DNA of 64,000 nt from Paludibacteraceae bacterium (GTDB lineage Bacteria; Bacteroidota; Bacteroidia; Bacteroidales; Paludibacteraceae), in assembly GCA_045612525.1 (NCBI GenBank), contig JAZKZF010000023.1, positions 14,097-78,096 of the forward strand. Reading direction: 5' to 3'. A model generated the notes under the pieces. That model saw nothing but the letters and a program-made list of their open reading frames with translations. It was not told the origin of the DNA and did no database searches. Both the position numbers and the translations under genes were made by a program. Every line of letters begins with the position of its first letter. Within the stretch, counting starts at the first letter, position 1. Below are positions 1 to 64,000 of this stretch, one piece after another.

Positions 1-1460
1 TAGGTGATAACGGACGTTTTGGCTACGACTATCGCATCAATATGATGAATGCTAAGATTTGGGCTCAAAACGAGTGGAGATGGAATAGCGTAGATTTGTA
101 CTATGCATTGCAATTCTCCTACTCATCTATCCAACGTACCACCGATATGTTGAACGGACGTGCATGGTACCTCGCAAAACTCAATCCAGATAACGCATGG
201 TACTATCTAGCAGATGATGCTGCTACCATCCTTGCAGGCGACTATAGTAAACTACCAAAGCGTTTGGTAGGTACCGGTCACCACTTTGTTGACCCTGCAT
301 TTAAAGTAGGTGCTACATACAAGATTGATGGTCGCAACCATATCAAGATCAATGCATTGGCAGAGACTAAGGCACCTCTTGGTCGTGATGCATATATCTC
401 ACCACGTGTACACGACCGTGCTACTGAAGCCATCTATCGTCACGATTATGCACGCTTTTACGCAGCACAAAATGGCACATCTTGGCTGCAAGAGTATTTC
501 GGTTCGAACCAAAAGATTGTAGGCGGTGATCTGACCTATTCTTTCAACTATCCTCTAGTACGTGGTCGTATCACTGGATTCTACACTCGTTTTTGGAATG
601 GTACAGAGTTGAATGGTTATTACGACGATGAGGCACGTACCTTTGTTAACCAATCACTGACAGGCATCAACCGTCGCCACTGTGGTGTGGAAGCTGCTGC
701 TGCTGTGAAATTGGGTCTTTACTTCACGCTGACAGGTGTGCTAAGTATCGGTGACTATCGCTACACAAGCAATGCGCTTGCTATCACATCTGCTGAGAAT
801 GGTATGGCATTGGCTGAGAATGCACAAGGTCCTATCTACGAGTTGCGTGATAGCGTATTGTTAGAAGGTTTGCGTGTTGCTACTGGCCCACAACTCAACA
901 CGAGTCTCAAGCTCAGTTTCTTCCACCCAGATATGTGGTTTGCTGATGTGACTGTCAATTACTTTGATTGGAATTATCTGGATTATGCTCCAGCTCGTCG
1001 TATGCAAGGTTTGTTTACCGGTGAGCGTGCTGATGGTAGCAAAGTAAATGGTTGGTATGGTGACACTTACACCAATGCCATCGAGAAAGTGGAAGGAGAA
1101 ATAGTCTATGATAACTACGGTGTGCCCGTATTGAAATATCCATACAACCAATTATCCAACCAAGAGATGCTCACTGCCAACAATCCACTCCATCGATTCT
1201 TGGTGGATGTGAGCGTAGGTAAACTGATTTACTTGCCTAATCGTCAGTCTATCTCTATTAACCTGACTGTAAATAACTTGCTGAACAATACTCATTTCAA
1301 GACGGGTGGTTATCAACAAGCTCGTTTGCCACGTCAAACACGTCAGGGTGTGGAAGACCATCAGAACTCAGTAATCAGTCCTAACGTATGGAAATTCCCT
1401 GCTAAGTACTACTATGCATGGGGAACAAACTTCTATCTCAATATCCAATATAAATTCTAA
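1..1460 (+). CDS. TonB-dependent outer-membrane receptor, C-terminal portion (5' end upstream of window)
   Basis: The frame is open from nt 3, with no stop before the listed ATG at 42. The long beta-strand-rich sequence ends NFYLNIQYKF, and a terminal Phe is typical of OM beta-barrels. A lipoprotein gene follows 5 nt downstream. Confidence 0.75.
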   Translation, partial: GDNGRFGYDYRINMMNAKIWAQNEWRWNSVDLYYALQFSYSSIQRTTDMLNGRAWYLAKLNPDNAWYYLADDAATILAGDYSKLPKRLVGTGHHFVDPAFKVGATYKIDGRNHIKINALAETKAPLGRDAYISPRVHDRATEAIYRHDYARFYAAQNGTSWLQEYFGSNQKIVGGDLTYSFNYPLVRGRITGFYTRFWNGTELNGYYDDEARTFVNQSLTGINRRHCGVEAAAAVKLGLYFTLTGVLSIGDYRYTSNALAITSAENGMALAENAQGPIYELRDSVLLEGLRVATGPQLNTSLKLSFFHPDMWFADVTVNYFDWNYLDYAPARRMQGLFTGERADGSKVNGWYGDTYTNAIEKVEGEIVYDNYGVPVLKYPYNQLSNQEMLTANNPLHRFLVDVSVGKLIYLPNRQSISINLTVNNLLNNTHFKTGGYQQARLPRQTRQGVEDHQNSVISPNVWKFPAKYYYAWGTNFYLNIQYKF

Positions 1461-1465
1461 GCAAT

Positions 1466-2578
1466 ATGAAAAAGATTCTATATATCGCCATCGTGGCATT
1501 GTGTGCATCTTGTACACCTCCTGCATTGGATGAGACTCAACTATTTCTCACCGACCAGCAGGCAGATCAACTCATTGCTCAGGGCACATTGCTTACCTTG
1601 CAAGAGTTTAAGGACACCTATATGACAGAGAAGGGTAACTACCTAAGCGATACGACGTTATATCGTACTCGTGCCACCAAAGATGGCAAGAATTACCTCT
1701 TCTCAATCGACACTATACCAGTAAGTGAGACACCTGTATATATTCGTGGTCGTGTCACTACAGACGACTACGCAGGTAACTTCTACAAAGCGATGTGTAT
1801 TCAGCAGATTGTAGATGGCGAGCAACAAGCATTGCGTCTGTCAGTGGATGCAGGTTCGATTGGTGGTTTGTACCAAATCGGTCAAGAACTCCTTATCCGT
1901 GTAGATGGTTTGGCTATAGGTCGCTATGCTAATCAACCACAACTCTGTTTGCCATCATACAACAACAATATCTATGCTAATAATGCAGAGCAGAAGATTG
2001 GTTGGGCTCCAGGTCGTATCCCTGTGGCTATCTTCAAGGCCCGCACCAGTTGCATCAATCATCCTGATGTAAGCAAATTGGTATATGACGAGTATCAAAT
2101 TGAAGAGTTTACTAAGGTGCTGAATCTGCAAGAGGCACGTAAGTGGGATGGAAAGTTGGTACGTGTAAAAGATGTGCATTATACGGGTGAATACTTTGAG
2201 TCGAATGGTTCGGTGAGCAAATGCTCTACGGGCGATCCAGAGGAGGATGGCAATGCCAATGTCTTTGCGCCTACAACGAATAATATAGGATATCCTCAGA
2301 GTCGTGTTATTGCCGATGCTAATGGAAAAAAGACTGCTGTCTCTGCTTCGGAATATGCTAAGTTTGCCTATTTCTATATCCCAGGTGCAGATCAAAATGG
2401 TATTGAGAATTGTTCTAAGTATGTGGGTGATGTGGTAGGTATCTTAGGTTTCTATAGCGATAATGCAAGGTATGATCCAGCTCCAGACGATTGGTCAATC
2501 TCTATTCGTTCGTTAGACGACTTGCAACTCTATGATGCCGAGGGTAATTTGTGGCCACGCAATGAGTACCAAAAATAA
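1466..2578 (+). CDS. putative lipoprotein partner of the TonB-dependent receptor
   Basis: 370 aa. The signal peptide ends VALCASC, which is lipobox-like. It is tightly linked to the receptor gene. The segment PVYIRGRVTTDDYAGNFYKAMCIQQ...LLIRVDGLAIGRY resembles OB-fold-like modules (inference only). Confidence 0.6.
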   Translation: MKKILYIAIVALCASCTPPALDETQLFLTDQQADQLIAQGTLLTLQEFKDTYMTEKGNYLSDTTLYRTRATKDGKNYLFSIDTIPVSETPVYIRGRVTTDDYAGNFYKAMCIQQIVDGEQQALRLSVDAGSIGGLYQIGQELLIRVDGLAIGRYANQPQLCLPSYNNNIYANNAEQKIGWAPGRIPVAIFKARTSCINHPDVSKLVYDEYQIEEFTKVLNLQEARKWDGKLVRVKDVHYTGEYFESNGSVSKCSTGDPEEDGNANVFAPTTNNIGYPQSRVIADANGKKTAVSASEYAKFAYFYIPGADQNGIENCSKYVGDVVGILGFYSDNARYDPAPDDWSISIRSLDDLQLYDAEGNLWPRNEYQK

Positions 2579-2620
2579 CTATAGTCTTTACATTATCGAT
2601 TCTATATTTTGAATTAGACT

Positions 2621-3145
2621 ATGAGTTGGCTAGATATAGTCATACTACTACCGCTCCTCATCGGGCTCGTAAGAGGCCTGATGAGGGGCTTTGTAGTAGA
2701 ACTCACCGCTATATTGGCGGTTGTGATAGGTTTTATAGGTACCAAGTTGTGGGGTAGTATCTTTTCCGTATGGCTTAGCGAGCAGTTTGCTTGGCCTGAG
2801 GCAGTATGTGTGGTGACAGCTTATGCCCTACTCTTCTTAGGCATTACTTTGCTGCTGAATATCCTAGCTAAGTTACTCTCCAAACTGTTTAAGGCAGTCA
2901 ACTTGGGATGGCTGAATCGTCTTTTTGGTGCTGTGTTTGGTATTGCCAAATGGGGTGTAATCATGCTCTTTGTGGTGTTATGCGTGCATCGTTTAGACCA
3001 GCAGTTTCATTACTTGAAAGACGATCTTAAGGAGCAATCTAGTATCTATACCTTGGTGGCTCCGTTGTCAGAAGAGGCATGGTTGTTGCTGAAAGCTCAA
3101 TCGCCATTATTACCCGATGTGGAGTTAGAGAAGAAGAGTGAGTAG
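2621..3145 (+). CDS. cvpA: CvpA family membrane protein
   Basis: 174 aa with multiple TM helices. The N-terminus MSWLDIVILLPLLIGLVRGLMRG is typical of the CvpA / colicin V production family. Confidence 0.75.
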   Translation: MSWLDIVILLPLLIGLVRGLMRGFVVELTAILAVVIGFIGTKLWGSIFSVWLSEQFAWPEAVCVVTAYALLFLGITLLLNILAKLLSKLFKAVNLGWLNRLFGAVFGIAKWGVIMLFVVLCVHRLDQQFHYLKDDLKEQSSIYTLVAPLSEEAWLLLKAQSPLLPDVELEKKSE

Positions 3146-3153
3146 CAGTTTTG

Positions 3154-4233
3154 CTAGTGCATTGTTATGTACTGTATGGGTTGTTCACGGCTATTCTCTA
3201 ACCCTCTGATTAGAAAATCAATTTTCCCAAAGTTAATCTTCTTTAAATCGATGCAGCGAATGGTTGCATTGTACATGGTACGGTAATATAAGCGCTGATT
3301 TTGCAAGTCGCTGACTATCGTTACTTGTGTAGCACTTGGCATATCGGGCATTATATCAGTGTTGCTGAACTGCAAGCCCAAGGGTATATCAAAGTTATTC
3401 ATTAGATGAAATGCCTGTGCAACCGTTTTCTCAGTAGTTTTCAGTCTTGGTGCAGTGGTTTGTAAGATAGCAGCACGGACGAATCTGCTAGGAGGAGTCA
3501 TATCACCTGGCAATCCGAGCAATCCGCTACCGCCTCCGAATGCCTCTAGTGTTAGCTCTCCTATCTCACGTTGAGGCACTGAACCTGGCATAAGATTGAC
3601 GTAGTTATTGAGGTTGGTGATATGCCATGTAAGTTCAGGAGAATTGGTCAGTACACCTAGTGGATTCTCGTGCACTTTTACCTCTTGATTGATAATCTCT
3701 ACAACGACTTGTCTGCCCGAAGGTTCGGTCACACGCCAGTGTACAGTAGAGGCACGTGGATCGATGCCAATCACTCGGATGGTAGGTAAGAGAGCAATCA
3801 TCTCGTCGATTGTAGCGCAGGTACTCAGAACCCATGCCACGAATTGCATATCGCTTACGCACATTGAGTTATCTTCCTCTTTGTATGGCATATATTCGCC
3901 ATATTGAGGGAAATAGAATAGTCCGGCACCTAAGCCAACTTCATTGATACCTTCCATCACAAAGGCATCGTCTTCAACAGCGATACCTACATAGCCGTAG
4001 TTGGCAACGAATTGTTTGCCATTGTTGGTACCATCGGGCAATAGGGAGTACTGCATTTTTCCTCGTGGCATGAGGACATACATGGTGGTGAGTGGTTGAG
4101 CCGCCCATTCGATGGTGCGTGCTGTGATGGGTTGATTACTTTGTGTTTGCAGTGTGATACCTGTACACGCATTTGCCTTGGGTAATGTGAAAACCCATGT
4201 CATCAAGATGATGAGAAAAAGTTTTGTTTTCAT
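3154..4233 (-). CDS. choloylglycine hydrolase family (Ntn linear amide C-N hydrolase; bile salt hydrolase / penicillin V acylase-like)
   Basis: 359 aa. A signal peptide (..PKANA) is followed immediately by Cys (CTGITL), the N-terminal nucleophile position of this family. Confidence 0.8.
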   Translation of the reverse strand: MKTKLFLIILMTWVFTLPKANACTGITLQTQSNQPITARTIEWAAQPLTTMYVLMPRGKMQYSLLPDGTNNGKQFVANYGYVGIAVEDDAFVMEGINEVGLGAGLFYFPQYGEYMPYKEEDNSMCVSDMQFVAWVLSTCATIDEMIALLPTIRVIGIDPRASTVHWRVTEPSGRQVVVEIINQEVKVHENPLGVLTNSPELTWHITNLNNYVNLMPGSVPQREIGELTLEAFGGGSGLLGLPGDMTPPSRFVRAAILQTTAPRLKTTEKTVAQAFHLMNNFDIPLGLQFSNTDIMPDMPSATQVTIVSDLQNQRLYYRTMYNATIRCIDLKKINFGKIDFLIRGLENSREQPIQYITMH

Positions 4234-4240
4234 AGTTGTA

Positions 4241-4277
4241 AGGTTTTAGGTTTAAGTTTTAAAGGTTAGGTTTGGGG
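4241..4277. repeat. short heptamer-type array (AGGTTTT AGGTTTA AGTTTTA AAGGTTA GGTTTGG) abutting the start codon of the hydrolase gene
   Basis: Read directly. It begins 8 nt from the ATG (complement of 4231-4233). Confidence 0.6.
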
Positions 4278-4430
4278 TAGAAAATATGAAGGGTATTTAT
4301 TTCCTGATACTCTCCCCAAGGTAGTATAGGCAAAATCTGTGCCAAAATAGTGTATTGGTCTAAATGCCATAAAATCTCGTATAAAAGTAAACTTTTATTC
4401 GAATTATTTGCGTATGTGCATTTTTTGTCG

Positions 4431-4438
4431 TACCTTTG
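4431..4438 (+). promoter_or_regulatory. Bacteroidota -7 promoter box TACCTTTG (TAnnTTTG) for tRNA-Gly / rnpB
   Basis: An exact TAnnTTTG match lies 11 nt upstream of the tRNA 5' end. Confidence 0.6.
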
Positions 4439-4448
4439 TAGCGAAATT

Positions 4449-4519
4449 GCGGCATTAGCACATCGGTAGTGCATCGGCTTCCCAAGCCGAGGAGGCGGGT
4501 TCGATTCCCGTATGCCGCT
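4449..4519 (+). tRNA. tRNA-Gly (anticodon CCC)
   Basis: Cloverleaf folded by hand. The acceptor is GCGGCAT/ATGCCGC, the D stem GCAC/GTGC, the anticodon stem TCGGC/GCCGA with loop TTCCCAA, and the T arm GCGGG-TTCGATT-CCCGT. It is 71 nt with no encoded CCA. Confidence 0.9.
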
Positions 4520-4523
4520 CTTG

Positions 4524-4554
4524 GTGAGGCGAGAGGCGAGAGGTTAGAGGCGGG
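4524..4554 (+). repeat. GAGGCGAGAGG / GGTTAGAGG array forming the tRNA-rnpB spacer
   Basis: The sequence is GTGAGGCGAGAGGCGAGAGGTTAGAGGCGGG. A 20-nt stretch (4533-4552) is identical to 10268-10287 inside sdaA. Confidence 0.7.
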
Positions 4555-4556
4555 AA

Positions 4557-4888
4557 TATATAGTGTATCGGTCTATCGCGGGATATGGGAAGAAAAGCGT
4601 ATTGCTTTAATCCCCTATTCCGAGGAAAGTCCGGGCAGCGTAGAGCACCACCGCGGTTAATGGCCGTCAGGCAGTGATGTTTGGTCCCTGCAAAAGAGAC
4701 GAGTAATCCTTAGGGAGGAAGTGATACGAGCATACGGTGGGCTGCAATTCCAAGTATACCGACGTTAGAGCGCTGCTCGCGCGAGTTGGAGGGTAGGAAG
4801 CGATAGAAGCATGTAGCAATACATTGCTCAAGATTAATGGTAGACGCCCTTATAGGGTACAGAACCCGGCTTATAGGTACACTATATA
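4557..4888 (+). ncRNA. rnpB: RNase P RNA, bacterial type A
   Basis: It carries the universal conserved regions GAGGAAAGTCCGGGC (4622-4636) and ACAGAACCCGGCTTA (4859-4873). The 5' TATATAGTGTA pairs with the 3' TACACTATATA (P1), and a T-run follows. The ends are approximate. Confidence 0.9.
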
Positions 4889-4931
4889 TTTTTATTAAGA
4901 TAAGTAATAAAAGAATAATCATAAAAAAGAC

Positions 4932-6776
4932 ATGAAAAAACTGTTGTTAATGTTTGCGCTACTATGTGCAATTAGTTTATCGGCTAAGCCTCGCATCGAT
5001 CGAGCAGAGCCATTGTGCTGGTGGGTGGATATGCAATGTGAATTGACATTATTGTTGCATGGTGAGGATTTATCAGATGCCGAGGTGCATATCAGTCAGT
5101 TGCATAATGGTAAGGTGATGAAAGGTGCTTGCACAGGTTTGGTAGTGAAGGGTCAGCACAATGCTGAGAGCAAGAACTATCTGTTTGTGGATCTGGATGT
5201 GAAAGAGGCGGGTGATTATCGTATTACGCTGAAGAAGGGTAAGCGTAGTACAAGCGTGGATTATAGTATCTATACTCGTCGTGATGGCAGTCGTGAGCGC
5301 GAAGGATTTAGTTCGAAGGATATGATTTACCTGATCATGTCGGATCGATTTGTTGACGGTGATGCGAGCAACAACACGCTGGCAGAGATGGCAGAGGCAG
5401 CAGATAAGAGCAATGTACATGGACGTTTTGGTGGTGATATACAGGGTATCATCAATAGTTTAGACCATATCGCATCGTTGGGTGCAACAGCCATTTGGCC
5501 TACTCCACTCTTGGAGGACAACGAGGCAGCGTGGTCATATCATGGTTATGCATGTTCGGATTATTACCATATTGATCCTCGCTACGGCAGCAACGAGATG
5601 TATTGTGAGTTGGTGGAGAAGGCGCATGAGAAGGGGATAAAGATGATTATGGATATGGTGCCTAATCACTGTGGTGGTACACATTGGTGGATGAAGGATC
5701 TTCCTTACCAAGATTGGATCAACCAATTTGATGAGTTTACCAATACCCACAACGTATTTTCTGCTAACTACGATATCAACGCATCTGAGTTTGATCGTAA
5801 GCTCTCCAACCGTGGTTGGTTCGACCGTCCAATGCCAGATATGAATCTGGAGAATACAGACCTACTGCAATACTTCAAGCAATGGGCGATATGGTGGATT
5901 GAATATGCCAATCTCGACGGTTTGCGTGTGGATACCTATCCATATATAGAGATGATACCAGGTAGCGAATGGGTAAAGGCGATAATGGATGAGTACCCTA
6001 ATCTGAATATCGTGGGTGAGTGTTGGACTCGTCCTACTCCTGCGGTAGCGTATTGGCAGTCGGGTGTGAAGAACCACAATGGTTTTGATAGTCATTTGCG
6101 TAGTGTAATGGACTTCCCGTTAGAAGAAGCTATCCGTCAAGCGTTGGAGAGCAATAACCAAGGTTGGGGCGGTGGTTTGACCCGCGTATATGATGTGCTG
6201 ACGATGGACTATATGTATGCTGATGTAAATAATATCCTGATTATGCTAGGCAACCACGATATGGATCGTATCACCGATGTTGTGAAAGACCAAGATCCTC
6301 GTCGTGTGAAATTAGCAACGGCATTATTGGCCACTATGCGTGGTATACCTCAGGTATTCTATGGCGATGAGTATGGTATGACATCTGCTGACCGTTCTTT
6401 GGGTCACTCTACCCTACGCATGCCATTGCCATTGGGTGAGCAAGTCACTGCCGCACAGCAAGATATGTTTGATTACCAAAGTAGATTATTTCAATGGCGC
6501 AAGGGCGAGGAAGTGATTCACACGGGTCGTACAATGCACTTTATGAGCCGTGATAATACGTACGGCTTCTTCCGTTATAATGATAATGAGGCAGTATTCG
6601 TATTTGCCAATGCAAGTGAAGACAGTCGCACTATACCTACTGGTAACTATGTGGAATTGCTTAGCCAATATAATCCTGTGGGCGTAGATGTGATGACAGG
6701 TAAGACATATGACCTTAGTCAGAGAGATATCGTAGTAGAACCACTATCTACGTTGATTGTGAAACTGCAAAAATAG
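4932..6776 (+). CDS. glycoside hydrolase family 13 (cyclomaltodextrinase / neopullulanase-like alpha-amylase), secreted
   Basis: 614 aa with a signal peptide. GH13 conserved regions DMVPNH, GLRVDTYPY, VGECW and LGNHDMDR are present. Confidence 0.9.
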   Translation: MKKLLLMFALLCAISLSAKPRIDRAEPLCWWVDMQCELTLLLHGEDLSDAEVHISQLHNGKVMKGACTGLVVKGQHNAESKNYLFVDLDVKEAGDYRITLKKGKRSTSVDYSIYTRRDGSREREGFSSKDMIYLIMSDRFVDGDASNNTLAEMAEAADKSNVHGRFGGDIQGIINSLDHIASLGATAIWPTPLLEDNEAAWSYHGYACSDYYHIDPRYGSNEMYCELVEKAHEKGIKMIMDMVPNHCGGTHWWMKDLPYQDWINQFDEFTNTHNVFSANYDINASEFDRKLSNRGWFDRPMPDMNLENTDLLQYFKQWAIWWIEYANLDGLRVDTYPYIEMIPGSEWVKAIMDEYPNLNIVGECWTRPTPAVAYWQSGVKNHNGFDSHLRSVMDFPLEEAIRQALESNNQGWGGGLTRVYDVLTMDYMYADVNNILIMLGNHDMDRITDVVKDQDPRRVKLATALLATMRGIPQVFYGDEYGMTSADRSLGHSTLRMPLPLGEQVTAAQQDMFDYQSRLFQWRKGEEVIHTGRTMHFMSRDNTYGFFRYNDNEAVFVFANASEDSRTIPTGNYVELLSQYNPVGVDVMTGKTYDLSQRDIVVEPLSTLIVKLQK

Positions 6777-6883
6777 TGAGCCCTTTGTATTGGGAAAAGA
6801 CACAAAAATAAGCAATGGTAAGATGGTGGGGGTATATGCCCTCACCATTGCCATAGTAGTGGATTATTAGTAATAGATAAGAT

Positions 6884-7270
6884 ATGTGCGAGCGCAAATC
6901 AACCATAGCCGGTTTAGCGAAAGGAGTGTATAAGGATAGAGGCAGCAAGTTTCTAGCTTTTGCCGAGCCCATCAATGATGAGGATGAGGCAAAAGCACGT
7001 ATAGCTTGGTATAAAAAGAAGTACCACGATGCTCGCCATGTCTGCTATGCCTATCGACTAGGCGAAAACCTTTGGCGCACGAAAGATGATGGCGAACCCC
7101 ATGGTACGGCGGGTATGCCTATTCTTCGCAGCATTGATGCGCAACAATTGGACAATATCTTGGTAGTGGTAGTGAGGTATTTCGGTGGAACACTACTAGG
7201 TACTGGTGGGTTGATGGTAGCTTATCGAGAGGCGACGAAAGAGGCGTTGAAGGATGCGATGAGGGTATAG
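6884..7270 (+). CDS. IMPACT/YigZ family protein, N-terminal domain only
   Basis: 128 aa with motifs [23 protein letters not shown] and [15 protein letters not shown]. It lacks the C-terminal domain of full-length YigZ. Confidence 0.7.
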
Positions 7271-7364
7271 GTGAAAGGTGAAAGGTGAAAGGTGAAAGGT
7301 GAAAAGTGAAAGGTGAAAGGTGAAAGGTGAAAAGTGAAAGGTGAAAAGTGAAAGGTGAGAGGTT
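7271..7364 (+). repeat. 13 tandem heptamers (9x GTGAAAG, 3x GTGAAAA, 1x GTGAGAG) plus GTT, filling the whole spacer
   Basis: Counted base by base. The array runs from the TAG stop (7268-7270) to the coaD ATG (7365). Confidence 0.95.
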
Positions 7365-7811
7365 ATGAAGATAGCAATATTTCCAGGAAGTTTTGATCCA
7401 TTTACGATAGGACACTATGACATCGTGATGCGTGGATTGGAGTTGTTTGATGAAGTAATCATCGGCATAGGTCGCAATGGTACGAAACAAGCCACGTTCC
7501 CCCTTGAGGAGCGTCTATCGGCCATCCAGCGTGTGTTTGAACATGAACCACGTGTGCGCACAATCCTATATCGTGGATTAACAGTGGATTTTGCCACAGA
7601 GTGCGGTGCACAATTTATTTTGCGTGGTGTGCGGTCGGTACAAGACTTTGAATATGAGCGCAGCATGGCCGAGGCCAATAAGCAGTTGAGCGGCATAGAA
7701 ACAGTGTTGCTATATACAAGGCCGGAGTATGCGCATATATCCTCCACCCTAGTGCGTGATTTGTACGCCCATCATAGAGATATAAAACAATATTTACCTC
7801 CAGTAAGATGA
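7365..7811 (+). CDS. coaD: phosphopantetheine adenylyltransferase
   Basis: 148 aa. The N-terminus is [21 protein letters not shown] (HxGH-type nucleotidyltransferase motif), and ISSTLVR lies near the C-terminus. Confidence 0.95.
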
Positions 7812-9364
7812 TGAAACGATATTTTGTGATCATATCCGTGTGGGTATTCGCATCTGCATTACTAGCAGAGTCGGCAACTGCTCGTATTGATAAAAACCTG
7901 ACCATCTATACGGATGTGATGCGTCAGTTGGATATCAACTATGTAGATACGCTGAACTACGATGACCTGATAGAAACGAGCATCAATCAGATGCTGCGCA
8001 AGGTGGACCCATATACGTTGTATATTCCGAAGAGTGAGGATGATGAATTGCGTCGTATAACGCAGGGTAAGTATGGTGGTGTTGGTTCGCTGATCATGTA
8101 TCGCGACAGCAATGTGTATGTGAGTGAGTTGTACGAGGGTATGCCTGCTCAGTTGGCAGGTTTGTTGCCCGGTGACCGCTTTGTAAAAGTGGATGGTGTA
8201 GACTGCGAGGGTAAGAACACAAAGGAGGTGTCAGATTGCTTGCGTGGAAAGCCAGGTACTACGATTAGTTTGGTAGTGGAGCGTGATGGTGAGTTGCTGA
8301 CAAAGGAGGTGACTAGACGCGATATTCACTTGCCTGCAGTGGGATGTGCTACGGTACTGGAAGACTCGATAGGTTATATCTTCTTTAATGAGTTTACGAG
8401 CAATTCGTCACAAGAGTTCTTGGTGGCATTGGATGCGATGGTGCAATCTAACGGGATTAAGCGATTGATAATTGATTTGCGCGGTAATGGTGGTGGTTTG
8501 ATAGACGAGGCAATACAGATCGTGGGATACTTCGTGCCACGTGATACAGAGGTGGTGTCGACGAAGGGTAAAACAGAACGCAGTAATCGTTCGTATAAGA
8601 CTCAGACGTCGCCTATCTTCCCGGATATGCCATTGGTGGTATTGGTAAACGACCAGTCGGCTTCGGCGTCGGAGATAGTGGCAGGTTCGTTGCAAGACTT
8701 GGGTCGTGCTACGATAGTGGGTGAGCGTACGTTTGGCAAGGGTTTGGTGCAGAATATCCGTCCGATAGCATATGGTGGTCATCTAAAAATAACGACAGCC
8801 AAATACTATCTGCCTTCGGGTAGATGTATCCAAGCCATAGACTATGCAGAGCGTCAACGTGGTCATGCATTGCATCGTGATACAGCAGGCGGTATATTGC
8901 CAGATGTGGTACTGACGGATTCGCAGAAGTTGGATATCACGTATAACCTATATCGTGACCATCTGTTTTTTGATTACGCCACTCGCTACTACAAGGAGCA
9001 TGACTCGATAGCGTTGGCAGGTGAGTTTAGGTTGACAGATAGCGATATCGAGGCATTTTGCCAATATCTGGATGAGAAAGAGTTTAGTTATGAGACAGAG
9101 ACGGGTCGCTACTTGGGTGAGCTGATAGATATGGCCAAGCAGGAAGATATCGACTCGACGCTGCTAGCGGAGTTGGAGGCGTTTAAGCCGAGATTGACAG
9201 AGGATTATCGTGCTGCTATCGTTCGTAATAGAAGCGAGGTGGAGCAGTTGTTAGGTGGTGAGATCGTGAAGCGGTACTATTATCATCGTGGTTACTACGA
9301 ATATCTATTGCGCTACGATAAAGATGTGAAGCGTGCAGTGGAAGTGGTTGCTGCCCAAGAATAA
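7808..9364 (+). CDS. S41 family C-terminal processing peptidase with PDZ domain
   Basis: 518 aa with a signal peptide. Motifs DLRGNGGG, SASASEIVAGSLQD and GERTFGKG are present. There is a 4-nt ATGA overlap with coaD. Confidence 0.88.
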   Translation: MMKRYFVIISVWVFASALLAESATARIDKNLTIYTDVMRQLDINYVDTLNYDDLIETSINQMLRKVDPYTLYIPKSEDDELRRITQGKYGGVGSLIMYRDSNVYVSELYEGMPAQLAGLLPGDRFVKVDGVDCEGKNTKEVSDCLRGKPGTTISLVVERDGELLTKEVTRRDIHLPAVGCATVLEDSIGYIFFNEFTSNSSQEFLVALDAMVQSNGIKRLIIDLRGNGGGLIDEAIQIVGYFVPRDTEVVSTKGKTERSNRSYKTQTSPIFPDMPLVVLVNDQSASASEIVAGSLQDLGRATIVGERTFGKGLVQNIRPIAYGGHLKITTAKYYLPSGRCIQAIDYAERQRGHALHRDTAGGILPDVVLTDSQKLDITYNLYRDHLFFDYATRYYKEHDSIALAGEFRLTDSDIEAFCQYLDEKEFSYETETGRYLGELIDMAKQEDIDSTLLAELEAFKPRLTEDYRAAIVRNRSEVEQLLGGEIVKRYYYHRGYYEYLLRYDKDVKRAVEVVAAQE

Positions 9365-9401
9365 AAAAGAGTGACCACCCACGAATATCATGGATGGCCA
9401 C
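9362..9401 (-). terminator. intrinsic terminator of sdaA
   Basis: On the minus strand, GTGGCCATCCA-loop-TGGGTGGTCAC forms a stem whose two non-Watson-Crick positions are G-U pairs in this orientation. CTCTTTTTTAT follows. Confidence 0.6.
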
Positions 9402-9425
9402 AGAATTATATATTGCTGAAAATGT

Positions 9426-10646
9426 TTATTCGTGTGTAGCGGCGAGTCCGCCCTGTGATGTTTCCTTGTATAGCGAAGGCAAGTCGTGTCCGGTTTGCTT
9501 CATAACATCCACGACGCGATCGAAGGTGACATTGTGTGTACCATCGGAGAAGGCCGCATACATATTGCTATCCAGCGCACGCGCAGCAGCAAAGGCGTTG
9601 CGTTCGATGCATGGTATCTGAACCAATCCGCAGACGGGGTCGCATGTCATACCTAAGTGGTGCTCAAGGCCCATCTCGGCCGCATATTCGATTTGCGCCA
9701 ATGTACCTCCAAAGAGTTGGTTAACCGCTGCAGAAGCCATGGCACAAGCTACGCCGACCTCACCCTGGCATCCGACCTCTGCGCCAGAGATGGAGGCATT
9801 TTCTTTAACCACATTACCAATCAATCCAGCAGTAGCTAAGGCATGTAAGATGCGCGTTTCTGAGAAGTCGCGCGAGCGCCATGTGTGGTATAGTACGGCA
9901 GGTAGTACGCCGCATGAGCCGCATGTGGGTGCAGTAACGATCTTGCCTCCCGATGCATTTTCCTCGCTGACCGCTAGTGCATAGGAGAAGACTAGTCCTC
10001 GTGTGCGTAGGTTGTCCTTGTATGCAGCCACCTTGATATAATAGCTAGCGGCTTTGCGACGCAGGTGCAGTGGGCCAGGCAATACGCCCTCGTGGTCCAA
10101 TCCACGCTCAACTGCCTCACGCATCACTTGCCATACCTCACGGAGGTACTCCCATATCTCTTTGCCCTCGTAATGCTCTACATACTCCCAATAATCCCAT
10201 CCCATCTTATCGCAATATTCCTTGATATCGGATAGGCGTTTAAGCGGGTAGATGGCTGTGGACGCTTGAGGCGAGAGGTTAGAGGCGAGAAGGCTAAGAT
10301 GGGATGAATTAGGATCTTCGGCCAGCGCACCTCCTCCGACTGAATATACGATCCAATCGGCAAGCGATTGCCCTACTCCATCCGATGCGCAGAAACGCAT
10401 GCCATTGGGATGGTAAGGGAGGAAATCGTCGTGCCACACGATCTCAGCTGTGGGTAGTACGTCAAGAATAGCGGCATCAGTAAGGTGGCCTTTGCCAGTG
10501 GCCGATAGGCTGCCATATAGATGCACTTGATATTGTGCAGCATTGGGACAATGCTCACGGAAGATTTCAGCTGCCTTACGGGGGCCCATGGTGTGGCTGC
10601 TGCTAGGACCATAACCTATGCGGAAAATTTCGCGAATGGTATTCAT
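9426..10646 (-). CDS. sdaA: L-serine ammonia-lyase (iron-sulfur dependent, single chain)
   Basis: It has GYGPSSSHTMGP and alpha-domain motifs. I trimmed the start to MNTIREIF (10646) because a TACCTTTG promoter box lies inside the longer ORF. Confidence 0.9.
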   Translation of the reverse strand: MNTIREIFRIGYGPSSSHTMGPRKAAEIFREHCPNAAQYQVHLYGSLSATGKGHLTDAAILDVLPTAEIVWHDDFLPYHPNGMRFCASDGVGQSLADWIVYSVGGGALAEDPNSSHLSLLASNLSPQASTAIYPLKRLSDIKEYCDKMGWDYWEYVEHYEGKEIWEYLREVWQVMREAVERGLDHEGVLPGPLHLRRKAASYYIKVAAYKDNLRTRGLVFSYALAVSEENASGGKIVTAPTCGSCGVLPAVLYHTWRSRDFSETRILHALATAGLIGNVVKENASISGAEVGCQGEVGVACAMASAAVNQLFGGTLAQIEYAAEMGLEHHLGMTCDPVCGLVQIPCIERNAFAAARALDSNMYAAFSDGTHNVTFDRVVDVMKQTGHDLPSLYKETSQGGLAATHE

Positions 10647-10684
10647 TGGTAGGTAATGAGTTTTGGAATAAAAAAATAACAGCA

Positions 10685-10692
10685 CAAAGGTA
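10685..10692 (-). promoter_or_regulatory. -7 promoter box TACCTTTG for sdaA
   Basis: The plus strand reads CAAAGGTA, about 40 nt upstream of the chosen start. Confidence 0.55.
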
Positions 10693-10775
10693 GTGCTTTT
10701 TTCTGAATTCTCCAAACAAATGTTTCAAAATTGCATTATAAGATAAAAATTCTTGCATATCTCATAAAATTATCG

Positions 10776-10783
10776 TAACTTTG
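10776..10783 (+). promoter_or_regulatory. -7 promoter box TAACTTTG for the PBP1A gene
   Basis: An exact TAnnTTTG match lies 31 nt upstream of the ATG at 10814. Confidence 0.55.
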
Positions 10784-10813
10784 CACCCAAATATTCGTTA
10801 GTTATTAAGTGTT

Positions 10814-13081
10814 ATGGATAATAAAAGCTTTAAGAAGAAGTTCGCCATTTGGTTTTGGAGTATTGTGGTAGCAGGAATTGGTGCGATTGTGTTGCTATTT
10901 TGGTTGATAACCAAAGGTTGGTTGGGTTATTTGCCTCCATTGGATGAGTTGCAAAACCCTAAGAATAAGTATGCCACCGAGGTAATATCTAGCGATATGC
11001 AATTGTTGGGTAGGTATTACCGCAATGAGAATCGTGTGAGCGTGGATTATGCAGATATCTCTCCCAATATGATCAATGCGCTGATTGCGACTGAGGATGT
11101 GCGCTATTATGACCATACTGGTGTGGATTTCAAATCGCTAATGCGTGCAGTGATGAAATTGGGCAAGGCCGGTGGTGGTAGTACCATTACCCAGCAGTTG
11201 GCCAAGCAGTTGTGGTCTCCCCGTGCGAACAATATCTTTGAGCGTGCGCTGCAAAAGCCGATTGAATGGGTGATAGCAACTAAGTTAGAGCGGTTGTACT
11301 CGAAGGAAGAGATACTGACAATGTATTTGAATCAGTTTGATTTTTTGTACAATGCAGTAGGTATTAAGTCAGCCGCTCAAGTGTATTTCAGTACGACTCC
11401 TGCCGAGCTGACGATAGAGCAGTCTGCGATGCTAGTAGGTATGTGTAAGAATCCTGCTCTGTATAACCCTCGTCGTAGGCCAGAGCGTGCGCTGAGCCGC
11501 CGTAACACGGTACTGAGTCAGATGTACAAGTACGATTATATCACGGAGCAAGTGTATGACTCGCTGAAGGTGCTACCAATTGATTTGAAATATCAGTCGG
11601 TGGATCATAAGCAGGGTTTAGCCCCTTATTTCCGTGAATACTTGCGCCAAGTGTTGACAGCCAAAGAGCCGAAGAAGAGCAACTACTCGGAGTGGAATAT
11701 GCTGCAATACGATATTGACAAACGCCAATGGGATGAGAATCCACTATATGGTTTCTGTAACAAGAATCACAAGCCAGATGGCACGCCCTATGACCTATAT
11801 CAAGATGGTTTGCGTGTGTATACTACGATTGACTCACGTATGCAACAATATGCAGAGGAGGCAGTAAGCGAGCATATGCAGGAGTTGCAAAAGAGTTTCT
11901 TCCGTGAGAAACGCAACAAATCGTATGCGCCCTTCTCTCAGGATTTGACTCCTGAAGATATTGATGGTATCATGAATCGTTCGATGCGTCAGACCGACCG
12001 TTATCGTGGACTGAAGCAGCAAGGATTGAGCGAGGCGGATATTAAGAAATCGTTTAAGACACCAGTGGCGATGCGTGTATTCTCATACAATGGTCTGATA
12101 GACACGGTGATGACACCAATGGATTCGATCAAGTGGAACAAGCATTTTCTGCGTTGTGGTTTTATGTCGATGGATGCGCATTCGGGTGCCGTGAAAGCGT
12201 ATGTGGGAGGTCCGAACTTTGCTCATTTTCAATACGATATGGTAACGTCTGGTCGTCGTCAGGTGGGTTCTACGATAAAGCCGTATCTATTTACGCTGGC
12301 GATGGATGAGGGCATGTGGCCATGCGATAGTACGGTGAATGACTCCATCACATTGGTGGATGCCAATGGTGTGGCGTGGACTCCTCGTGATGACCACCAT
12401 GCTAACCAATACGAGATGGTAACGCTGAACTGGGGTTTGGAGAAGTCTAGCAACTGGATTACGGCGTATCTGATGTCGCTATTTACGCCAGAGCAGTTGG
12501 TGCGTATGATGCGTTCGTTTGGTATAGAAGGTCAATTGGACCCAGTGGTGAGTTTGTGTCTCGGTCCGTGCGAAGTGAGCGTCAAGGAGATGGTGGATGC
12601 TTATACGACGTTCCCGAACAAGGGTATTCGTGTAGAGCCACTATATGTGACGCGTATCGAGGATAATAATGGAAATATCCTGGCTACCTTCACGCCTAAG
12701 ACTTATGAGATTATCAGCGAGACGACATCGTATAAGATGATCTATATGCTGCGCAATGTGATGGATCATGGTACGGGTGTGCGTGCTCGTTTCCGCTATG
12801 GTCTGAAGGCTCCGATGGGTGGTAAGACGGGTACATCGCAAAACCACTCGGATGGATGGTTTGTAGGTTTCACTCCATCGTTGGTGAGTGGTGTGTGGGT
12901 AGGTGGTGAAGACCGCAGTATCCACTTTGATAATATGGCCGCAGGACAAGGTGCTAATATGGCACTACCAATATGGTCTATCTATATGCAAAAGATATAT
13001 GCTGACGAGGAGTTGGGATATAGCGTAGAGGAGCAATTTGATGTTCCAGAGTGGTTTGACGCAGAGGCGGGGTGCAAGTGA
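10814..13081 (+). CDS. mrcA: penicillin-binding protein 1A (bifunctional transglycosylase/transpeptidase)
   Basis: 755 aa with an N-terminal TM anchor. GT51 motifs EDVRYYDHTGVD and GGSTITQQLAK are present, together with transpeptidase motifs STIKP and KTGTS. Confidence 0.9.
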   Translation: MDNKSFKKKFAIWFWSIVVAGIGAIVLLFWLITKGWLGYLPPLDELQNPKNKYATEVISSDMQLLGRYYRNENRVSVDYADISPNMINALIATEDVRYYDHTGVDFKSLMRAVMKLGKAGGGSTITQQLAKQLWSPRANNIFERALQKPIEWVIATKLERLYSKEEILTMYLNQFDFLYNAVGIKSAAQVYFSTTPAELTIEQSAMLVGMCKNPALYNPRRRPERALSRRNTVLSQMYKYDYITEQVYDSLKVLPIDLKYQSVDHKQGLAPYFREYLRQVLTAKEPKKSNYSEWNMLQYDIDKRQWDENPLYGFCNKNHKPDGTPYDLYQDGLRVYTTIDSRMQQYAEEAVSEHMQELQKSFFREKRNKSYAPFSQDLTPEDIDGIMNRSMRQTDRYRGLKQQGLSEADIKKSFKTPVAMRVFSYNGLIDTVMTPMDSIKWNKHFLRCGFMSMDAHSGAVKAYVGGPNFAHFQYDMVTSGRRQVGSTIKPYLFTLAMDEGMWPCDSTVNDSITLVDANGVAWTPRDDHHANQYEMVTLNWGLEKSSNWITAYLMSLFTPEQLVRMMRSFGIEGQLDPVVSLCLGPCEVSVKEMVDAYTTFPNKGIRVEPLYVTRIEDNNGNILATFTPKTYEIISETTSYKMIYMLRNVMDHGTGVRARFRYGLKAPMGGKTGTSQNHSDGWFVGFTPSLVSGVWVGGEDRSIHFDNMAAGQGANMALPIWSIYMQKIYADEELGYSVEEQFDVPEWFDAEAGCK

Positions 13082-13107
13082 GACCGCTGCGCTGGTAGAG
13101 GTTAGAG
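13082..13107 (+). repeat. mini element CCGCTGCGCTGG + GTAGAGGTTAGAG filling the stop-to-start spacer
   Basis: It shares CGCTGCGCT with the 45.1 kb element and the GGTTAGAG unit with the 16.0 kb array. It ends directly at the ATG at 13108. Confidence 0.5.
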
Positions 13108-15123
13108 ATGAAATTATATCTTCGATACATACTGATATGTCTTGGTAGTTGGCTCATATCGATGGGTACTGCTTCCGCCCAACTGAATACCGACCGCATA
13201 ACTGCGATTGGACGTAATGCGTTGTACTTTGACGACTATGTGCTGAGTATCCAATACTTTAACCAAGTGATCAAACTCAAGCCCTACCTAAGCGAACCCT
13301 ACCTACTCCGTGCGATTGCCAAGATACAATTGGGTGACTATATGGGCGCGGAACTGGATTGTAACGCCTCCATCGAGCGTAATCCATTTCAGCCAGGTGC
13401 GTACTATACCCGTGGATATATTTACCGCCAAACCAATCAATTGGAGAAAGCCGAAGAAGACTTTAATCAGGCATTGGTTTTCGCCCCAGAGAATCGCACG
13501 TATATCGCTATGCGAGCAGATGTGTTGGCGGAGATGGAGGAATATGACTTGGCGTTGCAGGACATCAATCACCTGATTCATCGTGATCCTCAATCGGCCT
13601 CACTGCACTTTGAGAAAGGTAGTATATGCCTACGTAGCAACGATACAGTATGCGCATTGGAAGCATTTGGTAAAGCTACAGCGTACGACTCTCAAAACCC
13701 TGCTAACTGGTCGGCACTGGGATTGGTGCAACTGATGTTGGATGAGCAAGATGAGGCTCTGGCATCGCTAAGCAAATCTATCGAACAGGGTAGCAAATGG
13801 GCTGGCGACTATATCAATAGAGGTATCATCTACTATCGCAAACATAACTATCGCAGTGCCTTGGCAGACTATGATAAGGCCGTAGCACTCTCGCCTCGTG
13901 ATGCGCAATGCTACTACAATCGTGGTGTGCTGCGCCAAGAGTTGGGCGACTATAATCGTGCATTGGAGGACTTTACACAAGCAATCAACTTTGCGCCAGA
14001 TCGAATAGAACTATACTACCAACGCGGTATGGTACAACTGCAATTGCGTCAATGGCAGGATGCGCTCAACGACTTTCATATCATCATGGCGCGTTATCCC
14101 TATTTCTTACCTGCATACTACCTCGCTGCTCAAGCAGAGACATCGCTAGGCAATGGAAAGGAAGCATATCAACTGCGCCAACAAGCATATCATCTAGAGC
14201 AGCATAAAGATAGTATCCAATCGCTACAAACAAATATGCAATTGGCAGATAATCAACCACAACAGCGTGACCGTAGGAAAGAGTTTTCTGCTTTGGCGGC
14301 ACAAAACCAAGAGTCGAACGAGGAAGAGAATAAATACGATAGTGACACGCGTGGAACGGTGCAAAAACGCTATACTGATGTGGTGAATGAGCCAAATATA
14401 TTCCTCTCGTATTACGCAACCAACAGCAATGCCAATTCGCTACGCCAGACGAATTACTCACATGCAACAGTGGATGCCTATAACCGCACGATGCAGTTGC
14501 CCGCACCATTGCGCTTTACCACGCAGGAGATGACGCTGACAGCGGATATGGTGAATCAACACTTTGCCCAGATCAGTAATCTGTCTCATCAAATTGACCT
14601 ACTTGAGCAGATAGCACGCCCACAGAAGGAAAGCAATACAGAATTGTGCGCTGCGTATATTGCCCGTGCATTTGAGTTTGCATTGGTGCAAGACTATTCT
14701 TCGGCATTGGATGATGTGACCCGTGCTATATTGCAGGATGGCAGGCTATACTTCGCATATTTCTGCCGAGCAAACTGGCGGTATAAATTGTTGGAATACA
14801 AGCGTGCGATGGGCGAGACGACAGACAAGGCTGACTTTGAATTGATGATGCGTGACTATGATTACGTGATTAACCACCTACCCGACTTCTCGTTTGCCTA
14901 CTACAACAAAGCCAATATGCTCTGTATCCAACAAGATTTCAAGGCGGCGATATCCTATTACACGCAAGCGATTGCTACAGATAGCGACTTTGCTGAGGCA
15001 TACTTTAATCGAGGGTTGACCTATATCTATATAGGCGAAAATGATAAAGGCATAGCCGACCTCAGTAAGGCTGGCGAATTAGGAATATATCAAGCATATA
15101 ACTTAATCACACGCTTCCAATGA
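13108..15123 (+). CDS. tetratricopeptide (TPR) repeat protein, secreted/periplasmic
   Basis: 671 aa with a signal peptide. Many 34-aa TPR-like repeats (..A..Y..RG..Y...G.Y..A..D...A) occur at both ends. Confidence 0.75.
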   Translation: MKLYLRYILICLGSWLISMGTASAQLNTDRITAIGRNALYFDDYVLSIQYFNQVIKLKPYLSEPYLLRAIAKIQLGDYMGAELDCNASIERNPFQPGAYYTRGYIYRQTNQLEKAEEDFNQALVFAPENRTYIAMRADVLAEMEEYDLALQDINHLIHRDPQSASLHFEKGSICLRSNDTVCALEAFGKATAYDSQNPANWSALGLVQLMLDEQDEALASLSKSIEQGSKWAGDYINRGIIYYRKHNYRSALADYDKAVALSPRDAQCYYNRGVLRQELGDYNRALEDFTQAINFAPDRIELYYQRGMVQLQLRQWQDALNDFHIIMARYPYFLPAYYLAAQAETSLGNGKEAYQLRQQAYHLEQHKDSIQSLQTNMQLADNQPQQRDRRKEFSALAAQNQESNEEENKYDSDTRGTVQKRYTDVVNEPNIFLSYYATNSNANSLRQTNYSHATVDAYNRTMQLPAPLRFTTQEMTLTADMVNQHFAQISNLSHQIDLLEQIARPQKESNTELCAAYIARAFEFALVQDYSSALDDVTRAILQDGRLYFAYFCRANWRYKLLEYKRAMGETTDKADFELMMRDYDYVINHLPDFSFAYYNKANMLCIQQDFKAAISYYTQAIATDSDFAEAYFNRGLTYIYIGENDKGIADLSKAGELGIYQAYNLITRFQ

Positions 15124-16037
15124 TGATAAGAACAAGGAATAAGGAACAAGGAGTAAAGACAGCTAGACGAATAATTCTTATTTGTCTTGTTTCTTGGTTC
15201 TTGACTCCTGTATCTATCATGAGTCAAGTGTTATACCGCATATCGGGTAACTCGGCGCTCGCACCATCGTATATATTGGCCACCAATCGGATGGTGGATA
15301 TGCGGTTTATTGATACCATCCCGAATGCATTTAAGTGCTTTGCTGAGTGCGACAAAGTGATTACCGAATTTGCGATGCAAGACTACGAGGCGATAGCCGC
15401 CTTGCGTCAGGCAGCCCTCCTACCCGACTCAGTAAGATTGCGCAATTTTTATAGCGATGAGCAATATCAGGAGATAGACGAGAGTCTTCGCATTAATCTG
15501 GGTATGGGTTTGGACAAATTAGGTAGGATGAAACCTTCGTATTTGGCAGAGATGTATCGCAATGAATTGATGAAACGTTGGCTGAACTATGATGAAGAAT
15601 GTACGATGGAGACATTCTTTGAGAAGGTGGCTTTGCAAACGGATATACCGGTATTGGGATTGGATGATGTGGGCGAGACGATGTATATGCTATTTGACCG
15701 TGAGCCATTTCATTGGCAATGCGATGAACTACTGAAAGTGATAGAATATCCTGAGAAAGAAGTGCGTTTTGAACGCCAATTGGTGGAGATGTACAAATAT
15801 GGTCGTTTGGCTGATATGGCATATTTTGTGAAAGGACCTGACAACCAGACATCGCTATCGTACTCTGATTATCAGGTGTTTGCTAAACGTAATAAAGTAT
15901 GGGTGAAACGACTAACACCCTATTTGAAAGAGGGTAAAGCATTTATCACACTGAATGCCATCTATCTAGGAGGAGATGATGGATTGTTGGCGCAACTGAA
16001 AGCCGCAGGGTATCGAGTGAAGGCGGTGAATAAGTAG
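15120..16037 (+). CDS. TraB/GumN-like family protein (divergent)
   Basis: 305 aa. LYRISGN..APSYILATNRM aligns with the family motif LW.I....S.YLFGT.H, but the G and H positions are replaced. There is a 4-nt overlap with the TPR gene. Confidence 0.5.
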   Translation: MMIRTRNKEQGVKTARRIILICLVSWFLTPVSIMSQVLYRISGNSALAPSYILATNRMVDMRFIDTIPNAFKCFAECDKVITEFAMQDYEAIAALRQAALLPDSVRLRNFYSDEQYQEIDESLRINLGMGLDKLGRMKPSYLAEMYRNELMKRWLNYDEECTMETFFEKVALQTDIPVLGLDDVGETMYMLFDREPFHWQCDELLKVIEYPEKEVRFERQLVEMYKYGRLADMAYFVKGPDNQTSLSYSDYQVFAKRNKVWVKRLTPYLKEGKAFITLNAIYLGGDDGLLAQLKAAGYRVKAVNK

Positions 16038-16124
16038 GTTATAGGTTAGAGGTTAAAGGTTAAAGGTTAGAGGTTAAAGGTTAGAGGCAAGAGGTTAGAG
16101 GTTAGAGGTTAGAGGCGAGAGGTT
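16038..16124 (+). repeat. 12 tandem heptamers (GTTATAG, GTTAGAG, GTTAAAG, GCAAGAG, GCGAGAG) plus GTT, filling the whole spacer
   Basis: Counted base by base from the TAG stop (16035-16037) to the ATG (16125). The terminal GAGGTTATG junction matches the one at 7357-7367. Confidence 0.95.
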
Positions 16125-17189
16125 ATGGGTAAGATAGGTTCGTTCTTCAATCGCAATGCGTTGTCATTGGCCATGCTAGTAGGTGTGGTGGGTTGTTCTG
16201 TGTTTAGACATCTGACGTGGATGTTACCACCACTGATATTCCTAATGCTGTTCTTTACCTTCTGCAAGATTAATCCGCTTGATTTGAGATTGAGGAGATG
16301 GCATTGTGTAGTATTGTTGACGCAATTGCTACTGGGGATAGGACTATATTATGGACTACAAGTAATCGGCAATGAGGTGATAAGGCGATTAGGTGAAGGG
16401 GTGATAGGAGGAAACGATATTGCTATTATCTCACAGGGATTGATGCTGTGTGTGCTGATGCCAACGGCTACTGCGGCACCAATCATAGCTGGTAAACTAG
16501 GGGGAAGTATTCAAAATTTGACCTCATTCACGCTGTTAAGCAATATCGCTACGGCGATTATTGTGCCCGTATTCTTTCCGATAGTCAATCCGAGTGCGGG
16601 TATCGAGTTTGATGTTGCATGCTGGATGATACTCAAGAAGATTAGTCCACTATTGCTGGGACCATTCTTTGCAGCGTGGTTGTTGCGGATTGGCTATAAT
16701 GCATATCATCGCCATAAAGGTACGGGCAAGACATTTACCTTGTCTGCAAAATGGGCACCGATGCCATTCTACGTATGGGTAGTGACGCTGATTATCCTGA
16801 TGGCAGATTTGACCTATACTCTGATTCATCAGGAGTATAGCTACTGGACAATAGGTATCTTATGCGTGGGTTCGATAGGAACGTGTCTGTTGCAGTTTGG
16901 ATTGGGTCGCAGGATTGGTTTGCGTTTTCCTGCCACGACCAAGGGTGAGGATTATCATGATGTGCTTATCAATCCAGCTGCAGCGAATTATAGTATGGAA
17001 CAGGTGAGTCGTATCACAGCGGGGCAAGCCTTTGGACAGAAGAACACTACCCTAGCCATCTGGATGGCTCAAGCGTATCTCGTGCCTGTAGCATCGATGG
17101 CCCCTGCCGCCTATATCATTTGGCAGAATCTATTTAACTCGATTCAACTGAGTAGAGAAGGACGAAAAGCAAACAAAAAAGGAGCGTGA
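16125..17189 (+). CDS. bile acid:sodium symporter (BASS/SBF)-like membrane transporter
   Basis: 354 aa and polytopic. The segments MPTATAAPIIAGKLGG...LLSNIATAIIVP and GQKNTTLAIWMA resemble BASS core motifs. Confidence 0.55.
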   Translation: MGKIGSFFNRNALSLAMLVGVVGCSVFRHLTWMLPPLIFLMLFFTFCKINPLDLRLRRWHCVVLLTQLLLGIGLYYGLQVIGNEVIRRLGEGVIGGNDIAIISQGLMLCVLMPTATAAPIIAGKLGGSIQNLTSFTLLSNIATAIIVPVFFPIVNPSAGIEFDVACWMILKKISPLLLGPFFAAWLLRIGYNAYHRHKGTGKTFTLSAKWAPMPFYVWVVTLIILMADLTYTLIHQEYSYWTIGILCVGSIGTCLLQFGLGRRIGLRFPATTKGEDYHDVLINPAAANYSMEQVSRITAGQAFGQKNTTLAIWMAQAYLVPVASMAPAAYIIWQNLFNSIQLSREGRKANKKGA

Positions 17190-17201
17190 TGCTCCTTTTT
17201 T
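17177..17201 (+). terminator. intrinsic terminator overlapping the stop codon
   Basis: The stem is GGAGC-GTGAT-GCTCC with the TGA stop in the loop. An A-run precedes it and TTTTTTAT follows. Confidence 0.65.
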
Positions 17202-17204
17202 ATT

Positions 17205-17429
17205 GGTGTAAGGTGGAAGGTGAAAGGTGAAAGGTGAAAGGTGAAAGGTGAAAAGTGTATGGTGGATGGTGTATGGTGTAAGGTGTAAAGTGTAAAGGCG
17301 GGGCGGCTGAGCCGCAATTTCTGGGACTTTAATCTATAAACTATTATAACCTCTAACCTTTAACCTATTATAAACTATAACCTCTAGTCTTTAACCAATA
17401 ACCTATTATAACCTTTAACCTATAACCTA
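17205..17429. repeat. composite element: 13 GGTGnAn heptamers / GC core hairpin / inverted GTTAnAG-type array
   Basis: The left arm is 17205-17295. The core AAAGGCGGGGCGGCTGAGCCGCA is 17294-17316. The right arm is 17331-17429 and reads TAGGTTATAGGTTAAAGG.. on the minus strand, starting at the aminotransferase stop codon. Confidence 0.9.
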
Positions 17430-18632
17430 AACTAACTTAGCCAATGCCTCTTTCATGCGGCGCATAGCCTCGATGATAAGGTCTTCGCTGGTGGCATAGG
17501 AGAAGCGAATGCAGTTGTCTTCGCCAAAAGCACTACCTGATACGCATGCCACGTGTGCCTCTTGCAAGAGGTAGGTGACCAACTCATCGGCGTTGTGGAT
17601 GGTTTGTCCGTTGTATTGCTTACCAAAGAAGGCCGTGATATCAGGGAAGAGGTAGAATGCACCTTGTGGCTCAAGCACCTTCATACCAGGGATATCCTTA
17701 GCAAGTCCTACGATCAAGTTGCGACGACGATGGAAGGCTTGACGCATTTCCTCAACGCAGGCTTGTGGACCTGTGTATGCAGCTTCTGCAGCTTTTTGCG
17801 CGATGGTAGTGGCACAGCTGATGACTTGTCCTTGCAAGCGTTTCACTGCAGTAATCAAGTCTTTGTCATGGCTTGCCAACCATCCGATACGATAACCAGT
17901 CATGGCATAAGCTTTGCTGACACCATTGATGATAACGAGGCGGTCTTCGAGCTCAGGGAACTGTGCTAAGGTCTCGTGCTTGCCAGTATAGAGAATGTGT
18001 TGGTAAATCTCGTCAGCGAGCACAACCACTTGTGGGTGACGCTTGAGTACTTCTACTAATGCCTTGAGGTTGTCCAAAGTGTAAACGGAGCCTGTAGGGT
18101 TGTTAGGAGAGCAGAGCATTAGGAGTTTGGTAGCAGGAGTGATGGCAGCCTCGAGTTGCTCGGCAGTGAGGCAGAAATTGTTGTCCATCGTTGTTTTGAC
18201 GAGCACGCTCTTGCCTTGGGCAATCTTCACCATCTCTACATAACTTACCCAGCATGGTGTAGGCATGATGACCTCATCGCCGGGGCCAATCAATGCTTCG
18301 ATAGCATTGCAGATGGCTTGCTTAGCACCTACTGATACAACTATCTCGTTGGCATTGTATGGGCGCACAGGGTAATCCTTGATATCACGATTGAGTGTGT
18401 CGGCTATTGCTTGACGCAAAGCTGGGAAACCAGGTGTAGGACCATAATGTGAGATATCGTTGTTGATGGCATCAATAGCGGCTTGCTTGACATGTGCAGG
18501 AGCAGGGAAATCAGGTTCGCCCAATGAAAGACCAATCACATCTACTCCTTCGGCACGGAGTTGTTGGCACAAAGCAGCCACTTGCAAAGTAGCTGATTCT
18601 TCAAGTGCTGCAATACGTTGTGAAATCTGCAT
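17427..18632 (-). CDS. pyridoxal-phosphate-dependent aminotransferase (aspartate aminotransferase-like, class I)
   Basis: 401 aa with motifs NNPTGSVY and SKAYAMTGYRIGW (PLP lysine). Confidence 0.88.
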   Translation of the reverse strand: MQISQRIAALEESATLQVAALCQQLRAEGVDVIGLSLGEPDFPAPAHVKQAAIDAINNDISHYGPTPGFPALRQAIADTLNRDIKDYPVRPYNANEIVVSVGAKQAICNAIEALIGPGDEVIMPTPCWVSYVEMVKIAQGKSVLVKTTMDNNFCLTAEQLEAAITPATKLLMLCSPNNPTGSVYTLDNLKALVEVLKRHPQVVVLADEIYQHILYTGKHETLAQFPELEDRLVIINGVSKAYAMTGYRIGWLASHDKDLITAVKRLQGQVISCATTIAQKAAEAAYTGPQACVEEMRQAFHRRRNLIVGLAKDIPGMKVLEPQGAFYLFPDITAFFGKQYNGQTIHNADELVTYLLQEAHVACVSGSAFGEDNCIRFSYATSEDLIIEAMRRMKEALAKLV

Positions 18633-18682
18633 AAGTTGAGTGATGAATTATAAGTTATGAATTATGAGTTCTATTTTGGGTG

Positions 18683-18690
18683 CAAAGGTA
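18683..18690 (-). promoter_or_regulatory. -7 promoter box TACCTTTG for the aminotransferase gene
   Basis: The plus strand reads CAAAGGTA, about 50 nt upstream of the start at 18632. Confidence 0.55.
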
Positions 18691-19221
18691 GTGAAAATTT
18701 ATAAGATACGCAAATTTTTAGGGTACTATATACGAGTTGATAGAAAAAATTATCTCCTAGCCCTAATCGGGCAGAAATCTTATAAATCTAATTATTATCG
18801 CTTATTCCGCCCTGTTACGCGGTATTCCGTAATAAATTGCCACCGCTCCTTCGTCGAAACTGGCTTGCAACAATGAACTCACCTTCGTTCGTTAGGGTTG
18901 CCGCCGTTTCTCCTCTCCCCACTCGCTCACGAAGCTCGTGGGGGCCCCGATTGGAGCTCGTCGCTGAATCTTCAGTAAAATGTAGCGGAAGCAAAAACTA
19001 AAATGAGATTAGACAAAATTTTTAACGGCTAATTGGACGAATGGAACGAAGAAATGTTTAAGATAATTTATGTTGTATTTTTAAAACAAAAATACGGCAC
19101 AAGTGCCTACAAAAATATATATAAATCAAGAGATAGATTTTATTGGGGTTGAAAGAATGCGCTAGGCGCATTGGCAACCCACACAAAAAGAAGTTGTACG
19201 CCGAGAAGATAATGCATATTA

Positions 19222-19252
19222 TAAAAAAGAGAGTGCCGTAGCGACACTCTCT
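19222..19252 (-). terminator. intrinsic terminator of surface-protein gene 1
   Basis: On the minus strand, the stem AGAGAGTG/CACTCTCT is followed by a T-run. Confidence 0.7.
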
Positions 19253-19279
19253 AAGAATATAACTTGGAATAATTGCGAA

Positions 19280-20407
19280 TTATTCAATCACTTGACCTTG
19301 AGCGTTGAACTTAACGCCGTCCTTCAGGATAACCAATTGACCGTTCTCGAAGAACTTGGTGACGTTTTGGTTAACGGTTACGTTGTCGATAGCAGAAGGA
19401 GTACTTTCGTCTAAGATATAAATTGCAATAGGTTTTTGAGAAGCACTCGCGTAGCAAGAAAATAATGAACTATTTTGATTATATTGCATTACATTGCGAG
19501 TGTTCGTTCCTTGTGCGACAACAGAAGCCACACCATCTGTGATAGTAATTTCCCATGAAGAATTGTCAGACAACTCTTCTTGAGTTTTTAATTGATTGTT
19601 TGAAGAACTAGCTGCATAGAGATAACCTTCACCTGTATAGAATGCGAATGTGCCATCAATATTTCCTTCTTCAAGAGTCAACACTTGTACTTCGTCGTTG
19701 ATAATAATGGTATTGCCTTTTTTAGTAATAGCAACTTGTCCACGGTTATTATTGTTTTGTGTAGTACTCAATGCCATGTCAGACTCACTTGCAGCGATCA
19801 CCACTTGGTTGCCAATTTGTAAGTCAGCTACATCTGTAACTAAAACGAATACATCACCAGATATGGTAGGTTTATCTTCTTCATCTTCACCTTCGCCTGG
19901 TTGGTCATCACCTGGTTGGTCATCACCTGGTTGGTCTTCGCTTTCTCCATAAGATACAGCAACCGATTTTACATACAAAGCACACTTTGCTGATGACTGA
20001 GTCAACTTAACAACTATTTCACCGGTAGCATTGCCTTCGAATGTATATTCTGTAGCTACATTGGTCAGAGCAACTTCTGCTCCAAATGGATTACCACCAA
20101 CTGTCACATTTAATTTAGCTTTAGTATTTGATGCGCCCGAAGCATTAACTACAATCTTTTTTACAGGTTCAGTGATTTCGTCGGTAGATACTTGTAAGTA
20201 AGAAACCTCTTTTTTACCTGTACCATAGTGAATACCTTTTGTATTATCAAAATTGGATTCTGCGGCATCAGATGTAATAGTCCAAGCATTACCTTTGTCA
20301 TCAGTGCCAGCACCATCACATTGAGCAGTGAAGGTCAAAGTAGCAGTTTCTGCAAAACTCATCAAACTAATGAGCAGTGCGCTTAAAAATAAAGTAAACT
20401 TCTTCAT
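19280..20407 (-). CDS. secreted surface protein 1 (signal peptide, two beta-rich modules, acidic DQPG linker, conserved C-terminal tail)
   Basis: 375 aa. The leader MKKFTLFLSALLISLMSFA and the tail AIDNVTVNQNVTKFFENGQLVILKDGVKFNAQGQVIE are shared with the next gene. There is no lipobox Cys. Confidence 0.8.
   Translation of the reverse strand: MKKFTLFLSALLISLMSFAETATLTFTAQCDGAGTDDKGNAWTITSDAAESNFDNTKGIHYGTGKKEVSYLQVSTDEITEPVKKIVVNASGASNTKAKLNVTVGGNPFGAEVALTNVATEYTFEGNATGEIVVKLTQSSAKCALYVKSVAVSYGESEDQPGDDQPGDDQPGEGEDEEDKPTISGDVFVLVTDVADLQIGNQVVIAASESDMALSTTQNNNNRGQVAITKKGNTIIINDEVQVLTLEEGNIDGTFAFYTGEGYLYAASSSNNQLKTQEELSDNSSWEITITDGVASVVAQGTNTRNVMQYNQNSSLFSCYASASQKPIAIYILDESTPSAIDNVTVNQNVTKFFENGQLVILKDGVKFNAQGQVIE
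19896..19936. repeat. 15-bp tandem repeat CCTGGTTGGTCATCA (2 full copies plus a partial third) encoding (D)DQPG
   Basis: Read directly. It is an in-frame acidic linker repeat, DQPGDDQPGDDQPG. Confidence 0.85.
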
Positions 20408-20467
20408 AATTTTTTATTTAAGTAATTTATAAATTTGATTAAATGAGATACAATCACAATCCGTTTG

Positions 20468-20475
20468 CAAAGGTA
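20468..20475 (-). promoter_or_regulatory. -7 promoter box TACCTTTG for surface-protein gene 1
   Basis: The plus strand reads CAAAGGTA. The surrounding sequence ..GTTTGCAAAGGTA.TGCTTTTTTT is duplicated upstream of gene 2. Confidence 0.6.
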
Positions 20476-20513
20476 ATGCTTTTTTTTTATATATACAAAT
20501 AATCTTACTAATT

Positions 20514-20550
20514 TAGTAAAAAAACAAGGAGCCTAAAATAAGACTCCTTG
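20514..20550 (-). terminator. intrinsic terminator of surface-protein gene 2
   Basis: The stem CAAGGAGTC/GGCTCCTTG has one mismatch and is followed by a T-run on the minus strand. Confidence 0.65.
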
Positions 20551-20577
20551 CAAAATTAGATATTATTCAGTGGAATA

Positions 20578-21669
20578 TTATTCGATCACTTGACCTTGAG
20601 CGTTGTAACGAACGCCGTTTTTGATGATAACCAATTGACCGTTCTCGAAGAACTTGGTGATGTTTTGGTTAACGGTTACGTTGTCAACTGCGGTGGTAGA
20701 AGTAGAAAGAATAGTAACTTGACCATCAGCCATCTCTGGAGTGGTATTGTATTTAGTAAGTTTACCAAACAATTGTACCTTGTCTCCTTTTTTAACAGCC
20801 TCAGATACAAAGCAATAATATGCTTCAAAAACTTTACCACCATCTTCTGTATCTGCAATCCAAAAACTTTGCTTTCCAGATTTCCATTCATAAGTGTCAG
20901 TCACATATCCTACAACTACGTAGGTTAGTTCGGTAGGCACATTGTTTCCGCTCACTGTAAGAGCAATCTCTGCTGCTTCAGCACAAGTTACTTTAGTCGC
21001 TTTAGTGAAAGTTTCGACGGTTACTTCACTGGCATTTTCTCCTTTGTAAGCAATGGCTTTAACAGTAGTGGTTTCAGTTATTTCAAATGACTCAGCATAT
21101 ACAAGACTTGCATTAGTTGGTTCTGTACCATCTGTAGTGTAATAAATAGTCGAACCATCAGCAGCAGTAATAGAAACAGTAGTAGATTCAATAAAATCTG
21201 CATCACCTGCAACTGCTGGTGCAACGACATAGTCATCAGCAACCTCACCGTATGTAACTTTTATTGTTTGGATACGACGATGACCATTAGTTCCATCTAC
21301 AGTGAATTTAACAGACTCAGCAATGCCATTCCAGGTTCCAGAAGCATACGCACCATTATCAGTTGTTATCTGGTTTGAATTATCACCAGTACCAAATGTT
21401 AATTCAATTTTTGTCAACTTACCAGAAGTAGTTGCGATCGTAAAATATCCACCCGCATACACACGTACTGCACTACCAGTATTATAATATTTAGGTGTAT
21501 TTTGATTTGTACCTTTATCCAATGTAACAGAAACAGATTCATCTAAAGTAATAGATAGCACTTCCTCTGCATTTTCATAGCCTTGTGCAGAAAGGTCAAT
21601 ATAAACTTCCTTTGCAAAACTCATTGCGCTAATAAGCAGTGCGCTTAAAAATAAAGTAAACTTTTTCAT
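20578..21669 (-). CDS. secreted surface protein 2 (signal peptide, beta-rich module, FN3-associated TIYYTTDGTEPT module, OB-fold-like module, conserved C-terminal tail)
   Basis: 363 aa. The leader and tail are nearly identical to gene 1, while the passenger region is unrelated to gene 1. Confidence 0.8.
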   Translation of the reverse strand: MKKFTLFLSALLISAMSFAKEVYIDLSAQGYENAEEVLSITLDESVSVTLDKGTNQNTPKYYNTGSAVRVYAGGYFTIATTSGKLTKIELTFGTGDNSNQITTDNGAYASGTWNGIAESVKFTVDGTNGHRRIQTIKVTYGEVADDYVVAPAVAGDADFIESTTVSITAADGSTIYYTTDGTEPTNASLVYAESFEITETTTVKAIAYKGENASEVTVETFTKATKVTCAEAAEIALTVSGNNVPTELTYVVVGYVTDTYEWKSGKQSFWIADTEDGGKVFEAYYCFVSEAVKKGDKVQLFGKLTKYNTTPEMADGQVTILSTSTTAVDNVTVNQNITKFFENGQLVIIKNGVRYNAQGQVIE

Positions 21670-21730
21670 AATTTTTTGTTTTGAATGATTTATAAATTAA
21701 GTTAATTGTTTGTCAATTACAATCTGTTTG

Positions 21731-21738
21731 CAAAGGTA
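21731..21738 (-). promoter_or_regulatory. -7 promoter box TACCTTTG for surface-protein gene 2
   Basis: The plus strand reads CAAAGGTA, in the same context as at 20468. Confidence 0.6.
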
Positions 21739-21780
21739 CTGCTTTTTTTTGATATAAACAAATAATATCTGTTTTTTTTT

Positions 21781-21816
21781 ATAAAAATAAAACAAGGAGC
21801 CGTGGTGGCTCCTTGC
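21781..21816 (-). terminator. intrinsic terminator of surface-protein gene 3
   Basis: A perfect stem CAAGGAGCC/GGCTCCTTG is followed by a T-rich run on the minus strand. Confidence 0.7.
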
Positions 21817-21840
21817 TTTAGAAGATATAATCGAAGTTGA

Positions 21841-24800
21841 TTATTTCACAACAGCACCTTGAGCGTTGTATTGAACGCCGTTCTTGATGATGATCAATTG
21901 ACCGTTAACGATAGCCTTAACAGGAGCAACGGTAGAGTCAATGTTATCAAGAGCAGTTGGAACTTCAGGTTCAACAGTTGGGAAAGTGATAACAAGTGTC
22001 TTAGTTGCATATGTCCAAGTGAAGGTGTAATCACCTGCTTCGTCAACAGAAAGAAGCATATTACCAGAGTTGCCTTCCAAACCAGCTACGTCATTAGCAT
22101 CACGAGTAACATGAGCACCGTTAGCAGTAAATTGTCCATCGACATTGATTCCGAAATCATAGTCGCCTACTGTAGAGATAGTGATAACTACAGAAGCAGT
22201 GGCATTATCATCTGCAAGCACAAGAGGTGTGGTGTTAGCCCATCCATCCCAAGCACCTTTGACAGCAATAGCAGGAAGAACAACTACTTCTTCTAACAAC
22301 TCAGCGGTAGCAGTCACCTCTGCAGTCTCAAGATCGAGTGTAAAGGTCACGTTGTAGCGTCCAGATACAGGAATATTGAGAGTAACATTACCCTTCTCTG
22401 GATAAGTAAACCAAGCCCAACTATGATTCACAGCCACTTTGTATTCGATATTACCAGCAGCAAGGGTCACATTCTCTTTTACAAGGAGATAAGTAGTACC
22501 ATCTGCTTGCTCTACCATGTCGTTAGCAGTATTGCTAGGATCCCATTCTGAGCCAAACAAAGATGTAGATGAACCGGTTACAGTGAAAGGAAGATTACTC
22601 AATTCGTCTGCAGTGTACCATCCGTCTATCATATAGAAGTTGTCAGGAGTCCAAACAAGATCATCTGTTTGATTGTCCTCGCCACCTTGACCATTATTGA
22701 AGATGACATTAGTGATTTCACTTACCGCTGGATAAGCAATGCCATATATATCATAGCCAAAGAAAGTGGTTATTGCTTCTAATTGTATACCTGGCCATCC
22801 ATTGTTGCCATCCTCATTCCAAACGTATACCCAAACCTCGTCCCATTCTTTGGTATTGATGAAGTAAACACTCTCGTAAATATAATCGAAGTTAGCTACA
22901 AGAGCGCAGTCTGCGAGCACTTCGAAAGTATATTCAGCGTCAGTAGAAACCTCTTCACCGCCTACAGTCCAATTAACGAATACGTAACCCTCATTAGCAG
23001 TTGCAGTAAAAGTAGCCTCTGCGCCGTGCTCGAACGAACCTCCACCAGTTACAGTACCAGCCTCAGCAAGGTTAGCAGAAACGGTAACAGTGTATGAAGG
23101 CAAGGTCAATGAAACAATGTAGTTGCTATGGTTGAATTCGTATATTGAATTGTACTTCTTCATTGTACCACAAACTACAACTTGAGAACCAACGACAAGA
23201 TCATCAATAGATGTAAACTGTTCTTGGTTTAATCCTAAACCACCATAGCACTCAAATTTATTACCCTCTTCATCTTGGATCCAATATGTAATATTTCCAT
23301 AGTTATCATTGAAACTCTCTACCTCAGAGATTTCACCTTTTACATATACTTGCTTGGTTAAGTCGCTGGTAACGTTATCAATCAAAGCAATTGCTTCTGC
23401 TACAGTATATGCAGTTTCTGGGGTATTGGAAATATCTACTTTAGGCACAGAGTATGCTTTGTACTCAACCAAATAGCAGCCTGCTCCCAATTCGTATGTT
23501 TCACCATATTTAACTAACTTACCACATGCAACCAATGTGTCACCTGCAACGATGTAATCCTCTGTAAATTGAGTATCACCAGCAGCTTCATAGAATTTGT
23601 AGAATTGGAATCCTCCCTCTAATGTGATAGTATATGTGTTGCTATTACTATAGAATTGTGCGGTTTTTACAACACCTTTTACATATACATCTTGGTCATC
23701 ATAGCAGCCACCGTTATATACCTCAATTGCCTCAGCTTCGGTGTAAGGATTAGCTTGGCTATTGTTCAAAGGAAGTTTGATAGTATATGTAGCAGAAGCG
23801 ACAGAGCTTGTAATCTCACCACTAATTGCAATGGCTTTGATGGTTATTTCACCACATTCATCAAGAACGATAGCTTCTGTATATTCTTCACTATCAGCAG
23901 TAGGAGTAGTACCATCTAATGTATAGTAGATTGTTCCTTCTTCAGCAGAAAGAGTAACCTCTTGAGCTTCGGTATATGTACCTTCTGCAAGTGAGAATGT
24001 AGGAGCATCAAGAGTTGGAACCTCTGGAGTTCCACCAGCTGCAGCGTAAGTAACAGTGATTTTTGTAATACGACATGTTCCTCCAAAGGTAATTGTAACA
24101 GCATTTGCAGAACCTGTCCAATTCTTCGAATCGGTCATTGTACCAACATCTGCAGTATGGGTACCTGCCCAGTTATTGCCATCCGCAGTGAATGCAATTG
24201 CAGTAATCACATAGCCAGCTGGAACAGAGATCTGCATATAATGATCTACGTAAACACGAGTTTGGGAATCATTTACATATAAATTGTTACCGCTTCTGGT
24301 GTGAAGAATACTTATATCATCTTGCTTTCCATATAAGGTTTCTGTTGTATTTGCGTTGGTACCTGTGAAACTTGTACCCCAAAAAGCATTATTTGGGACA
24401 ATCTCGTATGTTCCTGCTGTAATTACATTTTCAGTCACATTAATGGTATAACTATCTGTTACAGTTACCTCATCCTCTGTATATGTAACAGTCACTTCTT
24501 TTTCTCCAGCCGTTGACATGTCAGGAGTAGAAACTGAAGTAGGAGTAACCACTTTAGTTTCATCTTCTTGAGCCACGTCATTCTTGGTTACGCTATAGGT
24601 AGCAGTACAAGTTCCGTCAAATTTGAAAATATCACCTGTTTCATAGTCAGTGGTCGCACCTTCAACAGCAATTGACTTAAGGGTCTTAACGATAACATCA
24701 GGTGTTTCACCAGCTTCATAATAGGTAATTACTGCTTTATTGAAGTAAATTGCACCATTAGCAGAAGAAGGACGAGAAATTTCAATAAGGATATCTCCTG

Positions 24801-25218
24801 TATAGTCGTTAGTGTTTTCAACTGCGAATTCTGTACCTCCAGCAGCAGCAGTCTGACTAGTAAATTTACTTGATTCTCCTAATTTATTGCCACCAATATA
24901 TACTTTAATTGTAACGTTGGTATTGGCTTTAGAAGTTCCCCATACTTGAATTTTTTCAATTTTTTTAGAAGAGTAAGAAGATGTTGATAACTTTAAATAT
25001 GACACTGCTTTACTATTGGTGCCCACTTGAATATATGCCTTGTTACTTGTATAGCTACCATCAGATGTGAGTGACCAACTGCCACCTCCACCATCTGTAA
25101 GTGTACCGTTTGAAGTAACACCGCTAGAAATAGACAATGTCGCTGTCTCTCCCCACGCGTTTGTTACGCCGAGGGCGAGCATCGCAAATAACGCGAAAAA
25201 TAGTTTTAAATGTTTCAT
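21841..25218 (-). CDS. large secreted multidomain surface protein 3 (Ig-like, FN3-associated, two OB-fold-like, InlB-B-repeat-like, CBM25/26-like and two X25/CBM-like modules, related C-terminal tail)
   Basis: 1125 aa from MKHLKLFFALFAMLALGVTNAWG, with the start trimmed from 25281. Module calls rest on recognisable sequence patterns, for example VYFINTKEWDEVWVYVWNEDGNNGWPGIQL...VIFNNGQGGEDNQTDDL (starch-binding-module-like) and GTIYYTLDGTTPT. The tail is VNGQLIIIKNGVQYNAQGAVVK. Confidence 0.8.
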   Translation of the reverse strand: MKHLKLFFALFAMLALGVTNAWGETATLSISSGVTSNGTLTDGGGGSWSLTSDGSYTSNKAYIQVGTNSKAVSYLKLSTSSYSSKKIEKIQVWGTSKANTNVTIKVYIGGNKLGESSKFTSQTAAAGGTEFAVENTNDYTGDILIEISRPSSANGAIYFNKAVITYYEAGETPDVIVKTLKSIAVEGATTDYETGDIFKFDGTCTATYSVTKNDVAQEDETKVVTPTSVSTPDMSTAGEKEVTVTYTEDEVTVTDSYTINVTENVITAGTYEIVPNNAFWGTSFTGTNANTTETLYGKQDDISILHTRSGNNLYVNDSQTRVYVDHYMQISVPAGYVITAIAFTADGNNWAGTHTADVGTMTDSKNWTGSANAVTITFGGTCRITKITVTYAAAGGTPEVPTLDAPTFSLAEGTYTEAQEVTLSAEEGTIYYTLDGTTPTADSEEYTEAIVLDECGEITIKAIAISGEITSSVASATYTIKLPLNNSQANPYTEAEAIEVYNGGCYDDQDVYVKGVVKTAQFYSNSNTYTITLEGGFQFYKFYEAAGDTQFTEDYIVAGDTLVACGKLVKYGETYELGAGCYLVEYKAYSVPKVDISNTPETAYTVAEAIALIDNVTSDLTKQVYVKGEISEVESFNDNYGNITYWIQDEEGNKFECYGGLGLNQEQFTSIDDLVVGSQVVVCGTMKKYNSIYEFNHSNYIVSLTLPSYTVTVSANLAEAGTVTGGGSFEHGAEATFTATANEGYVFVNWTVGGEEVSTDAEYTFEVLADCALVANFDYIYESVYFINTKEWDEVWVYVWNEDGNNGWPGIQLEAITTFFGYDIYGIAYPAVSEITNVIFNNGQGGEDNQTDDLVWTPDNFYMIDGWYTADELSNLPFTVTGSSTSLFGSEWDPSNTANDMVEQADGTTYLLVKENVTLAAGNIEYKVAVNHSWAWFTYPEKGNVTLNIPVSGRYNVTFTLDLETAEVTATAELLEEVVVLPAIAVKGAWDGWANTTPLVLADDNATASVVITISTVGDYDFGINVDGQFTANGAHVTRDANDVAGLEGNSGNMLLSVDEAGDYTFTWTYATKTLVITFPTVEPEVPTALDNIDSTVAPVKAIVNGQLIIIKNGVQYNAQGAVVK

Positions 25219-25501
25219 GATTTTTTGTTTTTTGTTAATAATAAAGTTAATTAATATAAATTGTTGTTCAATTCGTTTCACGTATTTGGCTCTTTATGTT
25301 CGCGAAAGTGGCTAAAGCGAAAGTGGCTTCGCTGGCGCTTTACGAATAAAAAAAGGAAATAATAGATTACCTTACCTATCATTTCCCTATCCTATTTCGC
25401 CCAACAATCCTTACACCCTGTAGTGTAAAAATAATCGGCGATATTTGCAAATATTTGCTTCATCAAAAGAGTGTCTTAACCATTTTTCTGAAATTGCGCT
25501 A

Positions 25502-25509
25502 CAAAGGTA
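25502..25509 (-). promoter_or_regulatory. candidate -7 promoter box TACCTTTG for surface-protein gene 3 (implies a leader of about 280 nt)
   Basis: The plus strand reads CAAAGGTA. A second copy of the box sits in the hairpin loop at 25606-25613. Confidence 0.4.
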
Positions 25510-25600
25510 CAAATAAATTTACACTCCACCAAATTTATGATGTACAATTTGCAAATTTTAATCAAAAAGTACAAAATCATAGTTGTAATATAAGCAAATA

Positions 25601-25620
25601 CCCCCTACAAAGGTAGGGGG
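25601..25620 (-). terminator. GC hairpin CCCCCTAC/GTAGGGGG downstream of the SDR gene (possible terminator)
   Basis: It is an 8-bp perfect stem. The downstream run on the minus strand is only moderately T-rich. Confidence 0.4.
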
Positions 25621-25625
25621 AAAGT

Positions 25626-25707
25626 ATTGGATGGTAATTGAGTGGTAACGGAATGGTAACGAAATGGTAACGTGAAAGAATGTAGAAAGGATGTAGAAAG
25701 AATGTAT
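25626..25707. repeat. short-unit arrays (ATGGTAAC-type x4, then GAATGTAGAAAG-type x2-3) abutting the SDR stop codon
   Basis: Read directly: ..GGATGGTAATTGAGTGGTAACGGAATGGTAACGAAATGGTAACG.. then AATGTAGAAAGGATGTAGAAAGAATGTA. Confidence 0.7.
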
Positions 25708-25709
25708 CC

Positions 25710-26537
25710 TTACTTCTGGAATCTTCCAACCAACTTAATCGCCAAGAATACCAACCAATCAGGCGTATGCTTGAGTAATGGTGTGCAGAGGTGGTTGATC
25801 ACGCCAGGCATATCGGCTTTCTTGCCACGGAACATCTTCTTGAGGGCACGTTTGACGAGTTTCTCAGGTGGGATAGCCACGGTCAAGTTCACCGCTAAGC
25901 GGCGCAAGTGAGGTGCTAAGCCAAAGAGTTCGGTATCTACAGCGCCAGGAGTCATCACAGTGATATGCACACCCTTAGGTTTGAATTCATACCAAAGCGA
26001 CTTGGAGAAATTGTAGATAAATGCCTTGGTGGCATTGTAGGTTTGGATGCCAGGCATAGCCATCCATGCAGACATAGACGACATATTGAGGATATAGCCC
26101 TTTTGGCGTGGTTTGCCACAGAGTTTTTGCGCTTGTTCTTCTGCTGTGAGTTGGCGGTTGATCATCTCCTCGCCAAAGAGGCGGGTGAGTTTGGCCACCG
26201 TGATCATATGCAAGTTGAGCATGAGCTCGATGCGCTTCATGCTGGTCTCGCAATAAGGGTTGAAGAAGAAGACGCCAGCGTTGTTGATGAGGATATCCAC
26301 GACAAGGTGGTTGTCCTTGCAGTATTGGAGCAACTGCTCCGCTGCATCTTGCTTGGAGAGGTCGGCATAGAGAGGAATGGTCTTTACGCCATATTGAGTA
26401 GCGAGGTCAGCAGCCACTTGTTGGAGTTCTGCTTCTTGGTTGCTAACCAACAGCAGATCGGTATGATAATCACGCGCGAGTTGGGTGGCATATTGGAGGC
26501 CAATACCCGATGAGGCGCCTGTTACTAAAGCTAACAT
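25710..26537 (-). CDS. short-chain dehydrogenase/reductase (candidate hydroxysteroid dehydrogenase)
   Basis: 275 aa with the Rossmann motif TGASSGIG and the catalytic motif YNATK. It is the last gene of the reductase operon. Confidence 0.85.
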   Translation of the reverse strand: MLALVTGASSGIGLQYATQLARDYHTDLLLVSNQEAELQQVAADLATQYGVKTIPLYADLSKQDAAEQLLQYCKDNHLVVDILINNAGVFFFNPYCETSMKRIELMLNLHMITVAKLTRLFGEEMINRQLTAEEQAQKLCGKPRQKGYILNMSSMSAWMAMPGIQTYNATKAFIYNFSKSLWYEFKPKGVHITVMTPGAVDTELFGLAPHLRRLAVNLTVAIPPEKLVKRALKKMFRGKKADMPGVINHLCTPLLKHTPDWLVFLAIKLVGRFQK

Positions 26538-26546
26538 ATATTTTTT

Positions 26547-26657
26547 AGTTGAAAGTTTAAAGTGTAAAGTTTAAAGGCAGGGCGGCTATGCCGCAGTACC
26601 TAGCCTATAACCTATAGCGTAGCGTCCTATAGCCTCAAAGAGGCGTCCTATAACCTA
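26547..26657. repeat. composite element: GTTTAAAG-type array / GC core hairpin / inverted CCTATAACC-type array
   Basis: The core AAAGGCAGGGCGGCTATGCCGCA (26573-26595) matches the core at 17294-17316 at 20 of 23 positions. The right end CCTATAACCTA contains the stop codon of the upstream gene. Confidence 0.85.
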
Positions 26658-27896
26658 CTTTTCAGGATACCACATTTGTTCGTACTTGAGGGCTTCCTTC
26701 TTGAGGTAAGCAGGGATGTCCTTGTCGCACTCGTGGCACTTCATATCGAGGGTGTACATACGCGCTACGCAGTAATTAGAGCGTTTGCACTCGGAGTGGT
26801 ATTGCTCCTCGCGCATCTTATTGACGAAGTCGGTGTCGCGTACGAGTGCGTGGCCTATTTGCACGAAGTCGAATCCTGCAGCGAGGGCAGTCTCGGCATT
26901 CTCACGTCCCATGACGCCACCGACATAGATGAGAGGCATCTTGAGCGCTGCGCGGAATTGCTTAGCTGTATCGAGGAAGAAAAGTTCTTTGAAAGGCACC
27001 GTAGGAATCATCAAGTGACCAACGAAGCGCAATGCAAGGCGTAGCCACCAGAAAGACCATGGGTTCATGTAGTGCGCCAGCCTCTTGATAGGCATAGCAC
27101 CACCCATGACGGTGAAAGGTGCCTTGCTGACAAAGCCTGCGGTGAGGACGAGAGCGTGTACGCCATGCTTCTCAATCTCTTGTGCGATGCGGATGCACTC
27201 CTCTACTTTGAGACCAGACTTGAAGCCGTCGTACATATTGGTCTTGACAACGACTGCCATATCGTCGCCTGCGTGCTCCATGACCTCAGCCATGACCTCG
27301 TTCATGAAACGCATGCGGTTCTCGAGCGAACCTCCGTACTCATCGCGACGGCGGTTGGTATATGGCGAGAGGAATTGTGAGATGAGATATCCGTGACCAG
27401 CGTGAATCTCCACGCAGTCGAAGCCACACTCACGGCAGAAATCCACGGCATGACCAAATGCCTTGACGATGTCTTTGATTTCCTCTTTCTTAAGCGCACG
27501 ATGGAGCGTTGGGGAATAGAGGTTGAAGCCGGTGCTGGCGCCTACTGGTAGGCAGTTGCAGGTATAGAAGTGGGTCATGTTGCCACAGTGACCGAGCTGG
27601 ATGCTGGCTTTAGCGCCTTCGGCATGGATACCGTCGGTGAGGCGCTTGAGGTCCTCTTTGATTTCGTCGTGGATATAGAGTTGACCATCGAAAGACACAC
27701 CTGAGCGAGTGACCGAGCAGTATGCTACGGTGGTCATGGCTGCCCCACCCCGTGCAACGGCGGTATGATAGTTGTAGAGATCTTGACTAGGTTTGTTGCC
27801 GTATGCCATATTCTCGAAAGCGGCACTACGTATAGCGCGGTTGCGCAGAGTGATTGGACCGAGTTTGTGCTCGGTGAAAAGGAGGTTATTGTTCAT
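26655..27896 (-). CDS. NADH:flavin oxidoreductase, Old Yellow Enzyme family (candidate 3-oxo-steroid ene-reductase)
   Basis: 413 aa with the OYE TIM-barrel signature HAGHGYLISQFLSPYTNRRRDEYGGSLENR and a C-terminal Cys cluster CKRSNYC...CHEC. Confidence 0.85.
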   Translation of the reverse strand: MNNNLLFTEHKLGPITLRNRAIRSAAFENMAYGNKPSQDLYNYHTAVARGGAAMTTVAYCSVTRSGVSFDGQLYIHDEIKEDLKRLTDGIHAEGAKASIQLGHCGNMTHFYTCNCLPVGASTGFNLYSPTLHRALKKEEIKDIVKAFGHAVDFCRECGFDCVEIHAGHGYLISQFLSPYTNRRRDEYGGSLENRMRFMNEVMAEVMEHAGDDMAVVVKTNMYDGFKSGLKVEECIRIAQEIEKHGVHALVLTAGFVSKAPFTVMGGAMPIKRLAHYMNPWSFWWLRLALRFVGHLMIPTVPFKELFFLDTAKQFRAALKMPLIYVGGVMGRENAETALAAGFDFVQIGHALVRDTDFVNKMREEQYHSECKRSNYCVARMYTLDMKCHECDKDIPAYLKKEALKYEQMWYPEK

Positions 27897-27997
27897 TGTT
27901 CAAAATTGTTCAATGTGGTTCAATGTTGTTCAATGTGGTTCAATGTTGAACGCGAAGCGCTGAACCATACTGAACAGCCTATAGGGCTATTGAACTA
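27897..27997. repeat. five 10-mers GTTCAATGTK / GC hairpin GCGAAGCGC / inverted TGAAC-containing arm
   Basis: Read directly. It fills the entire spacer between the 5-alpha-reductase-like stop and the OYE start. Confidence 0.9.
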
Positions 27998-28786
27998 TTA
28001 GTATATAAACGGAATGATACGTTTTAGTTTCTTTTCGTCGAATTCTTTTGCGAATTCAGTCTTGTAGCGGTGATAGATGGAATTCGCGCGAGGAACGAGG
28101 TTGCAGCAAGAGAACCAGAAGAAGCTCAATCCAGCCCATGACCATGTCAAGATAGCGAAGCCAAGCCACTCGGTGATTTCTCCAAGATAGTTGGCGCTGG
28201 TGACATACTTGTACATACCCTTTTTAGGCAAATAGTGGTTGGTATCCCCAGGTTTGCGTAAGTGGCGAATCACATGGTCGGAATGCATATTGATAACCCA
28301 TCCGCTAATGAAGACAAGCACACCCAAGATGAAGCGCCAATCGGTGAGCCAAGAAGTAGCATAAGGTGCGAACTGAGGGGCTAAATGGAAGAGCCAATAG
28401 CCTTGTATGTATCCATTTACGAGGTTCCAAATCACTGAGAATGCCATGATGATGATAGGCATCTTGCTATTGCCTTTGAGCAGGAATGGGAAGATAAATG
28501 ATCGTTGGAAATAGTGGAATTGGAATATGAGGAAGAAAATCAGATAAGGAAGCTGGAATTTAACTTCAGACATAGCCCAGAGGTAGAACATCACGACAAA
28601 GACAGGCATCTCCATGAGGCACCATCCCACTTTGTTGTTGATAGCAGGTCCCCATTTCTCAGTACGCATTTTGCCATAACCAGCATCTACGAAGTAGAGG
28701 GCAACAAACACAACCAATCCTACAAGAAAGAGGACAAAGAGAAAATTATGAAACGATTCCAAAGCAGTAGATATTTCCATAAGCAT
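27998..28786 (-). CDS. 3-oxo-5-alpha-steroid 4-dehydrogenase (steroid 5-alpha-reductase, SRD5A-like) family membrane protein
   Basis: 262 aa and polytopic. The C-terminal segment HSDHVIRHLRKPGDTNHYLPKKGMYKYVTSANYLGEITEWLGFA is typical of the family. Confidence 0.8.
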   Translation of the reverse strand: MLMEISTALESFHNFLFVLFLVGLVVFVALYFVDAGYGKMRTEKWGPAINNKVGWCLMEMPVFVVMFYLWAMSEVKFQLPYLIFFLIFQFHYFQRSFIFPFLLKGNSKMPIIIMAFSVIWNLVNGYIQGYWLFHLAPQFAPYATSWLTDWRFILGVLVFISGWVINMHSDHVIRHLRKPGDTNHYLPKKGMYKYVTSANYLGEITEWLGFAILTWSWAGLSFFWFSCCNLVPRANSIYHRYKTEFAKEFDEKKLKRIIPFIY

Positions 28787-28793
28787 TATTTTT

Positions 28794-28845
28794 TAGGCGA
28801 CTAGGCTATGAGGCGATAAGGCGATAGACTAGAAGCGAATTAGGG
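28794..28845. repeat. AGGCGA-type short-unit array in the leader of the reductase operon
   Basis: The sequence is TAGGCGACTAGGCTATGAGGCGATAAGGCGATAGACTAGAAGCGAATTAGGG. Confidence 0.6.
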
Positions 28846-28847
28846 CA

Positions 28848-28855
28848 CAAAGTTA
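28848..28855 (-). promoter_or_regulatory. -7 promoter box TAACTTTG for the reductase operon
   Basis: The plus strand reads CAAAGTTA, about 62 nt upstream of the start at 28786. I found no comparable box in the two downstream intercistronic spacers. Confidence 0.55.
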
Positions 28856-28895
28856 CTACTATTTTTTGAGATGACCAAATATTTATTAAAATATG

Positions 28896-29807
28896 TTACA
28901 CTTTTCTTTGTTTTTGACAAATAAACAGTCCAATAATAATAACAATCATCCCTACCCACTTCCATATAGGCAAATGTTCGTCGAAAATGAAGAACATGAG
29001 CAAAGCAGTGAAGACAGGTCTGACATTGTTAAAAACGTTGGCACGCGTGACACCTATTTGTCGTACGGTATAGCAAAATAGAATGAAAGCGGTGACGGAA
29101 GCGAAGACGGCCAAGTAAGCTACCGCAAAGAGCGGTGTGATGTCCGTTGAGAGTGATGGGATGGTGTGCAGCAGGGGTTGTCTATCGAAGATTGCCCATA
29201 CGAGATAGAACAAGAGCAGCGCTACTAGTTGTACGTAGAAGACGATGCTCAAGGAAGAATACTTGGTGGGAATACGTCGCAAGATGATGGTATATCCTAC
29301 AGACATGCTGACGGTAATGATAGCTAGAAGGACTCCCCATGGATTGCCCAGAGCAAAGTCCTTTGCTCCTACTAGCAGAAGGAGAAGCATGCCGAGTGTA
29401 GAAATGATGATGCCAGCGATGTTGTAGCGTGTTACCTTTTCTCGCAAGATGATGAAAGCAAAAATCGGTGCTAAAATAGGCTGTGTGCTAAGCATTGCCT
29501 CAGCGATGGTAGGCGAAGCGAAGGATTGATAGGTATATGTCTCGAAAATAAAATACAGGAAGGGTTGAAACAATCCCCCTAGGATGAAAAGCGGTATATC
29601 CTGCTTGTCGATAGGTTGCAATCGTAGCACTTCGCTATTGCGGCAAAGCAGTCCGATAGTTAGCATCAGCAGAACAGCCAAAGAAAATCGTAAAACAATG
29701 AGGGTCAGTGGAGTGAATACCACCAACGCCTCTTTAACTGCGATGCCAGCTCCCGCCCAGCATAGCATGGCAAAAACCACAGATAGGTATGGGATAAGCT
29801 TTTTCAC
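28896..29807 (-). CDS. DMT superfamily transporter (EamA family)
   Basis: 303 aa with about 10 TM helices in two EamA-like halves. There is a 4-nt overlap with the GH3 gene. Confidence 0.8.
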   Translation of the reverse strand: MKKLIPYLSVVFAMLCWAGAGIAVKEALVVFTPLTLIVLRFSLAVLLMLTIGLLCRNSEVLRLQPIDKQDIPLFILGGLFQPFLYFIFETYTYQSFASPTIAEAMLSTQPILAPIFAFIILREKVTRYNIAGIIISTLGMLLLLLVGAKDFALGNPWGVLLAIITVSMSVGYTIILRRIPTKYSSLSIVFYVQLVALLLFYLVWAIFDRQPLLHTIPSLSTDITPLFAVAYLAVFASVTAFILFCYTVRQIGVTRANVFNNVRPVFTALLMFFIFDEHLPIWKWVGMIVIIIGLFICQKQRKV

Positions 29808-31657
29808 TCTTTCTTAGATCGTTTGGAAGCACGCTCGGTGCGGCGTTGTGCACGGGCTTTCTGACGACCTTTGATGCGTGTATCGATATTGTCCGCCAAC
29901 TCCATAATCATATCAGATAGACGGTCCTGACGCTCGATTTGATCGAACTTGCGACGACGCATATCGTCTTGCATCAAGAGGTTGAATTTGAATTGTCCGT
30001 CACGGAATCCATCTCTCAGACATGCTGCCTTGAAGCGTGAATATGCGTTGCTCAAGAGGATGTGAGCTTGTGGTTCTTTGAGGCGGAAGGAAGCGCGTTT
30101 GGATTCGTATTCATTGTTGATTTCCTGCAACTTACGATCAACGACCTTGGTAAATTCGTCTGCCGTTGGTTGATCAATATCCTCATCAACAAACTCGTAG
30201 TAGAAATGGTATTTCGACTCACGTATATCAGCAAATCCGACGAAGAACTTGGTCTTGATGCCCATCAATTCCTCGGCCTTATGTACTGCGTCGATAAACT
30301 GTGGTTCGTAGAGCTTTTCACCCGTCATCGATACGATGCCATTGACCTTAGAGACCATGTGTACGGTAGGTGAATTGTAGAATCGTCCGCCGACTTCGAC
30401 GAGGTCGTTCATATTGTAGCGGAAGAGACCCGAGTAGGTTGTGACATAGGCGCAATAGCGTTTGCCTTGTTCGAGTTCGTGGATTTGCAAGAAATGCTTG
30501 TGTGGTTTGTCCAGTTCGCTCTCCTCAACAAACTCGTAGTAGTGGAAGTGGGGGAATAGTACGGACTCATTGGTATCATCCAGCGAGAAGCCGAATCGAC
30601 ATTCTGTGGCGATATAGCCGAGTTCTTGGTAGAAAGTTTTGTCCCAATTGAATTGGTCCATGTATTTCTCCATATATATTTTGGTGTTTCCACATTTCCA
30701 TGTAGAGAGCAATTGGAGCCATGGCCAGAAGTGCTTAGGTTCTAATTTGCCGTGCTCCTTGAGTAGCTGGCGCAGCTCTGCAGCTCGCTCTGGCTGAGGA
30801 GACATATAGGCATGTAGTTCCTCACGGATGTATTCGGAAATGTCGAAGTTCCAGCTGAGTGTACCTTTTTCGATATCGTCAATCATCTCTTCGACATTCT
30901 CATTGAGAGTGCGTAGGAGCTCGAGAATTGTAGAAGGATTGGCGGTAGCCCAAAGTGTCACATCACGGTATTGCATGGCGAGTCGCATGAGTGTGTAGTT
31001 GCGTGCCGCATAGTCGTCGATTGACATGACGCAAGCAGGGGCCGTATAATGCTTCTTGATGATTTTTGGGACGTCTCTCACGAGGACTCCACTCACTGAG
31101 CCAAAGATGGTGCCATCAGGTGCATAGCCCTCTAGTTCCTTGCCGACGGTAGTGAAGAGGTGCCCACCAAAGATGCGGCTACGATGGCAAATGAAGTTCC
31201 ATATCCAAATATGGGTCATTTTGCCGTAGACATCTTTAAGATACTTATGTGTCATTGGAATCCACTTAGGTTCGGATGTAGTTCCCGATGTGGTGGCATA
31301 CATGTCTGGTTTGCCAGGGAAGAGGATATCCGTCTCGCCATTCTTGTGGCGCTCGACGTATGGTCTAAGGGGCTCGAAGCTGTCATTGACGGGCACATAC
31401 TGGCGATATAGTCGGAATAGGTCGTCAGCGCTAGTGGCAGATAGAATGCGATCAAAATGATGCTCTTTGCCATAGACGGTGTCGCGTGATATCGTCAAAA
31501 TATCGCGTAGTGTTTGCTCAGCAGCGTGCTTAGGATGACGACTCCAATAATTCAAGCGCAAGCGTTGTAATCCACCCACTAAACATAGCGCCGTATTAAT
31601 CAGCCAAGGATAAGGCAAAGCATTTCCCTGCTGATCCAAATAAGTTTTTTTCTTCAT
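29804..31657 (-). CDS. GH3 family adenylate-forming enzyme (acyl acid amido synthetase-like)
   Basis: The GH3-type motif YATTSGTTSEPKWIP is present and the length is family-like, with a basic C-terminal tail. I trimmed the start to MKKKTYL (31657). Confidence 0.75.
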   Translation of the reverse strand: MKKKTYLDQQGNALPYPWLINTALCLVGGLQRLRLNYWSRHPKHAAEQTLRDILTISRDTVYGKEHHFDRILSATSADDLFRLYRQYVPVNDSFEPLRPYVERHKNGETDILFPGKPDMYATTSGTTSEPKWIPMTHKYLKDVYGKMTHIWIWNFICHRSRIFGGHLFTTVGKELEGYAPDGTIFGSVSGVLVRDVPKIIKKHYTAPACVMSIDDYAARNYTLMRLAMQYRDVTLWATANPSTILELLRTLNENVEEMIDDIEKGTLSWNFDISEYIREELHAYMSPQPERAAELRQLLKEHGKLEPKHFWPWLQLLSTWKCGNTKIYMEKYMDQFNWDKTFYQELGYIATECRFGFSLDDTNESVLFPHFHYYEFVEESELDKPHKHFLQIHELEQGKRYCAYVTTYSGLFRYNMNDLVEVGGRFYNSPTVHMVSKVNGIVSMTGEKLYEPQFIDAVHKAEELMGIKTKFFVGFADIRESKYHFYYEFVDEDIDQPTADEFTKVVDRKLQEINNEYESKRASFRLKEPQAHILLSNAYSRFKAACLRDGFRDGQFKFNLLMQDDMRRRKFDQIERQDRLSDMIMELADNIDTRIKGRQKARAQRRTERASKRSKKE

Positions 31658-31762
31658 AATAGTTGTTGCTCTATGATCGTCCATTTTCCACAACACGCAC
31701 ACTAACAACACATTAGACCATCAAAATATCCTTATCTTGCGCAAAATGCCCAAAATCCGCTG

Positions 31763-31770
31763 CAAAGATA
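31763..31770 (-). promoter_or_regulatory. -7 promoter box TATCTTTG for GH3-EamA
   Basis: The plus strand reads CAAAGATA. Confidence 0.5.
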
Positions 31771-31950
31771 CAATTTATTTTTGATATACGCAAATATCGG
31801 ACGTAAAATGTATGATAAAAGGGAAGAATATTTTAGATTAAGCATGAATTAACCGTGCAGTGAATTTAGGAAAAGACAAGATAAGCATCAAGATACTCTA
31901 CTGTGCAGCAAAAAACAAGAAAAAAATTTGGTAGAATGAAAAAAAAATTG

Positions 31951-31958
31951 TATCTTTG
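31951..31958 (+). promoter_or_regulatory. -7 promoter box TATCTTTG for the aldo/keto reductase gene
   Basis: An exact TAnnTTTG match lies 36 nt upstream of the ATG at 31994. Confidence 0.55.
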
Positions 31959-31993
31959 CAGCGTAATTATAGACCACCCAAAATATTAAGATT

Positions 31994-32944
31994 ATGAATT
32001 ATCGATTTTCTGGCAAAAGCGGTTTGCAACTACCACTGGTATCCCTGGGTTTATGGCATAATTTTGGCAGCGCAGATCCCTCGGATGTAGCTCGTGCAAT
32101 GCTGTTGCACGCATGGGATAATGGCGTAACTCATTTTGATATAGCCAACAATTATGGTCCTGCTCCAGGTACGGCTGAGATGACGTTTGGCAGAGTATTG
32201 CGCGAAGATTTAGCGTCGCATCGTGATGAGATGATTATCTCCTCCAAAGCAGGCTATTTGATGTGGGATGGTCCTTATGGCGATGGTGGTTCGCGCAAGT
32301 ACTTGATTGCGTCGTGCGACCAGAGTTTGAAGCGTACGGGATTGGAGTATTTTGATATATTCTATTCGCATCGTTACGACCCTAACACTCCGATAGAGGA
32401 GACGATGCAAGCACTGGTGGACATTGTGCGGGCCGGCAAGGCGCTGTATGTAGGCATAAGCAATTATCCCGCAGATAAGCAGGAGGAGGCGTATAGGTAT
32501 CTTCAAGCGGCGCATGTACCGTGCGTGATTAGTCAATACAAAGCAAGTATACTTTGCCCCGAGACGTTGCAGGAGAATATGCCTGTGGCCAAGGCTCATG
32601 GTTCGGGCTTTATCTGCTTCTCCCCTTTGGCTCAGGGATTATTGACAGACCGTTATCTGCATGGTATTCCCGCAGGTAGTCGTGCGAGCAAGAATGTGTT
32701 TCTTCGTCCGGAGCACGTGACGGAGGAGGCGGTAGTTCGTGCACAGCGCTTGGGTGCTATCGCAGCCGAACGCGGTCAGACGTTGGCTCAGATGGCCATC
32801 TCATGGTTGTTGGCCCAAGATGTGACGAGCGTGATTGTAGGTGCGAGCAGTGTCAAGCAATTGGATGATAATCTGCAGGCGATTAAAAATATACAGTTCA
32901 CGGAAGAGGAAATGAGGTTGATTGGGCGAGAGGCGAGAGAATAG
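31994..32944 (+). CDS. aldo/keto reductase (YghZ/Tas-like)
   Basis: 316 aa with AKR family motifs (GLW.NFG, DIANNYG, SSKAGY, HRYDP). Confidence 0.88.
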   Translation: MNYRFSGKSGLQLPLVSLGLWHNFGSADPSDVARAMLLHAWDNGVTHFDIANNYGPAPGTAEMTFGRVLREDLASHRDEMIISSKAGYLMWDGPYGDGGSRKYLIASCDQSLKRTGLEYFDIFYSHRYDPNTPIEETMQALVDIVRAGKALYVGISNYPADKQEEAYRYLQAAHVPCVISQYKASILCPETLQENMPVAKAHGSGFICFSPLAQGLLTDRYLHGIPAGSRASKNVFLRPEHVTEEAVVRAQRLGAIAAERGQTLAQMAISWLLAQDVTSVIVGASSVKQLDDNLQAIKNIQFTEEEMRLIGREARE

Positions 32945-32949
32945 AGAGG

Positions 32950-35900
32950 ATGCACATCAACGAATTGCAACAACTGCTGGGCATGCATCCAGAATTGGAT
33001 GTACTGACACAAGAATTAAGTAAGAAGGGGAATAAACACTTCTTGCTGAAGGGTTTGCATGCCTCAGCCAGAGCATTGATATTGCATTCGCTAGCGACTC
33101 GATTGCATGCACAGGGCAAAGGTAGGGTAAGCTGCATCGTGGTAGATAATGCGGATGATGCGCAATACCTATATGCCGATCTACGTACAGTGGGTAGTGA
33201 TAAGGAGGTGTACTACTTCCCAGCCGCTCATCGTCGTCGTCAAGAAAAGGACGAAGCGCTGGCGGTACAGCGAATGGAAGTGCTGAGTGCGCTACTTAGG
33301 AGTAAGGAAGGCGGAAGCCATTTAGATTCAATCATTGTTACTTACCCAGAGGCGTTGGCGGATAGTGTGCCCAATCCGAAGGCATTGGAGGCGAATAAAA
33401 TATCATTGAGTGTAGGCGAAGAAATAGCCATCTCAACGCTGACAAATATGCTGCTGGAGCTGGCATTTAAGCGAGTGGATTTTGTGTACGAGCCTGGTCA
33501 GTTTGCAGTACGTGGTGGTATTGTGGATATCTATAGTTACGCGCATGATATACCGTTTCGAATAGACTTCTTTGGTGATGAAATAGACTCCATTCGCGAA
33601 TTTGAATTAGAGACACAACTCTCTCAAAATAAGGTAGATAGCATAGATATTGTCTCTGCCAACTCCAATAGTGATACAGAAACACTGATTCTTGCGTATT
33701 TGCCAGAGAATACGTTGTGGATAAGCAATGATTTTTCGCTGATTAGGTATAAATACGAAGGTGCGATTAGCAATCAAGATACGACATTATTGACCAAAGC
33801 CATAGAAGAAAGTGCGACCATTGAGATTGGAAATAAATCGACGTTCGTAGCATACGACAGCATCAGTTTTGACACGTTGCCTCAGCCCACCTTCAACAAG
33901 CAATTTGATCTGCTAACGGAAGATTTGAGTGAGCGTTTGAAAGCGGGTTATCGTATTTACATTTTGGCGGATCAAGTGAAGCAAACGGACCGATTGAAGT
34001 CGATTTTTGAAGATATAGCTAGTCATCAAAACAGCACTCCTATCACGTTTACGGCAGTCAATAGCACGTTGCATGAAGGATTTATCGATCATGGTGCAAA
34101 GCTATGTTGCTATACCGACCATCAGATATTTGAGCGCTATCATCGTGTGAGTATGCGTTCGGAGAATGCTCGTCGCGGTAAGGCAATCATGACGTTGAAG
34201 GAGTTGAACCAGTTGCAGGTAGGTGATTATGTGGTGCATGTGGATCATGGTATAGGTCAGTTTGCTGGTTTGGTGACGACACATTTTAATGGTCGTTCTC
34301 AAGAAACGATCAAACTGGTATATCGTAATAATGACACGATTTTTGTTAGTATCCACAACCTGCATCGTATATCAAAGTACAAAGGTAAAGACGGTAGTAC
34401 TCCTACGATATCTCGTCTAGGTTCTGGCGCCTGGGAGCGGATGAAAGAGCGCACGAAAGACAAAGTAAAGGAGATAGCGCGAGATTTGATACAACTATAT
34501 GCCACACGTAAGCAGCAAGCAGGTTTTGCCTATTCTCCTGACGGCTATATGCAGCATGAGTTGGAGGCCTCCTTCCTCTACGAAGATACTCCGGATCAAG
34601 CTAAAGCGACGTTGGATATCAAGCATGATATGGAGAGCAGGATGCCGATGGACCGTTTGGTGTGTGGTGATGTAGGTTTTGGAAAGACAGAGGTGGCCAT
34701 GCGAGCCGCCTTCAAAGCCGCCACAGATGGTAAGCAGGTGGCGGTATTGGTACCGACGACGGTATTGGCCTTGCAGCACTTTAACACATTCAGAGAGCGT
34801 TTTCGTGATTTCCCTGTTCGTGTGGAGTATATCAGTAGGGGTAAGACTGCGAAAGAAGTGAAGGAGCTGTTGCAGGAGTTGAAGGAAGGAAAAATAGATA
34901 TCCTGATAGGAACGCATAAGTTGGTAGGGAAGCAAGTGGTATGGAAGGATTTGGGTTTGCTGATTATCGACGAGGAGCAGAAGTTTGGTGTAGCTGTGAA
35001 GGAGAAGTTGAAGGCGCTTCGCACGAATGTGGATGTGCTGACGTTGACGGCAACGCCCATCCCACGCACGCTACAGTTCTCGCTGTTGGGAGCTCGCGAT
35101 TTGAGTGTGATTACTACTCCCCCACCCAATCGTTATCCAGTTCAAACAGAGCTGATTACGTTGGATGACGAGGATATCATGAAAGAGGCGATAGCATTGG
35201 AGATGGAGCGTAATGGACAAATTTACGTGGTCTGCAATCGGATTGAGATGTTGCCTCGTATAGAGCAGCGTATTCATCGTTTGTGTCCTGAAGCTCGCAC
35301 GATCATTGCTCATGGTCAGATGCCTCAAGGAGAGATGGAGAAGGCGTTGGAGGATTTTATTAATTACGATTACGACATACTGATATCAACAACGATCATC
35401 GAGTCGGGCGTGGATATATCGAATGTGAATACGATTATTATCCACTCGGCGCAGCATTATGGTTTGTCAGATTTGCATCAATTGCGTGGTCGTGTGGGCA
35501 GGTCGAACCGCAAAGCATATTGCTATCTGATCACGCCTGATAGGGAATTGCTGACGTCGGACGCTCGTCGCAGGTTGGATGCGCTGACGACCTTTGCGGA
35601 GTTGGGTGCCGGCTTTCAGTTGGCGATGCAAGATTTGGATATACGTGGAGCGGGCAACATGTTGGGTTCGGAGCAAAGTGGATTTATAGCTGATTTGGGA
35701 TACGATACCTATCAACGCATCCTGAACGAGGCGATGCAAGAGCTGAAGGATGAGTTGTCGTTGGATTTATCGTTTGGCATCGAGCAGACTATCGGTCATA
35801 GTGATGAAAAATTATGGTGCAATGATAGTCAGTTGGAAAGTGACTTATCGTTGGGATTTCCAAGCACATACATTGAAAACATATCCGAGCGCATCAGCTT

Positions 35901-36306
35901 GTACCGCGAATTAGACAGTCTGCCGAACGAAGATGCTCTTCTGGAATACCAGAAGCGTTTGATTGATCGTTTTGGTCCATTACCTGATGAGGCAGAGCAA
36001 CTGCTGGATGTGGTGCGATTGCGATGGCTATGCTGCAAGATGGGCATTGAGAAAGTGATTCTGAAGCAGGAGCGCTTGAGTTTGTATTTTACGACGAAGA
36101 GTGAGAAATACTGGCAGTCAGATACTTTTGGGAAGATTATAGAGTATATTTACTCTCGTGCTCAGCGTTGCCGTATGGTGGAGGACAAAGATCGTCAAGG
36201 TAAGCCGACAGGCAAGCGTTATGCGGTAGTTCAACAAGTGAAAACGATAGGTGGTGTGTTAACGTTATTGAACAAAATCAACGAAACCAAGAAAGAGGAC
36301 AAATGA
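32950..36306 (+). CDS. mfd: transcription-repair coupling factor
   Basis: 1118 aa with a CarD-like domain, helicase motifs GDVGFGKTEVA and DEEQKFG, and a C-terminal TRCF domain. Confidence 0.95.
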   Translation: MHINELQQLLGMHPELDVLTQELSKKGNKHFLLKGLHASARALILHSLATRLHAQGKGRVSCIVVDNADDAQYLYADLRTVGSDKEVYYFPAAHRRRQEKDEALAVQRMEVLSALLRSKEGGSHLDSIIVTYPEALADSVPNPKALEANKISLSVGEEIAISTLTNMLLELAFKRVDFVYEPGQFAVRGGIVDIYSYAHDIPFRIDFFGDEIDSIREFELETQLSQNKVDSIDIVSANSNSDTETLILAYLPENTLWISNDFSLIRYKYEGAISNQDTTLLTKAIEESATIEIGNKSTFVAYDSISFDTLPQPTFNKQFDLLTEDLSERLKAGYRIYILADQVKQTDRLKSIFEDIASHQNSTPITFTAVNSTLHEGFIDHGAKLCCYTDHQIFERYHRVSMRSENARRGKAIMTLKELNQLQVGDYVVHVDHGIGQFAGLVTTHFNGRSQETIKLVYRNNDTIFVSIHNLHRISKYKGKDGSTPTISRLGSGAWERMKERTKDKVKEIARDLIQLYATRKQQAGFAYSPDGYMQHELEASFLYEDTPDQAKATLDIKHDMESRMPMDRLVCGDVGFGKTEVAMRAAFKAATDGKQVAVLVPTTVLALQHFNTFRERFRDFPVRVEYISRGKTAKEVKELLQELKEGKIDILIGTHKLVGKQVVWKDLGLLIIDEEQKFGVAVKEKLKALRTNVDVLTLTATPIPRTLQFSLLGARDLSVITTPPPNRYPVQTELITLDDEDIMKEAIALEMERNGQIYVVCNRIEMLPRIEQRIHRLCPEARTIIAHGQMPQGEMEKALEDFINYDYDILISTTIIESGVDISNVNTIIIHSAQHYGLSDLHQLRGRVGRSNRKAYCYLITPDRELLTSDARRRLDALTTFAELGAGFQLAMQDLDIRGAGNMLGSEQSGFIADLGYDTYQRILNEAMQELKDELSLDLSFGIEQTIGHSDEKLWCNDSQLESDLSLGFPSTYIENISERISLYRELDSLPNEDALLEYQKRLIDRFGPLPDEAEQLLDVVRLRWLCCKMGIEKVILKQERLSLYFTTKSEKYWQSDTFGKIIEYIYSRAQRCRMVEDKDRQGKPTGKRYAVVQQVKTIGGVLTLLNKINETKKEDK

Positions 36307-37382
36307 AAAAGCGTGTACTCATAGGCATGTCAGGTGGTATAGACTCTACCGTAGCAGCCATATTGCTGCAAGAACAAGGTTATGAACTAGTGGGCGCCAC
36401 CTTTCGTACGTTTGACTCGATGAAAGAATCTTGTCTGGCGAAGGAGAAAGGATGTTGCTCGGTGGAAAGCATCGTAGAGGCGCAGCGTATGGCAGCTAGT
36501 TTAGGATTTGAGCATCATATATTGGATTTTAGGGAAACATTTCGTGAGCATGTCATCAGTAATTTTATAGATGAATACAGTCATGGTAGAACCCCAAACC
36601 CATGCGTGCTGTGCAACTCGCATATCAAGTGGGGTAAACTGATGCAGGCAGCCACAGCATATAATTGCGACTATATTGCGACTGGGCACTACGCACAAAT
36701 TGCCACATACCGGGATCATGTATACCTGAAGAAGGCCGTAGATACGCATAAGGATCAAACGTATTTTCTCTGGATGCTCACCGAAGAAAATCTGCGCAAG
36801 ACGCTCTTTCCGCTGGGTGGATTGACCAAATCGGAAGTGCGTCAGATAGCACTGGATCATGGTTATGAAGCATTGAGCAAGAAAGCAGAGAGTCAAGAGA
36901 TATGCTTTGTACCGAATAATGATTATCGCGTGTTTCTTGCCGAGCAAGGTGTATCCATAGCATCAGGCAATTATATTGATGATTCAGGAAAGATTCTAGG
37001 TACGCATCAAGGGTATTGCAACTACACGATCGGTCAACGTAAAGGCTTGGGAATCGCATTGGGTAGTCCCAAATATGTCACGAAGATAGATGCGGTCAAA
37101 AATACCGTGACATTAGGTGATCATGATGCATTATATAGCCGCGAGGTGCTTGCTTGCGACATGCGCGTGCGTGATATGGAATGGTTGAAGGAGTCTCCTG
37201 CTATACAAGCTCGTATCCGCTATAAGTCGCCAGCGGTAGATGGTGTTGTGAGTATCATAGACGATGAACACCTACGCATAGCGTTCGATTCGCCGGTATG
37301 GGGTGTGACACCAGGTCAATCCTTGGTGATATACAAAGATGATTTGGTAGTAGGCGGTGGAATATTGACAACCGAGAGTTAA
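36303..37382 (+). CDS. mnmA: tRNA 2-thiouridine(34) synthase
   Basis: 359 aa with the PP-loop motif GMSGGIDS. There is a 4-nt overlap with mfd. Confidence 0.93.
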   Translation: MKKRVLIGMSGGIDSTVAAILLQEQGYELVGATFRTFDSMKESCLAKEKGCCSVESIVEAQRMAASLGFEHHILDFRETFREHVISNFIDEYSHGRTPNPCVLCNSHIKWGKLMQAATAYNCDYIATGHYAQIATYRDHVYLKKAVDTHKDQTYFLWMLTEENLRKTLFPLGGLTKSEVRQIALDHGYEALSKKAESQEICFVPNNDYRVFLAEQGVSIASGNYIDDSGKILGTHQGYCNYTIGQRKGLGIALGSPKYVTKIDAVKNTVTLGDHDALYSREVLACDMRVRDMEWLKESPAIQARIRYKSPAVDGVVSIIDDEHLRIAFDSPVWGVTPGQSLVIYKDDLVVGGGILTTES

Positions 37383-37398
37383 GAAGGAGATAATAGCG

Positions 37399-38259
37399 TT
37401 AGGTACGCTGGTGTTTCCATCGGTTGTGCGTCCACAACCATTGTGCAGGTTGCTGCAGGATATTGTCTTGAATCAAGCGTGCATACGTAAGTGTGATTTC
37501 ATTCTCAGGCAAAGCAGCGGGATTGTCCGTAATAAGCTCAAAATGAATGCGATAGTATCCACGTTGTGGTGATGTGATATTGGCATATACGACTCCAAGA
37601 TCAAACTTACGAGCTAGCACTTCGCCGCCATCTAGGAAGGCAGTGTCTTGATGGAGGAAAGTGGTCCAAGTGTGTGCATTGCGTGGTGAAGGTTTTTGGT
37701 CGGCTATCAAACCAATCACAAAGGGATGATTAGCATGGCGCAATTGTACCAACTTGCGCAAGAGTAGATTCTTCTCGACACATTCTCCACCTCGTTTGCT
37801 TCGCAAAAGTAACATAGCTTGATCCGCTTTAGTATTCTTTTGCTTGCGATAGACGTTGTATTCGACGATGGATGGGTCGGTGAATTGTTTGCCGACATCC
37901 GCAATCCACTCCCAGTTGCACATATGTCCAAGATAAGCAATCACTCCGTGCTTCTTACGCGCCAAATCCTCGAGCACAGACATATTCTCAAATACCACAC
38001 GCTCGCGCATTTCCTGGTCACTGATTCGGTAGCCATAGATGATCTCAACGAGTAAATCAGCAAAATGGTGGTAGAAAGCGTTGATTATGGCGCTGCGCTC
38101 GACCTCCGACTTCTCAGGGAAGGACAAAGCGATATTCTTACGAACCAATTTCAATCGATATCGCAGGACGTGCCTCACCAATGGATAGATGATATAATCC
38201 GCTAATAGATAGAGGATTGGCAGAGGTAGCAGACTGAATATGCGAATCAAAAGTAACAT
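37399..38259 (-). CDS. lysophospholipid / lipid A biosynthesis acyltransferase (LpxL/HtrB family)
   Basis: 286 aa with an N-terminal membrane anchor and family-typical length and sequence. Confidence 0.7.
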   Translation of the reverse strand: MLLLIRIFSLLPLPILYLLADYIIYPLVRHVLRYRLKLVRKNIALSFPEKSEVERSAIINAFYHHFADLLVEIIYGYRISDQEMRERVVFENMSVLEDLARKKHGVIAYLGHMCNWEWIADVGKQFTDPSIVEYNVYRKQKNTKADQAMLLLRSKRGGECVEKNLLLRKLVQLRHANHPFVIGLIADQKPSPRNAHTWTTFLHQDTAFLDGGEVLARKFDLGVVYANITSPQRGYYRIHFELITDNPAALPENEITLTYARLIQDNILQQPAQWLWTHNRWKHQRT

Positions 38260-38273
38260 TTTATTTATAAGGG

Positions 38274-38344
38274 TTTCCCACTAATAACACTGATTTTCAC
38301 TGATATTCCTTGTAATCCGTGTTCATCCGTGAAATCTGTGGGAA
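38274..38344. repeat. inverted-array element TTTCCCAC-(CACTGAT)n ... (ATCCGTG)n-GTGGGAA
   Basis: Read directly. A relative with the same TTTCCCACTGATT.CACTGATTT start lies at 47562-47615. Confidence 0.75.
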
Positions 38345-38355
38345 GCAATTAGTGT

Positions 38356-39201
38356 TTATAGAATCGTTGGCAAATAAACAAAGAGGAAATACGTCACTGG
38401 CACAGCTAGGAGCAAGCTATCAAAACGGTCCAACACACCGCCATGACCAGGCATGAACTTACCCGAATCTTTGACACCCAAAGTGCGCTTGAATAGGCTC
38501 TCCATCAAATCACCCAATGTACCAAAGGCACCTGCGAACAAAGCAAAGAACAAACTATTACTCAAGGTCATATCACCCATCCATCCTACACGGAAGAACA
38601 CGTAACCTGCTATCAAATCAAATACAAATCCGCCTATCAATCCTTCCCACGATTTGGCAGGGCTCACACGAGGAAACATCTTGTGATTACCACCCTTGCG
38701 CTTTGCCATTAGGCTGCCCACGATATACGCACCGCTATCATTCACCCATAGCAAAATAAATAGTGCCAACATCAGCCATTTGCTGTGCATCAAGACACCA
38801 TTCATCAAGGCAAAAGGCAAAGCTATCATCAGTTGTCCAGCACAAAGATTGCCCCAGGAATGAATAGGCTGTACCTGTGGACGGAAGAGGTGGGTGATTA
38901 GGGCAAGCAGCATGACAGCTACATATGCCACCAGCAAACCACGCCAAATCCAATCGCCAAAGAAGAGGAAATACAACGTACTATACAGCAGTGCATTCGA
39001 TATCATGGCATAGGTCATTGTCTTGATATCAGAACCCACCAATGCATGAAATTCACGCACAGCTAACGTGCTGACTATCATAAACAATATGCCAAAAAGC
39101 AAAGGATGTCCGCCAAAGCAAAGAGGTTGTACTAAGATGGAGCCAATAACCAATCCGGCATAGACAATGGCAGAGAGGGTTCGAGTGATGAAATTATTCA
39201 T
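38356..39201 (-). CDS. cdsA: phosphatidate cytidylyltransferase
   Basis: 281 aa with the signature SLFKRTLGVKDSGKFMPGHGGVLDRFDS. Confidence 0.92.
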   Translation of the reverse strand: MNNFITRTLSAIVYAGLVIGSILVQPLCFGGHPLLFGILFMIVSTLAVREFHALVGSDIKTMTYAMISNALLYSTLYFLFFGDWIWRGLLVAYVAVMLLALITHLFRPQVQPIHSWGNLCAGQLMIALPFALMNGVLMHSKWLMLALFILLWVNDSGAYIVGSLMAKRKGGNHKMFPRVSPAKSWEGLIGGFVFDLIAGYVFFRVGWMGDMTLSNSLFFALFAGAFGTLGDLMESLFKRTLGVKDSGKFMPGHGGVLDRFDSLLLAVPVTYFLFVYLPTIL

Positions 39202-39228
39202 GTTCGTATTTTTTTACTAAATAATTTG

Positions 39229-39236
39229 CAAAGGTA
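39229..39236 (-). promoter_or_regulatory. -7 promoter box TACCTTTG for cdsA
   Basis: The plus strand reads CAAAGGTA, 28 nt upstream of the start. Confidence 0.55.
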
Positions 39237-39248
39237 GCAAAAAAATCG

Positions 39249-39256
39249 TAACTTTG
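39249..39256 (+). promoter_or_regulatory. -7 promoter box TAACTTTG for the 117-aa acidic protein gene
   Basis: An exact match lies 31 nt upstream of the ATG at 39287. Confidence 0.55.
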
Positions 39257-39286
39257 CAAACAATTTAACAAAAACATATCATTATT

Positions 39287-39640
39287 ATGGCAAATTCGAA
39301 TATTGAACTCAGTTTGATGGATGCTGAGGAGAGAGAACAATTGGAGTATATCTGGAATCTTATTCCAGCAGAAGATCGCGAAGGAATGACCCAAGCAGAT
39401 GTACTAATGGTACTAGATTTGATGGACGATTATCTCGTATCACAGGGCTTGCTGCAAGAAGAGGACAATAGCGACGAAGTCACCTACTTGGAAGGCGAAA
39501 TAGACGAAACAGAGCAACTCAATTACCTCATCGAGCATACCAAAACATTAGGACGTCCATTAACAAGCGAACAATTGCAACTCATCATGGATGGCGAATT
39601 GCAGTTTGGTATCGAACAAGGATACTACGAAGAAGAATAA
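39287..39640 (+). CDS. hypothetical acidic protein
   Basis: 117 aa and strongly acidic. It has its own promoter box, and I recognised no family. Confidence 0.5.
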   Translation: MANSNIELSLMDAEEREQLEYIWNLIPAEDREGMTQADVLMVLDLMDDYLVSQGLLQEEDNSDEVTYLEGEIDETEQLNYLIEHTKTLGRPLTSEQLQLIMDGELQFGIEQGYYEEE

Positions 39641-39646
39641 GGCACA

Positions 39647-40219
39647 TTAGCCCTGTTGGGCGATGGTCAATACATAACGGTGATTCGCATTGTCAAATGA
39701 TGTGAATCGGGTGTTAGGTGTAGCAGAAAGCACCTCATGCAAGTCAGAGATGATACCTGTGGCTTGCATTTTTAGTACCGCCTCCTTTTGTGTCCATAGG
39801 CGTGTGAATGCCCAATCTGGATCATCGGATGATAGGATAGCTGCTTGCTCAGAAGCATTCATGGTCTTGTGCATCAACGCCTCCTTAAATGGGCGCACCG
39901 ACTCAATATCAATGCCTATTGGTTGGATATCCACAGCCACCGCAATACCCTCTTTGCAATGCGAGATGGAGAAATATGGTCCGCCCTGAATAGACGGCGC
40001 ACCATATTCATTATAATCAAAGACTGGCTGCTGAATATCGCTCCCCCACTCTCTCAGCAATTCGCATAAGAGTTCGTAAGACTTTAAGCAGCAGTATTGA
40101 CCAAAGAGATGTGAAAAACGCAATGCTTGTTCGCGTCGTTGATCAGATACCAAAGGCAGCAGACGAGCCACCTCCTCTGCCGTACACTGCTCCATATCAT
40201 CGAAGATGCGATAAATCAT
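39647..40219 (-). CDS. 4'-phosphopantetheinyl transferase (Sfp type)
   Basis: Motifs GIDIE and WTQKEAVLK are present. I trimmed the start to MIYRIFDD (40219) so it does not overlap the upstream SDR gene. Confidence 0.72.
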   Translation of the reverse strand: MIYRIFDDMEQCTAEEVARLLPLVSDQRREQALRFSHLFGQYCCLKSYELLCELLREWGSDIQQPVFDYNEYGAPSIQGGPYFSISHCKEGIAVAVDIQPIGIDIESVRPFKEALMHKTMNASEQAAILSSDDPDWAFTRLWTQKEAVLKMQATGIISDLHEVLSATPNTRFTSFDNANHRYVLTIAQQG

Positions 40220-40242
40220 TGATTGGTAAGGCGTTGAGGATT

Positions 40243-41010
40243 TTAGAATATTCCTAATTTGCGAATCAGGCGCAGCAAGCATGTTGGTATCAGTGCCACA
40301 AAAAAGAGCAAGATATGATTCCACAACGCAGGCACCGTCACCTTAGCACGCCCACGAAACATGGCATTCACACCACGGCGCGCCAAATGTTCGGGAGAAA
40401 CAATATACCCCATCACTAAGCCCATCTTAGTCAGCCAACCACGTATATTATACAAGCCCGTATTCACGGCTCCTGGACTGACATTGGTGATAATCACCCC
40501 ATGATTTTTCATCTCAATATGGGTAGAACGCGTGAAGTTTTGCAAGAACGCTTTGGTGGCACCATAGGTACCCAGTCGCTGTACGGCTATGCTGGCTGTG
40601 ATGGAGCACATATTCAGCACATATCCCTTGCCACGATGCTTCATGTCTTTTGCAAAATAATACTGCAACATAGCAGGGGTGACCATATGCAGATTCAGAA
40701 TCAGCATATTGAATCTTTCGGAATCGTCCAAGAAGTCACAATCGTGATACACCCCCGCATTGTTGATTAGCACTTCCACTTCAATGCCTTGCGCATGGCA
40801 GTAGTCGTATAATTCCTTGGCTGCCTGCTGACGTCCTAAGTCCATCACTAGCGACAGTACTTGTACTGCATAGGCAGCTCGTAATGCCTCTGCACGCTCA
40901 TGTATCGCCTCCTCATTGCTGACGATAAGCAAATCATATCCCCTTTGCGCCATCACATGCGCATATTGCAATCCTATGCCCGAACTGGCACCTGTAATCA
41001 ATGCAAACAT
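40243..41010 (-). CDS. short-chain dehydrogenase/reductase
   Basis: Motifs TGASSGIG and YGATK are present. I trimmed the start to MFALITGASSGIG (41010). Confidence 0.82.
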   Translation of the reverse strand: MFALITGASSGIGLQYAHVMAQRGYDLLIVSNEEAIHERAEALRAAYAVQVLSLVMDLGRQQAAKELYDYCHAQGIEVEVLINNAGVYHDCDFLDDSERFNMLILNLHMVTPAMLQYYFAKDMKHRGKGYVLNMCSITASIAVQRLGTYGATKAFLQNFTRSTHIEMKNHGVIITNVSPGAVNTGLYNIRGWLTKMGLVMGYIVSPEHLARRGVNAMFRGRAKVTVPALWNHILLFFVALIPTCLLRLIRKLGIF

Positions 41011-41030
41011 ATGTAATTTTGATTTTTGAA

Positions 41031-42692
41031 TTACGAACAAAAAAACAATACCAATAATTGCCCTCCCATCACGCGCAGGAACATGGTGAGCGGATAGACC
41101 GTGGCATAGACCACCGACGCTTGGTCGTTGTGCGATGAAAGACTCTCAGCGTAGCCTAATGCTGGGGCACCAGTCATAGCACCTATCAGCAGACCTACCA
41201 CCTTAAAGAAGTTGATTTTCATACCCTTATAAGCAATAAAACCTACGACTACGAGCGGTATCATGGTAATCAACACACCATACACCACCCACATATAGCC
41301 TCCATCCAAAATGGTATTCACGAAGCCATCACCTACACTCAAACCCACCGCAGCCAAAAACAACGTCAAACCCACCTGACGCAACATCATATTGGCACTC
41401 GTCGTGGCAAAAGTCACCATACTATAATATGGGCCGAAGCGACCAATCAGCAACGCCACAATCAGCGAGCCACCTGCCAAACCCAACTTGAAGGACTGGT
41501 TCATACCTGGTATCGCTATTGGCAAAGACCCCAGCAACACACCCAAGAAGATACCGAAGAAGATGGGCATCAGATTAGGCAAATCCAAACGCTTGAGCTC
41601 ATTACCAAACATCTCCGCCACATGGCGCACATCATCCCGATCGCCGACGACCATGATGCGATCGCCAAGTTGCAATACGAAATCGGGTGTTGCCAGCAAC
41701 TCCACACCCGCACGATTGATACGTGTGATGGTGGCATGATAGCGATGGCGGACATCAAAACTGCTCAAACGCTTACCATTGCACTCCGTGCGAGTGACTA
41801 CCACACGGCGAGAAATCAAATGGTCGGAGCGCTCACGACCACGAAAGCCATAATGAGTCATCTCGCCTAAGACTTGTAAATCCTTCTCATGGCGCTTATC
41901 ACTCACGATGCGAATCACATCATTAGGGTACAATACGGTAGTCGCATCTACCAATTCATCTCGTCCATCCTCATGCGTTACGCGGCTGACTAACATCTTA
42001 TCCACGGGGCAAAGGTCATGCAGTTCCTTCAGTGTGATTGCATGATCTATCATCAAACGAATATCCACACAGATTGGATCATCATCCGACACATGCTCTT
42101 GGCGTAACTTCTCATCTTCTTGACGCAAGTTAACACGACAACAAAAACGAATCAACTCAAAGGAGAGTATCAAGCCGACTATACTCAAAGGATATGCCAA
42201 TGCATAACCCATAGCAATATCGGGTGATACCTCACCTAACAAATCTGCTGCTGTCTGCTGCACGGCACCCAAGGATGGCGTATTCATTACCGCACCCGAC
42301 ATGATACCAGCCATGGTAGTCATCTCGATGCCTGTGAGATAATGCAATGCGATTGCTATGCCACAGCCTAATAGTACAATAGTAACTGCTAGGAGATTCA
42401 ATCGCAAGCCATTTTTGCCAAAGGGAGCGAAGGATGGTCCCACCTGTAAACCAATGGAATAGACAAACAATATCAATCCAAAATTCTTTGCAAAATGGCT
42501 GACTTGCGGATCAATTGAAATGCCAAAAGAAGAAAGGATGATTCCAACAAATAGTATCCATGTGATACCCAACGAGAAGTTCTTAATACGCAAATGCTCG
42601 CCTGCCCACAGACCAAGGCATACAGTCAGCGTTAGTAGCACAATGGATTGTGTCACTGAAGGTGTCAAAAATAATTCTCGTATGTATTCCAT
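41031..42692 (-). CDS. YidE/YbjL/AspT-type transporter with two RCK_C (TrkA-C) domains
   Basis: 553 aa. Two polytopic halves flank a soluble region of about 170 aa with duplicated RCK_C-like segments. Confidence 0.75.
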   Translation of the reverse strand: MEYIRELFLTPSVTQSIVLLTLTVCLGLWAGEHLRIKNFSLGITWILFVGIILSSFGISIDPQVSHFAKNFGLILFVYSIGLQVGPSFAPFGKNGLRLNLLAVTIVLLGCGIAIALHYLTGIEMTTMAGIMSGAVMNTPSLGAVQQTAADLLGEVSPDIAMGYALAYPLSIVGLILSFELIRFCCRVNLRQEDEKLRQEHVSDDDPICVDIRLMIDHAITLKELHDLCPVDKMLVSRVTHEDGRDELVDATTVLYPNDVIRIVSDKRHEKDLQVLGEMTHYGFRGRERSDHLISRRVVVTRTECNGKRLSSFDVRHRYHATITRINRAGVELLATPDFVLQLGDRIMVVGDRDDVRHVAEMFGNELKRLDLPNLMPIFFGIFLGVLLGSLPIAIPGMNQSFKLGLAGGSLIVALLIGRFGPYYSMVTFATTSANMMLRQVGLTLFLAAVGLSVGDGFVNTILDGGYMWVVYGVLITMIPLVVVGFIAYKGMKINFFKVVGLLIGAMTGAPALGYAESLSSHNDQASVVYATVYPLTMFLRVMGGQLLVLFFCS

Positions 42693-42694
42693 AT

Positions 42695-42750
42695 TTGGTG
42701 TTTAGTGAACGCCCTGCGGGCTACTGTTTAGTGTTTAGTGATTTGATTAG
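42695..42750. repeat. GTTTAGTG array / GCCCTGCGGGC hairpin / GTTTAGTG array
   Basis: It spans the whole 28-nt spacer and the last codons of cinA. The TAG stop is the CTA at 42721-42723. Confidence 0.8.
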
Positions 42751-43980
42751 TTCTACCAACGCCGCAGTGACTGCACGCTGGGTGATTTGTTCACGCTCGC
42801 GGGCTACGCCAAAATGAAAACATTTGGCTATTGTACCCTCAGGCATTGCCCATGCTATCCACACTGTACCTACTGGCTTTTCGGCAGTACCTCCTGTAGG
42901 GCCTGCAATACCAGAGGTCGCTATGGCATAATCGGTGCGCATTAGATTGCGAACACCCTCCGCCATCTGGCGAACAGTTTGTTCGCTTACTGCGCCATGC
43001 TCCACCAATGTATCATGCTTCACACCCAGCACTTGCTCTTTGATACGATTATCATAGGCCACTACCGAACCCATGTAATATGCCGAGGAGCCCGACTGGG
43101 CATTCAGCGCAGCTGCCATGCGGCCGCCTGTGCAACTCTCTGCGGTGGCAATCGTTTGCTGACGTTCTTTGAGCAGATTGCCTAAGATCGTTTCTAGAGG
43201 CAAGTCTTCGGTGGCAATCAGGTAATCTGCTATTAGTGGCATGAGCGCGGCTAATTGCCTTTCTATATCTTCGTTGGTTGCTTCGCCATAGCTGCTCAAT
43301 CGCAAGCGAATAATGCCATCTTTGGGCAAGTATGCCAAGTGCATGGTTGTAGGTAAAGCATTCTCCCAGTCTTCAATCAGAATAGCCAAGGTGGACTCTG
43401 CTATACCATAGAGCATCCAGGTGCGATGAATAATTTCCCCTTGTTTCTTAATGATTTTTTCTTTTAGAAAAGGCATCACCTGCTCTGTCATCGCAATCTT
43501 CATCTCATGTGGTACACCAGGCATTGCAATGAGTGTTTTGGGCTGATAATCAATTTCTTTTTGGAAAACCATAATCGGTGCACTACCTACTCTATTGGTC
43601 AAAATCTTCGCACTCTCAGGGACGAGCCATTGGGTAGCGGTCAAGCGATTGAGTACATCGGGGCGCCCCTTATATAACTCATGTATGTGCTCACGCACGA
43701 GCGAGTCTTCCACTAAGGTAGTGTTAAAATACTCACACATCACATGTTTGGTGATATCATCTTTAGTGGGGCCCAAGCCACCAGTAGTCAGCACAATATC
43801 AGCACGAGAGAAGGCCTCATCCAAGGCCTGGAGGATATGTGCACGGTCATCATGTACAGATGTAATCTGATACAATTCAATTCCCGCCTCATTAAGCCGC
43901 TGTGCCATCCAAGCAGAATTGGTATCGACAACCTGTCCTATCAGCAGTTCGTCGCCAATGGTAATTATTTCTGCGCGCAT
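42721..43980 (-). CDS. cinA: competence/damage-inducible protein CinA (MoCF-binding domain plus nicotinamide-nucleotide amidase PncC domain)
   Basis: The N-terminus is MRAEIITIGDELLIGQVVDTNS and a C-terminal PncC-like domain is present. Start choice is 43980 against 43992. Confidence 0.88.
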   Translation of the reverse strand: MRAEIITIGDELLIGQVVDTNSAWMAQRLNEAGIELYQITSVHDDRAHILQALDEAFSRADIVLTTGGLGPTKDDITKHVMCEYFNTTLVEDSLVREHIHELYKGRPDVLNRLTATQWLVPESAKILTNRVGSAPIMVFQKEIDYQPKTLIAMPGVPHEMKIAMTEQVMPFLKEKIIKKQGEIIHRTWMLYGIAESTLAILIEDWENALPTTMHLAYLPKDGIIRLRLSSYGEATNEDIERQLAALMPLIADYLIATEDLPLETILGNLLKERQQTIATAESCTGGRMAAALNAQSGSSAYYMGSVVAYDNRIKEQVLGVKHDTLVEHGAVSEQTVRQMAEGVRNLMRTDYAIATSGIAGPTGGTAEKPVGTVWIAWAMPEGTIAKCFHFGVAREREQITQRAVTAALVELIKSLNTKQ

Positions 43981-44549
43981 TGCTTCTTCCACTCTTCAGC
44001 AGTTAGACATAATTCATCGTACCATTCTTGACCGAAACGACGGACAAGTGGTTCTTTAAGAAACTGATAGATAGGTAGATGGAGTTTCTTTCCTAACACA
44101 CGCGCACAATGGCAAATATCCCAGCGATGGTACTCCACGCCGATCATATCGCCCACTTGATTGAGGCGAATAGGATATAGATGACAAGAGATGGGTTTCT
44201 TGAAATCAATTTTACCTGCGTTGTATGCTTTCTCTATCAGGCAGTAGCACCAACCATTATGGTCGGTACGAGCAAAGACACAGTCTTTGTCATTCACAAT
44301 CGAAGTGACTTTCTCGCCCGAAGGATCGAGATACGATAATCCTTGCGCTTCCACTACGGCACGTGCTTCTTTGGTCATGTCGGGGAGGATGATTGGTAGA
44401 ATCTCGCGTATTTTCTCCTCTTCTTCATCCGTCAACGGAGCACCTGCATCCCCTTCGATACAGCAGCAGCCACGACATTTATCCAAGTCGCAGCAAAACT
44501 CTTTCTCTAAGACATCTAAGCTGACTAAGGTATTTTGAATCAAGAACAT
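43965..44549 (-). CDS. DUF3109 family Cys-rich protein
   Basis: 194 aa. The N-terminal pattern LDVLEKEFCCDLDKCRGCCCIEGDAGAPL is as I remember for this Bacteroidota family. Confidence 0.65.
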   Translation of the reverse strand: MFLIQNTLVSLDVLEKEFCCDLDKCRGCCCIEGDAGAPLTDEEEEKIREILPIILPDMTKEARAVVEAQGLSYLDPSGEKVTSIVNDKDCVFARTDHNGWCYCLIEKAYNAGKIDFKKPISCHLYPIRLNQVGDMIGVEYHRWDICHCARVLGKKLHLPIYQFLKEPLVRRFGQEWYDELCLTAEEWKKQCAQK

Positions 44550-45109
44550 AAACCTTCAATAAAAATTTTCACGCCAATAAGAATTAGTATAACTCCTCCA
44601 AGGATATTCACGTTTATACGCAAACGTGTGCCGACTAAATGACCTATCACGAAGCCAGTCATAGAAAACAGGAAACAAGTGGCTGCAATCACGCCTACCG
44701 CCAACCACAAGACCTCAGGATAAGGGATAAAAATCACACCCGTAGCCAACGTATCCATCGACGTTGCAAATGCCAAGGACAATAACCCTAAGAAAGAGAA
44801 ATCAGCCAAGTGCGTTTCATCATCTTCGCCTTTGAGTGACTCGTAGATCATCTTTCCACCAATAAAACCAAGTAGGGCGAGGGCTATCCATGGGGCAAAA
44901 CGCTCAAAGAACGATGCAAACAGACTGCCCGCGAAATAGCCAATGAGGGGCATGCCCGCGTGAAAAACGCCAAAGAGCAATGCCATTAGCATCGGTTTGA
45001 TGTAGCGTGGCACATAGCCATGTGGCGAGGTCAGTCCCTTACAAACAGAGACAGCAAAGCAATCCATAGCTAAGCCAATGGCAAGAAGTATTATTGTAAG
45101 TATTGACAT
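44540..45109 (-). CDS. mntP: manganese efflux pump MntP
   Basis: 189 aa with 6 TM helices, the motif LAMDCFAVS and a repeated half. Confidence 0.85.
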   Translation of the reverse strand: MSILTIILLAIGLAMDCFAVSVCKGLTSPHGYVPRYIKPMLMALLFGVFHAGMPLIGYFAGSLFASFFERFAPWIALALLGFIGGKMIYESLKGEDDETHLADFSFLGLLSLAFATSMDTLATGVIFIPYPEVLWLAVGVIAATCFLFSMTGFVIGHLVGTRLRINVNILGGVILILIGVKIFIEGLCS

Positions 45110-45114
45110 ACTTT

Positions 45115-45185
45115 GTGTTTAGTGAACGCTGCGCTACTGTTTAGTGTTTAGTGAACGCTGCGCTACTGTTTAGTGTTTAGCGTTT
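45115..45185. repeat. 29-nt unit GTGTTTAGTGAACGCTGCGCTACTGTTTA x2 plus a partial third
   Basis: Read directly. It belongs to the same family as 42695-42750, contains the def stop codon (45177-45179) and ends 5 nt from the mntP start. Confidence 0.9.
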
Positions 45186-45725
45186 GGTGCGATAGCGAGC
45201 GGAAACTTTGCCTTTGGCAATGTTGGTGAGTTTGGTTTTGACAAACTGGCGGCGTATAGGTGAGATACGATCGGTAAAGACGTGTCCCTCGAGATGGTCG
45301 TACTCGTGTTGGATAATACGTGCTGCAAAACCATCGTAGGTTTCCGTATGCTCGGTGAAATTCTCGTCCATATAGCGAATGGTGATGCTGGCAGGGCGAA
45401 TCACATTCTCCGAGATACCAGGTAGTGACAAGCATCCCTCAGAGAATGTGTTATCCTCTTCGCTCTCCTCAATAATCTCAGGATTGATAAACACTTTCTT
45501 AAAGTCCTGACACTCAGGATAATCCTCTGCCAGTTCGGTTCCATCTACAATGAAAAGACGAATGGCTTTGCCAATTTGTGGTGCAGCAAGTCCGCATCCC
45601 TCAGCTACAGCGAGTGTTTCCCACATATCAGCAAGCAGTTGCTTCAAATCCAATGACTCAGGCGTAATGTCCTCTGTGGGTTTACGCAATACGGGTTGTC
45701 CGTATAAATATATAGGTAAAATCAT
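45177..45725 (-). CDS. def: peptide deformylase
   Basis: 182 aa with motifs GLAAPQIG, EGCLSLPG and QHEYDHLEG. Confidence 0.95.
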   Translation of the reverse strand: MILPIYLYGQPVLRKPTEDITPESLDLKQLLADMWETLAVAEGCGLAAPQIGKAIRLFIVDGTELAEDYPECQDFKKVFINPEIIEESEEDNTFSEGCLSLPGISENVIRPASITIRYMDENFTEHTETYDGFAARIIQHEYDHLEGHVFTDRISPIRRQFVKTKLTNIAKGKVSARYRTKR

Positions 45726-45785
45726 TTTAATTTACAGTTAGACTCTTTACTATCTCTGGCGAAAAGGTAGCGCAAAGGGTAAGGA

Positions 45786-45851
45786 ATAGTGCGTGTATTG
45801 TGCGTGTATTGTGCGTGTATTGTGCGTGAATAGTGCGTGAATAGTGCGTGA
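45786..45851. repeat. six tandem 11-mers (ATAGTGCGTGT, ATTGTGCGTGT x2, ATTGTGCGTGA, ATAGTGCGTGA x2)
   Basis: Counted directly. It lies between the ruvX stop and the def start. Confidence 0.9.
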
Positions 45852-45859
45852 TTGATAGG

Positions 45860-46273
45860 TTAACGAATACTATCCAAATAGCCTTCAAGAATGATGCAAG
45901 CAGCGAGTTTATCTACAACAGCTTTGTCTTGTCGTTGGCATTTCTTCATACCTCCGGCAATCATTGCTTGGTGTGCGATTACAGAAGTAAAGCGCTCGTC
46001 ATACTCGCGTAAAGGCATATTTGGAAAGATTTTGCGAAAGCGATTGATAAATGGTTGAATATATTGCATCGACTCCGAGTCTTGGCCATTCATTTGGTAA
46101 GGATGTCCAATAACTACTTCATCTACTGATTCTTTAGCAAAATAATCCTTCAGCCATGCTTCGAGAGTATGCGTAGGAATCGTAATAAGCGGATTAGCCG
46201 TTATACGGAGCATATCCGTAACGGCTAATCCAGTTCGTTTGCGACCGAAGTCTATTGCAAGAATTCTGCCCAT
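45860..46273 (-). CDS. ruvX: Holliday junction resolvase-like protein RuvX (YqgF)
   Basis: 137 aa with the N-terminus ILAIDFGRKRTGLAV. Confidence 0.9.
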   Translation of the reverse strand: MGRILAIDFGRKRTGLAVTDMLRITANPLITIPTHTLEAWLKDYFAKESVDEVVIGHPYQMNGQDSESMQYIQPFINRFRKIFPNMPLREYDERFTSVIAHQAMIAGGMKKCQRQDKAVVDKLAACIILEGYLDSIR

Positions 46274-47523
46274 TAGTCAGCAAGTGCCTCGTACTTGTCA
46301 TTCATACCAAGGCGGTAGTAGAGCGAACGAAGTGAACGTTTGAAGTCGTAGTTATCTGGCTCCAACTCGTATGCTTTCTCAAAATAAGGTAATGCCTTTT
46401 GGAATGCAGCATCAATCTCAACCTTAGCTTTTGCATAAGCTTTGTTATCGAGATAAGCAGCATCGTCATTGAGTTTGTTACCAAGATCCACGTATGCGAA
46501 ACCAAGCGTCTCAAGGAAGAGTGCATTGTTTGGCTCTATTGCAATTGCTTGTTCAAACGCAGCAAATGACTCGTCAAAACGACCAATACGAGCGAGAATA
46601 GATCCCTTGGAGTTATAGTATTGACCTACATTTGGTTCACGATTGATAGCAATATCCAAGTACTCAATAGCCTTATCCTCTTGACCAGCACTGATGTACA
46701 GGTTGATGAGGTTTTGCATAAACCATGGTTCCTCTGGGAAAAGGTCGATGCTCTTCTTGATAGACTCTATTGCTTTAACAGTATCACCTTGTTCGATATA
46801 GATTTGGTAGATATACTCGTTAGCATAAATAATTTCTTTACGTAGAGCATTGGCGTTAGCATGCTCAGAATTCATGCGATCAAGAGTAGCAATAGCCTCC
46901 TCATAACGTTGTGCTTCGTATGCGAAACGACCAGCGTAGTATAGACAAGTATAGTAACTGCTATCACGCAACAAGTTGGCAGCTTCCTCAGGATTGTCTT
47001 GGAAAATCTTTGCCTCTGGCATGTTGCAATGTGCAATAAACATGTCGTATGCCAAAGAATATTTTTGTGCCTCGTATGCATTAAAACCAGCAATAATCAA
47101 TGGTTGATACAAGAAATACTCTTGTAGTTTAGGCAAGATATTCTTAGGTGTACGTGTATCGTATTTTGCTTTACCTTTTTTGTCATAGGTAGGAATCATA
47201 GCTAATTCGTAAGCTTTATACCAATATTCCACAGACTCGTAGACAGCATTTCCCCATGCATCAACATCTATATTTCGTCCCAATTGACGATTAAGATTAT
47301 TTGCTTCGAATTCCTTATAACCAATGTATCCTGCCACATAATAGGTGTTAGCCAAATCCTTGGTTTCGTCGTTTTGCAACGCCTCTGCAATAGCAGCACG
47401 TGCAGCCGCATAGTCAGGGGTCTCAGCATCTGCCAAACCACGAGCTTTGCTAACATTAGCTTTTTGAGCGAAGCAGCCTGCACTTATCAGAACGAGAGCT
47501 GCAAGAAAAATTGATTTTTTCAT
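46273..47523 (-). CDS. TPR repeat protein (probable lipoprotein)
   Basis: 416 aa. The signal peptide has a Cys (LISAGCFA), and there are multiple TPR-like repeats. Confidence 0.72.
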   Translation of the reverse strand: MKKSIFLAALVLISAGCFAQKANVSKARGLADAETPDYAAARAAIAEALQNDETKDLANTYYVAGYIGYKEFEANNLNRQLGRNIDVDAWGNAVYESVEYWYKAYELAMIPTYDKKGKAKYDTRTPKNILPKLQEYFLYQPLIIAGFNAYEAQKYSLAYDMFIAHCNMPEAKIFQDNPEEAANLLRDSSYYTCLYYAGRFAYEAQRYEEAIATLDRMNSEHANANALRKEIIYANEYIYQIYIEQGDTVKAIESIKKSIDLFPEEPWFMQNLINLYISAGQEDKAIEYLDIAINREPNVGQYYNSKGSILARIGRFDESFAAFEQAIAIEPNNALFLETLGFAYVDLGNKLNDDAAYLDNKAYAKAKVEIDAAFQKALPYFEKAYELEPDNYDFKRSLRSLYYRLGMNDKYEALAD

Positions 47524-47561
47524 ATTTATTAAAAGTTAAAAAGTTCTATACATTCTTATTA

Positions 47562-47615
47562 TTTCCCACTGATTGCACTGATTTCCTCTGATTATTATCG
47601 TGAGCTCAGTGGGAG
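47562..47615. repeat. inverted-array element TTTCCCACTG-(ACTGATT)n ... CAGTGGGAG
   Basis: The inverted ends are CCCACTG (47565-47571) and CAGTGGG (47607-47613). It is a relative of 38274-38344. Confidence 0.7.
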
Positions 47616-47623
47616 TTTATTGG

Positions 47624-50182
47624 TTACTCCTCTACGGTAGTTGCCTCCTCTGCAGTTGCCTCGGGTGTTTCTGTCACCTCTTCTTGCTCCTCTTTAGGTA
47701 CTACGCAACCGAACATGAGTGTATCATTGCGCTTTTGGAGTTCGATGAGTTTCACACCTTGAGTAGCACGCCCCATCACACGGATGGTGTCCATCGCCAT
47801 GCGAATAGCCGTACCTGACTTGGTGATGAGCATGAGGTCTTGCTCATCTGTAACGGCTTCTAGACCAATCAGGTTACCTGTCTTATCGGTGAGGTTCATG
47901 GTCCTCACACCCTTTCCGCCACGGTTGGTAACACGATAGATTGGTTCGCCATTCTCATCGTCGAGGTCGGTGCGCTTGCCAAAGCCCTTCTCTGAAATAA
48001 CGAGTACAGACTCCTTGCTACCCTCCTCTACGCATATCATACCTACTACGCGATCTTGACCATCTTCATCGAGTTTGATAGCGCGCACACCCGTTGCGGT
48101 ACGACCCATTGGGCGAACGGTATCCTCTGGGAAGCGAACCACCTTACCATTGTAGGATGCTACCAACATTTGGCTATTGCCATCGGTGAGTGTTACACGA
48201 ATCAAGCGGTCACCCTCACGCAAGCCAAGGGCAATGATACCGTTGGCACGTGGACGGCTGTATGACTCAAGTGTAGTCTTCTTCATCAAGCCATCCTTGG
48301 TAGCGAAGATGAGGTAGTGGTTTTGTACATACTCCATATCGCTTAGGTTCTTCACATGGATAAATGCACAAACCTTGTCACCCTTCTGGATGTTGATCAT
48401 ATTCTGCAATGCACGTCCCTTGGATTGGCGGTTGCCCTCTGGCAACTCATATACCTTGGTCCAATAGAGACGACCTTGCTCGGTGAAGAACATCATGGTA
48501 GAGTGCATATTGGCTTGGTGCACATACTCGATAAAGTCCTCATCGCGTGCCGCGCTGGCCTTTGCACCAACGCCGCCACGACCTTGCTGACGGAAGTCAG
48601 CCAATGGGGTACGCTTGATATAGCCGAGGTGAGAGATGGTAATCACCATATCGTCGTCGGCATACATATCCTCTGGGTTGAACTCAGTAGCCATCTTGAT
48701 GATGCGTGTGCGACGCTCATCGGCATATTTCTCTTTGATCTCAACGAGTTCGTTCTCAATCACTTCGTAGCGCATCGTCTCGCTAGCGAGCAATGCATTG
48801 AGATATTGGATAAGCTCTTGAAGTTTAGCATACTCCTCTTTCAACTCATCGATACGCAAGCCTGTGAGTTGTGAGAGACGCATATCCACAATCGCTTTGG
48901 ATTGCAAGTTATCAAGATTGAAACGTGCTTCCAAGTTCGCTTGGGCATCAGCAGGAGTGCGGCTTGCACGGATAATCTTCACTACCTCGTCGATGTTATC
49001 TACGGCAATGATCAAGCCCTCCAAAATATGTGCGCGCTCCTCGGCTTTTTTGAGTTCGAATTTCGTGCGGCGTACCACCACCTCCATACGGTGCTCAATG
49101 AAGTTAGCCACCATATCGTGGAGATTCAAGAGTTGTGGACGCCCCTTAACGAGTGCAATACTGTTTACTGAGAAGCTGGATTGCAATGCAGTATATTTAT
49201 AGAGTTTGTTCAACACTACTTGTGCATTGGCATCGCGCTTGATTTCAATGATAATTCGCACATCGCGTTTGGATTGGTCACTAATACCTGAGATACCCTC
49301 GATTTTCTTGTCATTCACAAGGTCAGCGATATTCTTCACAAGATCCGACTTCACTACACCATATGGCAACTCACCAATCACGATACGCTCGCGACCATTA
49401 TCTTCGGTCTCGATCTCCGCTTTAGAACGGATAATCACGCGACCGCGACCAGTCTCGTACGCGTCGCGCACGCCTTGGTAACCATATATAGTACCGCCTG
49501 TTGGGAAGTCAGGTGCCTTGATATGCTCCATCAATTCTGCCACGGTGATTGGTTCCACCTCCGGATTCTCCACACGCGCTACGGCATTCTTTACGTATGC
49601 CACGCAACCGTCGATAACCTCGCCCAAGTTGTGGGTTGGCATATTGGTAGCCATACCTACCGCGATACCGCTAGCGCCATTCACAAGCAAGTTTGGAAAG
49701 CGACATGGCAATACCACAGGTTCTCTGAGCGAATCGTCAAAGTTCAATTGCATATCCACGGTATCTTTCTCGATATCGCGGAGCATCTCCTCAGCGAGTT
49801 TCGAAAGACGTGCCTCGGTATAACGCATAGCCGCTGCACCGTCACCGTCGATAGAGCCGAAGTTACCTTGTCCATCCACCAACACGTTACGCATGTTCCA
49901 TGGCTGTGCCATACGCACGAGGGTGCCATAGATACTGCTATCGCCGTGAGGGTGGTACTTACCCATTACCTCACCCACGATACGTGCAGATTTCTTGGTT
50001 GGTTTGTCGCTGGTATTACCCAACTCATTCATTCCGAAGAGCACGCGGCGGTGTACCGGTTTGAAACCATCGCGAACATCGGGCAACGCGCGTGCCACGA
50101 TGACGCTCATCGAATAGTCGATGTACGAGGTTCGCATTTCCTCGTCAATCTTCACAGGAATAATTCTGTCGTTGTCAATCAT
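47624..50182 (-). CDS. gyrA: DNA gyrase subunit A
   Basis: 852 aa. The active-site region AAMRYTE is present, with a C-terminal beta-pinwheel and an acidic tail. Confidence 0.97.
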   Translation of the reverse strand: MIDNDRIIPVKIDEEMRTSYIDYSMSVIVARALPDVRDGFKPVHRRVLFGMNELGNTSDKPTKKSARIVGEVMGKYHPHGDSSIYGTLVRMAQPWNMRNVLVDGQGNFGSIDGDGAAAMRYTEARLSKLAEEMLRDIEKDTVDMQLNFDDSLREPVVLPCRFPNLLVNGASGIAVGMATNMPTHNLGEVIDGCVAYVKNAVARVENPEVEPITVAELMEHIKAPDFPTGGTIYGYQGVRDAYETGRGRVIIRSKAEIETEDNGRERIVIGELPYGVVKSDLVKNIADLVNDKKIEGISGISDQSKRDVRIIIEIKRDANAQVVLNKLYKYTALQSSFSVNSIALVKGRPQLLNLHDMVANFIEHRMEVVVRRTKFELKKAEERAHILEGLIIAVDNIDEVVKIIRASRTPADAQANLEARFNLDNLQSKAIVDMRLSQLTGLRIDELKEEYAKLQELIQYLNALLASETMRYEVIENELVEIKEKYADERRTRIIKMATEFNPEDMYADDDMVITISHLGYIKRTPLADFRQQGRGGVGAKASAARDEDFIEYVHQANMHSTMMFFTEQGRLYWTKVYELPEGNRQSKGRALQNMINIQKGDKVCAFIHVKNLSDMEYVQNHYLIFATKDGLMKKTTLESYSRPRANGIIALGLREGDRLIRVTLTDGNSQMLVASYNGKVVRFPEDTVRPMGRTATGVRAIKLDEDGQDRVVGMICVEEGSKESVLVISEKGFGKRTDLDDENGEPIYRVTNRGGKGVRTMNLTDKTGNLIGLEAVTDEQDLMLITKSGTAIRMAMDTIRVMGRATQGVKLIELQKRNDTLMFGCVVPKEEQEEVTETPEATAEEATTVEE

Positions 50183-50187
50183 CTATA

Positions 50188-50222
50188 TAAAGTTTTAAAA
50201 GTTTCAAAGTTTTAAAAGTTCA
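50188..50222. repeat. AAAGTTTTA-type short array abutting the gyrA start codon
   Basis: AAAGTTTTAAAAGTTTCAAAGTTTTAAAAGTTCAA begins 6 nt from the ATG. Confidence 0.65.
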
Positions 50223-50242
50223 ACCCCCACTTTTCCACGCTG

Positions 50243-50250
50243 CAAAATTA
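50243..50250 (-). promoter_or_regulatory. -7 promoter box TAATTTTG for gyrA
   Basis: The plus strand reads CAAAATTA, about 60 nt upstream of the start. Confidence 0.5.
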
Positions 50251-50653
50251 CTGCTTTTTTTTGATATGTGCAAATTTTTGTGCGTTTTTTTGAATTTTTC
50301 TTGTTTTTTGAAACTACCCTGATTTTTACCTTCATGCTCTTAAATCGCAAATTTATAGCCTTTTGACTCATTTTACCACACCTTACACATACTGCGCGTA
50401 CGCGCGTAAGGCTTTTTTATCAATAGGTAAATATGCCTTGCTAATAGCAGCCATTCAAGCGCTTACCCCTAGGTTATATCCTGCAACATAGCTGGTATAT
50501 TCAACGGCATGTTATCTTTTGCATTGTATAGGTTTGGTATAGGTGTAGTATAGGTTTGGTTGTAGCAAAAATTGGAATGCGACCAATCATAAATGACACG
50601 AGAAAGTATGTGCTTTTTTTTTAAAAAAATTTGGTTATTTGTAAATATTTTTG

Positions 50654-50661
50654 TACCTTTG
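50654..50661 (+). promoter_or_regulatory. -7 promoter box TACCTTTG for lysS
   Basis: An exact match lies 60 nt upstream of the ATG at 50721. Confidence 0.55.
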
Positions 50662-50720
50662 CACCCAAATTGCGCATTATGTGCGCATGTATATGTGTAA
50701 AATAATAGAACAAAAAAGAT

Positions 50721-52268
50721 ATGGAACTCAGTGAACAAGAAGTAATCCGCAGAGAAAGTCTGCAAAAGATGCGTGATATGGGTATCAACCCCTATCCTGC
50801 TGATGAGTATGTAGTTACAGGTTATTCTACCGATATCAAGTCAACCTTCGTTGACGAGCAAACCGACGATGCCGAGTGGTACACGGGCAAGCCTGTGCGC
50901 ATTGCTGGTCGTATGATGTCGCGTCGTATCATGGGTAAAGCATCCTTCGTGGAGATTCAAGACTCCAAAGGTCGTATCCAAGTATATGTCAGCCGAGATG
51001 ATATTCAAGCCTCTACCCCAGAAGGTGAGAACGCTACCACAGTGGAGCAACAGATGTACAACGTGGTATTTAAGAAATTGTTGGATATCGGAGACTTTGT
51101 AGGTATTGAAGGTTTTGTATTCCGCACCCAAATGGGCGAGATCTCTGTACACGCACAAAAACTCACCGTGCTGGCTAAATCGCTCCGCCCACTCCCTATC
51201 GTGAAATACAAAGACGGTGTGGCATACGACGGCTTCAACGACCCTGAGCAACGCTACCGCCAACGTTATGTGGACCTCGTAGTGAACGAGGGCGTGAAGG
51301 ACGTATTCCTCAAGCGTGCTACTATCATCCGTACCATGCGTCAGGTGTTTGACGAGGCAGGTTACACAGAGGTGGAGACCCCAATGCTGCAAGCTATTGC
51401 AGGTGGTGCAAGTGCTCGTCCGTTCATCACCCACCACAATGCTTTGGACGTGGATATGTATATGCGTATTGCTACCGAGCTCTACCTCAAGCGTCTCATC
51501 GTAGGTGGTTTTGAGGGCGTGTACGAGATCGGTCGTAACTTCCGCAACGAGGGTATGGACCGCACCCACAACCCAGAGTTCACCTGCATGGAGCTCTACG
51601 TACAATACAAGGACTACAACTGGATGATGTCCTTCACCGAGCAACTGCTGGAGAAGATCGCCATTGCCGTGAACGGCACCACCGAGGTGAAGATTGGCGA
51701 TAATATTGTGAACTTCAAGGCGCCATACCGCCGTTTGCCTATTTTGGAGGCTATCCAGGAGAAAACGGGCTATGACCTGAGCGCCATGACCGAAGATGAG
51801 ATTCGCCAAGTGGCTAAGAAATACGGCGTAGAGGATACCGAGAAGATGGGCAAAGGTAAGCTCATCGACGAGATCTTTGGCGAGACATGCGAGGGCACCT
51901 TTATCCAACCTACTTTCATCACAGACTACCCTGTGGAGATGTCACCTCTGACAAAGATGCACCGCTCAAAACCAGGTCTTACCGAACGTTTCGAGCTGAT
52001 GGTAAACGGCAAGGAGTTGGCTAACGCCTACAGCGAGCTCAACGACCCTATCGACCAATACGAGCGTTTCGTAGAGCAAATGAAGCTCGCCGACAAGGGT
52101 GACGACGAGGCAATGATTATCGACCACGACTTTATGCGTGCGCTAGAGTATGGTATGCCTCCTACATCGGGTATCGGTATCGGTATCGACCGCTTGGCTA
52201 TCTTCATGACAGGACAACCATCTATCCAAGATGTGCTGTTGTTCCCAACGATGAAGCCAGAGAAATAA
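50721..52268 (+). CDS. lysS: lysine--tRNA ligase (class II)
   Basis: 515 aa with an N-terminal OB anticodon-binding domain and class II motifs (FRNEG, GIGIGIDRL). Confidence 0.95.
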   Translation: MELSEQEVIRRESLQKMRDMGINPYPADEYVVTGYSTDIKSTFVDEQTDDAEWYTGKPVRIAGRMMSRRIMGKASFVEIQDSKGRIQVYVSRDDIQASTPEGENATTVEQQMYNVVFKKLLDIGDFVGIEGFVFRTQMGEISVHAQKLTVLAKSLRPLPIVKYKDGVAYDGFNDPEQRYRQRYVDLVVNEGVKDVFLKRATIIRTMRQVFDEAGYTEVETPMLQAIAGGASARPFITHHNALDVDMYMRIATELYLKRLIVGGFEGVYEIGRNFRNEGMDRTHNPEFTCMELYVQYKDYNWMMSFTEQLLEKIAIAVNGTTEVKIGDNIVNFKAPYRRLPILEAIQEKTGYDLSAMTEDEIRQVAKKYGVEDTEKMGKGKLIDEIFGETCEGTFIQPTFITDYPVEMSPLTKMHRSKPGLTERFELMVNGKELANAYSELNDPIDQYERFVEQMKLADKGDDEAMIIDHDFMRALEYGMPPTSGIGIGIDRLAIFMTGQPSIQDVLLFPTMKPEK

Positions 52269-52288
52269 AGTGTTTGCGCTTTATTTAT

Positions 52289-52335
52289 CAGTTTAAAGGA
52301 CACTCGCAGAAGCGAGTTACAGTTTAAAGTTTAAA
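52289..52335. repeat. CAGTTTAAAGG / ACTCGC-AGAA-GCGAGT hairpin / TACAGTTTAAAGTTTAAA
   Basis: Read directly. It lies in the lysS-gpsA spacer and has the same architecture as the 42.7 and 45.1 kb elements. Confidence 0.75.
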
Positions 52336-52346
52336 TACTAGAATAG

Positions 52347-53330
52347 ATGAATGTAGCAATATTGGGTTCAGGGAGTTGGGCAACGGCATTGGCAAAGATT
52401 GTGATGCACAATGTGCCGGAAATCAATTGGTATATCCGCAAACAAGAAACGATAGATGAGTTTGTGGAGATTCGGCGCAATCCGAACCACTTGGAATGGG
52501 CATATTTCGATGTATCACGTATACGTTTCTCTGCGGATATCAACGAGATAGTCGATCAATCGGATTTGATCATATTGGCCATCCCATCGCCATACGTCAA
52601 GCAGAGCTTGCAAGATATACGTGTGGACATGTCGCAGAAATGCGTCATATCCGCCGTAAAAGGCATGATCCCGGATGAGAACATGCTGGTGACGGATTAC
52701 ATGCAAAAATATCACCATGTTCAGGAGATGAACCTAGGTGTGATAACAGGTCCTTGTCATGCAGAAGAAATCGCGTTGGAGCGCTTGAGTTACCTGACTG
52801 TGGGTTGTAAGGATGCGGCGAAAGCCAATGAGTGGCAAAAGCTTTTTGACACGCCCTATGTGCGCACCACTCCTAGTCAGGATGTCGATGGCTTAGAGTA
52901 TGCCAGCATCATGAAGAATATCTATGCCATTGCAGCAGGCATCTGCAAGAGTTTGCATTATGGTGATAATTTCCAGGCCGTGCTGCTGACCAATGCCATG
53001 CACGAGATGATGCGTTTTGCCAAAGCCCAATCGGATATCCCACGCGATATTACTGACAGTGCTTATCTAGGCGATGTACTGGTGACAGCGTATAGCAATT
53101 TCTCGCGCAATCGTCAGTTTGGGCAAATGATCGGCATGGGCTACAGCGTGAAAGCAGCGCAGACGGAGATGGAGATGGTAGCAGAGGGGTATTACGGCAC
53201 GAAAGCCATATGGTTGGCCAACCAAAAGACTCAAGTGGAATTGCCAATCGTAGAAGCGATGTATCAAATTCTGTACAACAGAAGATCCGTCAAAGCAGTA
53301 ATAAAAGAACTAACTAAAAAATTTCAATAA
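52347..53330 (+). CDS. gpsA: NAD(P)H-dependent glycerol-3-phosphate dehydrogenase
   Basis: 327 aa with the N-terminal motif ILGSGSWATALA. Confidence 0.92.
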   Translation: MNVAILGSGSWATALAKIVMHNVPEINWYIRKQETIDEFVEIRRNPNHLEWAYFDVSRIRFSADINEIVDQSDLIILAIPSPYVKQSLQDIRVDMSQKCVISAVKGMIPDENMLVTDYMQKYHHVQEMNLGVITGPCHAEEIALERLSYLTVGCKDAAKANEWQKLFDTPYVRTTPSQDVDGLEYASIMKNIYAIAAGICKSLHYGDNFQAVLLTNAMHEMMRFAKAQSDIPRDITDSAYLGDVLVTAYSNFSRNRQFGQMIGMGYSVKAAQTEMEMVAEGYYGTKAIWLANQKTQVELPIVEAMYQILYNRRSVKAVIKELTKKFQ

Positions 53331-53360
53331 TTATTATTTCAAAATTCATAATTTATAATT

Positions 53361-54692
53361 ATGACAAAAGATATTCAATTTTCTTATGCCAAAGCCGTTA
53401 GCGCTGAGGCAGTGGCTGCCTACGAGCAGCAAGTGAAAGCATGCCAAGAGATGTTGGTAAACGGTACTGGTGCAGGTAACGATTTCCTCGGTTGGATGAA
53501 TCTCCCTGCCGATATCCGTCCACAATTGGCAGATATCCAAGCAACTGCAGATTTGCTTCGCCGCGAGTGTGAAGTAATCGTATGCATCGGTATTGGTGGT
53601 TCATATTTAGGTGCGAAGGCAGTTATTGACGCACTCAGCAGTAGTTTCGCATGGCTTGAGGGCGAGAAACCAGCTATCGTATATGCTGGACAAAACATCG
53701 GCGAGGATTACCTCTACGAGTTGCAAGCGCTCCTCAAGAACAAGAAGTTCGGTATTATCTCTATCTCCAAATCAGGTACTACCACCGAGCCAGCATTGGC
53801 TTTCCGTCTGCTGAAGACCCAACTCGAAGAGCAACAAGGCAAAGAGGCTGCTAAGCAACTCATCGTTTGTATCACCGATGCTAAGAAAGGTGCGCTCCGC
53901 ACATTGGCTACTCAAGAGGGATACAAGACTTTCGTAATTGAGGATAATATCGGTGGTCGTTTCTCAGTACTCTCTCCTGTAGGCTTGTTGCCAATCGCGT
54001 GCGCGGGTTATGATATCAACGCATTGATTGACGGTGCAGAACGCATGATGAAGGTGTGCGGCATCGATACCCCACTCGCCGAGAACCCTGCTGCGCAATA
54101 TGCTGCTGCACGTAACTACCTCTATGGCGAGCAAGGCAAAAAGATTGAACTCTTGGTGAACTACCACCCTAAATTGCACTTCGTGAGCGAATGGTGGAAA
54201 CAACTCTATGGCGAGTCAGAGGGTAAGGAGAACAAGGGTATCTTCCCTGCTAGCGTGGACTTCACCACCGACCTCCACTCAATGGGTCAATACGTACAAG
54301 AAGGCGAGCGTCACTTGTTTGAGACCGTGATTACGGTAGAGGAAAGCAACCATATGGTAGCATTCCCACACGATGAGGCAAACCTTGATGGCCTCAACTT
54401 CCTTGCAGGCAAGCGCGTAGATGAGGTAAATAAGATGGCAGAGCTTGGCACCATGCTCGCGCATATCGATGGCGGTGTACCTAACATGAAGATTACCTTG
54501 CCTAAGCTCAACGAGTATTATTTAGGCGAGTTAATCTACTTCTTCGAGCGCGGTTGCGGTATCTCAGGTTATATCTTGGGCGTGAATCCATTCAACCAAC
54601 CTGGTGTAGAGGCATACAAGAAGAATATGTTTGCTCTCCTTGACAAACCAGGCTACGAGGCAGAGTCTGCAGCTATCAAAGCACGTCTATAA
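53361..54692 (+). CDS. pgi: glucose-6-phosphate isomerase
   Basis: 443 aa short-type PGI with motifs [10 protein letters not shown] and GGRFSVLS. Confidence 0.95.
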
Positions 54693-54710
54693 TCAAAACC
54701 TCATACTGAT

Positions 54711-54740
54711 AAAAAAGGCTGTCAATCTGACAGCCTTTTC
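54711..54740. terminator. bidirectional intrinsic terminator between pgi and the rubrerythrin gene
   Basis: The stem GGCTGTCA-ATC-TGACAGCC is flanked by an A-run and a T-run. Confidence 0.75.
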
Positions 54741-54759
54741 TTTGTATTATCGAAGGAAA

Positions 54760-55308
54760 TTACTTCTTGAAGTAGCGGTTGTACAAGCCTTCGAAGCCTT
54801 TGCCGTGACGAGCCTCGTCCTTAGCCATCTCGTGTACGGTGTCGTGGATAGCATCCCAATCCATAGCTTTTGCACGCTTAGCAATGCGGAGTTTGTCGTC
54901 GCAAGCACCAGCCTCAGCCATCATACGCTTCTCAAGATTCTCCTTAGTGCTCCATACTACCTCTCCCAAGAGTTCAGCGAACTTAGAGCAGTGCTCAGCC
55001 TCTTCCCATGCATAGCGTTTGAATGCCTCTGCGATCTCAGGATATCCCTCGCGGTCAGCTTGGCGTGACATAGCGAGATACATACCTACCTCGGTAGCCT
55101 CACCCATAAAGTGCGCATTGAGGTCTTTAATCATCTCTTCGTCAGTATCTTTAGCAACGCCAATGATATGCTCGCATGCGAATGCGATACCAGCAGACTC
55201 ATCTACTTCCTTCCATGTTACTACTTGTTTGCATTGTGGGCAGCGCTCTGGTGCAGGTGCTCCTTCGTGTACATAGCCGCAAATTGGGCAAATGAATTTC
55301 TTGTTCAT
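54760..55308 (-). CDS. rbr: reverse rubrerythrin (N-terminal rubredoxin-like domain plus ferritin-like diiron domain)
   Basis: 182 aa. CPICG...CPQC sits at the N-terminus, followed by a four-helix region with E..H ligand pairs (EEAEH, EARH). Confidence 0.82.
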
Positions 55309-55395
55309 AATGTTTGTTTTGTCTTTTATGGTTATTATTCGTTTTCTGTTTTAGATACACATACATATCTATTACACACTCTACAAAAACCATGC

Positions 55396-55403
55396 CAAAA
55401 CTA
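55396..55403 (-). promoter_or_regulatory. candidate -7 promoter box TAGTTTTG for the rubrerythrin gene
   Basis: The plus strand reads CAAAACTA, about 90 nt upstream of the start. Confidence 0.4.
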
Positions 55404-55464
55404 TTAATTTTTGTAAATAAAATAATGTGCCTACAACAATTAGTGTCGCTATGCAAGGTGATAA

Positions 55465-56058
55465 CTACCCCATTCTGCTCGATATAAGATGCCAATTGAT
55501 TAGCAGCCAGAAGTTGTTGAGGTAATCTTTCCTGCGATTTTGATAATCCAAATAATACGCATGCTCCCACACATCAATTGCCAAAATCGGTTTCAGGTTA
55601 TAGCGCAGAGGGTTCTCACCATTAGGCAAGGATAATATCTTCAGTTCGCCTACTTCATTCATTGCCAAGAATGTCCATCCTGAGCCGAAAAAGGTAGAGG
55701 CGGCCTTATCCAATTGCTCAATCATATTGTCCAATGAGCCAAAGGATTGCTCAATTAAGAATAGGAATTCTCCCGATGGCCGTTTGGCATTTTGTGCGGG
55801 AGTGAGTTGTTCGAAGAATAATTGGTGGTTAAGTACTTGTCCTGCATTGTTGGCTATTGGTCCTTCAGGAGCTTTACGCACTAACTCTTCGAGGGATAGT
55901 CCTTCATACTTGGATCCATCTACTAGTTGGTTGAGATTATCCACATAGGTACGAAAATGTTTACCATAGTGAAAAGAAAGTGTCTCGTGGCCCATCATTG
56001 GAGCCAAATCTCCGAGTTGGTATCCCAACTCAGGAAGTTCGAAATGAAATTTAATCAT
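55465..56058 (-). CDS. sodB: Fe/Mn superoxide dismutase
   Basis: Motifs FHYGKH and DVWEHAYYLDYQNRR are present. I trimmed the start to MIKFHFELPELGY (56058). Metal specificity cannot be determined from the sequence. Confidence 0.9.
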   Translation of the reverse strand: MIKFHFELPELGYQLGDLAPMMGHETLSFHYGKHFRTYVDNLNQLVDGSKYEGLSLEELVRKAPEGPIANNAGQVLNHQLFFEQLTPAQNAKRPSGEFLFLIEQSFGSLDNMIEQLDKAASTFFGSGWTFLAMNEVGELKILSLPNGENPLRYNLKPILAIDVWEHAYYLDYQNRRKDYLNNFWLLINWHLISSRMG

Positions 56059-56142
56059 AAGGTTTAGGTCTAAAAAATAACGTGTAACACACAATTGTGC
56101 TACACGTCATTATTGGCAAAAACCGTGCCAAAACATATTTTC

Positions 56143-57387
56143 TTATCTGCGGGTTGAACCTCCACTGCGCGATGAAGAACTTGAGCCCGAGCGTGATGCG
56201 CCACCTGACATGCCACCCGACGAGCGCATAGTGCCTGACGAAGAGGAGCGCACCGCTGAACTGCTGGATCGTGATGTTGTGTTAGAGGAGCGCACTGCCG
56301 AGGAAGAGCGCGATGGTGTGGTAGAAGTGCTGACACTGGAGCGCGAGGGTTGCGTGCGTGTGGTAGTAGTGCTACGTGTAGTGGTGGTACGTGAAGGTGT
56401 AGCCGCTGTGCGGGTGGTAGTGGTAGCGGTACGCGTGGTAGTTGTGGTGGAAGTGCGGGTAGCGGTGCCACGAGTAGCGGTAGTGGTTGTACCACGGACA
56501 TTGGAGCTGCCATAGGTAGCGTTGCGCGATGCTTGTACATTGCCACGTGTGGTGGAAGAAGAACTGACGCGCGTAGCGGAACCACGAGTAGAAGTGGTTC
56601 GGGTGGCATTGGCCTCGCGTACGGCAGTGCGTCGGCTCTGCTCGAATGCGCGAGCGTTGGTGACGTTGCGCGATGCATTGCGTGTAGCGAACGAGCGCTC
56701 AGGATGGCGATGTGCATAATCATTGCGGCGCACGCGATCGTACATGTTATGATAGTGCGCATGGTGATGATGTCCCATACGGAAAGAGCAGTAAGGATAG
56801 TGATAGTGGTGCCAATAGCAGTGGTCCCAATAGAGGAAAGGATCGATGCAGTAGTATGGACGCCACCAAGCAGGCCAATATCCCCAATAATAAGGCGAAT
56901 GCCAGCAGACCCATGTAGGTCCCCAGAACCAATCGTAGATCAATGGTCGATAGATATAGACTGGTTCGATGATGTAGTCTGCGCCATAGATATACTCGTC
57001 GCCAACTACCTGTACGGTAACCTGGTTGTTGTCGTCTTTCTCTACAAAGATAGACGCAACATCCTGGTAGATATCCTGTGCTAAAACGGCTTGGATAACG
57101 ACGAGGTGGCGATTATTGTCGGCCGTCTCGATAACACGAAGATAATCGACCTCACCATCGGCATTGAGGTCAAGGTTAGAGAATGCGGAATCGGGATTAT
57201 TGAGCAAAGCCTCGAATTGCTCGAGATCTTTGGATTGTCCAAAGAGTGTAGCGACAGTTTTGAGGTCAAGATTCTCAGAGATGTCGGATGAAGTGGCTGT
57301 GACGGTGACCGTCTCGTCGGCGCTGACATGGTAAGGAACCAATAGTAAGGAAGTAAGCGTCAGGAATAAAAATAATACTCTTCTCAT
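56143..57387 (-). CDS. hypothetical secreted protein with a DxNxDG loop, a Trp/Tyr/His/Cys-rich core and a long Ser/Thr/Arg-rich tail
   Basis: 414 aa with a signal peptide. The biased composition explains the long ORFs in other frames of this region. Confidence 0.6.
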   Translation of the reverse strand: MRRVLFLFLTLTSLLLVPYHVSADETVTVTATSSDISENLDLKTVATLFGQSKDLEQFEALLNNPDSAFSNLDLNADGEVDYLRVIETADNNRHLVVIQAVLAQDIYQDVASIFVEKDDNNQVTVQVVGDEYIYGADYIIEPVYIYRPLIYDWFWGPTWVCWHSPYYWGYWPAWWRPYYCIDPFLYWDHCYWHHYHYPYCSFRMGHHHHAHYHNMYDRVRRNDYAHRHPERSFATRNASRNVTNARAFEQSRRTAVREANATRTTSTRGSATRVSSSSTTRGNVQASRNATYGSSNVRGTTTTATRGTATRTSTTTTTRTATTTTRTAATPSRTTTTRSTTTTRTQPSRSSVSTSTTPSRSSSAVRSSNTTSRSSSSAVRSSSSGTMRSSGGMSGGASRSGSSSSSRSGGSTRR

Positions 57388-57388
57388 A

Positions 57389-58627
57389 TTACACTAAGTT
57401 TAGATTATGATGCATTTTCTCCTTTTTTGTGCGCATATAGCGCATGTTATAGGGATTAGGAGCGATCTCTATAGGAATATTCTCTACAATTTCTATGCCA
57501 AAGCTCTCGAGTCCGATTCGTTTGATAGGGTTGTTAGTCATCAAACGTAGTTTGTGTGCGCCGAGCAGTTGTAGGATCTGCGCCCCTACTCCATAGTTGC
57601 GTTCATCGGGTTGGAATCCGAGATGTAGGTTGGCTTCGACGGTGTCGTCGCCTTGCTCCTGGAGTTTGTATGCACGGATCTTGTTCATGAGTCCAATGCC
57701 TCGTCCCTCTTGGTTCATATATACAATGATACCCTTGCCCTCTTTCTCGACCTTCTGCATGGCCTTGTGTAGCTGTTCTCCACACTCGCATCGTTTTGAG
57801 CCAAAAATATCGCCCGTCATACAAGATGAGTGTACACGACAAAGGATAGGTTCGTGGGGTTGCCATTCACCTTTGACAAGTGCTATATGCTCTAGTCCGG
57901 TTGTGAGTTCTCGGAAGGGTGTAAGCATAAAATTGCCAAACTCAGTAGGTAGGTTGACAGTCTCTCCTTGTTCGACTAGTGCTCCTCGCTTGTTGCCTGC
58001 AGGCAGTTGTCCTTTAGCCTCTTCGTCTTTCAAGCGGTATGCAATGAGGTCCTTGATAGATACGAGGCTGAGTCCATATTGCTGAGCTACCTGTTCGAGT
58101 TGTGGCATACGTGCCATGGTGCCGTCTTCGTTCATGATCTCGATGAGTGCAGCGACAGGTTGCAATCCTGCCAATCGGGCGAGATCTACGGCAGCCTCGG
58201 TGTGTCCAGCGCGTTGTAGTACGCCTCGCTCTTGCGCATATAGAGGATTGATATGCCCAGGTCGACCGAAGGTTTGTGGCGTAGAAGTCGGATCTGCCAA
58301 AGCTCGGATGGTAGCAGCACGGTCGTCGGCGCTCACACCAGTAGTGCATCCCTCCAGTTTGTCGACTGTGACGGTGAATGGTGTGCCAAGCATCGAGGTA
58401 TTATTCGATACTTGGTGCATCAATCCCAACTCGGCACAGCGAGTCTCAGGCAGAGGTACGCAGAGTACACCACGTCCGTGTTGGAGCATAAAGTTCACCT
58501 TTTCAGGTGTTATCATCTCAGCCGCAATGATGAAATCGCCTTCATTCTCACGATCTTCATCATCCACTACAATCACGAATTTACCTTCGCGAATATCTTC
58601 GATAGCTTTTTCGATTGTATCCATCAT
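57389..58627 (-). CDS. ribBA: bifunctional 3,4-dihydroxy-2-butanone-4-phosphate synthase / GTP cyclohydrolase II
   Basis: 412 aa. The DHBP synthase half carries [10 protein letters not shown], and the GCH II half carries [20 protein letters not shown]. Confidence 0.95.
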
Positions 58628-58629
58628 AT

Positions 58630-60117
58630 TTACTTACGTTTAACGAGATTACGTTTTAAAAATTTAATCACTTTGATTTTGATATATCCCAAATACTTCA
58701 TCCATACTTCGGGGTTGAATAATGTGGAATCAGTAGCTGCTTTGTATGTCAGGAATATGCCGATGGGCAACAGCACCATGGAACTGAGCCACATACCAGC
58801 CCAGCAAGGCCATAGTGCCTCACGAGCCATCTTGTATCCAGTATTATCAATGATATAATAAATGATAAACATCACGACAGAAATGACGACAGGTGCTCCT
58901 AGTCCTCCCTTGCGTGTGATGGCGCCTAGTGGAGCTCCAATAAAAAAGAAAATGAGGCAAGCGAATGCGAGGGTGAACTTGCGATAGAGTTCGACCTCAT
59001 GTTTGCGTATATAGCGTTGGTAGTCATTGAGCATCAATGCGTTGTAGTCGATCTGGTCGCGTTGTGCTTTGGCTTTTTCCAATGCAGCTGACAAGGCACG
59101 ATATCGTTCATCATCCGAGAAGACTCCGTAAAGTGAGTCAAGGTTGAAGACGTTATTTTGATCAGTATTTCCCTGCCAATTTTCGACATCACGATTAGCC
59201 ACTCGCTCACGTCCAAAATAGCGACTGCTGACCATGGCTTGGCTCTGTTCGATGCTTCGATCATGTGCGAGCAGTTGTACGGAATCAATGGACTGTACGA
59301 GTTCGACGACATCTTTCGCCACATGTTGGTCGGCCAGGACATCCTCATTGTATCGGTCGAATTCCATATCAAATTCAATGAGCATTTGCTTTTGTGCGAA
59401 ACTCTCACGCCGGTATGGGATATTCTGCTCGGAATTAGTGGCACGTTGCTGGTTGTTGTCAAGATTCTCAAAAGACTCACCGGCATACACACAGAGCAAG
59501 AGGTATTTTTTGTCGTCGGTAAAGAAGATACGTCCCGAGTCTGCTACGATGACGCTTGCGTTGCGGAATCCTTCTGAATAGTCGTAGATCATCATGTCGT
59601 AGAGCATACCGTTTATTGGGTTTTTCTTTCGGACATAAACGTTGTATCCCTCTATACCATCATAGAACTCGCCTTGTGGTATGTCAAGTTCGGGTGACTT
59701 CTGCTTGAGTGAGAAGATCAGCGCCCAAAGTTTGACTTGCGACACAGGTAGTACATTATTCGAGAAAAAGAATGCTCCTACAGAAACAAAAGCAATGGCT
59801 ACAGCCAATGGGCGCATGATACGAAAGAGACTAATTCCAGCAGCCTTCATGGCTGTAAGTTCGAATTTCTCTCCCAGATTGCCAAAGCTCATCAATGATG
59901 CCAATAATATGGCCAACGGCAATGCTAATGGGACTACCGATGCGACTGCGTAGAGAAAAAACTCCGCCAACACGCTGATGCCAACACCCTTTCCCACGAG
60001 GTCATTGACGTGCATCCAAACGAACTGCATCAGCAGGATGAAGACGCATATCAAGAAGGTCATCATCAGCAGCCCTAGAAACTGTTTGAGCAAGTATATG
60101 TCAATCTTTTTTATCAC
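58630..60117 (-). CDS. LptF/LptG family permease
   Basis: 495 aa with the YjgP/YjgQ-type topology: 3 TM helices, a large periplasmic domain, then 3 TM helices. Confidence 0.8.
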
Positions 60118-60602
60118 CCTTTCAAATTATCTGATACGAAACTGAGTGGCAGCAGGTCCTTGGCTTTGTGGAAGATATAGCATCCTTCTTCGCCGTAGAG
60201 GACGACCTGCATGTCTTGTCCATAGCGATGTTCCGTTTCGAGCATCACTTGTCGGCATGCGCCACATGGAGTGCCAGCCTGCTTGGTAAAATGCCCATTG
60301 GTAAAGCATGCAATGGCTAAGGCTTTTACCGGAGTATTGGGGTGATTGGCGTTGGCTGCAAACAAGGCAGTACGTTCAGCACATATACCGCTAGGGTATG
60401 CTGCATTCTCCTGATTAGCACCGGTAATGATGGTACCATCATTGAGCAAGGCGGCTGCGCCGACATGGAAATGCGAATATGGGCAATAGGCATCTTGCGT
60501 CTTTTGCTTGGCGACCTCGATCAGATGGCGGAGTTCGTCGTTGAGTTCGTCCACCGTGCAAGCAGTAATACTCGTTTGCAAATTTATCTCTTTCATATCC
60601 AT
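60114..60602 (-). CDS. cdd: cytidine deaminase
   Basis: Zinc motifs CAERTA and PCGACRQ are present. I trimmed the start to MDMKEINL because the promoter box lies inside the longer ORF. Confidence 0.88.
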   Translation of the reverse strand: MDMKEINLQTSITACTVDELNDELRHLIEVAKQKTQDAYCPYSHFHVGAAALLNDGTIITGANQENAAYPSGICAERTALFAANANHPNTPVKALAIACFTNGHFTKQAGTPCGACRQVMLETEHRYGQDMQVVLYGEEGCYIFHKAKDLLPLSFVSDNLKG

Positions 60603-60645
60603 ACAGTATTTGATGATTAATACTCTACTAAACATAATTAGCGCA

Positions 60646-60653
60646 CAAAGGTA
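60646..60653 (-). promoter_or_regulatory. -7 promoter box TACCTTTG for the cdd-lptFG-ribBA operon
   Basis: The plus strand reads CAAAGGTA. Confidence 0.55.
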
Positions 60654-60746
60654 CAAAAATTCTTTCACATATGCAAATTGCATTGGAAAATTTCATTTTT
60701 TTAACAATGATTTCACACCTAACTTGCATATCTCAAAAAAAAGTAG

Positions 60747-60754
60747 TACCTTTG
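60747..60754 (+). promoter_or_regulatory. -7 promoter box TACCTTTG for pheT
   Basis: An exact match lies about 80 nt upstream of the ATG at 60835. Confidence 0.5.
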
Positions 60755-60834
60755 TGCGATAATTTGGTGTTTTGTAGCTATACTGCATGATTAGTCACCA
60801 AAAGTCAAGTTATTTTAGATAAAATAAATGCATT

Positions 60835-63351
60835 ATGAATATATCGTACAATTGGTTGAAACGCTACATTGCGCTTGAAGATAGCGCAGAGCAAGTAGCA
60901 CAAATCTTGACTTCCATTGGTTTGGAAGTTGGTAAAGTAGAGCAAGTTCAAACCATCAAAGGCGGTTTGGAAGGTTTGGTAGTGGGCGAGGTTGTTACCT
61001 GCGTAGATCATCCCAACTCCGACCACCTGCATATCACTACCACCCGTGTAGCTCCGAATGCTGAGCCATTGCAAATCGTGTGTGGGGCGCCCAATGTGGC
61101 TGCAGGTCAGAAGGTGATTGTAGCTACCGTAGGCACCGTGCTATATGACGGCGATGAGAAATTCACTATTAAGAAAGGCAAGATTCGCGGTGAGGAGTCG
61201 CTGGGTATGATTTGCGCTGAAGATGAGATTGGCGTAGGCAATAGTCACGACGGCATTATGGTATTGCCAGCAGATACTCCCGTAGGTATGCCTGCGAAAG
61301 AGTATTTCGGCGTGGAAGATGATACAATGATCGAAGTGGACATCACCCCTAACCGTGCGGACGGCGCAAGTCACTATGGTGTGGCGCGCGATTTGTATGC
61401 GTACTATCAAGCTCATGGAAAGGACGTAGCGCTGACTAAGCCAAGTGTAGAGGCGTTTAAAGTGGAGAGCAATGCATTGCCTATTGAGGTGGTAGTGGAG
61501 AATACAGATGCTTGCCCTCGCTATACAGGCGTGAGCATTAAAGGTGTGACCATCAAAGAGTCGCCAGATTGGTTGAAGAAAGCGTTGGGTGCAGTAGGTA
61601 TCCGCTCGATTAACAACGTGGTGGACGTGACAAACTTCGTATTGCATGAGATGGGACAAGCCTTGCACTCGTTTGATGCCGATAAGATCAAAGGCAATAA
61701 GGTAATTGTAAAGAACGCCAATGAAGGGGAGAAGTTTGTGACACTAGACGGAGTGGAGCGCACTATGTCGTCGGCCGACTTGATGATTTGCAATGCAGAG
61801 GAGCCAATGTGTATCGCGGGCGTCTTTGGCGGACAAGATTCGGGTATCACCGAGCAGACAACCAACGTCTTTTTAGAGAGCGCATATTTCAACCCTGTGA
61901 GCATTCGCAAGACAGCTCGCAGACATCAGTTGTCGACAGATGCTAGTTTCCGCTATGAGCGCGGTTGCGATCCAAACAATACGTTGTACGTACTGAAGCG
62001 TTGCGCGCTGCTGATCCAAGAAGTGGCAGGTGGTGAGATTGCGATGGAGGTGACTGACGTCATAGGCGATGAGACTATTAAGCCATTAGGCGAGAACCCA
62101 TTTGCACCATTCGCAGTAGAGTTTAATATCGATCGTGCTAACGCGCTGATTGGAAAGACATTGAGCGAAGATTTGATTGAGAAAATCTTAGTAGCGCTGG
62201 AGGTAGAGATCTATAGCAAAGCCGGTAAAGTATGGCAATTAGGTGTGCCTCGTTATCGCGTGGATGTACATCGCGAGTGCGACGTAGTGGAAGATATCTT
62301 GCGTTTGTACGGCTTTAACAATATTGAGTTCCCAGAAAAGTTGAACACTTCGCTCAGCTATAGTCCAAAACCAAATCCAGTAGCATTGCAGGTGCGTATC
62401 TCGGAGCAATTGACCGCTCAGGGATTCAATGAGATACTGAACAACTCGTTGACCAAAGTATCCTACTACGAGCCATTGGAAGGTTATACATTGGCTAGTT
62501 GTGTGAAAATTATGAATCCGTTGAGCCAAGACCTAGGCGTGATGCGTCAGACCTTGCTCTTTGGTGGTTTGGAGAGTATTCAACGCAATGCGAACCGCAA
62601 GAATGCGGATTTGAAGTTCTATGAGTTTGGCAACTGCTACCACTACGATGCAGAAAAGATTGCCACTCGTCAAGCCAAAGATCCACATTGGGTATATGAT
62701 CCACTCTATGCATACAGCGAGGAGCCACACTTGGCATTGTGGGTGACAGGTAACAAGACAGCACAATCATGGGTGCAGAAAGAAGAGAAGACTACTTTCT
62801 ACCAGCTGCACGCATACGTGAATAACGTGCTTCGTCGTTTGGGTGTGAACATCGCCAATTGCAAGTTGCAACCTATACACAACGAGCTCTTTGATGATGG
62901 TTTGACCATCCTCGCCCCTAACGGCAAGCAGATTGGTGTGATGGCCGTAGTGGCTAGAAAGCAGCTCAAGGCATTTGATATTGACAATGCAGTATATTAT
63001 GCCGATTTGGATTGGAACATGCTGCTCCGCTTGCATAAGCAATACAAGCCCGTTATCAATGATTTGCCTAAGTATCCTGAAGTGAAACGCGATTTTGCGT
63101 TGCTCGTGGACAAACAAGTGACCTTTGCGGACTTGGCACAAGCTGCCTATGCTACGGAAAAGAAATTGCTAAAAGCTGTGAACTTGTTTGACGTATATGA
63201 GGGCAAAAATCTGGAGGCAGGCAAGAAGAGTTATGCATTGTCGTTTATCCTACAAGACGCAGATAACACCTTAAAAGACAAACAGATAGAAGCCATCATG
63301 GCAAAATTGCAAAAGACTTTCGAAGAGAAATTCGGAGCCAAATTGCGCTAA
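60835..63351 (+). CDS. pheT: phenylalanine--tRNA ligase beta subunit
   Basis: 838 aa with an N-terminal tRNA-binding OB domain, B3/4 and B5 domains and a C-terminal FDX-ACB domain. Confidence 0.95.
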   Translation: MNISYNWLKRYIALEDSAEQVAQILTSIGLEVGKVEQVQTIKGGLEGLVVGEVVTCVDHPNSDHLHITTTRVAPNAEPLQIVCGAPNVAAGQKVIVATVGTVLYDGDEKFTIKKGKIRGEESLGMICAEDEIGVGNSHDGIMVLPADTPVGMPAKEYFGVEDDTMIEVDITPNRADGASHYGVARDLYAYYQAHGKDVALTKPSVEAFKVESNALPIEVVVENTDACPRYTGVSIKGVTIKESPDWLKKALGAVGIRSINNVVDVTNFVLHEMGQALHSFDADKIKGNKVIVKNANEGEKFVTLDGVERTMSSADLMICNAEEPMCIAGVFGGQDSGITEQTTNVFLESAYFNPVSIRKTARRHQLSTDASFRYERGCDPNNTLYVLKRCALLIQEVAGGEIAMEVTDVIGDETIKPLGENPFAPFAVEFNIDRANALIGKTLSEDLIEKILVALEVEIYSKAGKVWQLGVPRYRVDVHRECDVVEDILRLYGFNNIEFPEKLNTSLSYSPKPNPVALQVRISEQLTAQGFNEILNNSLTKVSYYEPLEGYTLASCVKIMNPLSQDLGVMRQTLLFGGLESIQRNANRKNADLKFYEFGNCYHYDAEKIATRQAKDPHWVYDPLYAYSEEPHLALWVTGNKTAQSWVQKEEKTTFYQLHAYVNNVLRRLGVNIANCKLQPIHNELFDDGLTILAPNGKQIGVMAVVARKQLKAFDIDNAVYYADLDWNMLLRLHKQYKPVINDLPKYPEVKRDFALLVDKQVTFADLAQAAYATEKKLLKAVNLFDVYEGKNLEAGKKSYALSFILQDADNTLKDKQIEAIMAKLQKTFEEKFGAKLR

Positions 63352-63499
63352 GTTATTGATGACATACGAAGAATACATACAGGAGCAAGAGGCAGCATTC
63401 GCCGAAGAACATTCGGACGGATGCTGTTTCGTAGAACAACAAGCAGAAGGAGTGTTTGTGCGAGGGCATTAACTCCTTACATCGTATCGACATATTGGC

Positions 63500-64000
63500 A
63501 TGAATATCAAGAAGTACCTAATAGTAATCGTAGTAGTATTGACTATTTGCAACTTAGTAGCTGCACCATTCACTATCAACGGAAGACATATCGTGTACAA
63601 CCAGACGGATAGTATGTACATGTGTGTGCTTCCTGATTCGCTATTCTATGGAAAAGACTACCCAGCAATCATTCACCCAGATACCCTCTTTGAGGAGAAA
63701 ATAGATACGATTACCGCCGATACCACCTTATACGAATACCTCGTTAATGTGTGCGACACCACATTGCTTCAAGACACCGTGGTGTACTGCGATAGCGTAG
63801 TGCTGACCGACACCACCATCGTAGTAGATAGTATCATCTATCGTGTAGACACGGCATGGGTGTGCGACACGGTATTGATGCAAGACACTTTGGTCAACTG
63901 CGATAGTATAGTGCGGGCAGATAGCCTATTCGTAGTGGATACGATAGTACGTATGGATACGGCATGGGTATGCGATACTATTTTTGCACAAGATACGATG
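63500..64000 (+). CDS. secreted repeat protein, N-terminal part (3' end beyond window)
   Basis: An ATG at 63500 opens a frame with no stop to the window end. This frame is not in the ORF track because it lacks a stop. It has a hydrophobic signal (MNIKKYLIVIVVVLTICNLVAA) and then D[TS]xxxx hexapeptide periodicity organised in 36-37-aa repeats with conserved Cys. Confidence 0.55.
   Translation, partial: MNIKKYLIVIVVVLTICNLVAAPFTINGRHIVYNQTDSMYMCVLPDSLFYGKDYPAIIHPDTLFEEKIDTITADTTLYEYLVNVCDTTLLQDTVVYCDSVVLTDTTIVVDSIIYRVDTAWVCDTVLMQDTLVNCDSIVRADSLFVVDTIVRMDTAWVCDTIFAQDTM

Follow-up and report, generated by a model that had tools for sequence, protein, structure and literature searches.

Results

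Two heptamer arrays and a GC-rich hairpin lie between convergent genes

The window analyzed here is a 64,000-nucleotide stretch of contig JAZKZF010000023.1, from a Paludibacteraceae bacterium. At site 1 (17205-17429), a plus-strand gene and a minus-strand class I/II aminotransferase gene (ORF 17427..18632) converge on a bidirectional intrinsic terminator (17172..17204) consisting of an A-run, a GGAGC/GCTCC stem and a T-run. The terminator scan called this hairpin, including as a minus-strand terminator, and the same hairpin occurs in the orthologous loci L043-L054; it bounds the composite and is not part of the repeat family described below. The stop codon of the plus-strand gene (17187-17189) falls inside the terminator loop.

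Immediately after the terminator, as a sequence-only reading of this DNA had proposed, come 13 GGTGnAn-type heptamers, all in phase (left arm, 17205..17292). Their G-rich strand is the plus strand and runs 5' to 3' toward the core in the order GGTGTAA, GGTGGAA, five copies of GGTGAAA, AGTGTAT, GGTGGAT, GGTGTAT, two copies of GGTGTAA, and AGTGTAA; TRF reported positions 17205-17298 as a period-7 array of 13.3 copies with 85% matches. The core follows at 17293..17331 on the plus strand ("top" orientation; 73.1 bits with covariance model R1). It comprises an outer-stem half, TAAAGGC (17293-17299), a GGG bulge, an inner-stem half, GCGGC (17303-17307), a TGA loop, the inner-stem partner GCCGC (17311-17315), a spacer, AATTTCTGG, and the outer-stem partner GACTTTA (17325-17331), which has one mismatch to the family consensus GCCTTTA. 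The GCGGC/GCCGC hairpin described earlier is thus present, but it had been drawn too short, the core including an outer stem that is in phase with the arrays. The core pattern AAAGGCGGGGCGGCTGAGCCGCA was found at 17294-17316 and in a second copy at 26573-26595, with 0 matches expected from 100 shuffles of the window.

The right arm (17332..17429) consists of irregular AGGTTAT/AGGTTAA-type heptamers whose G-rich strand is the minus strand. On the plus strand it appears as an AACCTnT-type array, and on the minus strand it reads TAGGTTATAGGTTAAAGG... and TAGGTTATAGGTTAAAGGTTATAA..., starting from the TAG stop codon of the aminotransferase (17427-17429). This starting point agrees with the previous description, but the array is less regular than that description implied: period 7 gave 66% matches and 14% indels in TRF, and a 31-nt higher-order unit present in 3.6 copies fits better. 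Across the window, period 7 was the sole enriched short tandem period (4 arrays, 320 bp), and no tandem arrays of periods 4-6, 8, 9 or 12 were found in it. Chance or artifact as the origin of the site-1 composite was ruled out by the shuffles and the tandem-period scan.

Since the terminator comes before the array and already contains the plus-strand stop codon in its loop, the simplest reading of the composite is as the 3' UTR of the minus-strand aminotransferase mRNA, lying ahead of the shared bidirectional terminator; this mRNA would end at hairpin 17172-17204. The proposal that each of the two convergent transcripts ends in a G-rich array is therefore unlikely for the plus-strand gene.

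The core is an asymmetric hairpin continued in phase by its arms

Alignment of 32 distinct copies defined a family core of ~40 nt. In 5' to 3' order, it consists of TAAAGGC, NGG, GCGGC, NNN, GCCGC, ATATTCYY and GCCTTTA. These segments form a 5-bp inner stem, whose 3-nt loop is hypervariable, and a 7-bp outer stem, the two being separated by an asymmetric internal loop (3 versus 8-9 nt) that is conserved. The unpaired ATATTC of the internal loop is conserved across the 32 copies. In this alignment, 19 positions are fixed by the search pattern, TAAAGGCNGGGCGGCNNNGCCGC, and the core alignment is therefore ascertainment-biased. The right half of the outer stem lies outside the pattern, and it pairs in 92% of cells compared with 30-46% for a slid partner. 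Over the 39-nt core of the 32 copies, the stems are paired in 95.6% of cells, so that the core is a short imperfect palindrome, able to fold into a stem-loop, of the kind (20-40 bp) that characterizes REP sequences. No compensatory substitutions or covariation were detected in the stems of these pattern-selected copies; covariation support is absent because the stems are invariant. Among the outer-stem variants, a comparison of G·U wobbles between strands rests on ~3 independent events, which are too few.

Model R1 recovered ~10 further variant copies in Paludibacteraceae loci (~30% more, within 8-kb flanks), and in three R1 variants (L035:5817, L012:890 and L031:84) both sides of the internal loop are AT-rich. 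No R1 copies were found in the metagenomic relatives searched (L041-L119). The family consensus, TAAAGGCTGGGCGGCnnAGCCGCATATTCTTGCCTTTA, carries neither a GTAG nor a CGTC tag. In Rfam searches, only tRNA-Gly and RNase P RNA reached the gathering threshold in the window, and a permissive scan of 17100-17500 returned only sub-threshold matches, all centered on or overlapping the terminator hairpin. A known RNA family as the identity of the element was ruled out, there being no Rfam match at the gathering threshold.

The arrays extend the outer-stem halves in phase, with TAAGGTG, TAAAGTG and TAAAGGC leading into the core on the left and GCCTTTA, ACCTTTA and GCCTCTA leading out of it on the right, and the 32-copy alignment contains in-phase conserved columns in both arms. 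Because the arrays continue the outer-stem halves in this way, the arms have opposite polarity, each G-rich strand running 5' to 3' at the core. The unit types found beside the core include AGTGTAA, AGTTTAA, AGGTTAA and AGGCGAG.

When folded in silico, site 1 forms a long imperfect hairpin on both strands, with energies of −77 and −67 kcal/mol, and is more stable than its shuffles (z = −3.6 and −4.2). This is not a property of the family: over the 32 copies, the median z was −1.2 for the top strand and −2.1 for the bottom strand, the arms alone gave a median z of −0.3, pairing no better than shuffled arms, and the whole element at site 2 gave z = 0. A long arm-arm hairpin as a family feature was ruled out by the last two values. 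Overall, structural conservation is confined to the core; between the arms there is complementarity of composition only, without in-register pairing. These results bear out the earlier statement that the arms are inverted and do not form a perfect long hairpin: their polarity is inverted, and they are not truly complementary.

The family is dispersed at low copy number in gut Paludibacteraceae

In a scan of one genome per species with the pattern TAAAGGCNGGGCGGCNNNGCCGC, 40 loci matched. Thirty-three of these are in Paludibacteraceae/Bacteroidales MAGs from the animal and human gut, and all 33 have heptamer arms; the remaining 7 are armless chance hits in other taxa, mostly of high GC content. 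The search of related genomes suggested by the sequence-only reading thus placed the core well beyond the two window sites, contrary to the first outcome that this reading had named as refuting it. The 33 family loci collapse to ~15 distinct gene contexts, and exact-pattern copies number ≤5 per MAG, the MAGs being incomplete. In the collections searched, the nearest relatives of the window are Paludibacteraceae MAGs at ~84% nucleotide identity (L022, RGIG906, cattle rectum). A phage origin was rejected, as the 5 core-pattern matches in viral contigs lack arrays, are mostly GC-rich and are attributable to chance.

An ORF is present on each side of 31 copies, and the two genes are co-directional in 30 of these, convergent in 1 (site 1) and divergent in 0, although counted by independent loci (~14) the lack of divergent pairs does not reach statistical significance. 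The convergent setting emphasized originally is therefore true of site 1 but is the exception in the family. In the co-directional copies, the whole spacer of 76-162 nt (~90-160 nt for almost all copies), which begins after the stop codon of the upstream gene, is filled, with a gap of 20-60 nt on each side of the core. Both orientations of the core relative to transcription occur, at roughly 10 versus 4 independent loci, and in the prfC-MFS spacer of L030 the segment between the outer stems is inverted compared with six orthologues. The flanking gene pairs include prfC/MFS, metX/thrA, tandem SGNH-hydrolase paralogues, ttcA/DMT, aroE/lipoprotein, manA/folA, DPP3/aroA and OYE/SDR. These genes are functionally unrelated, no pathway or regulon was found to be shared among them, and the other core-bearing gene pairs have no orthologues within the window. 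The genes downstream of core-bearing spacers include folA, thrA and aroA; because the spacers leave no space for a separate promoter of such essential genes, transcription presumably has to read through the element.

Inspection of the arms by eye revealed no promoter motif of the Bacteroidetes type, and a reading of the element as a Bacteroidetes −7/−33 promoter was dropped because TTTG...TAnnTTTG does not occur at a consistent position. An invertible promoter was likewise dropped, the ~25-nt segment between the outer stems looking too short.

The site-2 copy evolves far more slowly than synonymous sites

The second family copy in the window, site 2 (26538..26654, minus strand, with its core at 26572-26609), makes up the whole spacer between an OYE-type reductase gene (26655..27896) and an SDR gene (25710..26537), both on the minus strand. 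Between the window and the MAG locus L022, 116/117 positions of site 2 are identical, and identity to L005 is 0.93-0.94, whereas both flanking genes show a third-codon-position identity of only 0.48-0.74. The spacer is the most conserved 60-nt bin of the region. Its right arm is locus-specific and non-repetitive and is 98-100% identical across species whose synonymous sites have diverged by 26-39%; conversion from other copies therefore cannot explain the conservation of site 2. Similarly, between the tandem SGNH-hydrolase paralogues, the core is 95-100% identical compared with 0.42-0.46 at third-codon positions. Array length, in contrast, changes fast: between L025 and L040, spacer identity is only 0.69 while third-codon positions are 0.85-0.89 identical. 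Overall, where it is present, the core (and at site 2 the whole element) evolves far more slowly than synonymous sites. This conservation is at the level of sequence, which a purely structural RNA role would not require.

The element is absent or replaced at orthologous loci of relatives

In all 12 syntenic orthologues of site 1 that were recovered (L043-L054, L057; 72-82% protein identity), the gene pair and the terminator are kept, whereas the core and the long arrays are absent. Alignment of the filled site with the empty sites revealed no target-site duplication at site 1, and the element has no defined ends or terminal inverted repeats there. No strain-level alleles of site 1 were found, and the exact window proteins are without a database record.

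The OYE-SDR spacer was sampled through OYE homologues, so that the core sequence played no part in the selection. In some relatives this spacer contains only CTAAACA heptamers; in L126, it is a different 120-nt filler of 10-mers and mini-hairpins; in L129, it consists of three 117-nt tandem repeats; and in other relatives the genes overlap or are separated by 1, 6 or ~26 nt. The element is therefore dispensable at both window loci in related species. With respect to whether the architecture is conserved among relatives, a point on which the sequence-only reading had staked its case, the site-1 orthologues speak against it and other loci for it. Within this dispersed, low-copy repeat family of gut Paludibacteraceae, the copy at site 1 is unusually large and specific to its lineage.

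Heptamer arrays also occur without a core

Two arrays in the window lack a core, and each fills its spacer from stop codon to ATG on the plus strand. AGGTGAA × 13.6 (7269..7364) lies between a UPF0029 gene and a cytidylyltransferase-like gene, and its unit type matches the distal part of the site-1 left arm. AGGTTAG × 12.9 (16036..16125) lies between a TraB/GumN-family gene and a gene for a 354-aa protein, and its unit type matches the G-strand of the site-1 right arm. The window has 41 intergenic regions of more than 15 nt, and tandem repeats of 7-11 nt, often with small GC hairpins, were present in ~15 of them (about a third). Period 7 also dominates in ~0.65 Mb of related contigs, where its arrays, at a density of 5-8 per 100 kb, belong to many different unit families. 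Heptamer arrays abut stop and start codons exactly, and among core-less arrays that separate co-directional genes the G-rich strand is the sense strand in 19 cases versus 4. These arrays thus have the features of intergenic heptanucleotide repeats, namely, an excess of period 7 beside start and stop codons, a bias in orientation, and a copy number or presence that varies between relatives.

Discussion

The anatomy, distribution and constraint of this family are solid; its function is inferred. With moderate confidence, we favor a reading in which the element is an intergenic hairpin of REP-like type, specific to its lineage, and in which slippage has lengthened the outer stem into heptamer satellites. 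Replication slippage of the outer-stem heptamer would make the arms longer or shorter. The core may have reached new spacers by copying between spacers that contain heptamer arrays, with array homology serving for ectopic conversion or template switching, or with some enzyme doing the copying. The element would be co-transcribed with the upstream gene, and in RNA the GC-clamped stem-loop, if it acts at all, would most likely be, like REP/BIME, a barrier that affects stability or processing at 3' ends and between cistrons rather than an efficient terminator. At site 1, the aminotransferase mRNA would carry it as a structured 3' UTR in front of the bidirectional terminator that the two genes share.

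Alternatively, the hairpin may be recognized by a putative protein. Because the sequence of the internal loop is conserved and both orientations are tolerated, a putative lineage-specific protein that recognizes the hairpin as DNA or RNA is likely. It is a good deal less probable, and in our view unlikely, that the core is the recognition hairpin of a lineage-specific nuclease, transposase or RNA-binding factor that both copies the element and seeds the in-phase arrays. If so, such a "hairpin-seeded satellite" would represent an undescribed class among bacterial intergenic elements. In a wider sense, a large share of the intercistronic spacers of gut Paludibacteraceae would then be built from selected 7-11-nt tandem units and mini-hairpins that organize polycistronic mRNAs independently of Shine-Dalgarno sequences.

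Several other explanations have to be weighed against the favored REP-like hairpin. The family could be a non-autonomous mobile element of the REPIN or MITE type, cut and pasted or copied by a dedicated transposase (RAYT/IS200-type HUH) that recognizes the asymmetric hairpin, in which case the sequence conservation would reflect the needs of the transposase. Identical asymmetric cores at ~15 unrelated loci, the conserved unpaired ATATTC, presence or absence at orthologous loci and the occurrence of both core orientations all point in this direction. We nevertheless consider it doubtful, because comparison of site 1 with empty sites revealed neither defined ends nor terminal inverted repeats nor a duplicated target, the GTAG/CGTC tag is lacking (compare PMC3733652), exact copies number ≤5 per MAG, and the cores are single, not paired. 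No IS200-like ORF was found in the ~0.85 Mb examined, which is a weak test that used an approximate IS200 TnpA query in tblastn on genome fragments. The functional part could instead be the heptamer arrays, serving as single-stranded RNA or DNA to which a protein of the Csp/S1 type (OB fold, footprint of ~7 nt) binds, or as Shine-Dalgarno-like AGGUGA repeats that tune the translation or stability of adjacent cistrons, with the hairpin a mere spacer or insulator. The 19 versus 4 sense bias of the core-less arrays and their exact abutment on stop and start codons are consistent with this, and there are precedents both in the TAACTGA repeats upstream of start codons, for which Csp and S1 proteins have been proposed as binders (PMC4679880), and in the GGGNATC repeats, which are transcribed in the sense orientation just after stop codons (PMC4692102). 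However, the units differ widely both between loci and between species at one locus; G-rich and C-rich polarities both occur directly upstream of ATGs; length is not conserved (spacer identity of 0.69 in L025 versus L040, with third-codon positions at 0.85-0.89); and conservation is highest in the core rather than in the arms. This role for the arrays is thus rather unlikely.

It is also conceivable, if improbable, that the elements are functionless by-products of slippage-prone heptamer DNA that accumulates wherever it is tolerated, with nothing but gene conversion from copy to copy maintaining the core. Close relatives can do without the element, and their spacers have been replaced wholesale, ~1/3 of the window intergenic regions contain 7-11-nt tandem repeats, and heptamers are the commonest class of long simple sequence repeats in prokaryotes, attributed to polymerase slippage (Mrazek 2007, as cited in PMC4679880). 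What decides against this explanation is the site-2 right arm, which conversion cannot explain, being 98-100% identical despite 26-39% synonymous divergence. An intrinsic (Rho-independent) terminator is a GC-rich stem-loop directly followed by a U-run, and the core could be a bidirectional terminator of this type, the composite then being a pair of terminator-proximal 3' UTRs, close to the picture given by the sequence-only reading. The core is a GC-rich stem-loop with a partly U-rich 3' flank on the top strand (AUAUUCUU in the family consensus), and site 1 does lie between convergent genes. However, the inner stem has only 5 bp, and no U-run follows: the sequence after the core is AAUUUCUGG on one strand and CCNGCCUUUA on the other. 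Moreover, the terminator scan calls only 17172-17204, site 1 already has a canonical terminator, and 30/31 copies lie between co-directional genes (folA, thrA and aroA among those downstream) in spacers too short for a separate downstream promoter. A terminator is accordingly very improbable. Least probable of all, and barely credible, is action of the G-rich arrays through a two-tetrad G-quadruplex of GG-N5 repeats: this is suggested by analogy with the GGGNATC repeats that occupy the same genomic positions in Xanthomonas and Nostoc (PMC4692102), but the units here have GG, not GGG, many family arms have a single G (AGTTTAA), and there is no preference for four units.

To our knowledge, little is known about the punctuation, stabilization and processing of polycistronic mRNAs in Bacteroidota, a phylum largely without Shine-Dalgarno-guided initiation. 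Here is an uncultured gut lineage in which ~1/3 of the intergenic spacers consist of 7-11-nt tandem units and small GC hairpins, and in which one hairpin family is constrained beyond neutral expectation yet gained, lost and inverted between species. If the family acts in RNA, it would make regulation within the operons of gut Bacteroidales accessible to study; if it is recognized by a dedicated enzyme, it would extend REPIN/RAYT-like symbioses between host and element to a new phylum. In MAGs, such arrays are likely to be assembly breakpoints, strain markers and hotspots of spacer turnover.

Comparison with known systems

The sequence-only reading had likened the composite to REP/BIME or MITE-like elements. 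The family does behave as a REP-type dispersed intergenic palindrome, but defining marks of both REP/BIME and MITEs are missing from it. MITEs (e.g. Correia, ERIC and RUP) have discrete terminal inverted repeats, a defined length and a target-site duplication. Like them, the family is a small, non-coding, palindromic intergenic insert that is presumably co-transcribed with its neighbors and is polymorphic between relatives. Unlike them, it has no discrete terminal inverted repeats, target-site duplication or fixed length, and its arms are expandable satellites: at site 1, no duplicated target was found between filled and empty sites, and the arm arrays are variable, with spacers of 76-162 nt. 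Integron attC sites are imperfect palindromes with RYYYAAC/GTTRRRY core sites at the 3' ends of cassettes, which form an array next to intI. They came into question solely through the co-directional setting and the filling of whole spacers, and they were rejected as an identity because the copies here are dispersed singly between housekeeping genes and the array motifs GTTAAAG and GTTAGAG fail the final Y of GTTRRRY.

REP sequences are extragenic, lie mainly downstream of genes and seldom between divergent ones, and usually number >100 copies per genome, although families of 20-100 or fewer exist. A REPIN is a mobile unit of two inverted REPs, BIMEs are mosaic clusters, and the cognate RAYT gene, encoding an IS200/IS605-like Y1 transposase, is flanked by repeats. 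The core resembles REP in being a short imperfect GC-rich palindrome that is dispersed and extragenic, mostly downstream of genes in co-directional or convergent settings (30 co-directional, 1 convergent and 0 divergent of the 31 copies). It also shares the occurrence of both orientations, probable transcription, a lineage-specific consensus and presence or absence at orthologous loci. The REP, BIME and REPIN of Proteobacteria are GTAG- and CGTC-tagged palindromic repeats (PMC3733652, PMC3116915), with the conserved unpaired tetranucleotide at one end (PMC3733652), whereas the family described here has no such tag. It further differs from REPIN and BIME in having one core per spacer and no inverted pairs, and from REP in an inferred ~5-10 copies per genome versus tens to thousands. 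Its outer stem is extended by in-phase heptamer satellites, for which we found no description in REPs, and in contrast to the proteobacterial hosts of REP it resides in Bacteroidota. No RAYT was identified in the ~0.85 Mb examined. By analogy, REP/BIME/REPIN is the closest functional analogue for the core.

For the arrays, known intergenic heptamer repeats include the cyanobacterial STRR heptamers, reportedly described by Mazel in 1990. MacGregor (2015, PMC4679880) notes that heptamers dominate the long simple sequence repeats of prokaryotes (citing Mrazek 2007) and describes TAACTGA direct repeats in intergenic regions of Beggiatoaceae, Cyanobacteria and five Bacteroidetes, among them Paludibacter propionicigenes. 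These repeats, like those found here, are tandem 7-nt units that fill the last nucleotides before starts, are biased in orientation, vary in length and are absent from relatives at the same locus. Unlike them, the units here are heterogeneous (AGGTGAA, AGGTTAG, AGTGTAA, AGGCGAG and others), and two arrays of opposite polarity flank a conserved hairpin, whereas PMC4679880 mentions a single "indirect repeat" in its abstract, and its available text describes no hairpin core. The G-rich GGGNATC heptamers of Xanthomonas and Nostoc, located just after stop codons (Rehm 2015, PMC4692102), have GGG tracts, a four-unit preference consistent with G4 formation and no hairpin core, compared with the GG or G tracts and up to 13 units of the arrays here. 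As the sequence-only reading had surmised for Bacteroidota, neither Rfam nor the searchable literature yielded an account of this family or of any hairpin core that carries heptamer arms in phase. REP-like hairpins and intergenic heptamer repeats are thus each known already, and what is new is their combination, a hairpin core that carries in-phase heptamer arms.

Repeat arrays and hairpin modules in other spacers of the window

Tandem repeats were detected in about 15 of the 41 intergenic regions of the window, and their units are not confined to heptamers. At four intergenic sites (45789-45854, 25631-25706, 50526-50560 and 28795-28826), the arrays consist of 11-mers (GTGCGTGTATT x6; ATGGTAACGGA x3.8 followed by GAAAGAATGTA x3; GTATAGGTTTG x3.2) or of an 8-mer (AGGCGATA x4). 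Further, the spacer between two co-directional genes is filled by a composite (27897-27997) that has the array/hairpin/inverted-array architecture of the site-1 family but is built from other components, namely five GTTCAATGTK 10-mers, the mini-hairpin CGCGAAGCG, inverted TGAAC units and a second hairpin, AGCCTATAGGGCT.

A second module, in which an AGCG-NA-GCG(T/G)(T/C)C mini-hairpin lies between A/C-rich units (CACTAAA, TCTAAC), was found in the window at 45110-45176, 42693-42720 and 26616. Mini-hairpins of the GCGAAGC type are extra-stable. With ∼40 sites in 0.85 Mb of sampled loci, this module is more widespread than the family core, the ∼40-nt double-stem hairpin; it is present in the aminotransferase 3' UTR of three loci (L046-L048), and in distantly related Bacteroidales (L114-L119) it again occurs in spacers. 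In addition, the small repeat TTTCCCACTGATnnCACTGATTT is common to two window spacers (38273-38350 and 47561-47596) and has an inverted partner (...CTGTGGGAA) at the first of them.

Arrays next to RNA genes and within paralogue clusters

The 39-nt gap (4521-4559) between tRNA-Gly(CCC) (4449-4520) and RNase P RNA (4560-4889) is filled by GGTGAGGCGAGAGGCGAGAGGTTAGAGGCGGG heptamers, which suggests that the two RNAs are co-transcribed across the array. At a locus from another genome (L017), a family copy likewise lies directly 3' of a tRNA gene.

Four MAG loci (L001, L023, L026 and L031) contain tandem arrays of paralogous secreted proteins of about 370-400 aa, which by eye look like SGNH/GDSL-type hydrolases. 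Every inter-paralogue spacer at these loci contains the family core or a heptamer array alone; the element has thus been carried along by gene duplication.

Spacer turnover and unusual neighboring sequences

Among relatives, turnover of the spacer between the OYE-type reductase and SDR genes is extreme, despite OYE proteins that are 83-99% identical: the spacer consists of three tandem ∼117-nt units in L129 (4246-4681), of CTAAACA heptamers only in L130 (2232-2267) and of an entirely different 120-nt filler of CTGAAGATCG 10-mers and the hairpins GGCCTGCGGCC and GGGCTGAAGCCC in L126 (1621-1740). Compared with L130 and L126, the window OYE-family reductase (26658-27896) has a protein identity of 96-99% and a DNA identity of only 79-82%, with synonymous sites near saturation and the protein almost frozen, which amounts to unusually strong purifying selection.

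Upstream of the aminotransferase gene, co-directional genes are separated by an unusually long spacer (18633-19279, 647 nt) with no ORF of at least 100 aa and no Rfam match, which may represent either a degenerated gene or an RNA missing from the annotation. It contains a AAATTGCCACCGCTCC string that recurs in L048, where it lies 3' of the 354-aa gene. The 375-aa ORF at 19280-20407, which has no Pfam match, contains a perfect 15-nt x2.7 tandem repeat of CCTGGTTGGTCATCA (19896-19936); as 15 nt is a whole number of codons, translation would yield a repeating unit of five residues.

Heptamer satellites outside Bacteroidota

Intergenic heptamer satellites turn up sporadically in unrelated phyla, as in Deinococcus antarcticus (L014), in which (GATGGTT)n heptamer arrays adjoin a chance match to the core.

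What the first reader, a model, noticed from the sequence alone, without database searches (positions are those of the whole stretch)
19222..25620. Three-gene locus of secreted surface proteins built as cassettes: shared promoter/5'UTR/signal peptide and shared C-terminal tail/terminator around unrelated passengers
Genes 1 and 2 share near-identical DNA at both ends. At the 5' end this covers the promoter box context (GTTTGCAAAGGTA.TGCTTTTTTT), the leader and the signal peptide MKKFTLFLSALLIS.MSFA. At the 3' end it covers the last roughly 38 codons (AIDNVTVNQN.TKFFENGQLVI.K.GV..NAQGQVIE). Their mature regions, however, are unrelated. Gene 3 carries a diverged version of the tail (VNGQLIIIKNGVQYNAQGAVVK). 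Its mature N-terminus begins ETATLS, like ETATLT in gene 1. Each gene has its own terminator, and two of these use the same CAAGGAGCC stem. The tail is much shorter than a classical T9SS type A C-terminal domain. It could be a variant sorting or anchoring signal, or a recombination handle for swapping passengers.
Basis: partly seen in the sequence, partly recalled or inferred. Interest (0 to 1): 0.62.

Follow-up and report, generated by a model that had tools for sequence, protein, structure and literature searches.

The report
Uncatalogued 37-residue secretion tail, shuffled cargo
Three neighbouring genes of an uncultured gut Paludibacteraceae bacterium encode sugar-binding surface proteins that end in a 37-residue tail; the tail is absent from domain databases, ends about 68 proteins in this genome and over 16,000 protein clusters worldwide, is probably a miniature type IX secretion signal, and sits on genes whose domains are being swapped between species.

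Summary
Genes g1 (19280-20407), g2 (20578-21669) and g3 (21841-25218) lie on the minus strand. Each has its own terminator. g1 and g2 share the promoter box, leader and signal peptide, and their last 111 nt are 89% identical. Their mature parts are unrelated (best E = 2).

The tail is not special to this locus:
- It ends 67-68 signal-peptide proteins in this 77%-complete genome.
- It matches 16,177 representative proteins in public data, always at the C-terminus.
- In genome samples it occurs almost only in one family, and is strongly expanded in one genus.
- No Pfam or NCBIfam model detects it, including both T9SS CTD models.

The genome has SprA, PorU, PorV and PorP. Related passengers in other lineages end in Prevotella-type short T9SS CTDs, longer CTD-like tails, dockerins or membrane anchors. 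A PorU-like cleavage motif (T|A/G-V-D/E-N-V) sits in a disordered linker 37 residues from the end. AlphaFold predicts a three-strand sheet.

Best reading: a new miniature T9SS signal variant, not collinear with known CTDs. Secretion itself is untested.

Cassette exchange is real. One g1 domain is 96-100% identical to a gene in a genome whose neighbouring housekeeping gene is only 85% identical.

The parts
19280..20407 (-). g1: 375-aa secreted protein. Layout: signal peptide, CBM-like beta-sandwich (aa 20-155), acidic Pro/Gly linker (156-183), beta-trefoil lectin-like domain (184-333), disordered linker, three-strand tail.
   Evidence: ORF. No Pfam hit. AF2 mean pLDDT 81.4 with domain limits. 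Foldseek matches to CBM36/CBM61 and to fascin, HA33 and SeviL beta-trefoils.
20578..21669 (-). g2: 363-aa secreted protein. Layout: signal peptide, beta-sandwich N-domain, CHB_HEX_C_1/Fn3_assoc Ig-like domain, OB fold, disordered linker, tail.
   Evidence: Pfam PF13290 and PF13287. AF2 pLDDT 85. OB-fold matches at rmsd 3-4 A.
21841..25218 (-). g3: ~1125-aa secreted multi-module protein. It has a g1-type N-domain, a g2-type block, two OB folds, Flg_new_2, CBM26, pullulanase X25 and a glycogen-binding CBM, then the tail. No catalytic domain was found.
   Evidence: Start ATG read from the sequence and from the translation.
19283..19393 (-). g1 tail: AIDNVTVNQNVTKFFENGQLVILKDGVKFNAQGQVIE (37 aa after the predicted T/S|A cleavage site).
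   Evidence: Tail HMM E 1.5e-18. Strands 349-354, 357-362 and 365-367 at pLDDT 76-78.
20581..20691 (-). g2 tail: AVDNVTVNQNITKFFENGQLVIIKNGVRYNAQGQVIE.
   Evidence: Tail HMM E 7.1e-19. Strands 338-342, 345-350 and 353-356 behind a linker with pLDDT below 53.
21844..21954 (-). g3 tail: ALDNIDSTVAPVKAIVNGQLIIIKNGVQYNAQGAVVK.
   Evidence: Tail HMM E 3.1e-19. It is 81-85% DNA-identical to contig-end copies on C73 and C39.
20351..20407 (-). g1 signal peptide MKKFTLFLSALLISLMSFA (Sec, type I).
21613..21669 (-). g2 signal peptide MKKFTLFLSALLISAMSFA.
25150..25218 (-). g3 signal peptide MKHLKLFFALFAMLALGVTNAWG. It is conserved with the first gene of the array in a related genome (L046, 780-aa gene).
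20464..20475 (-). Promoter box of g1, TACCTTTGCAAA (contains TAnnTTTG, which I know as the Bacteroidota -7 element).
   Evidence: Conserved in the orthologous spacers of L044 and L046. The assignment as a -7 element is my own knowledge.
21727..21738 (-). Promoter box of g2, TACCTTTGCAAA.
19228..19252 (-). g1 intrinsic terminator.
20524..20551 (-). g2 intrinsic terminator (GCAAGGAGTC ... GGCTCCTTGT).
21788..21820 (-). g3 intrinsic terminator (GCAAGGAGCC ... GGCTCCTTG). The same hairpin precedes the second gene in related genomes.
19859..19942 (-). Acidic Pro/Gly-rich linker of g1 (aa 156-183), the recombination breakpoint between the variable N-domain and the exchanged lectin-like domain.
   Evidence: AF2 pLDDT below 30. 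DNA identity to the P0004 gene jumps from 43% to 88-100% here.
19409..19858 (-). Beta-trefoil-like domain cassette of g1, recently exchanged between species.
   Evidence: 92-100% DNA identity to L044, against 85% for the adjacent aminotransferase.

Best explanation
The locus encodes three non-catalytic, glycan-binding cell-surface proteins. They are exported by Sec through type I signal peptides. They then most likely cross the outer membrane through the type IX secretion system.

The proposed signal is a lineage-specific miniature C-terminal signal of about 37 residues. It consists of a disordered linker with a PorU-type cleavage motif (T | A/G-V/I/L-D/E-N-V/I), about 8 residues, an invariant Lys, and a three-strand beta-meander (K-x-I-x-N-G-Q-L-x-I-I-R/K-x-G-x-x-Y-N-x-x-G-x-x-V). 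By analogy with type A CTDs, the meander would bind the PorV shuttle. PorU would then cut at the linker and attach or release the passenger.

In this genus the tail has largely replaced classical CTDs.

The near-identity of the g1 and g2 ends reflects recent paralogy and gene conversion within one sub-family of tail genes. Whole domains are exchanged by recombination at linkers and at the shared ends, within and between species.

Shown: the anatomy, genome-wide and global distribution, presence of the T9SS, substitution by known signals in homologues, and DNA mosaicism.

Inferred: T9SS dependence, PorV binding, PorU cleavage and surface attachment.
For: 1. Location and number. An HMM of the tail finds 67-68 ORFs in this 77%-complete genome, always at the C-terminus. 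60 have Sec-type signal peptides, 4 of the other 7 are cut by contig ends, and only 1 is lipobox-like.
2. Global spread. 16,177 representative proteins match at E <= 1e-3. In all 150 best hits the match ends within 3 residues of the C-terminus.
3. T9SS present. SprA scores 2678 bits and PorU 1039 bits. PorV, directly downstream of PorU, scores 370 bits, and a PorQ-like protein is also present. PorP is found, together with 4-10 classical CTD proteins.
4. Substitution by known signals. Of 215 homologues of the g1 and g2 passengers, 141 end in the tail. Others end in Prevotella-type short CTDs (..YDLTGRRV..GIYIVNGKKVVIK), in longer tails I read as CTD-like (..RGVYIVRCGDKVRKVVR), in dockerins, or in Gram-positive-style membrane anchors. 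P. intermedia short CTDs are experimentally cleaved and glycosylated (PMC11969387).
5. Linker motif. 33 of 67 tails carry T-A/G-V/L/I-D/E-N-V/I 36-44 residues (median 37) from the end, against 0.6% of control windows. This fits the PorU site T/E/D/N|G/A/S (PMC10202324) and the P. intermedia PT/GI motif. By eye, a similar motif precedes long CTDs of this genome and family.
6. Structure. AF2 places the motif in a disordered linker and folds the tail as three strands, the shape reported for P. intermedia short CTDs.
7. Reciprocal counts. Genomes of this genus have 30 to more than 47 tails but only 4-31 classical CTDs.
8. Cargo types. A sample includes BspA-type LRR, peptidase M6, GH16, GHL10 and Omp28. 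LRR proteins and proteases are among the P. intermedia T9SS cargo (PMC11969387), and glycoside hydrolases are known T9SS cargo (PMC10202324).
9. Cassette exchange.
Against: - No experiment links the tail to the T9SS.
- Profile comparison shows no collinear homology. Tail versus Prevotella-type short CTD gives probability 13.5%, with only the linker aligned. Tail versus long CTD gives 4%, with only a motif-B-like Y-N-x-x-G-x-x-V aligned. The control, short versus long CTD, gives 90%.
- The tail lacks motifs D and E after its motif-B-like hairpin. Mutagenesis in P. gingivalis found D and E essential (PMC10202324, PMC11969387).
- Every genome of the family has a T9SS, so co-occurrence cannot discriminate.
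- The genus has no extra PorV paralogue.
- AF2 confidence for the tail is only moderate (pLDDT about 60 in g2, 76-78 in g1).
Confidence: 0.6

Rival explanations
1. The tail is not a T9SS signal. It is a docking or anchoring tag read by a different, unidentified surface receptor (dockerin-like or by beta-strand augmentation). Export across the outer membrane would occur by another route or through vesicles.
For: There is no collinear similarity to any CTD class, and motifs D and E are missing. Homologous passengers in other organisms carry dockerins at the same position. The tail is almost confined to one family, as expected for a private receptor-tag pair.
Against: As far as I know, no route other than the T9SS takes non-lipoprotein, Sec-exported multidomain proteins across the Bacteroidota outer membrane. 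60 of 67 tail proteins have type I signal peptides. The PorU-type linker motif is shared with bona fide long CTDs of the same genome. Classical CTD counts fall where tails rise. No candidate receptor was seen.
Confidence: 0.15
2. The shared ends exist mainly at the DNA level, as homology arms that let passengers be swapped. The peptide itself has no sorting role.
For: The g1/g2 ends are 82-91% identical in DNA around unrelated passengers. The g1 orthologue P0001 carries an almost exactly g2-type tail, differing at one residue. The terminator-promoter-signal-peptide module is conserved across species.
Against: Across 2,211 tail pairs the median DNA identity is 33%, yet the peptide motif is kept. 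16,177 clusters keep it strictly C-terminal. The clearest breakpoint lies at an internal linker, not at the ends. Selection therefore acts on the protein, and recombination is a by-product of similarity.
Confidence: 0.05
3. The tail is an ordinary type A CTD that has diverged so far that the models miss it. The locus is then simply three T9SS cargo paralogues with nothing mechanistically new.
For: The linker motif and spacing to the first Lys-led strand resemble those of long CTDs. The Y-N-x-x-G-x-x-V hairpin resembles motif B. Prevotella short CTDs are also missed by Pfam annotation.
Against: The Prevotella short CTD still aligns to long CTDs at 90% probability, while the tail does not (4% and 13.5%). 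The tail ends where motif B would be, so the D and E half is absent rather than diverged. It has 37 residues and 3 strands against ~70-90 residues (my long-CTD alignment) and 7 strands (literature).
Confidence: 0.15

Closest known systems
'Short' type A CTDs of Prevotella intermedia (Ye, Veith et al. 2025, Open Biol, PMC11969387)
   Same: Both are miniature C-terminal signals (there 40-55 aa, here about 37). Both are predicted as a single three-strand sheet behind a flexible linker, with a T|G/A-hydrophobic cleavage motif. Both coexist with long CTDs in one genome and sit on many unrelated cargo proteins. Homologues of g1 and g2 in other Bacteroidales carry exactly this Prevotella-type signal where g1 and g2 carry the tail.
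   Different: The motif order B - D (GxY/N-I) - E (K/R) is absent. hhalign gives 13.5% probability, with only the linker aligned. The tail HMM does not hit Prevotella-type CTDs, and the reverse search finds no overlap. The tail is even shorter, and it is unproven experimentally.
T9SS type A CTD (PF18962 / TIGR04183)
   Same: C-terminal position on Sec-exported cargo in a T9SS-positive Bacteroidota genome. A similar upstream linker and cleavage motif, and a motif-B-like Y-[ND]-x-x-G-x-x-V hairpin.
   Different: No HMM hit in 43 tails at E <= 10. 3 strands rather than a 7-strand Ig-like sandwich. No motifs D or E. About half the length.
T9SS type B (TIGR04131 / PF13585) and type C (ChiA-type) CTDs
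   Same: They are alternative, non-type-A T9SS signals, and so are precedent for several signal classes on one machine (PMC10202324).
   Different: Both are about 100 aa or longer. Type B cargo genes pair with PorP/SprF genes, whereas this genome has a single PorP. There is no sequence match.
Dockerin modules of cellulosomal proteins (PF00404)
   Same: A short C-terminal module appended to highly modular, domain-shuffled glycan-binding or glycan-degrading proteins. Dockerins replace the tail in some homologues (P0118, P0192, P0201).
   Different: Dockerins are Ca-binding helical repeats that bind cohesins. The tail is a beta-meander with no Pfam dockerin match.

Membership tests
T9SS type A CTD (PF18962 / TIGR04183) | Scores above threshold with the family HMM | tested here: not met
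   The three whole proteins give no hit at E <= 1. None of 43 isolated tails hits at E <= 10 in Pfam or NCBIfam. The same model finds 4-10 other proteins in this genome.
T9SS type A CTD (PF18962 / TIGR04183) | Conserved motifs B, D and E in that order, with a basic motif E at the extreme C-terminus | tested here: not met
   hhalign of the tail against 20 long CTDs gives probability 4%, with only a 10-column motif-B-like match. The tail ends directly after that hairpin.
T9SS type A CTD (PF18962 / TIGR04183) | Seven-strand Ig-like beta-sandwich; my alignment of long CTDs from this family spans ~76-90 residues | tested here: not met
   AF2 gives three short strands over about 20-25 residues.
T9SS type A CTD (PF18962 / TIGR04183) | C-terminal position on Sec-signal proteins in a genome that encodes the T9SS core | tested here: met
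   (position and signal peptides). (SprA, PorU, PorV, PorP).
T9SS type A CTD (PF18962 / TIGR04183) | Secretion depends on the T9SS, and the CTD is removed by PorU | not testable with these tools
   This needs mutants or proteomics. Only a PorU-type motif is seen, in 33 of 67 tails.
Short type A CTD of the Prevotella intermedia type | 40-55 residues from cleavage site to C-terminus, as a single three-strand sheet behind a flexible linker | tested here: met
   36-44 residues, median 37, so slightly shorter. Three strands behind a linker with pLDDT below 53.
Short type A CTD of the Prevotella intermedia type | Cleavage-site motif of the type PT|GI, with a conserved hydrophobic residue at +2 | tested here: met
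   T at -1 in 27 of 33, A or G at +1 in 24 of 33, and V, L or I at +2 in 32 of 33 motif-bearing tails. The motif occurs in 0.6% of control windows.
Short type A CTD of the Prevotella intermedia type | Motif B (Y..G plus a basic residue), then motif D (GxY/N-I), then motif E (K/R), collinear with long CTDs | tested here: not met
   Tail versus Prevotella-type short CTDs gives probability 13.5%, linker only. The positive control, short versus long CTDs, gives 90% at E 1.4e-6.
T9SS type B CTD (TIGR04131 / PF13585) | HMM match, and cargo genes paired with PorP/SprF-family genes | tested here: not met
   No hit. There is a single PorP-family gene in the genome against 67 tail genes.
Dockerin (PF00404) | HMM match to the duplicated Ca-binding helical repeat | tested here: not met
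   No PF00404 hit among 43 tails. The predicted structure is all-beta.

The most novel reading that the evidence does not exclude
The tail is the address label of a surface-sorting or docking pathway that is distinct from canonical CTD recognition. One version is a private receptor-tag system unrelated to PorV. Another is a T9SS entry route that needs neither motif D nor motif E. Either way it arose within Paludibacteraceae and displaced type A CTDs on most of the secretome of one gut genus.
Probability: 0.15. Interest if true: 0.85.

Novelty: new variant of a known kind. Interest (0 to 1): 0.62.

Why it matters
Standard domain models (Pfam and NCBIfam, including both T9SS CTD models) miss this tail. 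The predicted secreted and surface proteome of an abundant group of uncultured gut and rumen Paludibacteraceae is therefore under-counted several-fold. In this genome there are about 67 tail proteins against about 10 recognisable CTD proteins.

If the tail is T9SS-dependent, a 37-residue three-strand element without motifs D and E would be enough for targeting. That would narrow what the translocon and PorV actually recognise, and it would give a very small export tag for engineering.

The locus also shows glycan-binding surface proteins being rebuilt by exchange of whole domains between species. This bears on how gut Bacteroidales diversify their substrate-binding surfaces.

Tried and rejected
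- Pfam and NCBIfam on whole proteins and on 43 isolated tails gave no CTD, dockerin or other meaningful family.
- Profile-profile comparison with short and long CTDs gave only local, non-significant matches.
- I looked for an extra PorV paralogue that could serve the tail. There is none: 2 family members, as in other genera.
- I looked for type-B-like pairing with PorP/SprF. There is only one PorP gene.
- I looked for a tail remnant or pseudogene in the 647-nt gap between g1 and the aminotransferase gene and found none.
- Rfam on the locus gave only a chance sub-threshold SmY hit.
- The sigma-70 promoter scan was uninformative: 23 sites found against 21.4 expected. My own knowledge is that Bacteroidota promoters differ from this consensus.
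- Literature searches for the tail or for the T9SS in Paludibacteraceae found nothing specific.
- The supplementary alignments of the P. intermedia paper are not held. I therefore built the short-CTD profile from Prevotella-type tails found among the homologues.
- I considered a circular-permutation or reversed-order relation to the Prevotella short CTD by eye. I did not pursue it, because the strand count does not fit a simple permutation.
Full report
**Anatomy**

The region holds three minus-strand genes, transcribed g3 -> g2 -> g1.
- g3 is at 21841-25218, with its most likely start at the ATG encoding MKHLKLFF.
- g2 is at 20578-21669.
- g1 is at 19280-20407.

Each gene ends in its own hairpin-plus-T-run terminator, at 21788-21820, 20524-20551 and 19228-19252. 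g1 and g2 are each preceded by TACCTTTGCAAA (20464-20475 and 21727-21738). This contains the TAnnTTTG pattern that I know as the Bacteroidota -7 promoter element.

The locus is AT-rich, at 36-41% G+C against about 45% for the window.

**Check of the observation**

The repeat finder gives a 109-nt repeat over the 3' ends, with g1/g2 91% identical and g3 62%. It gives 69 nt at 90% over the signal peptide and ribosome-binding region, plus 118 nt at 75% further upstream.

I placed this against the genome background. Among 2,211 pairs of the 67 tail-coding 3' ends in this genome, median identity is 33% and the 99th percentile is 62%. The g1/g2 pair, at 89%, ranks second. Only 2 synonymous differences occur in 36 codons. 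The shared ends are therefore recent common DNA, not just a shared peptide.

With the signal peptide and tail removed, g1 and g2 have no detectable similarity (best E = 2.0). However, g1's N-domain matches g3's (E 1e-13), and the g2 passenger matches g3 residues ~315-581 (E 7e-15).

**The tail is genome-wide and global**

A regular expression and then an HMM built from the hits find 67-68 ORFs ending in the tail in this 1.81-Mb, 77%-complete assembly. The match is always at the C-terminus.
- Sixty of 67 have Sec-type signal peptides.
- Four of the other seven are cut by contig ends.
- Only one looks like a lipoprotein.
- About half lie in tandem arrays of 2-8 genes.

The consensus is T-[AG]-[VIL]-[DE]-N-[VI], about 8 residues, then K-x-I-x-N-G-Q-L-x-I-I-[RK]-x-G-x-x-Y-N-x-x-G-x-x-V-(K). 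Lys22 and Gly42 (numbered in the first sequence) are invariant.

The profile was searched against 1.84 billion representative proteins. It gives 16,177 matches at E <= 1e-3 and 1,584 at E <= 1e-10. All 150 best matches end within three residues of the C-terminus.

**No catalogued family**

None of 43 tails hits PF18962, TIGR04183, TIGR04131, dockerin or any other meaningful family at E <= 10. The whole proteins give none either. NCBI names for homologues are 'chitobiase/beta-hexosaminidase C-terminal domain-containing' or 'hypothetical', from Paludibacteraceae MAGs. Literature searches found nothing on such a tail.

**Phyletic pattern**

- In 301 Bacteroidales genomes (202 genera), only the three genomes of the window's genus have many matches. 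Two other genomes have one each.
- In 301 genomes across the phylum (143 genera), only that genus matches, apart from one marginal hit.
- Within the family (151 genomes, 33 genera), all 8 genomes of the genus have 30 to more than 47 matches, where 47 is the scoring cap (43-91 first-look candidates). Thirteen other genera have 1-10.
- Classical TIGR04183 CTDs occur in all 151 genomes.

Tails and classical CTDs thus vary reciprocally. Genome size and the scoring caps partly confound this comparison.

**T9SS context**

The genome encodes:
- SprA (C62, 2678 bits);
- PorU (C55:1473-4790, 1039 bits), which itself carries a classical CTD;
- PorV, directly downstream of PorU (C55:212-1303, 370 bits);
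- a PorQ-like protein;
- one PorP/SprF gene.

Home-made HMMs find about 6 long CTDs and 1-3 Prevotella-type short CTDs in the genome. Neither set overlaps the 67 tails.

**Key comparative evidence**

The g1 and g2 passengers have more than 1,100 and more than 660 homologues respectively. Among the 215 listed, 141 end in the tail. The rest end in one of the following, or are truncated:
- the Prevotella-type short CTD (..V-Y-Y-D-L-T-G-R-R-V..G-I-Y-I-V-N-G-K-K-V-V-I-K; for example P0055, P0066, P0083, P0089);
- a longer tail that I read by eye as a medium-length CTD (..RGVYIVRCGDKVRKVVR);
- dockerins (PF00404; P0118, P0192, P0201);
- Gram-positive-type C-terminal membrane anchors (P0073, P0082).

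The tail therefore occupies the slot that each lineage fills with its own surface-targeting signal. In P. intermedia, both short (40-55 aa, three-strand) and long CTDs are cleaved and C-terminally glycosylated. That species was described as the only one reported to have both (PMC11969387).

**Relation to known CTDs**

- hhalign of the tail profile against 15 Prevotella-type short CTDs gives 13.5% probability, aligning only the linker motif.
- Against 20 long CTDs of the family it gives 4%, aligning only Y-N-x-x-G-x-x-V to motif B.
- The control, short against long CTDs, gives 90% (E 1.4e-6), with motifs B and D collinear.

The tail is therefore not a collinear member of type A. It ends where motif B would lie, and it lacks motifs D and E, which were found essential in P. 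gingivalis (PMC10202324).

The linker motif is present in 33 of 67 tails, 36-44 residues (median 37) from the end, against 0.6% of control windows. It fits the PorU site T/E/D/N|G/A/S (PMC10202324). By eye, a similar motif also precedes the long CTDs of this genome and family.

AF2 models give the following:
- g2: pLDDT 85, linker 322-337 at pLDDT below 53, tail strands at 338-342, 345-350 and 353-356.
- g1: pLDDT 81, linker 335-347 at pLDDT below 50, tail strands at 349-354, 357-362 and 365-367 with pLDDT 76-78.

**What the passengers are**

- g1 is a CBM-like beta-sandwich plus a beta-trefoil lectin-like domain. Foldseek matches include CBM36, CBM61, fascin, HA33 and SeviL.
- g2 is a beta-sandwich, a CHB_HEX_C_1 Ig-like domain and an OB fold.
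- g3 adds CBM26, pullulanase X25 and a glycogen-binding CBM.

None has a catalytic domain. I read them as glycan-binding surface proteins.

Other tail-bearing proteins in the genome include BspA-type LRR, peptidase M6, GH16, GHL10 and Omp28. LRR proteins and proteases are among the P. intermedia T9SS cargo (PMC11969387), and glycoside hydrolases are known T9SS cargo (PMC10202324).

**Cassette exchange**

The syntenic site next to the aminotransferase gene differs between related genomes.
- One has a 473-aa gene plus P0004. P0004 is g1 with a different N-domain.
- Another has a 780-aa gene plus P0006, which carries the g1 modules, CHB_HEX, an OB fold and the tail in one protein.

The module of terminator, promoter box, leader and MKKFTLFLSALLIS is conserved in those genomes. 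So is the g3-type leader and signal peptide.

I compared g1 with the P0004 gene in 60-nt windows:
- DNA identity is 32-52% across the N-domain.
- It then jumps at the acidic linker to 88-100% across the lectin-like domain, with three consecutive windows at 100%.
- It falls to 28-40% downstream of the gene.

The adjacent aminotransferase genes are only 85% identical. That segment was therefore exchanged recently between lineages. In addition, the g1 orthologue P0001 carries an almost exactly g2-type tail, differing at one residue.

Recombination is real. It uses internal linkers as well as the shared ends, and the tail's conservation is at the protein level.

**Verdict**

The tail is most likely a lineage-specific miniature T9SS signal (confidence 0.6). 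Rivals are:
- a non-T9SS docking tag (0.15);
- a merely diverged type A CTD with nothing new (0.15);
- a DNA-level recombination handle as the primary role (0.05).

Earlier AI notes from this scan describe a 38-residue uncatalogued tail in gut and rumen Bacteroidales, and short three-strand CTDs elsewhere. I treated these as leads only.

Noticed in passing
P0192, P0201, P0202, P0208-P0215 (homologues of g2): Close homologues of the g2 N-domain have Bacteroidota-style signal peptides (MKK..ALFALAMLTMTAWA) but end in type I dockerin repeats (PF00404). This suggests cohesin-dockerin-type assembly in organisms that look like Bacteroidales rather than Clostridia.
   Followed up: no
G000 contigs C73:34945-35232 and C39:2-289 (not in the window): Two contigs end inside near-identical copies (93% DNA identity to each other, 81-85% to g3) of a g3-type tail gene. 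The assembly breaks in these repeats, so the number of tail genes is probably under-counted.
   Followed up: partly
window 25219-25620 (minus strand): g3 has a long leader. The only TAnnTTTG-type box I saw (TACCTTTG, 25502-25509) lies about 285 nt upstream of the ATG. A terminator-like hairpin sits at 25353-25388 inside the leader. The proximal leader, including the 3' half of that hairpin and its T-run, aligns with the leader of the 780-aa gene of L046, so it could be an attenuator or regulatory RNA. There is no Rfam match.
   Followed up: partly
G000:C55:212-1303 and PorV genes of the family: PorV of this genus scores 366-374 bits with the PorV-family model. This is among the lowest in the family, where most score 380-450 bits. 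Genera that also carry some tails (g209, g217, g219) score similarly low. This could be phylogeny or co-evolution with the tail.
   Followed up: no
window 18633-19279: A 647-nt stretch between g1 and the aminotransferase gene has no ORF and no tail remnant in any frame. The same spacer is 148-486 nt in the related genomes (L044 148 nt, L046 337 nt, L047/L048 486 nt).
   Followed up: partly
window 20001-26000: The locus has 36-41% G+C against 44-51% in the flanks. This is consistent with DNA that moves between lineages, or with the composition of the repeated linkers and Asn/Thr-rich domains.
   Followed up: no
L005 (G128:C18) and L006 (G075:C12): Two Bacteroidales genomes outside the family each have a single protein with a tail-like K-x-L-Q-[ND]-G-Q-[IL]-x-I-x-K-x-x-x-x-Y-N-x-x-G-Q motif, followed by 7-11 extra residues. 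These could be distant relatives, or cases of transfer of the tail.
   Followed up: no

Follow-up and report, generated by a model that had tools for sequence, protein, structure and literature searches.

A hairpin set between opposite heptanucleotide arrays forms a conserved intercistronic spacer in Paludibacteraceae

REP and BIME sequences are short, GC-rich imperfect palindromes of 20–40 nt that are extragenic but lie inside transcription units, often at 3′ ends or in the gaps that separate cistrons. REPs shield the mRNA upstream of them from 3′ exonucleases and determine the ratio between cistrons, as at malE-malF. The BOX elements of Streptococcus pneumoniae are modular intergenic repeats with a variable number of tandem internal units set between conserved modules; they lie near genes, are predicted to fold and may affect expression. 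Heptanucleotide repeats, such as the STRR of cyanobacteria and the TAACTGA repeat of Beggiatoaceae and some Bacteroidetes, form direct arrays of period 7 in gene gaps, often upstream of starts, with a fixed orientation and a variable length. Their role is possibly post-transcriptional, and carriers of the TAACTGA repeat include Paludibacter propionicigenes (PMC4679880). Transcribed MITEs (Correia in Neisseria, ERIC/IRU in enterobacteria) are small co-transcribed intergenic repeats whose hairpins alter mRNA processing and stability. To our knowledge, little has been established about how genes within one operon are balanced in Bacteroidota.

The window analysed here, a stretch of 64,000 nucleotides from a Paludibacteraceae bacterium, has a G+C content of 45% and promoters of the Bacteroidota type, and its nearest named relatives are Paludibacteraceae MAGs from animal guts. 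Its minus strand carries a Steroid_dh gene (27998–28786, Pfam PF02544), a gene for an Old Yellow Enzyme family flavin oxidoreductase (OYE, 26655–27896, PF00724) and a gene for a short-chain dehydrogenase (SDR, 25710–26537, PF00106). The order Steroid_dh-OYE-SDR is kept in relatives, and we take the gene content to match that of the clusters of 5-alpha-reductase, flavin oxidoreductase and 3-beta-HSDH genes with which gut Bacteroidota produce allo-bile acids. The gap between the two minus-strand genes OYE and SDR is 117 nt long (26538–26654), and is bounded by the OYE stop codon TAG at 26655–26657 and the SDR start codon ATG at 26535–26537 (CAT on the plus strand). A first-pass annotation had described this gap as an intercistronic spacer inside a steroid-reductase operon, lacking a TAnnTTTG promoter box. 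The Pfam assignments and the gene order in relatives agree with this description, as does the position of the sole minus-strand box near the cluster, the Bacteroidota-type –7 box TAACTTTG upstream of Steroid_dh (28848–28855). A scan of both strands from 26046 to 27787 detected no TAnnTTTG box, which rules out both an internal SDR promoter and an antisense promoter of that type. A coding function for the spacer was ruled out by stop codons in all frames on both strands. The natural inference from the sequence is that the spacer is transcribed as part of the Steroid_dh-OYE-SDR mRNA.

Read in the sense of the transcript (minus strand), the OYE stop is followed by a C-poor AGG-heptad array, a two-tier hairpin, a G-free heptad array and an A-rich leader that leads into the SDR ATG. 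The first array, termed [A], is degenerate and contains few C residues (26610–26654; GTTAT AGGACGC CTCTTTG AGGCTAT AGGACGC TACGCTAT AGGT). The stop codon overlaps the first heptad as its first three bases (TAG GTTATAGG), and predicted folds place a small stem, hairpin 1 (GCCUC-UUU-GAGGC, 26632–26644), within the array. The two-tier core hairpin of 38 nt (26572–26609) was delimited from the family alignment and from folds, and scores 66.4 bits with the covariance model described below. It consists of an outer 7-bp helix P1 (UAUAGGC/GCCUUUA, 26603–26609 with 26572–26578), a 5′ internal loop UAGGUACU (26595–26602), an inner helix P2 (GCGGC-AUA-GCCGC, 26582–26594) and a 3′ internal loop CCU (26579–26581). 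The G-free array, termed [B], runs on from the 3′ strand of P1 as AAACTTT ACACTTT AAACTTT CAACT (26547–26571); Tandem Repeats Finder reported a period of 7, 4.3 copies and 86% matches for heptamers at 26547–26576. The leader, AAAAAATAT (AAAAAAUAU as RNA, 26538–26546), lies directly 5′ of the SDR ATG.

The first-pass annotation had proposed that this spacer holds a second copy of a composite element also present at 17.3 kb, and all of its statements on the sequence were confirmed. Its core, AAAGGCAGGGCGGCTATGCCGCA at 26573–26595 (+), matches 17294–17316 (+) at 20 of 23 positions, the sole match in the window at three or fewer mismatches, and the similarity exceeds random expectation, since none of 100 dinucleotide-preserving shuffles gave a match. 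The hairpin is intact in both copies, with GCGGC/GCCGC kept and the loop TAT in one and TGA in the other. The G/T/A heptamer array reported on one flank (GTTGAAA GTTTAAA GTGTAAA GTTTAAAGG) is present with period 7 according to Tandem Repeats Finder, and the CCTATAACC-like units reported on the other are at 26604, 26626 and 26647; such units total 35 in the window, against 10.5 expected. Both copies end as claimed in CCTATAACCTA (26647–26657 and 17419–17429), the last three bases of which are the reverse complement of the upstream gene's TAG stop; the junction of stop and heptad, TAGGTTATAGG, recurs at 17419–17429 and at 16035–16045. The element also fills the spacer (26538–26654), with only 9 A/T bases between the array and the SDR start. 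Two refinements concern the strand and the size of the hairpin. The genes are on the minus strand, so that the antisense had been described, and the hairpin is larger than given there, with an outer 7-bp helix around the GCGGC/GCCGC stem. What had been called the core is the 3′ half of the two-tier hairpin in antisense reading.

Further copies were collected by pattern and covariance searches. A search for the core pattern in one genome per species gave 46 stretches, nine of them in seven Paludibacteraceae MAGs; the remaining 37 were in unrelated, mostly high-GC taxa and were left out of the family count. A scan of metagenomes, using a pattern with fixed stems and a free triloop and 3′ internal loop, gave 24 stretches, 16 with the same architecture and a G+C content of 41–51% and eight without arrays, which we regard as chance matches. 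A covariance model built from 23 distinct cores re-found all pattern-derived family copies and added the diverged copies L054:711–761, L064:978–1027, L063:6164–6219, L035:5824–5881 and L048:1206–1253. The core family thus totals about 18 distinct genomic sites, all in Paludibacteraceae or Paludibacteraceae-like sequence: nine in the seven MAGs labelled Paludibacteraceae, and the rest on unlabelled metagenome contigs with similar G+C content and the same arrays. Since the same core and the same kinds of array recur at these sites, the view that the two copies in the window represent one composite element is upheld. No core match was found in viral contigs, and a phage origin was ruled out accordingly. 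At gathering score the only Rfam matches in the window were RNase P RNA and a tRNA, and a permissive scan of 26400–26800 returned one chance match (E = 3.2); a known RNA family was ruled out on the basis of these two scans. We found no description in the literature of a hairpin-centred Bacteroidales element of this kind.

Family members share one plan. The element starts at a stop codon, or at the 3′ end of a tRNA-Arg followed by T6. The [A] units are C-free (AGGTTAG, AGGCGAG, AGGTTAA, GGTGTAA) and form clean arrays of 3–18 units. After the hairpin come G-free [B] units (ACACTTT, ACACCTT, ACACCCT, AAACTTT), an A/T-rich stretch and an ATG. At most sites a gene on the same strand ends 20–111 nt before the core and another starts 31–54 nt after it, and about 14 of the 18 sites lie between or after co-directional genes; the orientation bias is about 14 to 4. 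The core is flipped relative to the genes at L047, L067 and L063:6164 and symmetric at L035:5824; because the layout of the element nearly matches its reverse complement, transcripts of flipped copies still read a G-rich array, a hairpin and a G-poor array. The hairpin follows a tRNA-Arg in L048 and L062, and an aminotransferase gene at the convergent junction at 17.3 kb. Arrays of the [B] type also occur without the hairpin, after a promoter (L013) and after a terminator (L045). Array length is unstable, with 6 [A] units in L059 and 18 in L008 between flanks that are 99% identical, although assembly collapse could contribute to this difference. The element is a modular intergenic repeat, found here only in Paludibacteraceae-type sequence, that joins simple-sequence arrays of heptanucleotides to a dispersed extragenic hairpin, each of a known kind, as one oriented modular cassette.

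In 21 of the 23 distinct cores the minimum-energy fold is P1 plus P2, at –13 to –20 kcal/mol. Intrinsic terminators are also GC-rich hairpins, and the clear examples in the window have a similar energy (–14 to –21 kcal/mol), with stems of 8–12 bp followed by U4–U7. The pairing of an A-run with a U-run in P1 likewise resembles that of bidirectional terminators. The core hairpin is nevertheless a poor fit to an intrinsic terminator, because its stem is broken by an 8 × 3 internal loop and its tail (UUUACACUUU or UUUAAACUUU) has no U-run; in most copies, moreover, a gene starts 31–54 nt downstream. One variant, L048:1206–1253, in which P2 is GCGAC/GUCGC with a compensatory change of G-C to A-U, has T6 after the hairpin and looks like a true terminator.

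The main family alignment gave no measure of covariation, as P2 and the 3′ strand of P1 had been fixed by the collection patterns; informative stem variants came only from the covariance-model search. The triloop varies freely between sites. In L063, hairpin 1 is GCCC-UUU-GGGC, with one base gone from each arm and pairing kept. Across the family, P2 is preceded by the consensus RNGRAUAU and followed by CCN-GCCUUUA, with UAAAGGC at the base of P1, and the C right after P2 is invariant in 25 distinct sequences, though it was free in the metagenome pattern. Folding of the whole 26.5 kb spacer gave z = 0.19 relative to shuffled sequences, within a family range of –2.1 to +1.0. A long [A]-[B] stem joining the stop and start codons was rejected as a general feature, as this spacer and 11 others fold like their shuffles, and the outer helix of the orthologue consensus has no supporting covariation.

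These properties allow a comparison with the systems described above. Like REPs, the element is a short GC-rich imperfect palindrome, extragenic but within transcription units, lying between cistrons or at 3′ ends, and its 38 nt fall inside the REP size range; protection of upstream mRNA is also the mechanism that we favour for it. Unlike REPs, it has no GTAG head (GT[AG]G is absent from the family alignment), it has 7-nt tandem arrays on its flanks, a feature absent from REPs, and it shares no sequence similarity with them. REPs and BIMEs occur in hundreds of copies, commonly in inverted pairs or clusters, whereas all family copies are single hairpins and their number is seemingly low, at two in 64 kb and one or two strict core matches per representative genome or MAG, as judged from this window and representative MAGs. 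BOX elements share the modular intergenic layout with variable tandem units, but their unit is about 45–60 nt as against 7 nt, they have three named modules without G/C strand asymmetry, and they belong to another phylum and show no sequence similarity. STRR and TAACTGA arrays consist of a single unit type and lack a conserved hairpin, whereas the family described here is defined by a hairpin of 38–45 nt between two arrays of opposite composition, C-free (AGGTTAG/AGGCGAG) and G-free (ACACTTT). Correia and ERIC/IRU elements have clear terminal inverted repeats, target-site duplications and long duplexes. In the Paludibacteraceae element complementary arms, GTGTAAAGGC...GCCTTTACAC, are present only in the minority of symmetric copies (L035:5824–5881, L047, L054, L067), whole-spacer stability is ordinary, and a target-site duplication cannot be defined, since the element ends are tandem arrays. 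On this comparison the element appears to work most like REP/BIME or BOX while being a member of neither, and it falls outside intrinsic terminators and MITEs as these were tested.

The rate of change of the spacer was compared with that of the flanking genes in six species-level lineages that have the same spacer (the window, L007, L023, L053, L058 and L063). L068, which is nearly identical to L023, also has it and makes a seventh orthologue. Mean pairwise identity was 0.957 over the 117 nt of the spacer, as against 0.655 at codon position 3 of OYE and 0.596 at codon position 3 of SDR, and was 0.91–0.975 at codon positions 1 and 2 of both genes. The difference between spacer and third positions was significant for every pair (Fisher p 4e-8 to 2.5e-22). 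The rate of the spacer is therefore as low as that of non-synonymous sites, and six to thirty times lower than that of the synonymous sites next to it. Within the first 60 nt of SDR, third-position identity has already fallen to 0.59 (41% synonymous divergence), with divergence setting in again at the second codon, so that the start codon of SDR marks the end of the conserved block. Recent recombination is an unlikely cause of the conservation, as all tracts would have to stop exactly at the ATG. With 95.7% identity in the spacer against 60–66% at the flanking third positions, the whole spacer is under purifying selection in this clade. That an entire intercistronic spacer is conserved like non-synonymous sites is the strongest single result of the analysis.

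Across all seven orthologues 64 nt are invariant and form two central blocks, one of 30 nt and one of 34 nt, that include loops and unpaired segments; the rare changes fall in the first heptad, hairpin 1, the 5′ internal loop, two [B] units and beside the ATG. The invariance of loops and unpaired stretches suggests that the sequence itself is recognised and that the hairpin is more than a structural barrier. The hairpin and its conserved flanks might accordingly bind a dedicated protein (a ribonuclease, or a protein that binds RNA or DNA), or the conserved central 70 nt of the spacer might be cut out of the operon mRNA as a stable small RNA with targets of its own. The invariant C after P2 and the conservation of stem sequence, rather than covariation, across paralogues would fit such a role, and as GCGGC-N3-GCCGC is the same on both strands, a reader of double-stranded DNA, or one indifferent to orientation, would tolerate the flipped copies. 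The arrays, however, which account for most of the element, vary freely from site to site, the spacer has neither a promoter nor a terminator for an independent small RNA, and we know of no candidate protein or target. Together with the lack of an Rfam match, this leads us to regard recognition or a small RNA as distinctly improbable.

The presence of the element in orthologous operons, which the first-pass annotation had proposed to compare, varied: the spacer is kept in the six lineages, lost or replaced in two nested ones and absent from more distant orthologues. OYE protein identity is extremely high and carries little information, as with L077 (99% amino-acid identity at about 82% nucleotide identity), so relatedness was read from nucleotide trees. 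In these the element-bearing loci form one clade, with two element-free loci, L077 and L071, nested inside it. L077, the sister of L063, has 20 nt of G-free CTAAACA units between the two genes. The C-terminus of its OYE is altered as well, and the locus resembles a deletion that took the final OYE codons with it. In L071, sister to L053 in the OYE tree, the gap of 120 nt has a different design: GGTTTAG units lead into three small GC hairpins, with TGAAGATC between them. Loci beyond the clade have gaps of 6 nt (L078–L081), 26 nt of G-free heptads (L082) or 436 nt made of about 3.7 copies of a 113-nt unit (L072); in L073 and L074 there is no gap and OYE and SDR overlap as ATGA. None of the orthologous gaps, with their 6, 20 or 26 nt, other repeats or overlaps, corresponds to the 26.5 kb site with a discrete insert taken out. 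L084 combines a distant OYE (74% amino-acid identity) with a spacer of the 26.5 kb type. Its identity to L007 jumps from 57–79% to 91–94% about 250 nt before the OYE stop, which indicates that the 3′ end of OYE and the spacer were acquired by recombination. Loss in L077 and replacement in L071 show that the element is dispensable. It is thus ancestral to one clade and strongly conserved while present, yet replaceable.

Turnover of this kind, with unrelated repeats in the same OYE-SDR gap in L071 and L072 and no element in L077, would also be expected of selfish or neutral DNA, that is, a non-autonomous MITE- or REP-like hairpin that settles in gene gaps, acquires heptads by replication slippage, plays no role in the cell and is kept where harmless. 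The spread of the core over some 18 unrelated gaps in both orientations, the hypervariable array length (L059 versus L008) and the many short tandem repeats in the gene gaps of the window are in keeping with this, and heptamers are reported to be the commonest long simple-sequence repeats in bacteria (PMC4679880). At the OYE-SDR locus, however, this reading is contradicted by the rate test on six lineages and by a drop in conservation placed exactly at the SDR start codon, contrary to what recent recombination tracts would leave. The orientation bias, the lack of definable terminal inverted repeats or target duplications in the common form, the one or two strict copies per representative genome and the absence from viral contigs also argue against it, and we consider it unlikely that the element is selfish or neutral.

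Given its near-unchanged retention in related species, the element probably acts in the operon mRNA. The reading that we favour, at a probability of about 45%, is that the spacer is a cis-acting mRNA spacer in which the hairpin generates or shields a 3′ end of the upstream cistrons, while the G-free array gives SDR an open leader devoid of start codons. The [A] array and the hairpin would be the 3′-end module of the upstream cistron or cistrons and [B] the 5′ leader module of SDR, because the hairpin goes with the upstream unit elsewhere (a tRNA, the 3′ end of the aminotransferase gene, the variant with a T-run) and [B] also stands alone after a promoter or terminator. The hairpin, of –18 kcal/mol, would block 3′-to-5′ exonucleases after cleavage in the single-stranded downstream array, and might also act as a weak terminator. 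Shine-Dalgarno-independent initiation is usual in Bacteroidota. As it has no G, the [B] array offers no ATG, GTG or TTG, no Shine-Dalgarno-like run and no internal G-C pairs, and may keep the start region open for initiation of this type. The predicted unpaired probability of the SDR start region is 0.65, compared with 0.40 with shuffled spacers, and the start region is more open than in shuffles in all 12 spacers folded (0.58–0.72 versus 0.40–0.54), marginally so in some. As a net result, SDR would be uncoupled from OYE and the expression ratio of the two would be set. Against this cis-acting reading stand the ordinary stability of the whole spacer, the poor fit to a terminator, the flipped or symmetric copies at three to four sites, the two lineages without the element and the invariance of the sequence, which hints at a specific reader.

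The sister copy at 17.3 kb (17205–17429, minus strand; covariance model 58.1 bits) has the same modules in a different setting. It starts at the stop codon (17427–17429) of the minus-strand aminotransferase gene (17427–18632) and continues as an [A] array (17326–17426), the core (17286–17336, with P2 at 17303–17315) and a long G-free [B] array (17205–17298, Tandem Repeats Finder). At its end lies a canonical bidirectional terminator, A6-GGAGC-GTGAT-GCTCC-T6 (17175–17201), common to the convergent gene 16125–17189. The [A] and [B] arrays of this copy pair with each other (fold z = –5.3), and its G-free run extends for about 115 nt inside the 3′ untranslated region. Rho binds G-free, YC-rich RNA and usually needs roughly 70–80 nt. 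A G-free, C-containing array could therefore be a rut site, and the element a Rho-dependent attenuator that cuts back transcription of SDR, or transcription beyond the aminotransferase gene, when the RNA carries no ribosomes. The [B] arrays lack G and abound in YC dinucleotides, the long run at 17.3 kb makes such a role plausible there, and the antisense strand of [A] is C-rich and G-poor, so that the element would be rut-like in both directions. At 26.5 kb, however, the G-free stretch is too short, at only about 45 nt with few C residues, and it stops 9 nt before the start codon, where ribosomes would soon cover the RNA. Two arrays of the window that reach start codons (7271–7364 and 16038–16124) are G-rich and not C-rich, and the conserved hairpin would be left unexplained. 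Rho-dependent attenuation is for these reasons very unlikely as the general function.

A broader and frankly speculative possibility is a Paludibacteraceae 'punctuation' system, in which C-free AGG arrays, a sequence-specific clamp hairpin and G-free arrays together make a cassette that a dedicated ribonuclease or RNA-binding protein recognises. Such a cassette would define the cut or protection sites of operon, tRNA and RNase P RNA precursors and the translation of the next cistron, with array length as a fast-evolving tuning knob, and would parallel, in bacteria, the intercistronic processing that proteins define in organelles. If, on the favoured reading, the hairpin and the G-free leader set cistron ratios, the element would provide a portable natural insulator for engineering gut Bacteroidales and a handle on mRNA processing in the phylum. 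Given the gene content of the operon, its internal regulation may matter for the conversion of bile acids or steroids in the gut. Should the element prove inert, it still documents strand-asymmetric heptad arrays in gene gaps, which is of use to those who annotate or assemble MAGs.

Short tandem repeats fill gene gaps all over the window. Tandem Repeats Finder reported arrays of period 7 at 26547–26576, 17205–17298, 17345–17429, 16036–16125 (AGGTTAG, 12.9 copies) and 7269–7363 (AGGTGAA, 13.6 copies), and repeats with units of 10 and 11 nt lie at 27895–27948, 25631–25706 and 45789–45854.

The element, a spacer of heptad arrays and a hairpin, lies in a minus-strand cluster (25710-28855) that encodes a Steroid_dh-domain protein, a flavin oxidoreductase of the Old Yellow Enzyme (OYE) family and a short-chain dehydrogenase (SDR). 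Clusters of 5-alpha-reductase, BaiCD-like flavin oxidoreductase and 3-beta-HSDH genes are reported to make allo-bile acids in gut Bacteroidota (PMC10382948). The window cluster matches these clusters in gene content. A hairpin on the same strand (CCCCCTACCTTTGTAGGGGG, 25596-25620), situated approximately 95 nt past the SDR stop codon and preceded by G-poor arrays, looks like the operon terminator, but its loop region holds a perfect promoter -7 box (TACCTTTG).

The OYE gene of the window (26655-27896) was compared with its orthologues in two related contigs. The protein is 99% identical to that encoded by L077:1000-2247, but the DNA is only about 82% identical; for L071:379-1620 the corresponding values are 96% and only about 79%. 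Synonymous sites are near-saturated, while the protein is almost frozen. In a further relative, L084 (1501-2781), there is a recombination breakpoint within the OYE gene. Identity to contig L007 increases from 57–79% to 91–94% approximately 250 nt before the OYE stop codon, and a spacer of the same type as the window element follows.

The OYE-SDR gaps of two relatives contain other repeats, unrelated to this type of spacer. In L072 (5246-5681) a hairpin-containing unit of 113 nt is present in about 3.7 tandem copies, and in L071 (1621-1740) there are three small GC hairpins with TGAAGATC between them.

Within the window, four gaps are built on a plan similar to that of the element (27897-27997, 25282-25709, 45726-45859 and 45110-45176). 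They combine small GC hairpins with tandem repeats whose units are 10, 11 or 29 nt long and contain little G on the coding strand, for instance TTGAACAACA (five copies), CATTCTTTCTA (three), CACGCACAATA (six) and a 29-nt unit (2.3 copies).

Heptad arrays were also observed elsewhere in the window. The 40-nt gap between a tRNA gene (4449-4519) and the RNase P RNA (4560-4889) contains an AGG-heptad array, GAGGCGA GAGGCGA GAGGTTA GAGGCGG GAATATATAG, which resembles the element's AGG-heptad module together with its 5′ internal loop but lacks the hairpin. Co-transcription of the two RNAs is possible. Two long, clean arrays, AGGTGAA repeated 13.6 times (7269-7363) and AGGTTAG repeated 12.9 times (16036-16125), are each located between co-directional plus-strand genes and occupy the entire gap, which stretches between the stop codon and 'GAGAGGTT ATG'. 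The 3′ end typical of 16S rRNA is complementary to AGGTGA, so that these arrays present a Shine-Dalgarno-like site every 7 nt.

Three tandem paralogues (19280-20407, 20578-21669 and the start of 21841-25281), whose products contain Fn3_assoc and CHB_HEX_C domains, have N-termini, upstream regions and terminators in common at a spacing of 1262–1298 nt. Right at its end (63731-63996), the window carries at least three copies, 62–74% identical, of a unit of approximately 110 nt.
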